49,309 nucleotides of DNA from Girardia tigrina (Eukaryota): positions 1 to 49,309 of the forward strand of contig MQRK01238310.1 in NCBI GenBank assembly GCA_001938485.1, given 5' to 3'. A program made the translations under genes and the position numbers. Positions 1-49,309 of the stretch are shown one piece after another. The notes under the pieces are model-generated. The model was not told the DNA's origin and did no database searches. It saw only the letters and a program-made list of their open reading frames with translations. Within the stretch, counting starts at the first letter, position 1, and every line of letters begins with the position of its first letter.

Positions 1-2811
1 CAATGTTTCATATGTTCATGATAATGTTCGACAATCATGCTCGTTAAGTTAGAGTCATACGAGAGTATCAACGGGTATCTTGTCTCCCACGGCACTAAAT
101 CTGTGGATACAATTCTACTATTGAATCTCAGCACACCTCCTGATGTTATCACTGGGTGTGCCTTCAATATCCGGCTGTTGATTGGACAACATCTGCTCTT
201 TTCCAGCGCATTGATCTCCTTCCGGAAAAACCTCCGCTGATCTTCTCGGATTAAAGCCATTCCAGCTTTGTGCCTGAATTGCAGAGCCTCTATTAATGGT
301 TGATCTGGATCTCTCTTCAATTCTTCGACTTTTTTGGAGACAGTTTTTGCCCACTCAGTATCACCTTCCGTGATCCACAATCTCGGTTGTCCCAGAATTT
401 CCGATTCTACAGGAGTGATTATTACCGTTAAGACAAACCCCTTCCTTCGTTCATCATTTCTCGGTTTGTCGAATACTGCTGGCTGTTTCGGCCAGTGTTC
501 TCTTTTTCTCAATAAAAACTCAGGTCCACACCACCAACTTCGGTTAACTCTCTGCCGGTCGACTGTTGATCCTCGTGTGAGTAAATCAGCGGGGTTTGAT
601 GTCGTGCCCACATGTTGCCACTGATCTATGATTGACTGCTCCTGGATGTAACTTACACGGTTAGCGACGAATGTTTTCAATGTTTTGCTACGCGCTCGGA
701 TCCAGTATAATACATCCATGCTGTCAGTCCAATATGTAACCTGGTTTCACGCTAATCCCCAAGGCATTCATCACCCGTCGACTCACCTTCACGGCTAGAC
801 ATGCTACGGCAAGCTCTAATCGAGGAATCGAAACAGACTTGGTAGGCGTTACTCGAGCTTTGGCCATCACCAAGTTGACCGTTATTCTATCCTTATTTTC
901 CGCTCTCAAGTATATGACGGTACCGTAAGCTTCTCCTGAGGCATCGCATAATACCTGACACGTTATCTCGAAATTCGGCATTCCGCCTAAGTAACGAGAG
1001 AAGTTGAGCAGGTTCAGTGACTTTAATTCTACCAACCACTCTTGCAACTTTCGATGGAGGTCCTCCGGCAAAGCATCATCCCAATCCACACTACGAATCC
1101 ATAAATTCTGGAGTAATATTTTTCCCGTAATTGTCACGCAACTCAGGAATCCCAACGGATTGAATATTCTCGCTATGTGGCTCAATAAGATGCGTTTTGT
1201 TAGATTTTCACTACTTGTCCTCACAAATTCAAAGTGATAGACGTCTTTAGCTACATCCCATTTCAATCCAAGTGTCTTTGCTGACTTCTTTCCCTCTTCC
1301 TCGAACGTAACTCCTTTCATTCTCGCCTCTATCGGGATTGATTTCATCACCTCATCAGAATTCGAAGCCCATTTATGAGCCTCCATGCTAGGGTGGCTCC
1401 AAATTTCTTTCAACTGCGATGATAGTTCTACTGCTTCCCATTCAGTATCCACCGAGTCGACGTAATCATCCATATATGTCGATCTTTTTATGACTTCCAC
1501 CGCGCGTGGATACCTCTCCTTGAATTTATCTGCATTCACTCTGGATACCAAATTCGCTAGAAATGGAGAAGTACTCAATCCGAAAACCACTCGGTTGAAT
1601 TCCATAACCTTTTTTGTATCATTCTCTTCGTCTTTCCACAATAAGCGCAAGTATCGACGGTCCTCAGGGTGTACTTCTATCTGTAGAAACGTTTCTTTAA
1701 CATCACATAACACCATAAATCTATGTTTGCGCATCCTCAATAAGATGTCGATCAAATCTGTCTGCAGCTTGGGTCCGGTGTGCAAAAAATCATTGAGGCA
1801 TCGTCTTCGGACCTTGGCCGCTGCGTCAAATACGATACGGACCTTAACCTCCTCCTGGTCTCTTTTAACGATCGGAAAATGAGGCAGGAACCAATGCGGC
1901 TCTTTTTCATCTATACTTTTGACCTCTCGTATATAACCCTTTTCTAAATGTTCCTGCATCAGCTTGGAATAAGCTTTCCCAACGTCTGGTTTTTTGGTAA
2001 AGGAGCGTAAAAGAGTTCTCAATCTCGTTTCTGCCATGCGTAGTGTTTCCAGCTCTGGGTCTGGTTTCGCTCTCCACAGTAGACCAACACTAAATCTTCC
2101 ATCAATATGTCGTATGGATTCTGAAGTCAGTTTCAGGATTTTTTTCTCCTCTCTCTTGAAGTCTCCTTGCTCGTGACCGTCGAAGTCTTCCAACTGCCAG
2201 AGACGTTCAAGATCCTTTTCTATCTCGGTTTCTGTGGAGAGAAAAGCCCAACAGAGATTAGTTTGCTCTGGCTTCGGACTTCCCGTCACTCTTCCAATGC
2301 ACGTCCATCCTAACGGAGTGAGCCGTGCTACTGGATCACCTGGGCGTCCACGAATTTCTTTTAATGCTACTTGCAGGCCTGAATAATTTGCCCCAATCAA
2401 TCCATCTACTCTCTTACTTTTACCGACCGAAGGAAACTTTATATCCTTTAAATGCTCCCATTTCCATTTCGCCTTGCTCCAATCTGTAATTTCCAGTGCT
2501 CCAGTCACACTATCCACCACCAACACTGATATTCTCTCCTTAGCTTTTTTTATTTAAATCAGAAATTTGGAAATGTATCCTTTCCGCCGAGAACCCTTTG
2601 CTAGAGCCTCCTAGAACTTGTACATTGATTTCCTCACATTGTCCACAAAGACCTAATTCGTCTGCCAGAGANNNNNTCACGAACGTTTCGGTACTAGCAT
2701 CATCGAGAAGGAAGTTCGCCATGACGGATTTATGACCGTTCGACACCCACACTCCCACAGTTCTCAGCGCTATGTATCCTCTTTCGTTCCCTTTAAGTAT
2801 AGTTGTTCTAG
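1..2811 (-). mobile_element. BEL/Pao LTR retrotransposon pol region (protease-RT-RNase H-start of integrase), degraded, runs off the window
   Basis: Protease motif NFLLDDAST in ORF 2540-2758. ORF 724-2526 has Pao-type RT motifs (WFLPHFPI, RIVFDAAA, FGLSTSPF, TYMDD) and RNase H-like motifs (LCDASGEAYG, SIPRLEL). Frameshifts and stops follow towards the integrase. Confidence 0.93.
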
Positions 2812-4656
2812 TTGTTCAAACCTTTCTGATTAAAGCAAAATAGATTAATCTCCCCATGAATATTACAAAATTCTCATTGGCTCAGACCAAGTTGAATTTT
2901 TTTGGTCATACATTCGAAAATGGAAAGATGTCCCTAGATAATAACCCTCTGTTAGAGTTTCCGGATCCTCAAAGTCCAGAAAAGTTGGAAAGATTTATTT
3001 GAATGTTGATGTATGATGCGAAGTGGGTAAAAGACTTCTCAAGAATTGCAAAAGCAAAGAAATTATTTCCTCTGAGTGACATATGCAAGCAAACCATCAC
3101 TGTTCTCAAGAAGGAAATTGCTTCAGCATCATTGATGATTCCTAAAGAAAATGAATTTTTAGTTTTGAAAATTCAATCAATTGGAGCAGTGTTGTCTCAA
3201 GAGGGGCACCCTATTTTATTTTTCTCTCGTAGATTGGATCAGGTAGAGAGTGGTTGGCCAGATATGAAACAAAAGACATTCGCCATTGTTGCAGCGAATA
3301 GAGTACATGTGTTCTTTTCTATTGGGAAAACATTTTTAAATTTTTACGGATCAACAAGGTGTTGCTTACAATTTTGATGGCAGACCAAAAGGCGAGTGTA
3401 AAATGCCAAATTGGAACGGTGGCGAATCCGATTGACTCAGTTTGATTTTGAGATAAAGTATAAATTAGGATCTGCAAATTCAATAGCGGATGATTTTAGT
3501 CGTGTCTGCACAACAGGCTTGCTAGAAAGGATAAGTGTTTCTGATGAGATTTATGTCATTCTGAAATCTGTACAAGAACAAATGTGATATCCGAGGATTG
3601 GAAGGTTTTCCAAGTACATTGAAAGTAACTTTTAATGGAAAATACTAGAATAGTAGTCCAATCATGCATCCGACAATGCCGAATAAGTGCGGAACTCAAA
3701 ACTAAGTTTATCAAAATACCAGATCAGAGACTAGTGGTTTCAAAACGACTATGGGAAAGAATATCGATTGACTTCATTGGCCCAAAAGAGCTATCTCATG
3801 GAAAGTCGTATATTCTGACAGTTATTGATGAATTCACAAGATTTCCGTTTGCATTCTCTGTGATGAATATGTCGACAGGGACTATCATTCAGTGTTTGGA
3901 AGAGCTATTGACAATCTTCGGTCCACCATGTGAAATCCACAGCGACAGAAGGGGACAATTTCAAAGTCGCGCATTAGCTGATCTCCTTAAGACTTGGAAT
4001 ATCAATAAAACGAGAACAACTCTATACAACCCCGTGGAAAATGGTCAGGGTGAACGCCTTAATGGAAAACTGTTCATTTGAGAGTGCTTTGAATGTTCAT
4101 TTGAAAACTGGGCGAGTAGAGGAGTGAGATTGAACGAGCCCTTCCATCAAGAACATTCTTTGATTTCCAGCGCAGATCTACATTGGAGGATCCAGAAAAA
4201 TTTAAAGCAAGTTTACCTACAACATTTAAATTGCCATCATAGATCGCTCTGGGAATGCAGCCTTTTTCAAAAACATGAGAGGTTAAGCAAATCGGATACT
4301 GTAGTGGAAGAAGTGATAATCCGCAATATTATCTGACCTCATATGGTTCAAGTTTACTTTCCAAAGTCGGGAAGAGTGGACACGGTATCATCTAGGAATT
4401 TTTTAAGAAGCCTCTTTGGAAACTCAGAATCCAGTTTTGCATGTGGAGAACCGCACGAATGAAACCCAAATAGAGACCAGTTGAACAGAAGTATAAACTG
4501 AAGAAGCTTATGTGGTGGCCGACCGCATCGTGTGAAAAGAATCTCTGGATATTTGAAGGATTTTGTGAGAGTGAGGGATAATCTGGTGATTGCTTAAATA
4601 ATTGAAAATCCTACTTTTATAATGATAAATAAAAAAAACTAAACTTCGTTGACACA
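2812..4656 (+). mobile_element. Ty3/Gypsy LTR retrotransposon remnant (RT tail, RNase H, integrase, polypurine tract, possible short LTR)
   Basis: Fragments IGAVLSQEGHPILFFSR (RNase H) and WERISIDFIGP...IHSDR...NGQGERLN (integrase core), with the tail RPHRVKRISGYLKDFV. A purine tract at about 4567-4581 precedes a candidate LTR 4582-4656 that contains AATAAA and ends in CA. Many stops and frameshifts. Confidence 0.88.
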
Positions 4657-4798
4657 TAATTTTATTTTAAATATTCACGTTTAAGTTGTATAACCTTTTT
4701 TACAGATGATTTAATTCAGTAATTGTTTTTATTTTCATTATATAATAGAAAATTATTTTAAAATGTATAATCGATCAATTATATAATTAATATAAAAT

Positions 4799-6271
4799 AT
4801 GGATGAAACTTCGGAAATTATTTCCGTTTCATTAAATGTGGTTGAAGATAAAAGCTCGGAGACTATTGAGTCGGAAAATGATTCCGAAATCGATGTGAGC
4901 CAATTTCTCAAAAAAATCGTCATCATCGAAGAAGATCTTCCGGAATTCGATGAAACACATCGAACATATTACGTCAGTCAGTGTCGACATCAGAACATCA
5001 TACCTTCAGATGTGTTCTTGAGAAACATAGAAACCGATACGTTAAATATGCCTCATTACGGTTTACGAGCTAAAGGAATTATACCGATTGCGAATACGTT
5101 AATGTATAATAAAACGATTAGTAAGATAAACTTGTCTGACAATTGGTTATGCGATGAGGGTATTGGAAATATGATGGCCATGGTTAAGATCAACGATGTG
5201 ATCACAGAACTAAATCTTAGTTACAATCAATTGACGAGTGCAAGTGCTCATATTCTTTCGGAGAATCTAGCAAACAGTCCGATTCTTCTTCGATTAGATC
5301 TCAGTAACAATCTGTTCGACGATAAATCGGCAATTCATTTCGGAGAATTGATGATATTGTCATTGAGACTGGAATATTTGAATTTATCGTACAATCGGTT
5401 CTCGTCCGGTTGTTTGGGGCCTTTCGGCAAAGCGTTTCTTCAAACAACAAGTATTGTCGATCTGGATTTATCGTTCAATTCGATCAGTGGAAACGATGAA
5501 ACATATAAAAAATTCATGAAAGGATTAACGAAAAACGTGTGTTTTAAGAGTTTGAATCTTTCATCAAATGGATTCTCAAGTAAAGTAGCATTGTCTTTAT
5601 TTGGAAAAATGTTGAAAGTAAATACGGTTTTGGAGGATCTGGATTTGAGTAATAATCGAATAGGAACTGTCGCTGCGGTGGAATTCGCTAAAAGCCTTTC
5701 GGCATGTAAATCGTTAAAGGTACTGAAAATTGGTAGGAATCCGATTTTGTCTGCAGGTTGTTATGCTATTCTTAATTTCATTTTGAAAAATCCAGAACCT
5801 CCATTTCGGATTTTAGATTTCGAGTCGATTCATGTGAATAACGATTTTCGGGTTTTAGAAGAAAAGCTTATTCAATTTATTCCCGATGTGTACGTTTTGA
5901 CCGGAGTACGATTAATTAAACGAATTTTTCCTACCGTTGATCCGATTATTAGAATGAAATATATTTCGTTGAAGAAGAATATTAATATTGTTCAGTTCTT
6001 TCAAAGATACGCGACTGAAGAAGACAGTAAATATATGAATTTAGACGATATCATTAAAGTCATTGATGATTTTTGTGAGGAATATAATTTCAATCTGCTA
6101 CCAATTGACCGTAAACGTTTATATAAAGCTTTTCCAAGAAACGAAACAAGGACCGTAACGTTTAATATAATTGCGAAAATGTTTGACGAAGAATACGCTG
6201 AGGAAGAGCCGGAATATGAAATGGAACAAGAAGATAAGGGTGTAGAAAAAGAGGAAGATAGTTCTATTTAG
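4799..6271 (+). CDS. LRRC74: Leucine-rich repeat-containing protein 74-like (ribonuclease-inhibitor-type LRRs, acidic termini), single exon, 490 aa
   Basis: Uninterrupted ORF with about 8-9 28-residue LxLSxNxI/L/F repeats. The N-cap YxxxC...IPSxxFLR...LxxxHYGLxxKG...L..N..I..INLSDN resembles LRRC74A/B as I recall it. AATAAA lies about 35 bp after the stop. Confidence 0.85.
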   Translation: MDETSEIISVSLNVVEDKSSETIESENDSEIDVSQFLKKIVIIEEDLPEFDETHRTYYVSQCRHQNIIPSDVFLRNIETDTLNMPHYGLRAKGIIPIANTLMYNKTISKINLSDNWLCDEGIGNMMAMVKINDVITELNLSYNQLTSASAHILSENLANSPILLRLDLSNNLFDDKSAIHFGELMILSLRLEYLNLSYNRFSSGCLGPFGKAFLQTTSIVDLDLSFNSISGNDETYKKFMKGLTKNVCFKSLNLSSNGFSSKVALSLFGKMLKVNTVLEDLDLSNNRIGTVAAVEFAKSLSACKSLKVLKIGRNPILSAGCYAILNFILKNPEPPFRILDFESIHVNNDFRVLEEKLIQFIPDVYVLTGVRLIKRIFPTVDPIIRMKYISLKKNINIVQFFQRYATEEDSKYMNLDDIIKVIDDFCEEYNFNLLPIDRKRLYKAFPRNETRTVTFNIIAKMFDEEYAEEEPEYEMEQEDKGVEKEEDSSI

Positions 6272-7291
6272 AAATGCACATATATCACTAGAAAACGTTC
6301 GTAAATAAAAAATAATAAGATTCCAAGGGTAATAAACAAATGAATAGGAAATTTTTACTAGTGAGTTTTAAAATATAACACATTTAAAGAAAATGTTCAC
6401 GAAGACTGAAACGTGTTAAATTATATATTATAAGTCTTAAAATTTGAAACTATAAATATAAATATCTTAAGAAACTGAACTGAATTAATGATCCGTCGAG
6501 TCGCTGCTCGTAGATATAACTCAATTTTAAAATGTCGAGAGAAAATAAATAAATAAATTTCTTTTTACTATACATTATATATTGATGAGTATTAAAAAAA
6601 CGTATATATTATTATTGATATTATAACTTAACATCAATATCCTCTGAAATAAAGACAATTTTGTTTTTCTCTTATTTGATATTAAAATAGAAATAGACAC
6701 TTGTTTAAGGTATTTTATCAACCTAAATCATTGGTCTAATAATATTTATGAAAATGTTCGCAATAGCAAAGACTAATCAACAAATATGGTTATTGGATTC
6801 TTGATCAAAAGAAGTTGTCATTATCGCAAAACTTTATTTCTCTAACAATTTAAGTTTTTTAAACAAATATTTCCGAGGAACTTTTGCACTTTCTTTTCAC
6901 ACAAACCATTATAAATAAGAATTGATATAAATATAAATATGGTTATTGTATTTTTTACGAAACAAAATTCTATACTTTTTTTAATAAAAAATTATAAAGT
7001 GAATTAAAATTTTGTCACAAAGATTTTGTTGCATCTTTTATTAAATTTCAATTTTATTGTACATTTAAATTTACCTGTTTCTCAATTAAATTTCCCAATT
7101 ATATACAATAGCATTTTCCATTTCGTTTTCATAATAGTTTTAAAAATTACTTTTAGATTTAATAAAATAATGTTTTGAAAAAAGAATTTAAAATCACAAT
7201 TTCGTTTCAGTTAAAAACTTTTAAATTACCCCTTTTTTACATAAAACAAAATTATATATACACTCATTCAAAAAAATACAATACATTCAAA

Positions 7292-7474
7292 ATACACTCA
7301 TTCATTTCACAATACACACTATTTAATCGTGATCTATTTAGGTTGAGACCTAACGCAACATTGCATATGTATGCAAAGAATGTTCTAAGTGTGATATCTG
7401 TATTGTTATATAATAGGTCTCAACCTAAATAGATCACGATTAAATAGTGTGTATTGTGAAATAAATGAGTGTAT
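7292..7474. repeat. Foldback (MITE-like) element with 61-bp inverted arms and a 61-bp spacer
   Basis: 7292-7352 is the reverse complement of 7414-7474 with one mismatch. Confidence 0.85.
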
Positions 7475-9319
7475 ATTAGTTTTGATTATAATTCTCCTCA
7501 CAATCAGATAATTAATTTTTCATTAATTTTAAAAATGTAAATTCTGTTTGAGTGAGCAATTATCGCCAATTTAATCAAGCATGTAATTTTCCAACTAGGT
7601 GGGAAAGTCACAATTTTCCAATTTAGGCACACTAAAATTAACACACAACATTGAAAAAATTATTATTTTTTATAATGTTATTATGAGGAGATATTTAATT
7701 TAGTTCGCTGATCAGAATTAAAAATAATTTTGAACAGAAATCAAATTGAAAATTTTAAAAATTAAGTAGAATGATAATTAAATATTTTAACTTTGAATTT
7801 AAAAATATTCTTTATAAATAAATTTGATTTAAAATATTAGTTTAGTAAGAAATAAATGGATTCAAAACAAATAACAGATAAAACAGTATTTTTAAAAATA
7901 ATAATTTTATTTGAATTTTATTAAAATTTTTTATTAAAATCTGTACAATTTATTTTTTAAATTTTGAAACTTATTACGGATATGAATAAAAAATTAACAA
8001 TTTTTGATTTTATTTAAAATAAATTTAAGATTATTGGAAAATAGAAATCGGCAGATTGATTACAAATTTAGGAAATAATTGATAAATGTGTTTGAAAATT
8101 GTTTCTAATAAATGTGTAAGTTGAGATAAAATGAAATCTGAAATTTACGTTACAAATAGTTCTCACAGTTATAAATATATTTTAAAGTTAAAATAATAAT
8201 AAATGTCTCAGAAAAATTAGGAAATTTGTTCGAATAATCATTATGAAAAATTCAAAAGCAACACTAATTAGAATGATGATAAATGTTGAAAGAACTTCCG
8301 AAAGTTGTGATGAGGAGGAGTTAGTTTAAATTTGCACTTCACCAAATAATTTATTATTTTTTTAATAATTATTAATTTACTTATTAATAATAATTTCTTC
8401 ATTTATATAAATTTGAAAGTTTTAAAAAATTGAATAAAAAACAAAAGGTTTTAAAATTAAAACATATTTTTAAAGGAAAATCAACAAAAATTAAATACTT
8501 ATATAAAACAGAAAATTTTTACATTCATAACAATTGATATATTTTACTAAAAGTTTTGAAATAAGCATTTTAAAATAAATAATAAACAGATTAAAATTTA
8601 TAATATTTTTGAGAAATAATTTTTTAAACTAAAATGTGTGTAGGAAATTAATTTTAATAGTTTTATGATAAAGTTATTTAAAATTTTTTTAGTTATAATT
8701 TAAAAAATAAATTAAATAATTATCAAGTTAAATTTTACAATTAAATTGAAAGAAAAATTTAATAAATTTATTTAGGTCATTCAGTGTTACTTTCTTATTA
8801 TCTATCATCATCAAAATGACTTCCTAAGTAATGTAAATAATTTAAAATTCTTATTAATGTTTTATTTATTGTCTTTAATAAATTGAATATCTGCAAACTT
8901 ACTTTGGAACCATTTATCAAAATCCATCCCCCTGCAAAAAGTTAATGTCGATTTTATTCTTAAAAGCAATTTACCAAAATAAATTTCGTTTTTTATGTTT
9001 CGTTTCTTATAAATTGTAATAGAGAAGACTTACACGAAGGACACGCGAAGAATATTTTTTTATATTTTGTTCAGTGTCTTTTTAATTGTTTTAATTCCTA
9101 AAAGTAGAATCTTTGCCAATTTTTTCGTTGATTAGACCGATGTACTTAGAATTTTGGATTTTTGTAAAATGATTAATATAAACAACTTTGAGATTGTGTT
9201 AAATTTTTTTTATTTTTTTATAAATAGTTTATAAAAAAAGAAATAGTTTTTTATTGTTTCAAAATATGTTTTTAGCTTTTTGATATAATCAGAAATTTCA
9301 AATAGATAAATTCATTATT

Positions 9320-9954
9320 GAATACATTTAAACACCATTCAAATTTTTATTTTTCTATCACAAAAACAATTACTTATCACAAATACAACTTAATAAAGTT
9401 AAAAATTATGTAATGGTTATTAATCATAAAAAAATTTAAAAATCAAAAAAAAAATAAATAAATAATAAATTACCTAGGCCTGTGTTTGGATTTAGGTTAT
9501 CAATATTCTTGTTATGGGTGTGATGCCACATACATTGGAGAGACGTCTCGTCATCTCTGCAAACGAATCCAAGAACACGGTCGAACTTATGGTATTAGTA
9601 ATATTGCTGAATATAGAAAGAAATGTAAAAGTACTTTTTTTATAAATAATTTTAAGCTTCTGCGTTCAAATTTTACTATTTTTTTGGAGAGAGTTGCGTG
9701 TGAAGCTTTATTAATCAGGACCTACAATCCTAAAATAAATGTTCAAGCGACAATCTCAACAAATTTATTAAAAGTATTTAATTAAAAAGCGATTACGTAA
9801 ATTGATTACCTAATCATTGCTTCCATATATATCCTTATACATTATTTTGATCATTTTTTGTTTTTTTCTGAGGATGACGGGTGATTCGTTGAAGTTAATC
9901 CCATTTTTTAAACATAAAAATTTTGAAAATTTTGAATGGTGTTTAAATGTATTC
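9320..9954 (+). mobile_element. Penelope-like element 3' remnant (GIY-YIG endonuclease, decayed hammerhead-like core, flanking inverted repeat)
   Basis: ORF 9486-9785 YQYSCYGCDATYIGETSRHLCKRIQEH...EALLIRTYNPKIN matches the PLE GIY-YIG pattern. A perfect 24-bp inverted repeat lies at 9320-9343 and 9931-9954. CTGAGGA-stem-GAAG at 9868-9894. Confidence 0.8.
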
Positions 9955-10674
9955 TGTAAAAATTTACCATTATTTTTTAAATTCATTATTGTTTTGTATA
10001 TTTTAGATCTATACGAAAATATTTACATATCCACATCCAACCTGTACGATAAAATCATTTTTCGTATTTGTTTTACCATCAGTGAATCGAACTTTCGCAC
10101 ACTTCGTCTTTTTAGCTGGTATCCAGTTTTGATTAACTTTTTATGTCTGGAGAGATGTTCGACAACTGTTTGTTCAACGACTGTTCTCAAGAAAACCAAG
10201 ATATATAACTAGAATATGGAGTACAGTTCTAAATCAATCCTGTTGCTGTAGATGTGACCCCGAACAATCTTTATCTAACTGAGATCAAGTGAGACTCTTC
10301 AAAATTTAGCGAAATAATGAGAAACCAGAATTAAAAATAAAATCTGAGATGGTCATCATCTAAGAACCTTGATTTCGGCTTTAAAAAAATCTATTTGAAT
10401 ACTACATATACCTACTGATCGCAGAAGAAATGATCTTGAAGATGAAGTTGAGGAAATGCAACTCGACCCTTCCAAAAAGCCTGTAATGATGCAAGTTTAG
10501 CAGCTTGCAGTTAAAATCGATGTGACGACTGATGGAGCTGCTGCCAAATTCAGGCAAATCCAAACAGATTCAAGTCCCGTCAGCCCAAAAACCTTTTGTT
10601 TGTAATAAAATTTTATGATATTTCTATAAATAAGTCATTTATATTTCTTCTATAAGATATAATAATTTTTAATA

Positions 10675-11218
10675 TCTATATTATAAAAGCCCAAGTCACT
10701 CACTGCCTGCTTCACTAACGCTGACGTAATAATTGTTGACGTAATAATAGTATTATTTGTTGAAAAATAAATGTGAAAAAATATCNNNNNNNNNNNNNNN
10801 NNNNNNNNNNNNNNNNNNNNNNNNNNNNNNNNNNNNNNNNNNNNNNNNNNNNNNNNNNNNNNNNNNNNNNNNNNNNNNNNNNNNNNNNNNNNNNNNNNNN
10901 NNNNNNNNNNNNNNNNNNNNNNNNNNNNNNNNNNNNNNNNNNNNNNNNNNNNNNNNNNNNNNNNNNNNNNNNNNNNNNNNNNNNNNNNNNNNNNNNNNNN
11001 NNNNNNNNNNNNNNNNNNNNNNNNNNNNNNNNNNNNNNNNNNNNNNNNNNNNNNNNNNNNNNNNNNNNNNNNNNNNNNNNNNNNNNNNNNNNNNNNNNNN
11101 NNNNNNNNNNNNNNTTAGTGAGGCAGTGAGGCAGGCAGTGAGTGACTTGGGCTTTTATAATATAAAAAAAATTGAACCCCCGGCAAGAGAGGGCCGCGAA
11201 GCGGGCCGAGCGCGCTAG
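10675..11218 (+). mobile_element. Non-autonomous Helitron-like element spanning an N gap
   Basis: Starts A|TCTATATTATAAAAG and ends with the GC hairpin GGGCCGC-GAA-GCGGGCC followed by CTAG|T. These are the canonical Helitron ends in an A/T target. Confidence 0.7.
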
Positions 11219-11809
11219 TTTTAAATATTTATCTCTTTATAAAAAGGTCTCTCGTCCTATAATATCAAATGATGAAGTCGTCTTTTAGAAAATATATAGT
11301 CTATTAAAAACTGTAGCTCAAAATTAAAATTGAGAAATTATATTTTTAAATATTTAAATGAAAATCATTTATTTTAATATGATAATATAATTTGAAAGTA
11401 AAGGAAAAAAAGCGAAATTAACTAATTTTTTAATTTCAAATTTAATTATTTTTCCCTTAAGATAAATTTTATATTCCCACTGGGATTTATCATTCTCAAA
11501 AATGAGTATCGATAAAAATAAAAATAATTATATAATTTCTTTTACATTAAAAATTTTTATTAATTTTCACAGCATCATAAAATTAAATATTTTTGACCTA
11601 ATTTTATACGAAGATTAAATTTTTATTCCTGAGAGGAACATTTTCATATGTATTATTGGTATGTTGTTTGCGACGCATTTTAGAGTGCTGTCTCTTCCCA
11701 AACCTCATGGTGGATTGATTTTCGAACATTTTAAAATTTAAATTATTAAGATAAAATTTATAATTTAATTAAGTGAATGAATACTTTTGAATGAATGCTT
11801 TTTTAATGC

Positions 11810-14800
11810 TTCATAAGTTTCTTATTTGATCTCTATAACGTCTCTGTTTATTCCTTGGAAATTTGCTCCATTATCAGAAACTATGATAGATGGATTTCCT
11901 CTTTTGTCTATGAATCATTTTAAGGCTCTTATAAGATCATCAGTATCTCTTTAGACAATTCAATATGAATTCCCCTACTATGGAGACAAGTGATCAAACA
12001 GATATATCTTTTTTCCTTCGCCCTTCCTCGTCCTTGTTTATTGTATATTGGACCTGCATAATCAATTCCGATTTTATCAAATGCCATTAACGGCTCTCGA
12101 AGCCCGAATTCCGGTATATCACCCATTATCTGAGTCATTTCTTTGGCTGATCTTCTCGAACAGATCTTGCAAAACTTTTGATATCCTTTTACAAATTTCC
12201 GCATTTTTGGAAACCAAAATCTTTCTGATAATTTGTAATACTGTTGATAAACGCCAGCACAGTGAAGATATTCTTGATGAACATGTTTCACTATCAATTT
12301 CGTTTTTGAACTTTTATTAGACAGTATTATCAGATATAGTATATTCCAAGGAAGGTACTCAGATTTCACTATCCTGTTGTTGCTTCTCAACAGTCCGTGT
12401 TCTGCAATCATATGATTTGCTTTTAATATTGAGTCTTTTGCTTTAAGTGTTTTTCCTGCCTTAATTAATTCTATGTGCGATTTAAACCATTCCTTTTGAT
12501 CTTCATTTATTATTTATTTTTCTGCTAATTCAAGCTCACTCTCTTTATGATCATTTTCAACTTCTTTAACTCTATCTATCATATGAGTTTTGATATTTTT
12601 TTCAAGATTAACTTTCTCCAATTCGAATGGTGATTATTAGCCACGGATTTCTAGGAATCATCTTTCTCACCAATATGCACTGTGTTCAAGACAACATATT
12701 TTTCCTCTAACCACACTTCCGTTTTTAACTCTTTTGGTCTTTCTGGCCAATTTTCTTCCTGAAATTGAAGGAATTTCGGCCCCTTCCACCATTTTTGCAT
12801 TTCTTTAAGTTGTGTCACTGAGCACCCTCTAGAAAGAATATCGGCCGGATTGTCCTTTGATGGCACATATCTCCATTGATTTCCTCTAGTAAATTCCTGA
12901 ATATAACCAATTTGATTAGCAGTAAATGTACGAAACCTTTTCCCGTGTCTTGTTACCCAATACAATAAATCCATACTGTCAGCCAAAAAAAAGATTACAT
13001 CTATGGTTATACCCAAGGCGCTGACTAATTTTCTTGCAAAATTTACTCCGACTACCGCAGCCATTAATTCTAATCGTGTAATCGAAACTGCTTTCGTTGG
13101 ACATACTTTTGCTTTCGCTGCTATTATATTGGTATTATCATCATTCTTTTCAATCTCTCTGATGTAACTAACTGCTCCGTAAGCATCCTTAGAAGCATCA
13201 CAAAAGACATGGATTTGAATTTTTTCTCCTTTTTCAATTAAAGTTCTTTTGACACGAATTATATCTAGATTCTTTTGTTGTTCAACACAATTCTGGGCTT
13301 TTATTTTTAACGGTTTTGATATTTTGAGGTCCCAGTCGGTGCCATTCATCCAGATTTCTTGTATTAATATTTTCCCCAGCATTAAACCAAGCGGCTCGTA
13401 AACCTTGGCCAATGCGCCTAAAATCTGACGCTTTGTACACCATTACCGCTACATCTTCTCTAGCATTGAACGAAACTTCATCTCGTTCTGGATCCCATAT
13501 TAAACCCAACGTTTTGGTAACTTTTTCATCCTCATTTAGGATTTGATAAACCTTTGCTTTATCACCTTCTGGAATGATGTTTCTCAGACTTTGTGAATTA
13601 GACACCCACTTCTTAGCATCCATCCCAGCTTGCTTTCACAACCATTTAAAATCTTTATACATTTTTATCTGCTTGCTCTTCTGTCTCAACTGATATTAAA
13701 CTGTCATCCATATACGTTGATTCCAAAATTGATTTTGCCGCTACCGGCAATGATTCCATATTAATGAAAGAATTAGTACTGGCATCGTCCAGTAGGAGGT
13801 TTACCAAGAGTCTGGTTCCTTTATTTATAAGGTAAACAGGAACGGTCCTTAATGAAAACCAGATTTCATCTATCTTTGATAGGGTTAGCTATAAACGTAC
13901 CTCGTTTCGGAATTTGGGAGAATTCTCCTTCAGTAGTTCTAACTTTTTTATCTTCTTTCTCTTCTATTTTTGAATTTGGATCAGGATTCGAGTCGTTTGT
14001 CTTTATATGAAGGTTTGTACAATTATTTCCATATCTACAATTGCCGGATTCGAAATATTTACATTTTATTAGACTTTCTTCCTTTATTAAATTGTGTATC
14101 TATCTTCACGCATTTCCTCTTTTGCAGAAACTCTTTTGAAAATCCCGACATGGTGCTCTTAATTTCTCTTTTCGATCCAACAAGTTTTCTTTCTTCTTTT
14201 TGAAAGAACGATTTTCCTTTGGGAAGTTCTCAAATATTCTAGTTTCAATGTTTAGGATTAAATGTACCGATACCATGAACGGCTTCCGCAGCGGTCCGCT
14301 TTATTTCTACCTCGTTTATCAGCCAATCCCTTAAAACTTATAAATTCTGAGGTTTTCCTTCTGAAAGGCGAGTTCTCTCCCAACGCTCGACTAAAACTTC
14401 CGGTAATTTTGCCACCAAAGTAATGTGTAGTAATCCTCCTTCAATCTCCACTTCCTTGTTATTGTTCTCTGATCTAGAAATGATAGCTTCCTGCAATCTT
14501 ACGAAATATTCCATGTCCTTTAAATTTTTTGCCCTCTTTGGAAAGAACTCATTTATTTCTTTGGCGTATTGCCTTTGAACACCCCCATATTGCTTGTCCA
14601 ATTTGGCAAATATCATTTTGTAGGATTCTTGAGTTTTGTCAATATTTTTGATTAATGTGTTTAGTTCGCCAATAAGGCATTGATTCAACATTATTTACTT
14701 CGCAATATCTGACATCTTTGAGGAATTGACACATGCTTCGAATGTTCGCTTTCATTTTTCATACTCACCCACATTTCCAGAAAATTTGGGTAAGGTGATC

Positions 14801-15718
14801 GGTTGGAATTTTATGGGAATTCTGTCTTTTACCACCTGAACTCGTTCCTCCTCTTTGATCTGTTTATGATTGATGTTGAATCTCTACTTTGCAACTACCA
14901 GCACCTCTTCGTTTTGAACTTCTAATTTTGTCAACTCCTTGTCGATAACTAAGTTGTACTCCTTTTTCTGTAACCGTTTGGCATTAATTGCCATTGATTC
15001 AAAATCCTTCAGAACTTCAATATAACATTCGTTGTACGAAACCATCGTTCTATTGAGTTCTTCAGTTGATATTTCCGCAAGTCCGAGCTTGCTTCTTAAT
15101 TGTAATAATTTATCTTTTGAACTACTCCGGCAAAGCATTTTTCTATCTAATTCATCTTCATCCGTTTCCATGCCTCCTTTCAGGCCAAGCAGAAGATGAA
15201 GTGTAGCATTCTTAGCCATATCACTCTCTTTTATTGTTTTATGATCTTCTATGAGTAATCCATCAAACCATAATTGCTGCAAACTGATTGGAATTCTCTC
15301 CTTGTTTTCAATTTTTGCTTTGTTGTGTTTTATCGTTTCTCGATTCTTCACATCCCTGGCAATTATTTTGCCAGAAAGCTGTTTTATGAATATCTGCAAT
15401 TCTGTGTCTTTTCCTTCAAACTTTTTCTTTTCATCCGCATCTTCCGGCAAATCGAGATCTTCTTTTTTAACACATTCAAGATTCTTTCGAATGACTTTCA
15501 GTGTTTTATTTGGCTGTAACATTTTTCGATTTATATTTAATGGACGATATTCACTGCCAACTACACTCTTCACAAAATTCGAATGTTCTGAAAACAAATT
15601 CTCACAACTGCCCTCAAATATTGCACTTTTACATTCCTTTTTGTTGTTCTATAACATCTTTAAGACTCGTCAGCTTAAATCCGGTCAACTGGTGGGAGTA
15701 TGTGAGATTTGTATTCAT
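11810..15718 (-). mobile_element. Second BEL/Pao LTR retrotransposon (ubiquitin-Gag, protease, internally deleted RT, RNase H, integrase), degraded
   Basis: DUF1759-like Gag ITLPKFSGNVGEYEK*KRTF...MLNQCLIGE (about 14800-14340), protease LLLDDAST (about 13790), RT TYMDD (about 13710), RNase H HVFCDASKDAYG, WRYVPSKDNPADILSRG, and integrase GIDYAGP...VSDNGANF. No LTRs recognised. Confidence 0.92.
15172..15399 (-). pseudogene. Ubiquitin domain (76 aa, ending LKGG) in frame with BEL/Pao Gag
   Basis: Residues 67-142 of ORF 14884-15597 align without gaps to canonical ubiquitin; I count 35/76 identities by hand. The di-glycine is immediately followed by Met. Confidence 0.92.
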
Positions 15719-16039
15719 TATTTGATTACTTATTTCGGCATTTAAACTCGTAATATTTGTTAACCTAGACTCGTAATTTTCGATTTCGGTTGGTTTGAAT
15801 CATGGATATTTGATCAAGTTCTTGTCTATGCTCGATTCCAGCTGTATAATAATCGTTTTCCTTGGATACCAATATCTTAATACAATCTTCCAGATCATTG
15901 TCACTAACAGATTGAGATTCCATGTAAATATCACGGAGATGTGTTTCCAATCCAACAAGAATATCAAGAGTTTCACAGTTTTCCAGCTCTTCTACGTCGT
16001 CTTTTATATCGCCTTTTTTGACAAATCCGACGAATACCT

Positions 16040-19000
16040 TAAATGTTCAAATTGCAACGCTCCATGTCATTTATGGTACCAGTGTTATAAACAACAAGCA
16101 CTGAATGTACATCGAGATCAGAAAAGATGGCAACCCAACCGATACAAAGCACCATTCACTGGAATCGATGAAATGAATGAAACAAACAGATACGAAGGCG
16201 ACTGATCGGTAAACTCGGAGGCTCTATCAAGTCAAGAGATGATTTGAGCCATAAATTAAAAAGTAAGAATGTTTTGGCTCCAAACATTTGTAATATTAGT
16301 AACTGTAAATGTAATTTTAATTATAATAATTTTAATGATAATATATTACATAATAATTATAGTATATGTAGTTTTAATAATAATAATTATAAAGAAGTAA
16401 TGCCAAATATGGGGAATTTTAATGATAATATGGTTCAAGAGCGCACAATATATAAGTTTGAAATTTGTTCGAGTGAGAAACTAGACTATTTGGAGTTTAA
16501 TGGAAGACCCAGTATTAAAGCTAGGATGGACGGAATAGAGATGAATTGTTTATTGGACACTGGTGCTCGTATTAATGTACTGGACAAGAAAATTGTTGAA
16601 AAATTACAGGTTAGAATAAATAGGAATGTTATATCGTCAGTTTTTTGTGCAAACGGAAGTGGAATGGAAATACTAGGTACATGTAATATTATAATAGTAT
16701 GGAGAAATAAGAAAGTGAACCAGTTATTTTATGTTTCAGAAACAGTGTTCCCATCAATTATTTTCGGAATAACCTTGATAAGAGCTATTGGGTTGGAATT
16801 GAGATGGAATTTAGAACTGATAAATGGAAATGAAAAAAAATATAATTGAAACCGATAGAGAAGTATGCGCTCTAAATCCATATATAGATAAGTTGAAATA
16901 TACAGATGAAATGAGAATTTTAAATGCCAAAGAAAAATTAAATTTAAATGAGGATAGCAAACTATACACATGTAATAAAAAGTTTTAAAATATTTTTATG
17001 GCTGGATGATGGGACATTCGTAAGACATCACTAGTAAAACATCGAATTAAGACATCAGGGCAACCAATTCTACAGAAACCGCGAAGACAACAAACTCATT
17101 TAGAAAGTCATATAGATTATGCTGTTCATAATTTGGAACGACACGGGATAATAGAGAAATGCTCATCACCATGGAACACACCGATGGTGTGTGTTTGGAA
17201 AAAGGAAAAGAAGGAAATTCGTTTATGCTTGGATTTCAGGTTGTTGAATTAAGTGACAGAGAAGCTAGCCTTTCCTATACCAAACATCGAGGAAATGTTA
17301 GATTCATTAAGAGGAATGAAATGGTTCAGTTCCATTGACCTGGGAAATACCTACTATCAAATAGAATTAGAAGATTCTTCAAAGTTGAAAACAGCATTTT
17401 CAACTAAAATTGGACAGTATTGCTTCACAAGAATGCCGTTTGGCATTGCAGCTGCACCTGCAACATTTCAGAAGCTTATGACGGATGTTTTGAAAGAGAT
17501 GTCGTGGAAAGAAGCCCTGGTCTATCTTGACGACATTTTGATTTTTTTGAAAACCGAAATGGAACACATGGAAAAGTTGGAAAAACTATTTGCATGAATA
17601 GAAATGGCTGGACTGAGAATAAATCCCGAAAAATGTAGGTTCTTTCAAAAAGAACTACGATTTTTGGGACATATAGTGAACAGAGACGGAATTAAGACTG
17701 ACCCAGACAAAATAAAATCGATAGTGGAATTCGAACAACTAAAATGTATAAAGAAATTGCGAAGTTTCTTGACACTATGTAATTATTATAGAAAGTTTAT
17801 ACAAAATTATTCAAAACTATCAAAACTATTGGAAGAAATGGGTGGAAGTTCGAAAGACATGGTGCATGGGTCAGATTCTAACTCAGTGGCATTTAAAAAC
17901 TGAAGGAAGTACTAATATCGGTCCCAATACTTTGTTATCCTGATTTTGGGAAAGAATTTATATTAGACACTGATGCTTCTTTTGATACTATAGGAGCAAT
18001 GTTATCCCAAAGGAATGAGAAAGGTGATGAACAGGTGATTGCATACGGATCTAAGTCAATGACAAAACATGAGATTGGATATTACATTACCAGAAAAGAA
18101 CTTTTAGCAATTTTTCATTTCACGCAACACTTTAAGCACTACTTGTATGGTGCAAAATTTAAGTTAAGAACCGATCATAGGCAATTGAATTTATGATGAC
18201 GACGAAAAAGCCGATTACCCCTCAGTTTCAAAATTGGATGAATTTTCTGAGCAGTTTGGATATGATCTTAGAATATCGTAAAGGGGAATTACACAAAAAT
18301 GCAGATGCATTATCACGAAAAGACTGTATGGTATGTTCACAATGTATGATACATCATGAACAGGCAAAACGAGAACACGAATGTTTGCGATGGATGAAGA
18401 CGCATTGTCAATTCCATGGCAACAAAATAGTAGAGAAATCTGTGAAATAATGAAACAAATAGAAGAAGGAAAGGGGACAAAATTTAAGCAAAGTTCTTGT
18501 TATAAGAACTTTTGATAACAAGATTTTGATTCCGAAGGAAACAAGGAACGATTGTATTTTATTTTTCCATAAATTTCTGTGTCGGTCGGGAGTAAATAAA
18601 ACGTACACATTCATGAGAAAAAAATATGACATTGAGGAGTTTAGAAAAAATGTTGAAAGAATAATACGAGCATGTGTAGTGTGTCAAACATCTAAAACTT
18701 ATACGAGAATAACAAAAGAGAACACAATGAACTTGATTTCAAAACGACCATTCGACGATATTTACATGGATTATTGTGGACCTATGCCAGTGATAAATGG
18801 AAAAGAAATATATTTTTGGTATAATAGACAGATTTAGTAGGTATGTTAGTCTCACAGCAGTAAATAACCAAGACGAGATGACAACAATACAGACAATACA
18901 ACGTCAATGGATATTTAGGTTTGGAGCTCCAGCATGTATCCACGTGGACCATGGAAAAGTATTCGAATCGCGGACATTTATGGAATTTGCAAAATCTCGA

Positions 19001-20147
19001 TTGATTAAGATAAAATTCTCAAGTCCTTACCATCATAATTCGAATGGAATAATAGAGAGACAATTTCGAACAGTTCGAAATTCATTAAATGCGACTTTAA
19101 AAAGAGAGGAAGTAAAAATTGGATAGAGTTACTTCCAGAGATAGAATTTAGTATGAATGGATCGAGAAAAAGCACTATTGGATATAGTCCTGCGGAATTA
19201 ATTCTGGGAAAACGGTTAACCCTTGACGACTCACGACATTATGAATTGGACAACAAGAAGATAAATGCCGAAGTTAAAATGTCAGAGATGAGCAAACCTA
19301 ATGTAACGATAACAAAACGGGATTTCTGGGTCGGTGACTGGGTACTAGTGAAAATAGACAATAGGCAGAAAGGATCAGACCGTTATGAAGGACCGTATGA
19401 AATTATTCGTAAAGACAATGACCGTTGTGTTGAAATGCGGAATAAATCAGGTCGAATAATTCAGAGAAATATAACGGATAACATGAAATAGTAGGACATC
19501 TACTATTTTAATAGTAGGTGGAAAAAAAATTGAAAAGGCGCCCAATATTGGTTTACACCTACTATTTGGTGCTTTTGTTTTGAACTTGTCNNNNNNNNNN
19601 NNNNNNNNNNNNNNNNNNNNNNNNNNNNNNNNNNNNNNNNNNNNNNNNNNNNNNNNNNNNNNNNNNNNNNNNNNNNNNNNNNNNNNNNNNNNNNNNNNNN
19701 NNNNNNNNNNNNNNNNNNNNNNNNNNNNNNNNNNNNNNNNNNNNNNNNNNNNNNNNNNNNNNNNNNNNNNNNNNNNNNNNNNNNNNNNNNNNNNACGATA
19801 CACCTACTATTTGATTCCACCTACTATTTTAATAGTAGGTGGAAAATTTTTTGAAAACTTCATTACACCTACTATTTCATGTCCACCTACTATTTGATGT
19901 TATCCGTTAGAATGGCTTAAGCCTTTTAAAGAATGGGGGTGTAAGGATAAAGAACTATATTTATATCTATATTATTTAAACTATAATAAGATAATATTTA
20001 CAATATTATAATAATGATTCCAAAATATTCTGAATTAAGTCTCTTGATGATTTTTGTTTAAATAAACAAAAAACGCGCACTTTTTAAATACGAATAAATT
20101 TTTTGAAATTTATACTTATTAATATTTATTGATGGAAAATTCTTACA
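16040..20147 (+). mobile_element. Ty3/Gypsy LTR retrotransposon, near-complete but degraded gag-pol with polypurine tract and candidate 3' LTR
   Basis: CCHC knuckle CSNCNAPCHLWYQC, protease LLDTGA, RT MPFG and YLDD, RNase H DTDAS and RKELLAI, integrase MDYCGP...HVDHG...IER. The purine tract AAAGAATGGGGG precedes TGTAAG at 19940, and CTTACA ending at 20147 is a candidate LTR end. Confidence 0.92.
19474..19907. mobile_element. MITE with TA target-site duplication inserted in the Gypsy integrase tail
   Basis: Terminal inverted repeats ACGGATAACAT(G/C)AAATAGTAGG are flanked by TA at 19472-73 and 19908-09. Repeated ACCTACTATT units occur internally in both orientations. Contains an N gap. Confidence 0.8.
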
Positions 20148-21367
20148 AAGATTATAATTTATATGCATTAAAATAATGAAATTATGAAAGTTTTTAACAT
20201 TTGCTAAATAAATAAATAATAATAACTGTAGTGTCCGCATATTTTTTTATTTATACCAAATTGTGGAATAGATTTAAATTTTTAATTGGATATCATATTT
20301 AATTACGACACTCTTCTACTTTTTTTGCTTCTGATCTGTAATTTTTTTGAAGTGTTTATGATTTTTGGGTATCTTTTAGTGTATTTGTGCACTATTATAT
20401 TATGATATTTTTATATATTCTTGACTGGTGGTATGTGATTGCGATAAATGATTTATTATTATTATTTTAATTTATTTATTATTATTTTTTTCTGAATATT
20501 ATTTTTGTAATTTACTTAAATTATTCAATGGATAATTTATATCCATTGAATAATATAAAATTAAAAAAATCATTAAATCGATCATTATAATTTATGATAA
20601 GAACTTATTCTCGACTAAACTGAACTTTTATTATTGGAAACTGTTTATTTTTGTGATTTGGCGAAGAATTTCGCTAATAAAAAAAACTGGAAAGAAGATC
20701 ATTTAAATTAGAATTACCGACTAATTACCAATTGTTCAAGTATATCAAGAAACTGATACCAAGTTGTTCAAATCTTAATCCGAAATCGGTGCAACGTTTC
20801 TCGTATCGATCACGATTATAAAGACTGTAGTTGAATTGATATTTGTTACAAGAATTTGCTAATGACTATTGCGTCACCACACTTTATGATATGGAAAATC
20901 ATTTTGCACGTTTAAACAAGATTTATAAAACTTTATGAACAATGTTTCCTTAATTATTCTTTCAAAATTAGGATCAAGTTACTAATAAAAACCATAAAAT
21001 CACAATCATGTGTCATCCTAAAAGTTCGAATATGATTCAAAATTGATTTTTAACTTGATTGTATATATTTTGCAATTCTAGTTCGGAGGTGGCGATTTGC
21101 CTTACATTGATATACTAGATCTGCTTTGAAACTCAATTTAGTATAAGATTTATTTATTGGAGAACTAATTAGAAATTGTATTAGTCAAAAATAATTATTA
21201 TTTTTGTACTGAGCCTATTTTTCTGAAGCTTTTGTAAAATCTTATGATCTTTCGGACTCCGAAATTCGGAGTAAAAAATGTTAAGAAAAGTTTCTTTGTA
21301 TGTATTCCTTCTTGGGTGATATTCATATTATTATTTATGGTTACAACTATTTAAATCATTTATATTT

Positions 21368-21465
21368 GCGACTCGTGGGTAGTCGTTTCTTACAGAGAAG
21401 ACGAAAAGACAGAGACCGAAACTATACGATCCCGTAGGAGGCTTGTAGGGGGGCTGTTAGTGGAC
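21368..21465 (+). repeat. Short fragment of the C2H2-finger retroelement 3' end family
   Basis: Similar to 41710-41805 (GGGTAGTCGTTTCT...GAGACC...CCCGTAGGAGGC...GGGGGGCT). Confidence 0.6.
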
Positions 21466-21499
21466 TGCATTCAGTGGTATAAATTATTTTAAATACATC

Positions 21500-21960
21500 C
21501 ACATAAATGTACAATCTTTCCTTCATGCTTTTTTCTCCAAAGTTTTGAAAAACTGCCAATAAATTTCAAAACGATTTATACTGTGTTCTTCTGACATCTC
21601 ATGAGGAATCCATTTTAAGGCAACGAATGTCAAACCTAATTCTTCGCTGATAATTCTGTGAAAAACAGTTTCACATATTCCAGTAATATATTTTATATTT
21701 CTACTCGAAATATGACTATTTTCTGTTCACTCACATACTACTTTCATAAGCTTTTTGAAATGCACAGTCAACCTTTGTTATCTACTCGGTCATCTTCTAC
21801 AGACTCTCTATCACTTGAACTTATTTGACAGTTACTGTATGATATTAAGACTAATACTTTCACATTACTCAGCAGTTTCTAATAAATCATTTAACTTAAC
21901 TCCAGTGTAACAATCTAAACTCAAAACTTTAAATACAAATTTACTTGATCAAATTTCATT
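21500..21960 (-). mobile_element. Mariner transposase N-terminal remnant
   Basis: The minus strand gives ESVEDD and VFHRIISEELGLTFVALKWIPHEMSEEH, a WVPHEL-type motif. Heavily decayed. Confidence 0.6.
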
Positions 21961-23446
21961 TCCCTTGTCCCAAAACAATTTTCTCCAGAATTTCAAGAAT
22001 ATTCACTGTAACAACCAATTGAAATTTAAATTTAATGAATTTTAATAAATTTAAACAAATATTCAAATATTTTTACTTGCAGCCGTTGATAAACTTTCTT
22101 ATTTAGAGTCACTATGCCCAACGAAATAATATGCGGCAATGCCATATTTTTATTGATAGCAATTTAAGAATTAAAAAAAATGTTTCTTTATAAATTTGAT
22201 ATTTAATTAATTTTTTGGAAAACATCAAATATAATAAATTTTGGATCTTCTGTCAGAGTCTTATTCTAATAATTCGGAGGATGTTCCAACAACATCTAAC
22301 ATTGGTGATTACACATAAATCAACATAAAATTTTTGTGTTAATAAAAATAAATATGTATTTCGTTATTAATATGAATTGGTATACAATTTTTCTGTTATG
22401 GATAGGGTTCTCGTTTTGTTGCGAACCGCGCAAGAAGGACATTTTCAAACCAAAACGCGACGCCGTGGAAATTAATTTTTTTTTATTAAATTTATAAATA
22501 ATTTTTTAAATAAAAATATCATGCTTTTTTAGATTTGAAAGTAATTTGAATAATTTATTTTTACTTTTTTGCAATATATTTTTCATGCCCATTTCTTTAA
22601 CTCTTTGAACCCTAAGACTTTCATTGTATTAGTACCATATCCATGAGCTCCTGAGTAATTTTTGATCAAAAAATAATATTTGACATCAACTCTGACCTAG
22701 CGACACCATCGAACTGAGTTCATGTTCGAGCAAGTTCTTGGTTATAACAATAGGTATGGAGGCCGGTAAGTCGGCCATTAGGGTATATGTCTCGCCAAAT
22801 CTGACCGGTTTATCGGCCTTTGTAATTATAAAATTGTAATTATAAATGTAAGTAGCGTTTATGCCACTTTCATTATTATCACATTCTGAAGTCATAATTT
22901 AACACCACAAAAATTTATTAATATCAACAATTCACATACTTAAACAAATTAATTCAATTATTTCGCCCAAAATTAATTTACAATTCTTTTCGATTAAATT
23001 CTGAAAATTTGCGAAAACTAAACCTTAAAAATAATTTTACATTTTTTTGAAAAAAATTTTACAAAATCTTTACCTTAAAATAATTTTGCATTTTTTTACA
23101 AAAAAAATTACAAAATTTAAAATGTAAAATACTTTTACATTCTTACGAAACTTTATCATAAAAACTAATTAATTTAAATTTACAATAAGCCCTATTATTA
23201 AAAAAATTATTTCTAAAAATATTAATCCGTTAATTATTTATTTTAAACTTTATTTAAACTTATTCCACTTATAAAATATATTAAGTGTTATTAATGTAAA
23301 CATATTGAATACATATTTATTTTATTATATTTTTACTCTGCATTTTAATTTTCTAATTTATTTCCTTTAAATTTTCAAAACTAAAAATATAATAAACTAT
23401 TTTGGCGAAATTTAAAACTAACCCCTCATAATAAATAAATAATAAA

Positions 23447-23900
23447 TATATATATTTGTCTTGATCTGTGACTGACTGATTCTGTCAAGAACGTTCATAT
23501 TATTTACTTACAATTGTAAGTAGATAATTAAATTAATAATTCATATAGAAAAAAATGAATTTTAAGAAATTTTAAGTGCAAATAACTTAAATAAAAATTT
23601 ATGACAAATAACATGTAAATATGTTAATAGGAGTTTGCTTTTAATTTAAGGAGATAGGACATGTTTAANNNNNNNNNNNNNNNNNNNNNNNNNNNNNNNN
23701 NNNNNNNNTATGTTACATATAATATTTTTATTTATAGTCTAAAATTTAATCTTATCTGATTATATATTAGATCTGATAATCTTAAAACACTATAATCTTA
23801 AGACACTAATCTTAAAACAAATAAATAAAAAAAATTGTCATAGTCTTGAAAATCTATTCTATATAATTATACCCGTCATACATGACGGGTTATTTACTAG
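23447..23900 (+). mobile_element. Non-autonomous Helitron-like element (3' end clear, 5' end approximate)
   Basis: Perfect 9-bp palindrome arms ACCCGTCAT-AC-ATGACGGGT (23871-23890) followed by CTAG|T at 23897-23900. The 5' region has a TA-rich start and GTGACTGACTGA. Confidence 0.65.
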
Positions 23901-25552
23901 TAATAAATATTATTGAAAAGTTGGCAGCATACGATATTGAATTAAATAAACACTCTAGCAAAGTTAATCTCAATAAATCTGTTTTAAAAAGTAATTTAAT
24001 TGCATTATATAATACTATTATTTTTAACATACTTTATTTATTATTGTTTACTCGTAACACGACGGTATGGTTATGTAAGATATTTTTTATATCCGCTTTA
24101 CTTTTCCTTTAACCATCGTATTGCAAAAAAAAATTTTTGAAACTATTTTTCTTAGAATTATCGAGAAATTTCATCAACAGTTTCAAATTTCAATGGCTAA
24201 AAATGCCGACACTTTGGTAGTCTACTTTTTGTTAAAAATCTTACATATTTCATGAATTATTCATAACTTTTAGCTACTCGTTAAATGGCAATAAAAATTA
24301 ATTGTGACTGAGCCTCAAAAATGCTTACGACACGATTATATTATTTAGAAGACTAACAGGTAAGAGGACACATTTGGCATAGAGTCAGTAGCAACGACTT
24401 CACTAATTAGAAAATTTGATTAAAAAGTAAATTATTATTACAAAAAACGTCTTTAAAATAAAATCTTTAAATGACGGTTGATAAAATGACGATAGTTGAC
24501 ATAATAGGATTTGTATAGTTGAAACAACAATGGAATATTGTTAGTAGGGTTAATGTAACTTATCCGCCACCCCCCCCCCACAAAAAAGCAGCTCATTAAT
24601 TTTTAAGAAAAATACTGAGCAAATACAAGTTGAGCAATATCAATTACAAAGGTTTCACAGCAAATTTTCTAAATAAACTCGATTTTTGTACAAAACAATA
24701 TCAATGCTTTTAACACTTTCCATAGTACACCATTGTATTCTTCCGCATAGGAAAATGTTGAATAATGGGCGGTAAACAACCTATTGATCCATCGAGTTTG
24801 CCTTACAACATCATCAATGTCAATATACAATCTATTACAGTCACATGTTATTATGGTCAACATATTTATACTATATATATATATATATAATGTAATGGTG
24901 ATGGTTGATCAGGTTATTTTGATAATATATAATGTAATTTTGATGGTTGATAATATAATTGTGATAGTTAATAATGTAATTTTTATGGCAGACTACGAAA
25001 AAACCAAACTGCACAATGTTGATTTTATTGATTTTTGAACATTTGCTAATGCATTTATTTAGTTACTTAATTCATTTATTATTTTAATAACTATTTAATA
25101 AATTATTAATTAATTAAATCAATTATTTATTTAATTAATTTTGAATTTATTGATTTTTGCACATTTGTTGATGTGCCTGCACATCCGATCGATTAATCTT
25201 TACATGTGCTCTGTTGATTGCAAGGTTTCTTTGTATTAAAGGTTTTCAAGTATAAATACAAGGCTTTTATGTAAATAAGAAGGTTTTTATGTAAAAAATA
25301 AGGTTTTTAAGTATATAAGTAGAACTATGGTTATATATTGTTAGTTTTTAATAAGAATAACATAATAACTTCGTTTCCCAAAATATATTTAATAATTAAA
25401 ACAAATACATAAAAAATGCGAGAATTAATGATGAAATAATTGGAACCACATTTAATTAATTTTATATAAATTAGTATTTATTTAAATGATTATAATTTTG
25501 AATAATAATTTAATAATACTAATATTCTTCCTAACATATATAATATATAATG

Positions 25553-25740
25553 ATCGGAACCGTTGCTATGGTTACGGGAACTGCTTCTAAGGTAACTAAA
25601 ACCTTCTCCATCTTAATTGACCTTGATCCATTGTTATGATAATCCTGACCATTGCTTAGGAAATTGGAACCGTTGCCATGTACACGGTCTATCCCTTATT
25701 CTTAGGGAAGGTCTTGGAGAAAGTATATTTTTCCGCTACT
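25553..25740 (-). repeat. Degenerate inverted copy of the X-box-like repeat element at 48839
   Basis: GTTGCTATGGTTAC (25562) and GCTTCTAAGGTAAC (25583) are 21 bp apart. The end GGAGAAAGTATATTTTTCCGCTACT resembles the reverse complement of 48839-48863. Confidence 0.6.
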
Positions 25741-26360
25741 ATTGTTCGAACGAAAAAAAAACTAAATTTCAATCAACAGAGGAAAAGAAATTGAACTAAA
25801 ATAGAAAATCAATTGTTAAACATTTAACTCTTTTCTTTTGAAGCGATGGTTAACAACGAATGATAATCAACGAGTTAATTCACTGTAAATGAAGACCAAG
25901 TCGCGCAATTAAAATATGGGTATTGAAATTACTAATTTACGAATAACGAATATACAGTGTAATCACATTCCCTTACACAGTAAGTAAGAATTACTTAATT
26001 CTATTTTTTAATAAATTTCTTATTGGATTTTTAATTTATATTATAAGTCAATAATTCTTTAATATTTTTATTATATAGTCTTTCAATAAAAATTTAATTT
26101 CTTTCTTTGTTTCATCATCTTATTTTTCTTTCTTCATCCCATCACTGAAGGAACCAGCTACTAATATGTCTTCCAGGGATGTCGGAGAAAAGAAAAATAA
26201 AACAAACGTTTTCACATAAATATACTTGATTAAGATAAATAAATATTTTATAAAAAAAGGAATATTGGGATTATGTTCCATTTGTGCCTCTATTTGTGTC
26301 TCATTTCAACATTTAAGTATTAAACAGTGCTTATTCCATTATTTTTATTAGCTTACTTTC

Positions 26361-27400
26361 TATGTCGGACTCCAATCTCTTTCAAATGGTATTGAGACAC
26401 TAGGCTCTTTAGTGGGTCAACTCCAACTAAAGAGTGCTAGCTGCCCCCCGATAGGCCTCCTACTGGTCTTGATCGCTTCAGTCTCCGAGATGTCTTTGGC
26501 TTCCCTGTTACAAACGACCAATCACGTACTGTGGTACCATGATTGAGCATCCCTTTGGCTGTGTTGGTGGACTTAGCGCAGCCACGAAAGGGGCACTTGA
26601 ACTCTTCCCTCGCTGTTGAATTAGTAATCCTAAAAGTCAAGTGCGTATCTTCTGGATTAATCATTTGCTCCACCACCATTGAGATAGTCGGAGGTTCTGT
26701 CGCTAACCGAGGATTGGTAGTTGGTATGTTTTGAAATGTGTCTGCTTTCCGTTGTATTGCTTCCTTCATTTGTTGCACTTGTTGTCAGTTGAATTTGATT
26801 TTCTTCCTCTGTTTTCATGTCTACTCTGTGATCCTTATTCAGATGTCTTATTAGCCATCCTCTTGTCATATAGCTTTTGTTGCATTTGTGGCATTGAAGC
26901 TTTTTAGCTTCATCCAGTTCGTCCTGATCACCTCTCTCTATGTGATCCCTCTTCTTGCTTGTTAAGTTCCTTTACTTCCGCAAACTCTTTGAAGCAGTCG
27001 TCTATAGGGCATTGAATTATTTTCTCTCTCGGGCAGATAAGTTTGGGTAAACTGATTGCTGTCCTTTCTGATCTTCCTTTCTTAATTAATCTAGCTATGT
27101 ATGTGCCTTGTGAAATGGTGGGATGTCGGTAAATAATGTGTTGTACAAATTCATTGTAATCAGCATCTTCGACGAATAGCCATTTCACATCGACACGTAG
27201 ACATTCCTTCATCATTTATTTCCTCATTCCACTGATCTTCTTTCCAATTGGTATAGTTGATCTCCACAGTCTCTGAAGTATGTTTGTCTCTGTGGAGTCC
27301 ATTTTGCAATGGAACATGAGTCTTTTACATGAAATTATATCCATTGGATGTAATAGCCCTGTCTATAAGTTCCATCCAAATCCTTTCTGTCTTCTTCACT
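26361..27400 (-). mobile_element. 5'-truncated retroelement 3' end encoding three C2H2-type fingers (probably non-LTR), copy A
   Basis: CPIDDC..F....L, CHKCNKSYMTRGWLIRHLNKDH and CPFRGC..S.....GMLNH; frameshifted. Shares its stop (GGLSGGS*) and 3' tail with the copy at 30270, and the tail with the copy at 41419. Confidence 0.65.
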
Positions 27401-27429
27401 TATAATATATATACATATATATATTATAT

Positions 27430-27696
27430 GCACACATACTTTGCACACTTACTCATTCTCGATGATAATAAATGATTATGTAAAAATTTCATCAAAAAAA
27501 AACGTTTTAAGATCCTAAAATGGGAAAAACGGAAATTTCGGAGTTCCCGAACAATATTAATTGCAAGATATCAACTTATAAATTATAAGTAGTTTATATT
27601 AACATTTATTGTTTTTTAATTAAATTTTTTTAAATATTGAATTTTTTAAATTTTAAAAACTTTGTTGGCAAAGTAGAGTTCTGTCTGCATAAAGAA
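27430..27696. repeat. Dispersed repeat next to (TA)n; inverted copy at 33121-33420
   Basis: Shared blocks ACTTACTCATTCTCGATGA and AAAGTAGAGTTCTGTCTGCATAAAGAA occur in opposite orientation at the two sites. Confidence 0.75.
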
Positions 27697-28919
27697 TGGA
27701 TATAAAAAATTTAATATTTTTATTTACTAGTTTTATTACTGTAACAGTTTCTTAATGCTTATAAATAAATTAATAATTGTTTGACACCAAATAGTCTCTC
27801 GTGACTTCCATCATTTGACGGGACAATTTATTTAGATGAACTTTATTTATTTATAAACTTTAATATAAAAAATAATATATATATATATATATAAAAAATC
27901 AATAAAAGATTGAATTTATTTTAATATACAGAAAATTAAAATAGCGATTGGAAACTGCGCTCTTGGAAATCGCTATATTATTTCTGATTGTCTGGGATAT
28001 ATTTCGACATAAACTCTAACAAAAAATTAGTTAAAATCTTGCATACGAGAAGCGATTTTTGACGTCTTCAATTACAAGAAAAAAGAAAACTAATTATAAC
28101 AATCCCGTCAAAATCGAGAAGTCAAAAAGTTTACGTGATTCAATATCCTTTTGTCTGAAGCAAAGAGTGAATATTAATTCTCTTCAATATAACCGACCGA
28201 CGTGGGTTTTATAAACATTGTTTTTGAGAAGACATCAAGTAATTCAACTGTTCTTTGACCTTTCCGATCTCAATAGATTTCTATGATTACGATTACCTTC
28301 CTTTAACCCTTCTTCGTTCAAACTGTAGAAAACAATATAGTTTCGTTAACAGTTATTTGTTCTTTTTATACGAATTAAAAAGGAATTGATTTTAAATTCT
28401 GAACTATTGTAGCTTGAGATCCCCTTCTTTTATAATTACAAATCTTTAAGACAAACAATATAATTATTGATATAATTAAAACCTTTTTAGTATGTCAAAT
28501 TTATAAAATAGAACTAATACCAATAATTTCTAATAGCGAAATACATTTCTTATCTTTTACGCTACTGTTATGTTTTATGATTGTACCTTTAAGATAAAAA
28601 GTCGTTTGCAGCTGTTTATATACAACAAAATATTAGTATTTTTATATATGTTAAACTGTAAATATTGAAAAAAAATATTATTATTAAAATAACAGAACAA
28701 CATTTATTAAAATATTTCGGTAATCAAGTTATCTTTTCATGAAAATAATCTTTAAAGATTACAGTTTTAAAATGAAACAACGTGACTAAGTTCTTCGTGC
28801 AAGGGTCTTCTGTGTGACAGAATTAGAAGCAGGGGGCCTACGCCCCCACGGCCTATGAACAGTATTAAAACTAAAATTCACGTTGGTGTTCTTTAAATCT
28901 GAAAATTGACACGAAAATA

Positions 28920-31900
28920 ATGCTTACTTGTTTATCTAATTGTTCGATTTTTTATTTTATTTTACCTTTTATTGCGTATTTATTCTACAAATGGATGTTT
29001 TCTCGAAAATATAAGTTACCCCCAGGACCAAAGGCTTGGCCGTTGGTCGGTTCGATCCCGGATCCTTATTCCAGTCCGTTGAGTTATAAGCGTTTAATGG
29101 AAGAATGGAAACATAAATATGGCGATATTATCCTATTTAAACGACTAGGAATGAATTTTGTATACGTGAATGATTATAAAATCGGTCATCAAGCTTTTGC
29201 TAAAACATATCCAAAAGAATTGGCAGGGAGACCGGTAAATGGCATCGGTTGATTTTGTAAATAAAATTAGGTTTAAATATTGATGAAATCATTGTAGATC
29301 GATTATCAGTTGGGAATCAGGACATATTTTTTACAAGAAGCTTAGACAACGGTTGGACTGAACTTCGCAAACAAATTATGATTATACTAAGAAAAGTTGC
29401 TGAACCGAAAAAAATGTCCGAAATATCAAATAATGCTTATGAATCGTTTGCATCACACATCAGAAATAAGAAAGATTTGGTAAGAGATGATGGGTTTTAT
29501 GTTGAACCCCTTTGTTATTGGGTCGGACACAACTTGCTTGTTCAAGTATTTTGGCAAGACATTGTTGACTTTGACGATTCAGATTATCAAGATTCAATCT
29601 CCGTTATCGGAAAACTAATGGCAAAAGTTGGAAATGTATGTTAAGAAAATTAATCTTAATATTTGTTTTTTTTAAATTTTTAATATTTAATTTTAAAGTT
29701 TTTAAATGATTATTAAAAATATAAATTTTATATTTTTCTAATAATAAAGATTTTCATTGTTTAAAGTAAAACTATCAGTCTTAAAATATATTTTTAATAT
29801 TGTAAAATTATTAAAATATTAACTATTTAAAGTTTTTTTAAAACCTTAACAATAATAATATTATAATAATACTTTATAAGGCCTAGTGAACAGTAATTTG
29901 AATTTTTAGAATAGATATTTGTTAAACATTTTTTAAAAAAATCAACGTTTAACATGTCTCTATCACATTCTTTGATCATCTTCAAAAACTTTATTTGTGT
30001 TCAATTTCATTGGTCAATATTTTTATTTTTAAGCAATAATTTTATTTATTTTATTTTAAGATAATTAATATTGAGGTTCCTTTACTTTTCCCATTGTGGA
30101 TGTTAATCAATGGGTTATAATGTCTTATAAGCAATGATTCACAATAGAACTTCTCATTATGTGAATAAATAAATAGAAAATTCTTCTTCTGAAATTGATG
30201 AAGTTCTATCTTTGCAACATATGCAGTAATCAAGAATCTTATTCTATCTACTCGACTGTAAGTGTTCACTAATCTGTGTTCTCAAATGTGGGCCTCCCAT
30301 CTCTTTCGAATGGTATTGATCCTCTAGGGTCTTTAGAGGGTTCACCCAAACTAAAGAGTGCTAGCTGCCCCCCGATAGGCCTCCTACGGGGACGGAGTGC
30401 TTTAGTCTCCGAAATTTCTTGGGCTTCCCTGTTGCAAACCAATCATGAATTGTGGTACCATGATTGAGCATCCCTTTGGCTGTGTTGGTGGACTTGGTAC
30501 AGCCGCGAAAGGGACACTTGAACTTTCCCCTCGCATTTGGATCTGCGATCCTAAAAGACAAATATGTATCTTCGGGATAAGTCGTTTGCTCCACCACCGT
30601 TGAAATAGTCGGGGTGACTGTTGCTGGCTGAAAATTGGTCGTTTGGATAAGTGTGGGTTCTTCGTCTCTGTCTGGATTGTCGCTTCTTCTGTTGGATTGC
30701 ACTGATGATTCTGTCGGATGTTCATTGATATTCTCTCTCGCTTCTATTCGATGATCGTTACGCAGATGCCTAGTGAACCATCCTTTCGTTTTGTAACCTT
30801 TGCTGCATTGGTACATTTAAACGGTTTTTCATCTTCTGGGAGCTGAAACGGGATGCTTACTGTAGATTCCGTGTGATCCCGCTTGAGATGTCTATTTAGC
30901 TCCTTTTGTTCGGCAAACTCCTTTAAGCAATCTTCTATCGTACATTGAAGGAGTTTATCTCTCTCATTGTGTAATTCAAATTTGAATTTGAAATTTTTTC
31001 ATTAACGTTACTAGAACCATTCTATTAAATAGCAAGAAAAGAAGAATTGATATCGATTTCGGTTATATTCTAATTATTCTCAGTATAAACACTCGTATTT
31101 CAACTATTTTCCAATTGGTGTGATTTCCACAGCCTATTAAATCGACTAATCAAGAACTGACAATTATTTGAATAGAAACTTTATTCAATAGCAGAGAATC
31201 CCAAGTACTATATATTTTATTTATTGTTCTGAATATTCTTATCATTTGTATCCCAAGTTAAATACATTGTATATTTTACTTGTAATTGTTATACAGTTCA
31301 TTTCATTAAATTGTTATTATCAAGAATTATTCCTTATATTTGATAAAATAATAATAAATCTCTCAATTAAAATTTAATAGTGGTTCGTTTAGTGATATTC
31401 ATTTATATCAACCCCGATCACTGTTATATATAATTTAGAATAAGTTGATCTTACAGAGGATGTATAATCAAAATATCCGAATTCGCGAAGATTGCATTCA
31501 AATCTCCACATTTATCGTAAAGTTGCTCCTGGAAGACACAATTGAACTTTAATATTATTTTTCTTTAATAAGTTACCTTATATTATAAAAATTAATAAAT
31601 TATTAAAATAAAAAAAATATAACACAAATAAAGTTGTTTTACATGATCAAAGGTTGTGGTTAAAGCATGTATAAAGTTGCTTTTAAATAAAAAAAGCTTT
31701 AACAAATATTATATATATATATATATATATAATTTATAATATAAATGAATAAAGTATATTTTATAATCATACAACTATTAAGTATGTTTCCTTTCAGCTA
31801 TCATTCTTTGATATAACACCTTTGAATGCTTTGCCACATCCGGGAAAACAGGAAATTGTGAAATATAGTAAACATCTATCCGACAAAATTCAAGTAAATA

Positions 31901-33419
31901 GAAACAAGTTAAATTAAGAAGTGAAATGTAATTTCGTTATAGAAACACATCAAAGAAAGACGTCAAGACGAAATATATAAAACTGAACCTCGGTTCTTCA
32001 TAGATTATTGCATTGAAATACAGGAGAACCAAGACAAACTAAAAAAGTTGGTTATAATTTCCTTTCTATTATTATAATTATAATAATAATAAAAATTATT
32101 ATTATTGGTGTGAACCCCAACGTATCCTGATGTAAAGTCATCATGAAAAATCAAAACCTATAGAGGGTCGTCTTACAAAATGATTCGCAATGTAACATCC
32201 AAATTACGAAAACCAAAATTTGAACAAATTATCTTTTGATTTACTTTAACCGAATTTGTGCCTTTTTTATTTAATGTTTAACAAATTCGCTAACTTACGG
32301 AAATTCTAATTCAATATTTTTCAAGTCAAAGTAAAATCCGATTGTGAAAAATCTAAGAATCAAAAAATATAAATCAAATATTTTCTTTAAATTAGATTTA
32401 AAATGTATAAAAAATCATTTGTATGCATTTCTTACCAATAGTTACTAAACATTTCATAAGTCTCACACTACACGTTTTACAGTTTATTGCTTCTTATTGC
32501 TCATCTCGCGGATCTCTTCAGAACATCATAAGAAAGAGTTTACTAAAGTACTTCAAAAACCATAACAAGATATTGCTTATTTTCAAATTTGATGATTAAT
32601 TCACTACATATATTTGTCTACCTTTGGTTGAGTGATTCAACGCACCAGTGACATCAGTCACTATTATGCACCAAAGTGGACACCAGGCCACTATGAATTT
32701 TAGCCCCCTCACTTTAATTTTATTTATGCATGGTATATTTAGGGACAATTTAAACATTTCTAGAAACATTTCCAATGCGATTGAGTACGACTCTGAATGA
32801 ATCAATTTACACTTTTTAATCATATATTAAAACTCAAATTTTTGTTATAATACCAAATTTAATATCAAAATAGATTTCAGGAGAGAGGCTTTTGAAACTT
32901 GTAAATTCTAATATATATTACTGATAAAAAATCTTTTCAGGTGCGTCCGGAAATAAGAGTATGGTGTCTGCTTGACGTTAATATATTTATACATTTAAAA
33001 TTAAATTTTGGAATATGCAAAATTTAATTTGACCGATTGTGCCATGAAAATATGAATGCATCTTTTTATGGAATTGTAATATATAACTAGGAAATCAAAA
33101 AATTAAATTTTTCTTATCAATTCTTTATGCAGACAGAACTCTACTTTACCAACAAAGTTATTAAATTTAAAAAATTTAACATTTAAAAAAACAATATAAA
33201 GTTAATATAAACTACTTATTATTTATAAGTAGATCTTTTTCAATTATATTTTTCAGGAACTACGAATTTTCCGTTTTTTTCACATTTTGGGACCTCAAAA
33301 GTTTTTTTCGATCAAATCTTTATATAATCATTTATTGTCATCGAGAATGAGTAAGTATGCAAAGTTTGAAGAAAATTGATTGAGTAAAGTCTTCAAAAAT
33401 AGGTTTCTAAATTCTATAG

Positions 33420-33457
<38 letters not shown>

Positions 33458-36400
33458 NNNNNNNNNNNNNNNNNNNNNNNNNNNNNNNNNNNNNNNNNNN
33501 NNNNNNNNNNNNNNNNNNNNNNNNNNNNNNNNNNNNNNNNNNNNNNNNNNNNNNNNNNNNNNNNNNNNNNNNNNNNNNNNNNNNNNNNNNNNNNNNNNNN
33601 NNNTATAAAGTAAGATAATAAAAAGAATGGAAAATAGAATAGAGTTCTTAAAACAAAAAAATCTTTATCAGTCAACATAAACATATTGTTTCTTTTGATT
33701 ACACTTAACCAAATGCCTTTGGATGTATGCACTTGCAATCTGCATTTTGTAAAATAAATTGGCTGTAAAACGAATTGTGATTCGACTTTCGGAGACTTAT
33801 ACATAAGTTATACAAAAGGTTGGTAATCATCTGTAACAGAAGTATCAATTATCAGCCCTTTCATTCATCCGTATTATCGAGATTGAGTGTAACTAGGATT
33901 AATTTTATCAAGGAAACTTTTTAATACATTGCATTATTTTATTCAATATGAAAAGAGATTCTTGATCAGGAGCATTTATATTTTTGTACACTTGAAAGTG
34001 GTCTAAATGGTCTTTTTAAAAACGTTATCAATGAATATATATTTACTTGTTCTTCTATGGTTTCAATAAGTCTATCTGAGATACAGATGGTGCTCACTTT
34101 CCGAAGAAAGCCCGATAAAATAGACAATAATTTATTTGATAACTTTTAGTGCATATATACGAACTCTTATTTATTACTTTTATCTTATTAGGTTGTTTAA
34201 AAAATGTCGTTTTTGAATGGTCCTGATTTTTCATCATGTTTTTAAATAAATTTTTATCATTGATTTATGTTTTGTACATAATTTTAAAGCTTATGAAAAC
34301 ACTATATTTCTCTGATACTTTGTTTAAATATAAGCTTTAAAATAACGTGTTTATTTAAATATTTGTCAATATGCAAAAAGCGCAATTACGAACAATTTTT
34401 ATATGAATTCAAACTTGGCCACAAAGCATCGGAGGCCACCCGTAGTATCAACGGTGCATTGGGCGATGGAATCACAAACGAACGTATTTTACAACTTTGG
34501 TTCAAAAAAACTGCCATTGAAAATTAAAATTTGAAGGCTCTAGTAGAAGCAAATCCAAGCACAACAGTTCCAGAGCTTGCGGAGGAAGTAGGTGTCACAA
34601 TAAAAACAATTTGAAACCATCTGCTTGACATTGGGAAGTCGAAAAAACTGGATAAATGGATTCCATAAGAGTTAAATGACAATCAAAAAAATGCGTCGCT
34701 TTGAGGCATCGTCTTAACTTCTTCTGTGGAACAAGAATGACCGTTTCTGGGCCGAATTGTAACGCGTGATGAAAAGTGGAATCTCTACGACAATTGGAGA
34801 CGTTCTTCTCAATGGTTGGACCACGATCAAGCTTCACAACCCTTTCCGATGCCGAAATTGTACCAAAAAAGATGATGGTGACTGTTTGGTGGTATTCAGC
34901 CGGTTTATTCATCATAGCTTCCTAAACCCAGGAGAAAAAATTGCAATAGAGTTACTGTCAGAAAATTCTCAAAATGGACCAGAAAATCCAACAACAACAA
35001 CCAGCATTAGTCAATAGGAAGGGGTCCATTCTTCTCCACGACAACGCTCGGCCACACATCGTACATCTGACAATACAACTGTTGAACGAATTTTGGCTAC
35101 TTTGAGTCATCCACCATACTCACCTTACCTCTCGCCTACTGATAATTACTTTTTCAAACATCTTGACATTTTCCTCCAGGAGAAATACTTCAAAAATGAA
35201 GGGGATGCTAAAACTGCCTTCAAAGATTTCATCGCCTCCAGAAAGCCAGAATTTTTTTGCAACCGGAATAAATAAACTTGTGCAACGTTGGCAAAGGTGT
35301 ATTGATGCTAACAATTTTTATTTCGATTAATAAAGTTGATTCTACGCTGAGATATTTGTCTTTAAAGATTAAGGTTAAAAACAAAATTATTTTTTAAACA
35401 ACCTAATAAAATCATATTGACTAGAATATTCATAATTAATAGGTTAGAAGATTTCCTTATTTAAGAAAATTAAGAAAATTAATATATTAACAACATCACA
35501 ATTTGAATGTAAACATTTATTGACAACACAAACAGATGTTTTACAACAATTTTCAGAGAGCATCTTTCTTTGATTGATATAGTTTTTGGATAATAATAAT
35601 AATAATAATAAGAAGAAGAATAAGAATAAGAATAAGAATTTTATTGGATAAAAAGGCATTAGGTAATTTATTAAATGAACTTTAATTTTTAAAATATATT
35701 AAATTTAATAAGTTAAAATCCTTTACTAAAAATATTATTAAAATTCATAATTATAAAACTTTAATTAATTAGTACTTAAAATTAATATCATTAAACTCAA
35801 ATAATAAATAAATCAATAAACATATCAATCCCATCTGAGTAGGAGAGTCACAAATCAAAACATCATACAAACAACAAACTTACAACATTCCAAATTATCC
35901 CTCACATAATAGATGTATGAATCTTTTTTAATAATAAAAATATAATTATTCTAACTAAGATTTATTATAAATTTATACAAATTGAAGTATAGAGAAAGAT
36001 TCTGCTGGTGATTAAGAATGTCCCTCGTAATAGGATTTTGATCGGATTTAGTTCTTATAAATTTTGATCCAGTAATTCAAAAGATTAGTACGGTTCCTTT
36101 CTATATATAGATGGAAACTCGTCAGTAGTTGATCGGAACAGATTCATTCAATTAGGGGATCGAAATCGGTTGAAGATAGAATAAGTTACGGATAGAAGCT
36201 CGACAATTTTTTTTCATTGATCGAATTATTTTTATAGATCGAAGTGGTATTACATGTTAAGTTCATTAAATATTTATATTTACCCTTTGACCCAATCTTA
36301 ATATTGATCATCTTGACATCAATTTATAATTTTATCAATTGCGTTCGAGGAATAAGTTTTAAACGAACCTTAAATGTCCCTTTTCTTTTTTCATCAAGCT

Positions 36401-39400
36401 TTCAACAAGAAATAAAAATATTTCTTGTCTTTTTCCTTATTACAAACTTTTGAAAAGCAATAAGGTAAGTTCAAATAGACTGGGACTTCTTGTTATCTTA
36501 ATAAGTTTAGTATGTCGATCAGCATAGTTCTGTACGAAATTGACAATAAATAAATAAACCTCACAGCAATCAAGAGGTATCAGAAGTAACATAACAAGAG
36601 TGATAACTTAAAATCATGATCGTCAAACATCAATTTTATCATCCAAGAATTTCAGACTTTCGTAATATTTTGGATCAATAATTGAGCAAATAATCAAATA
36701 AGATCAAACACAACGGTCAAATCTGATGCGGATTCTGTCTAAAAAACACAAAAATATATAAAATTGATCTTCTATTCTTTATTGGTGTTTGTCGTTTATA
36801 TCAATCAATCTTTATTTGTTGCCGTTTGGAGGGAGTTAAATGATTATCATTTCGTTTAAAATTAGTATATGATTGTGAAGTCATGCCACACATTCCTAAG
36901 ACTACCTTCTTACACAGATTACCCAAATTAATGTAAATTCAGTGATACTTCTAAAAGAATTTAATATTAAGGGTCTCACATGTACCACACTCATATAATT
37001 ATATATAAAAAAGTATAAAATATTAATCGAAAACATATAGACTGAAAAGAATTACATCGTGAAGAATACTTTATCAAAAGAGGTACTTATTAAAGCACTC
37101 TTTTAATTATTTACAATTCGGTTCCCCTACTTCCTTTTATTGTGATCAAAATTTGTTTCTTTATATCTTTCAAATCCTTCCGTTTTAATTTTTTCTTGTT
37201 CTATTTAATAATTATAAATATATATTATTAATACTTATTCGTAAAAGATAAATATTTATTTATAATTATAAGATGAACAGCACATATTAATTGAACGCAT
37301 AATAATAAATACATTCATTAAGTACCGTCTCTCTTGTAATTATATTAATATTTTTTATATTATCTTTTTATTACAAAAAAGTGTTTTGAAACACAAAATA
37401 TCCAAACACAAAATAAAAATCTTATTTTCAGGCAGAATATTCCGAAGACTAAAATTACGGTTCTTATATTAATGATCACATATTATTTATAATTATGCAA
37501 AACTGATAAACTTATAATTCAGTCATATGTTACCATACATTGTGTCCCACAATTGTGTCCCATATAATTATTCATTATAAAAGAAGTACAAATAAGAAAA
37601 ACAACATAACACTTAAAAAACAAAGTTTATTAGTGCAACTCAATACGTCCCCCATCATCTCTAATTATATCATTACATCGTTTGATGAAAGATTTGCAGG
37701 CTTTTCGGATAAGTTCTTCAGAAATTGGATTCCATACTTTTGTCAATTTTCTTTTGAATTCATTGATGCTCATTTTTAAGTCAAGTTCGTTAAGTGAATT
37801 TCACAATACCCCAGATTGAGTAATCTATAGGATTTAAAACTGGTGATACTGCTGGTTATGAAGCCTAGTAAGTTATCTTTGCACCATTGTTGCACATGTT
37901 TAGCTGCATGAGCAGGCGTAGAATCCTGCTCGAAAACCCATGATTAATTGCCAAGTAATTTTCTTGTATTTGGAAGCCGGTGCGACTTCAAGACAGTTTC
38001 CAAATAATAATAATGATTTATTTTTACTCTTACTTCAATAAACAATAACGGATACCGACCTTTAAAACTTACTGCAGCTCATACCATTACTCCCTTAGAT
38101 CCTTGAGACCTTTCAACAAATCTTTCATTGATAGGAATTTCACTGATTAAATGAGACCAAATCCGATAGTTCTGCGGATTATGCTGCTGTTGAAGCATAA
38201 AAAGCTTTTCATCAGAAAATATGATCGTCAATCGTGAGTGCAATCGAATAATTTTTTGACAACGTTCCTTACGCGCTTTTTAGTTTTTTATTTAGAGTCG
38301 TATGAGCTTTCTGACGTGTGTAAGCTTTTATATGCAAGGAATACTTTAAGATTCTGTACACTGAACTTTAACTTATATTTAATTTTTGGTGGTTTTCCAC
38401 ACTGTCATTTCTTTTTTTATTGTACGCTTAACCTGTCCTTGCATTTGACGAATCCGTACAAAAATTTCCTGCTGGCTTATTATGGAACAATAGAGCCAGT
38501 TCGTTCCCATCTCTTAATTGTTCAGTAAATAAATTTTCTGTTAATAACTTCACATGAACAATATTCCAAAGTTTCAACTGGTTTTTCACCTTTTTGATGA
38601 TGTTTTAAGACTTTTTCACGCTTGTAAATTAACTGATTCGTATCCAATGTAAATTAGAAATTAAAACAACGTTGGTGTAAAGAATTAATATATCCGTTTA
38701 ATTTTTTACAATTATTTCGATATTAAATAATATCCAACAATAAAATATCTAAAGAAATATAAAAAGATACATCCAAAAACGAATTTATTTCCCAAATTCC
38801 CGACAAACAACTTAACAATTCATATTCAATGTTTTATCAATTATTTTTAACTGTTAGTTAATATCTCTTTTATATGGTAGAAGTAATGATTAAAAAGTTT
38901 AAAAGAAACACTGCAAAAATATTTTTTCTTATTTTTACTTATTTTAGATTAAACAATTAATGGGACACAATTGTGGGACACCGTCTACATATTAGCACAT
39001 TGAGTGTCACAGATATTTTCACTATTTTTTAACAATTTTATTTTACTTTTACCCTATTTATAATCACCAAAAGTGATTTGTCACGAAGGATTATCAAAGT
39101 GCAAAAATATGACATAAATAGATTTACCACGTCCCGTGAAGGTTTGAGCATGTAATGTATTAATTACAGCATATATATAATTTTTATTTATTATAATAAG
39201 TTATTAAATGAGTTATATTATTTTATAGATATGAAAGTCTTCCAAAATTCACTGATTCTTTTATTGCTAATTTATCCTTGGACATTTACTTTGCCGGAAT
39301 GGATGCTTATGGTATTGGATTCTCGTGGACAATAGGATTGCTAGCATGTCATCCTCAAGTACAAGACAAAGTTCGCCAAGAATTGCAAGTAATGTCAACA

Positions 39401-39889
39401 GAAACCGGAGAAACTTTTAATGAAACATGGATGGACAAACTCCACTATTTAAATGCTGTTGTAAATGAAGTAATGCGTATTCACAGCTTAAGTTCTTTTA
39501 CGTCGTTCCATCGAGCAACAGCTGACGTTAAAATTCAAGAGTACGATATACCGAAAGATACTATTATTGCTCTAAATATATACGGAGCTCATTATGATGA
39601 AAGATATTGGAAAAATCCGAAAGAATTCAACCCTGAAAGATTTTTAAATGAAGAAAAGAAGTTTCAATTACCAAAAGAAGGTTTTATGCCATTCGGTGCC
39701 GGTCCGAGGATATGTATTGCAGAAAGATATACAGTTAAAGAGTCTCATTTTATTTTCACCGGAAGAATCTGTCAAGACTTTCGAATAGTTTGGAGTAAAA
39801 AAAATGAAATAAATGAAGTCGTTGAAGATTCGGAAAATACATTTTTCAGACATACGGCCCCTTTCTATGTAGAATTCCATCCACTTTAA
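28920..39889 (+). CDS. Cytochrome P450, CYP2-clan-like, 5 exons, predicted 508 aa
   Basis: Exons 28920-29247, 29298-29635, 31798-31893, 31943-32046 and 39229-39889 join through GT-AG introns with matching phases (1527 nt). Motifs: membrane anchor, LPPGPKAWPLVGS, WTELR, I-helix FAGMDA, EVMR, FNPERF, FGAGPRICIA. Confidence 0.9.
29950..30269 (-). mobile_element. Penelope-like GIY-YIG C-terminal remnant in P450 intron 2
   Basis: FYCESLLIRHYNPLINIH parallels the end of the 9486 ORF. TTGAAGATGATC...GATAGAGACATGTTA (29985-29950) is a decayed hammerhead-like core. Confidence 0.6.
30270..30965 (-). mobile_element. C2H2-finger retroelement 3' end, copy B, in P450 intron 2
   Basis: CTIEDCLKEFAEQKELNRHLKRDH, xQCSKGYKTKGWFTRHLRNDH and CPFRGCTKSTNTAKGMLNHGTTIH; clearly homologous to copy A. 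Confidence 0.7.
33121..33457. repeat. Inverted copy of the 27430 repeat, ending in a (TA)n run at a gap
   Basis: Reverse-complement similarity to 27430-27696. Confidence 0.7.
34188..35406 (+). mobile_element. Mariner (DD34D-type) transposon with both TIRs, inactivated, in P450 intron 4
   Basis: TIRs TTAGGTTGTTTAAAAAA with TA duplications. Decayed transposase with KWIP*EL, DEKW, LLHDNARPH, HPPYSPYLSPTD and a YFD* end. Confidence 0.9.
35715..35895. repeat. AT-rich dispersed repeat; inverted copy at 41037-41226
   Basis: Shared CCATCTGAGTAGGAG and CATACAAACAACAAACTTACAACATTCC blocks. Confidence 0.7.
37538..38985 (-). mobile_element. Tc1/mariner-superfamily element, probably maT/DD37D, with both TIRs, inactivated, in P450 intron 4
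   Basis: TIR core GTGTCCCACAATTGTGTCCCA at both ends with TA flanks. Minus-strand motifs IFSDEKLF, VFEQDSTPAH and SPVLNPIDYSIW. Confidence 0.82.
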
Positions 39890-40049
39890 TTTTCAGTTAA
39901 ATGTGATGTAAAACAAATGACAAGAAATGTATGAAAAGTGTAATAAAAGTATTGTATTGTAATAGAATAAACGATTTATCTTTATATTTTTATTAATAAA
40001 TAAAATTATTGAAGATCACTACTTCAATCCATAGGAAAAATTATTATTA

Positions 40050-41000
40050 CAGGGTTATGCATTAATAAATTTAAAATTATTCATTAATATATTTAAAATT
40101 ATAAATAATTAGATAATTGAACAACAAAATTTATTACAATACAAAAAATTAAAATATTCAAGTTTAACTAAATAAAATCTTTTCTTGTAAGTGCTTATTG
40201 AATAAATCTCCTCATATTTCTGAAACAACCTGTAAAATCCACATTTTGATCCTCCAAAATTTCAATTATTTTTTCTTCAATTTGTTTTCTTGTGATATTT
40301 GTACGGACACAAAAGCGGCAAGTTTGCTTTTAAAAAACCTCCTTGATCGGATTTAATTGTGGCGAATACGGTGTTGTAAATTTATTTTATATTTTTTTCT
40401 TGCAATAAACTGACTACATTTTGTCTATGATGAAATCGACAATTGTCCATTATCAGAATATGATAAGGAAAAGATAAAGTGTGGAACCAGTTCCGAATTC
40501 ATAAATTCGATGAAAGTTGTTTCATCAAATGATCCATTTTTAATTTTATAACAAACCAAAACTGTTTTTTAATTGCAACCATGCAATTAATAAATTAATC
40601 TACTATGACTCACTAGTTTATAATATTTAGAATTTTTTGGTGAGTAACCATAAATTCTTGTTACGTGAAAATTGACACCCGTGTCGCTCAAAAGATGTAA
40701 ATTATCGTCATCAATATGTATCGTCATCAATAAGCATAAATTTGTCTCATTTTGATATTTTTTGGATTGTTTCTTTCCCCGTAATTGTGACGAGTCTTAT
40801 TCGTGTGAATTCCATTTTTTTAGTGTTCTGAAAATGGTACTTTGACTTTTTAAAATACAATTCAAAGCCAGCTCACACATAAGTTCTGTTTGGTTATAAT
40901 TATTGTCTCTAAGCAAAAGCTGAAACAGTTTGTTTTTAATTTCTGAACGAGAGGTTATTTTTCTTCCTTTTTTGAACTTAAAATTTCCTCGTTGTTAAGG
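40050..41000 (-). mobile_element. IS630/Tc1-like (DDE) transposase remnant
   Basis: Minus-strand LIMDNCRFHH and TPYSPQLNPIKEVF. The left end begins TA|CAGGG; the right boundary is approximate. Confidence 0.7.
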
Positions 41001-41418
41001 TGTTTGCTAATTTTTTTATTATATTTGTGAAGGAAAATTCGGAATGTTGTAAGTTTGTTGTTTGTATGCTGTTTAGATTTGTTACTCCTACTCAGATGGA
41101 ATTGATTTGTTATTGATTAATTATTTAAATCTAATGAAATTAATATATTGATATTAATTTTAAATACTAATTAATTAAAAGTTTTATATTTATAAATTTT
41201 AATAATATTTTTAGTAAACGATTTTTACTCTGTGATTGTTTGTCTCTTTTTTGGTTTTTCACTTGATCGCCTTTATTTAGGTCCAACAGATCGTCATATT
41301 CATTATAGTTAATTAATATTAAGAAATTTAAATTTTTATTTACAATATGTTTAAATTTCGATTATTCAATCATATATTCAAACATATAATTCTAAATATT
41401 TTAATGAATAATTTCATA

Positions 41419-41893
41419 AATTGGAGGAGACAGTAGAAATTGGAGAACCGACAATGACAGCAGCGAAAACCAGTTCAAATAACACAGAAGAAAAAGTCGT
41501 AGGAAACCTCAACATTCGAGGCAACTAGATTCAATCCGTTACGGATCCCCCGACTATATCGACGGCGGTGGAAGAAGCTTTGGGTTCAGAAGAAACATAT
41601 CTGACTTTTAGGATTGCAGATCTAACTGCAAGGGAGAATTCAGACGTCCCTTTCTCGGCTCTACGAAGTTCACGAATACACCAAGGGTATGCAAAACCAT
41701 GGCTATACAACCCATGGGTGGTCGTTTCTCACATTGAATCCGAAAAGATCTCGGAGACCAAAACTATCCGACCCTGTAGGAGGCATATCGGGGGGCTACT
41801 AGTGATTCTTTAGTTTGGGTGGACCACCTAAAGAGCCTAGAGGCTCAATACCCTTCGAAAGAGATGGGAGGCCCACATAACAGAGACAAATAG
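41419..41893 (+). mobile_element. C2H2-finger retroelement 3' end, copy C
   Basis: PTISTAVEE...ETYLTFRIAD and the shared tail ...GAAAGAGATGGGAGGCCCACA. Confidence 0.65.
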
Positions 41894-42011
41894 TCATCAC
41901 ATAGCATTAATTATAATTAATAATTATTACTCAATAATTATTGAGTGTTTAAAAATAAGTAGATTGAGTAAGATTCTTGATTGATAAGAAAAAATTACGA
42001 AAAAATTTTTT

Positions 42012-42843
42012 CGAAAAAATTGAAAATAAAACTATAACGAATAAAAAAAACGCAACTTTGCCATTTCATAAAGTATATTTAAACAAACACGATTAATAAA
42101 AATTTACAATTTGTTTTCTCTGAGTTACAATGCGAAATAAATTTTTAACTTTAATTTTAAAAATCACATTTTATTTACATAATATTTTTTGTAATGTTTT
42201 TGATTTATTTTTTTTAATTAAGAATCATGCGAACTCAAATCGTCCACTATTTAAAGAAGATTAGCTTCTTTTAATTTTTTTTATTGATAATTCATAGTAT
42301 CGGATCCAAAGTATCGAATCCAATTTTTTCGGATTGAATCTAGTTACCTCGAATGTTGAGGTTTCCTACGACTTTTTCTTCTGTGTTATTTGAACTGGTT
42401 TTCGCTGCTGTCATTGTCGGTTCTCCAATTTCTACTGTCTCCTCCAATTCATTATTGATAAGAAACTACAACCCATCCACGCTGTTTATACTTGTAGTGA
42501 CCAAAAATTCCCCCAATTCGAAATTGGAATAAATTTGGTAATTTTAGTTCCGATACTTTATGAATTATCAATAAAAAAAATTAAAAGAAGCTAATCTTCT
42601 TTAAATAGTGGACGATTTGAGTTCGCATGATTCTTAATTAAAAAAAATAAATCAAAAACATTACAAAAAATATTATGTAAATAAAATGTGATTTTTAAAA
42701 TTAAAGTTAAAAATTTATTTCGCATTGTAACTCAGAGAAAACAAATTGTAAATTTTTATTAATCGTGTTTGTTTAAATATACTTTATGAAATGGCAAAGT
42801 TGCGTTTTTTTTATTCGTTATAGTTTTATTTTCAATTTTTTCG
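42012..42843. repeat. Long near-perfect inverted repeat (about 290-bp arms)
   Basis: 42012-42303 versus 42550-42843. The spacer contains an inverted copy (42330-42449) of 41419-41538. Confidence 0.88.
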
Positions 42844-42856
42844 TAAGAAAGCCGAT

Positions 42857-43225
42857 ATGTCAGATAAATATGCTTCCTTTATCGGTAAATGGGTGAACGT
42901 GAAATGCAAATCGTTCGTTTGTACTGGCACAATTGAGACAGTCCATAAAAATTTGATTTTATTTTCGAATGCAGAAAATAGTGATTGTCAAATCACATCG
43001 AAACACAAGGGAATCGACAAATCAATAATTAATTCCGAATTGATCGACTCGAAACCGACAGTGGTAAATGTGTTTGCATCGAAGACACAGCCGCCAGTGA
43101 TCAGACGAGGCGGATCGAATTCGGTTGTCGATAGAAACAATCGGAGAAATTCGATCGAATTCAATCCGTTGCCGCGCGCGGTGGATAATTACAATTCGAT
43201 GGAATGTCGATTCTCGAGGTGCAGA
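42857..43225 (+). pseudogene. N-terminal LSm-domain gene fragment, EDC3/LSm14-like
   Basis: FIGKWVNVKC...CTGTIETV...ILFSNA resembles the N-terminal LSm fold of EDC3 and is followed by a polar linker. The ORF then runs into repeat-like and AT-rich sequence, and I found no downstream exons. Confidence 0.45.
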
Positions 43226-44164
43226 AACCAACTTTCCGACAAGACCCTCACAACTCCCTGTGGTGTCAATGCAGGTGGGGTGTCATGCTCTTCCGCCACA
43301 CACCACACTATATTAATACTATTTGCAGAGATTTTACCTACTTTATTTTATCTATTCTTATAACACTTTATCCTATTAAACATGCTATTATAATATATTA
43401 ACTTGTAAATATCCTCTTGTAAATAAATGATGTATTCCAATGAAAACAAGAAATAATTAAATATTCAAATAGTTAAATTTTTTTTAGAAAAAAATTAAAA
43501 ATTGCTAAATAATAAATAATTAATTACTCTTTTATTTTTTTAATAAAGATCAGAGGTATCCAAAATTTTAAGCCTGCATATCCCCTACATAAGGCGATTT
43601 GTAATTATAATAAATTGAAAAAAAACGTTTTAGCATTTCATGTAAAAATTAGTACGAAACAATAAACATTGGCAAGGAAAAAATCTAAGTAGGAAAATCT
43701 AAAGGATTGTATCAAGACGAAATAGAACCTAAAAGTTGCAACATTTTGACCACATCTTCATAGTAAGAATAAAACGAAACGATAAAAATGGGTTTTCTAT
43801 GTAACGCTTGGTCAAACTTGATTTATGGAACGAAAATAAACCATTCGATGAGAGTAACTCAAACGTGAACACGAATACATAGCAGTAGAAACAAAAATTG
43901 TAATTCTCTTCTAATATCTGTATGTTTTTTCATCTTGATTAAAAACGTAATCGAAAAATTTTATTAATATTTTGTGCTCTTTTGGTAAGATAAAATAAAA
44001 GGCAACAAATAAAAACAACAACTGTTATTGAAATTAAAGAAAATGTAATAAAAAACCAGATTTACGTAATATCCTAAGTATAAGAAGCAAATAATAAATA
44101 CAAATATAAAATTAAACAAAGATTTATTCATTGAACAAGTAATTATCTTTATTAAAATCTTCTA

Positions 44165-45065
44165 CAGCGTGACGCAAAATAAACTCCAAGGTACTTTTCT
44201 ATTTGATCTTTTTATCCACCTACTTTTTTATAGGTAAAGTATACATTTTTAGAATCCTGAGCGTCGCCAAATTCTGATGGTATATAAAAAAATCGAAAAA
44301 AAACATCAAAAATTAAAAAATTTTTTGAGACGAAAAATTTAACAAGCTTTTTATTCTATAAAAGCATAACAACAATTAATTATCGAATTTCAACTTGTCC
44401 TCCATCTCTAAGAAAACATTCATGCAAACATCGTCTGTAGTCGACCACAACGCGTTCATGAAGTGCGCGGTCTCCACGGATTTCATTGGTAACTCCTTCA
44501 ATCGTTGCTCTCAACTCTTTGATTGTGTTTGGTCGTTGTTCGCGATGATAAATTCGACCTTTCATGTAGCCCCACAACCAATAGTCACATGCTGTAAGAT
44601 CTGGCGAGCGAGGTGGCCATGTAACTGGAGCAGATGCGCCCGTGTTCTGCGACCTATCCATCGATTTGGAAACTGTTGACCCAACAATTCAAGAAAATAT
44701 CCAAGAATGTGTGGCGAAGCGCCGTCATGCTGCTCAGTGAGAGAATTGAAATTCAGCCAAGTTTGAAGCTCTGGAATAACGTGCTCTTGATACAATTCAG
44801 TCATCCAACGACCATTGATTCCGCGCTCATTTCCTTGTCGCTCCCAAAAGTATGGGACAACAACACCTTCGACACCAATTCCCATCCAAACTGTCAATTT
44901 TTGAGGATGAAATCGACGAACATCAAACCAATGAGGATTTTCATCGGCCCACATGATCCAGTCTTGACGATTGACGCTTCCGTCCAAATGAAAGTGGGCT
45001 TCATCCGTAAAAAGAAGATTGTTGAGTCTGTTTGCATCTTCATCCAATCGCTCCAATTCGGTTGC
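44165..45065 (-). mobile_element. Tc1/mariner rosa (DD41D-like) transposon, 5'-truncated
   Basis: FTDEAHFHLDGSVNRQ, QHDGASPH and WPPRSPDLTACDYWLWGYMK, with one frameshift. Terminus TA|CAGCGTG. Confidence 0.85.
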
Positions 45066-45270
45066 TTTTATATAAGAAATTAATGATTATGCAATCAATT
45101 ACGTAAGTCTAATCGAAAACTCTTAACAAATTAGTTGAGAGTGCTGTTAGAACATTGATTTTTGGATCACATTATCTTATCAAGAATGCTTCACATGACA
45201 CTCTCGCCCAAATATTTTTAAAATGCTTGCACAAAATCTTAAAATCATTTATGCTCATATTACATTTACA

Positions 45271-47024
45271 TTTTATATTATTTTGACTGATCATCATTGA
45301 GAATTTTAAAATATCAAATATACAGGATTTTCAGTACAATTTCGTGATTTTAAAGTTCAATCTCGTCATTTTTTAGTTCAATTTCGTCATTTTCAGTTCA
45401 ATTTAATCTATTTTAATTTCAATTTCGTTAATTTTTTTTAAATTTCGTTAAAAAAGCAAAAAGGCATATTATTTTCAAAATCTATATTTTTACATAGGAA
45501 ATAATCTGAAAAGCATATTGTACAATGACATTTATAGACAGAAACAACACCTAAAAATCTTAAAATAAAAAATTTAGTAGAAACCTCTTAGTTCCCTCAT
45601 CATTTGCCTGAAGAATCCATTGCAATCATCATTGGTAATTCGGTCAAAATCTTCGTCAATCAACCTGTTGAGCTCGTCACCATTATTTGGAGCAGCGCGT
45701 CTGATGTAGTCCTTCCATTTGGCGAACATATTTTCAATAGCATTGAACTGGCGGCAAGAAGAGAATTTTGTGTCGTGCTGTTTCAAAGAGTGTTTGGACG
45801 TTTCCACTCTTATGAAAAGCCATATTATCCATAACAATTGTGCATTTTGTAAAATTTCCTGCGTTCAACCAAGTAACAAAGTCTTGTATAAAGTTGGTAA
45901 AGGTCGTTCCATTAAATGCTGTGTTCTGTTGACTGAAAAATTTTTCTCCATCTTTATTGATTGCCGCACAAATACTTATGTTACGTGACCTAATACCAGG
46001 TGCAGTAAGAATTGGAGTTTCTGCCGAGCGCCCTCTTCCATAGCTGCTACGCATGCAAATATTCACACCAACTTCATCCAAAAAGAAAAAAATTACGTCA
46101 TATTTCTGTAATATTAAATCTTGAAATTGGTTTGAGTATTGTATCCGTGCTAACATATTACTATCTGAAATGCTTCTTTCTGTGACGACCTTTAATCTTT
46201 TGAAGGTGTAGTGTAAGTCTTTCAAGCTATTGCATATTGCAGTAACTGACAAATCAACGCTAAAATTAGTGTTCGCCTCTAACCTCAGTGAGTTCAGAGT
46301 AATATCACATTTTTCATCTACTCTTGATTGTATAAATGTCTTCATTTGATTTGTGATTTTGGTGTACCTGTGTCCGCCTTTCGGTTTTTGTAAAATTCGA
46401 TTTTCTTTTTTGTAAACATCAACGATTGATTGAATTGTAGTGCGTGACAATCTGAATATTAAGACGATTTCTTTAATGGATTTTCTTAACTGATAATTTT
46501 CAACTATTAGGTTTCAGACGTCATTGGAAATTTTATTTCTAACCATAAGCGTTTGTTAAAACAAAATTTTTATGCAATTAAAAGATAATAACGAAATTGA
46601 ATTAAAAAATGAAGAAATTGTACTGAAACCGCTGTAATACGGATTTCAATAAAATAATCCGAACACAAGAAGTTTCAGAATAAAAATCAAAATTTGTTCA
46701 CTATATATTAAATTATCAGAAATATTTCAAAGTTTAATCTAATTTACCGAAATTTTTTTATTGATCATATTTTTGGTGAATTGTTATCGAATTTCGATGG
46801 ACGATTTTAAGAATTACTTTGAAACTAAATTATCGACAGATTTTTGATTGAGACGAATTTTTATCGAATTTATTTGTTCATTTTTTAGGCGAAATCGACT
46901 TTGAATAATGAACGAATTTTGATTTTTATTCTGAAACTTCTTGTGTTCGAATTATTTTATTGAAATCTGTTTTATATTTGATATTTTAAAATTCTCAATG
47001 ATGATCAGTCAAAATAATATAAAA
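45271..47024. repeat. Foldback/MITE with about 115-bp arms, left arm split by a Tc1 insertion
   Basis: 45271-45322 joined to 46637-46700 is the reverse complement of about 46910-47024. Confidence 0.8.
45323..46634 (-). mobile_element. IS630/Tc1-like (DDE) transposon with TIRs, inactivated
   Basis: TIRs CAGnnnTTTCAGTACAATTTC with TA duplication and subterminal TTCAATTTCGT repeats. The transposase from ATG 46546 has an early stop, FLDEVG, VMDNMAFH, and a frameshift at FLPP before NAIENMF. Confidence 0.9.
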
Positions 47025-47313
47025 TTTACACATCACGAAATTCCAAAGCGCCATGGTCTGGTATTCGGGGTAACCTGAAAATAGGATGCAACCTCATTAA
47101 TAATTAAATGTATTAGAAATCATATATCATAAATTATTGCCAACTTTTTGAAGTGTTCTTTAATATTGTTCATTAATTTCAATATTCTTTTATTATCGTA
47201 TATTATTCAATGTTACGGAAGTGATGAAAAATTTAGAATTTTGAGTACTTTTACGACATTACATAAAAAGGACTTGAAGACAACTGAATCAACAAGAAAA
47301 ATATATGCAGTTA

Positions 47314-47900
47314 CCGTAATTTCCGCACTACATGTATAAGGCGGTATTATAAGCCGCACATTGCCTGCTTTTCCAAAAAGAAAACATTAACGTAAAAGCC
47401 GCATTTACAATATGCCGTATTATAAGCCGCATACTAAATGTAAGGATTTTAAGCCCATTTTAAATAAATCAGTTCAAATGAAATAAACTAATAATACTAA
47501 TTAATATATTCACCAAAATATTTTATTAGTTTTCTAAGAAATCATTTAAATTTTCATGATACTCAGAATTGCTATCAGTTACTGCATCTGAATCCACAGC
47601 CTGATTTTTGGTCTCAATTAGCCCAACCCAAAAGCCTCAAAGCAGATCCCTAATCTGGTACACGAAGATTTTCTAATGAAATGACCATTTCATAGACTTC
47701 AGTCATGTGACACCATACCTTTAGTAAGATTAAAAAACGATACCACTGGATAACACACCATTTAACCAAGGTTCAAGCTCAACGCTTGTGGAAATCTGTC
47801 GATAACTACTTCAAAGTTAACTTTTTTTGCCTAATTGTAACCAGTAATTAGAAATGGATTTATTTCAGTAACCGCAATAAACAGAATGAGTGGACACCCA
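47314..47900 (-). mobile_element. pogo/Tigger-like end and decayed body
   Basis: TA|CCGTAATTTCCGCACTA terminus with repeated TATAAGCCGCA units. The coding remnant is too decayed to confirm. Confidence 0.45.
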
Positions 47901-48285
47901 ATGCAGTTTTGATTTATTAGAGAAATATATCGACAGTTTAATAGTTATAAGTTAAAATCAAGGGATCTCTTTTCATTGAACATTTTCTCACGTCCCATGC
48001 GCCTTCCGAAATTGGTAATTTTTGATTTATTGTTTTTATTACATTACTATTATCATTATTTATTATATTTTCATTTTTATTATTTGATTTCAATTGAATT
48101 GAATCAATTGTATTTTTTATTAAATTATTTAAGAAGCACTTGGAAAACAAGAACTTCGTTTCAAAATTGGAAAACGCAATCTCAGTTATTTTCCATATTA
48201 AAATTGAAAATTGGTTAAAATTAAAAAACACTAATTATATAGACTAAATTTATTTATTAACTTTTATAAGCTGCAGTATGTCTTC

Positions 48286-48720
48286 TTATCTTTGTCTGTC
48301 TCTTCCTCTTTTTTGAATAGGCACCTGAATATTCGATGTTATCAAATTAGCTGCAGCCAAAGGTAGCACACGATTAAAATATGAACTAAAATACTTTGGA
48401 ACGGTAAACTCATTAGGAACACATTTAATAACATTAAAACTTTTATGAGCAATTACAGGCCATAAAGGAATGAAAGAAATCTTAGAATTGATCCATGCGG
48501 AGCATTCACAAGTTTTTTCGCGCAAGCTAACTTGATATCTATTGTCACCCAATTAAATTTCATTAACAGAAGCTACTACTTTCAGTTTTGTAGCTTTTAA
48601 ATTATTTCTGTTCAAATTTCTGAAACAATTATCGACCACAGCATTTGAAAATTGCATGCCTCTTTTCTCAGAAAAAAGAGTCATTACAATTTTTATTGGA
48701 ATAATCAACTTGAAAGTATT
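48286..48720 (-). mobile_element. MULE/Mutator transposase C-terminal remnant (SWIM-like finger)
   Basis: YQVSLREKTCECSAW...IP followed by FTVPKYFSSY and KRGR, the usual post-SWIM pattern. Confidence 0.65.
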
Positions 48721-48838
48721 TTTTATCAAATGTTAATTACCTTTATATCTAAAATCTATCCACAATTCTTCTATTAACTTTTTTGGTTTGATAGTTTCGA
48801 GATAGTTTTTGCAAGTACTTATCTTAGATATCCATTTT

Positions 48839-49145
48839 AGTAGGGGAAAAATGCTGGTTCTCCACCACCCCCACGGGGGAAGGTCGTCCCTAGTTACCGT
48901 GGTTGCCATGGCAACGGTCGCGGTTACCATAGCAACGGCCGCGATCACCTTAGCAACGGTTCCAGTTTACTTGGAAACGCTTCTGATTGGTTCCCGGTTC
49001 CTTAGCAACGGTTTCGGCTCCCCGGGTAACAGTAACCAAGGGACGTTTTTCATTAGCAACGGATACAGTGATCCAAGGCGGTTGTAACCATGGTTACGGT
49101 TCTCGTATCCATAGCAACCATGACCTCGTAACTAAGGACCGTAGA
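48839..49145 (+). repeat. GC-rich element with about 21-bp units containing RFX X-box-like palindromes
   Basis: GTTGCCATGGCAAC (48902), GTTACCATAGCAAC (48923), ATCACCTTAGCAAC (48944), GTTTACTTGGAAAC (48965) and further TAGCAAC half-sites. Confidence 0.75.
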
Positions 49146-49309
49146 AAAAAGTTCTAATCGATCACTGCACAGTGTCCAAATGTGCTAAGGATTATTTTGA
49201 AAGTGCTAATCGATAGTGCACATTTTGCCACACATTTCTAATGTGCTAGCACAGTGCTTTTTAAGTTGCACATGTGTAAAAGTACAAAAATCAATACATT
49301 AAATTTTTT

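Follow-up and report, generated by a model that had tools for sequence, protein, structure and literature searches.

A ubiquitin-like domain fused ahead of Gag in a clade of BEL/Pao retrotransposons, probably a processing signal borrowed from the host

The BEL/Pao remnant described here belongs to a clade of retrotransposons that most likely carries a borrowed host processing signal, namely a genuine, clade-wide ubiquitin-like domain (Ubl) that lies ahead of Gag and is under selection. The window analyzed was the whole 49,309-nt stretch of a Girardia tigrina contig (MQRK01238310.1; assembly GCA_001938485.1). In an earlier note made from the sequence alone, 15399-15172 (-) was read as a 76-aa Ubl that matches ubiquitin at 35/76 positions and ends in Gly-Gly, with Met directly after it. 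This reading was borne out by an ungapped alignment to this genome's own ubiquitin and by a Pfam match. The features of the element are as follows.

11802..16039 (-): BEL/Pao remnant of family A (blastn against the LTR-bounded copies L081, L083, L087 and L090)
15607..16039 (-): leader, a coiled-coil-like coding region common to family copies and frameshifted in the window copy
15478..15606 (-): captured HSP90 middle-domain fragment 1 (PF00183, E 7.8e-12; 72% nt identity to host HSP90 L158)
15415..15486 (-): captured HSP90 fragment 2 (85% nt identity to host HSP90 L158)
15172..15399 (-): Ubl of 76 aa ending in Leu-Lys-Gly-Gly (PF00240, E 9.7e-17; AlphaFold model)
between 15172 and 15171 (-): proposed deubiquitinase (DUB) cut site, predicted after Gly-Gly
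14785..15171 (-): N-terminal helical region of Gag, opening with Met-Glu; stop at 14884-86 (translation)
14374..14784 (-): Gag core, DUF1759; stops at 14752-54 and 14695-97 (PF03564, E 5.7e-9, with X at stops)
14006..14150 (-): two CCCH-type zinc fingers, the first broken, frameshifted (translation)
13753..13830 (-): start of the aspartic protease, fused over a deletion to the end of the reverse transcriptase (RT) (translation)
12654..13752 (-): RT end and RNase H region (Peptidase_A17), broken (PF05380, E 3.8e-38)
11802..12513 (-): integrase, partial and broken (PF17921, E 3.8e-8)

The window copy is truncated at its 5′ end, has no LTR and no matching 3′ LTR, lacks ~1.1 kb between the protease and the RT, and contains many stop codons and frameshifts across 16039-11802 (-). 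Its leader, with frameshifts, reaches at least to position 16039; the only Pfam matches of the leader, obtained with copy L081, were weak coiled-coil ones. The two HSP90 fragments are joined across ~365 nt of the host gene, and both stand in frame directly upstream of the Ubl. The reading frame 15648-14341 (-) unites the HSP90 pieces, the Ubl and Gag, with a further stop at 14338-40. Translation and Pfam searches confirmed the earlier proposal that the Ubl and the DUF1759 Gag share one frame, interrupted by stops at 14884, 14752 and 14695. Zinc-finger matches (PF00642 and PF18044) were obtained for the relatives L062, P0006 and P0154, and the ubiquitin-less relatives P0002 and P0056 open with a region homologous to the helical N-terminus of Gag.

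A DNA search of the organism's own genome (1.43 Gb) returned 397 candidates, 40 of which were scored; those besides the window copy were 87-93% identical. All 30 family A loci that were fetched carried the Ubl (the query included this domain), which answers the concern that other copies might be without it. Because the Ubl is family-wide, it cannot be a lone insertion that the window copy acquired recently. Full-length family A copies measure 7.1-7.2 kb, and L081 and L090 have LTRs of 317 and 333 bp that are 95-96% alike, with 5-bp flanks that show one mismatch. All family A copies whose translations were read are broken, and the window copy is a dead member of this multicopy 7.1-kb LTR family. 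Gly-Gly can still be read in 22 of 28 distinct copies, and one copy retains 533 open codons spanning leader, Ubl and Gag. The family A leader comprises ~350 codons, with a coiled-coil-like part followed by the two host HSP90 pieces; HSP90 fragment 1 is dispensable, given that 30 of the 40 copies scored are missing 90 nt of it. Contigs from runs labelled organisms A, B and D, those of B and D presumed to be RNA, bridged the Ubl-Gag junction with more than 31 bases on each side, and no bridging was found among the listed pieces from organism C. A host pseudogene lying beside an element was ruled out, as the Ubl is in frame and contigs bridge the junction. A word-index search with the window's Gag helix, a weak test, found nothing, and the ESM Atlas offered DUF1759 clusters alone (at 0.80), a lead at best.

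Compared with ubiquitin, the window family departs at Arg42, Ile44, Lys48, Val70, Arg72 and Arg74, and its tail reads Leu-Gly-Leu-Lys-Gly-Gly. The Ile44 patch, Arg42, Arg72, Arg74 and Lys48 are positions with roles in conjugatable ubiquitin. The window domain has the ~76-aa beta-grasp and C-terminal Gly-Gly that define the ubiquitin-like fold; the window family falls short of ubiquitin proper, a conjugatable modifier, which families C, D and F nearly reach. An AlphaFold model of the window Ubl adopts the beta-grasp fold (pLDDT 89.9; TM to solved ubiquitin up to 0.95), a partly circular result in that the input alignment, from which host ubiquitin was excluded, supplied 20 diverged element domains as related Ubl rows. 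Folded without an alignment, the same domain gave a meaningless helical model (pLDDT 54.6). At the nucleotide level, the window Ubl is 58% identical to the closest of 28 host units and synonymous sites are saturated, which excludes the near-identical host insertion that the earlier note had considered. NEDD8 was judged by eye to be an unlikely source of the domain.

The Ubl-Gly-Gly-Gag junction recurs in eight public proteins and, within this genome, in about ten further BEL/Pao families that have diverged deeply; the resulting families are A to J, plus that of locus L171. A genome search with PF00240 yielded 3445 candidates, of which 150 were scored and 20, picked for long open frames, were fetched; most of these 20 were other BEL/Pao families with near-native ubiquitin ahead of Gag. 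Searching with DUF1759 alone, which avoids the ubiquitin bias, yielded 1330 candidates (150 scored), and 50 loci were read (the top 30 and 20 chosen from the 150). A ubiquitin match lay upstream in 33 of these 50. In the remaining 17 the 5′ end was cut short, masked, replaced or too diverged; for 16 of them a Ubl occurs in other members of the family, and L137, the seventeenth, has as its sister P0014, where the tail is present. None of the 50 DUF1759-found loci showed a complete Gag start lacking a Ubl. Identity to host ubiquitin ranges from 27 to 74 of 76 residues across families. Near-native Ubls (69-74/76 host residues, Ile44 patch included) occur in families B, C, D and F, and the Ubl of family G is identical at 27/75 positions, yet matches Pfam at E 4e-13. 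The domains of family G and of the P0154/L171 family are further decayed than that of the window family. A Gag-alone search of 1.84 billion representatives returned 150 proteins; a ubiquitin match was present in 6 of the 152 proteins examined, P0006 has the tail, P0154 has a decayed domain, and P0156 was found additionally. P0055 comes from elsewhere, since nothing in this genome matches it at more than 44% along its length. None of the 110 proteins outside the group had a significant ubiquitin match (best E 0.064), and 62 of the 110 start with a Met at least 120 residues ahead of the Gag core.

In a Gag-core tree of 148 rows, all Ubl-bearing rows fell into one group of 38 (SH-aLRT 98). A careful Gag tree of 49 rows, prepared by dropping 15 near-copies and hand-picking 26 outgroup rows, placed 23 group rows on one side of a branch with 99/99 support; two of these 23 rows are without their 5′ end and were added after the first tree was seen. 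An RT tree of 25 rows agreed (support 83), and the RTs of Ubl-bearing families are ~40% identical to each other. These phylogenies indicate that the Ubl is a clade-wide trait of an old BEL/Pao branch. Within BEL/Pao, the clade probably falls in the Flow superfamily, in its planarian branch (NC-63, BEL1-I_SM); by eye, its RT and integrase resemble those of Schmidtea mediterranea NC-63, as represented in the available part of PMC3118150.

One capture inherited unchanged was ruled out by the disagreement between Ub and Gag similarities. Between F and F2, Gag is 92% identical at the nucleotide level versus 69% for Ub, and the leader is not common to both; between D and C/F, Ub is 92% identical in nucleotides and Gag 45% in amino acids. 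The ubiquitin of family B is 90-92% identical in nucleotides to the host polyubiquitin gene L034, with a dS of 1.16 to family C versus 0.34-0.48 to the host. In families A, B and E, the HSP90 pieces correspond to differing parts of a single host gene (72-87%). These sequence relationships indicate that families have exchanged the Ubl module among themselves and have also taken it anew from host polyubiquitin; the likely route is a switch of template to abundant host mRNAs while reverse transcription proceeds.

When 13 lineage representatives were compared with host ubiquitin, identity reached 13/13 at Leu73 and 25/26 at Gly75-Gly76, with 79% in the core, 81% at lysines, 55% in the Ile44 patch and 62% in the rest; positions were grouped into assigned residue classes (core, Ile44 patch), and three of the 13 representatives are near-host, which raises all identities. 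The C-terminal Leu-x-Gly-Gly is nearly invariant although the rest of the Ubl diverges. Families C, D, E and F also retain, further upstream, part of a second ubiquitin unit. The Gly-Gly of this upstream unit has been lost in 14 of 14 copies and that on the Gag side kept in 13 of 14, same-family copies being non-independent. The residue that follows Gly-Gly was Ser (10), Met (6) or else Thr, Gly or Ala in all 19 rows with an intact tail, which are related by descent; in the twentieth row, P0062, Gly-Gly is lost. Met, Ser, Thr, Gly and Ala are all stabilizing N-termini under the N-degron rules.

Across 29 family A copies, variants of the Ubl shared between copies comprised 22 silent and 34 replacing changes (39% silent) and single-copy variants 29 and 104 (22%; p=0.019), a modest test of one family and seven regions. 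The same test gave p=0.007 for DUF1759 and p=0.022 for integrase; the leader and the HSP90 piece were not significant, nor were the Gag N-terminus (p=0.43) and the RNase H control (p=1; 13 copies). The dN/dS of about 1 that had been raised as a possibility was thus not seen, shared variants being enriched in silent changes. Pairwise dN/dS of the Ubl, with transition bias uncorrected, was 0.48 within A, 0.29 in B, 0.18 in C and 0.28 in E. Against the host at similar dS, family B gave 0.04-0.12 for Ub and 0.28 for the HSP90 piece, values that include the host's purifying branch. Together, these patterns argue that the Ubl fold and tail are under selection. The view of long residence under selection put forward in the earlier note holds as regards selection and a clade-wide trait; what does not stand is one old capture, in place of which repeated re-capture is indicated.

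We consider it probable that host DUBs cut after Gly-Gly, freeing Gag from a variable translated leader. In the ancestor of the clade, a host ubiquitin would have been taken up where Gag natively begins, in frame with it. Translation of the element RNA would begin a long way upstream, in many cases running through the primer-binding site, and would produce leader-Ubl-Gly-Gly-Gag-Pol; in 6 of 22 rows (families C, E, F and L171) no stop interrupts the Ubl frame between the primer-binding site and Gly-Gly, with 0 of 7 such rows in family A. A DUB cut after Gly-Gly would give Gag a fixed, stable N-terminus whatever the sequence upstream, and because of this the leader would be free to change and to gather pieces of abundant host mRNAs, e.g., HSP90. 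Recombination during reverse transcription would occasionally put a new sequence in place of the Ubl, taken from host polyubiquitin or from the module of a different family. Release of Gag by DUBs would account for a tail that is conserved, an upstream junction that is lost, a binding surface that is loosely kept and a leader that varies; both the enzyme and the benefit to the element are putative. The weak point is the tail of the window family, which, without Arg42 and Arg72, may be cut poorly by ordinary ubiquitin-specific proteases and may require a tolerant DUB or undergo slow cutting. It is conceivable, if doubtful, that in near-native families the leader-ubiquitin piece with its free Gly-Gly could be conjugated to host or element proteins, captured fragments included; the clade would then be retrotransposons with their own ubiquitin-like modifier, tuned from inert (family A) to active by re-capture.

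It is unlikely that ubiquitin serves mainly to boost Gag-Pol yield or folding, as in ubiquitin-ribosomal protein fusions, or the translation context, with leader release as a by-product. N-terminal ubiquitin has a chaperone effect, the fold and core are conserved, and near-native ubiquitin has been re-acquired several times; however, the Ubl stands behind 150-350 leader codons, away from the N-terminus, and very decayed domains (P0154, L171) retain just the tail. This reading also requires cleavage itself, and so overlaps with DUB release. Were the Ubl to remain on Gag as a binding module or degradation tag (e.g., for ESCRT or proteasome receptors), the host residues that families B, C, D and F keep at 69-74 of 76 positions, Ile44 patch included, would make sense, but that patch is the least conserved class (55%) and Gly-Gly the most conserved, and the junction that would not free Gag lost its Gly-Gly in every one of 14 copies. 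Linear ubiquitin fusions with a terminal Gly-Gly are normally cut fast, and we regard retention on Gag as very unlikely. For the window family in particular, where the Ile44 patch and Arg42/Arg72 are lost, the alternative offered earlier, that the domain engages ubiquitin machinery, is disfavoured. Cutting by the element's own aspartic protease, with Gly-Gly a mere flexible linker, is highly improbable: these elements encode a protease and the most decayed families hold little besides the tail, but the conserved features are a folded beta-grasp domain plus Leu-x-Leu-x-Gly-Gly, which is what host DUBs read, whereas retropepsins favour hydrophobic residues at the cut. The most improbable of these readings, already largely refuted, is that abundant ubiquitin mRNA was captured by chance and kept solely since the frame must stay open, as the HSP90 pieces seem to be (they differ in A, B and E, have internal deletions and lack the 90 nt in 30 of 40 family A copies), with homology favouring repeated host-mRNA exchange and no benefit needed; against this, a full-length Ubl with Gly-Gly persists over families with RTs ~40% identical, the upstream loss of Gly-Gly is position-specific, and the excess of silent changes in the Ubl is not significant in HSP90 or the coiled-coil leader.

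To our knowledge, LTR retrotransposons rely on a protease of their own for polyprotein processing, and the sequence that comes after the 5′ LTR is non-coding. Release of Gag by host DUBs, if true, would explain how an element samples host mRNA fragments in its leader with Gag unharmed, would provide a graded natural set of ubiquitin variants (27 to 74 of 76 identical) shaped by selection on processing alone, and predicts that specific host DUBs are needed for BEL/Pao activity in planarians. The families also preserve a dated history in which a retroelement has repeatedly exchanged sequence with a host gene that ranks among the most conserved.

In families A, C, D, E, G and L171, the LTR is succeeded by a conserved site that looks like one for initiator tRNA-Met; the genome has 17 matches to a tRNA-like 3′ end, and ARAGORN and Rfam called no tRNA in the 5 loci tested. 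This site seems unlike the tRNA-Arg or tRNA-Gly primer-binding site that the ICTV profile, a descriptive account, gives for Belpaoviridae together with a non-coding region after the 5′ LTR (PMC8742986). The same profile gives LTRs of 0.2-1.2 kb, a genome of 4.2-10 kb and Gag followed by PR-RT-RH-INT (PMC8742986). In LTR and genome size (0.3 kb and 7-8 kb in family copies), the order Gag(DUF1759)-PR-RT-RH-INT and the presence of DUF1759 and Peptidase_A17, the elements are like Belpaoviridae, and they group with public BEL/Pao polyproteins. They depart from that norm in having ubiquitin and a putatively coding, host-derived leader before Gag, and CCCH fingers in several families. The word ubiquitin occurs 0 times in the available part of PMC3118150 (text and supplements, the element FASTA lying outside) and is absent from PMC8742986, and PMC9289625 names it solely in a reference; no paper on ubiquitin in BEL/Pao Gag was among the matches listed by full-text literature searches, which took in neither Repbase reports nor subscription journals.

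Host precursors (polyubiquitin, Ub-eL40, Ub-eS31) likewise have Ub-Gly-Gly fused to a following protein, and both kinds of gene were seen in this genome; unlike them, the elements have a long leader ahead of ubiquitin and a domain free to diverge. Giant Ty3/gypsy elements of planarians, Burro and GYPSM1, carry captured host domains linked to apoptosis and ubiquitination, e.g., BIR and MATH, but they are of another superfamily with other domains, and ubiquitin itself is unnamed in the part of the account available (PMC6431247). A close parallel in layout is found in cytopathic pestiviruses (BVDV Osloss, CP1, CP Rit), where ubiquitin captured by RNA recombination is cut by host hydrolases, freeing NS3 with its authentic viral N-terminus (PMC8310069). 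There, as here, captured host ubiquitin with extra host sequence upstream is placed ahead of the viral or Gag protein. The pestivirus inserts are recent and sporadic, whereas the insert described here is fixed in an old clade, up to 65% diverged and repeatedly exchanged. If DUBs do release Gag, the clade would leave its first cut to the host and represent an old and stable equivalent of the pestivirus inserts, which are sporadic.

Besides the BEL/Pao remnant of family A, whose 5′ end is truncated, the window carries the following:

2553-727 (-), second pol fragment of BEL/Pao type, with 87% identity to P0154, a public protein with a decayed ubiquitin-like domain (Ubl)
3003-4081 (+), broken Ty3/gypsy element
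4796-6271 (+), LRR frame
16181-19500 (+), broken Ty3/gypsy element
39212-39889 (+), cytochrome P450 exon
45734-46513 (-), Tc1/mariner-type transposase

Several MITE-like inverted repeats were also found. By its identity to P0154, the second pol fragment, the 5′ end of which is absent from the window, belongs to a different family of the clade that carries a Ubl before Gag, a family whose Ubl is much decayed. The Ty3/gypsy element at 16181-19500 lies head to head with the family A remnant and adjoins its truncated 5′ end.

Analysis of the host ubiquitin genes (L034-L060) showed a wide spread of third-position G+C (0.17-0.70), and the G+C-rich polyubiquitin gene L034 was the closest donor for the ubiquitin of families B, C, D, E, and F. 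At another locus (L032:847-1780), a ubiquitin identical to that of the host shares a single frame with a second, decayed unit after it and, further on, a CCHC knuckle; this may be another kind of element that has become joined to a ubiquitin gene.

The coding region upstream of the Ubl (the leader) included the primer-binding site, read in frame, at L067, L076, L105, L114, and L127, and at L067 an ATG overlapped the first bases of that site. Comparison of two LTR-bounded family A copies (L081 versus L090) revealed at least two distinct LTR ends, one type having an ATG within the last LTR bases, 5′ of the primer site. In-frame host fragments were observed 5′ of the leader among L067, L076, L063, and P0156, namely arginine methyltransferase (PF22528), HR1 (PF02185), and RNA polymerase subunit N (PF01194); some of these fragments may lie outside the LTR.

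In six family B variants (L063, L066, L069, L070, L077, L080), a long, repetitive coiled-coil frame after the Gag N-terminus replaced DUF1759 and Pol; these are possibly non-autonomous derivatives. Two CCCH zinc fingers were found 3′ of the Gag core in several clade families (window 14150-14006 (-), L062, L127, L171, P0006, P0154), whereas family D (L075) looked canonical in this region. Outside relatives, represented by P0002, instead have CCHC-type knuckles at the position of the CCCH fingers.
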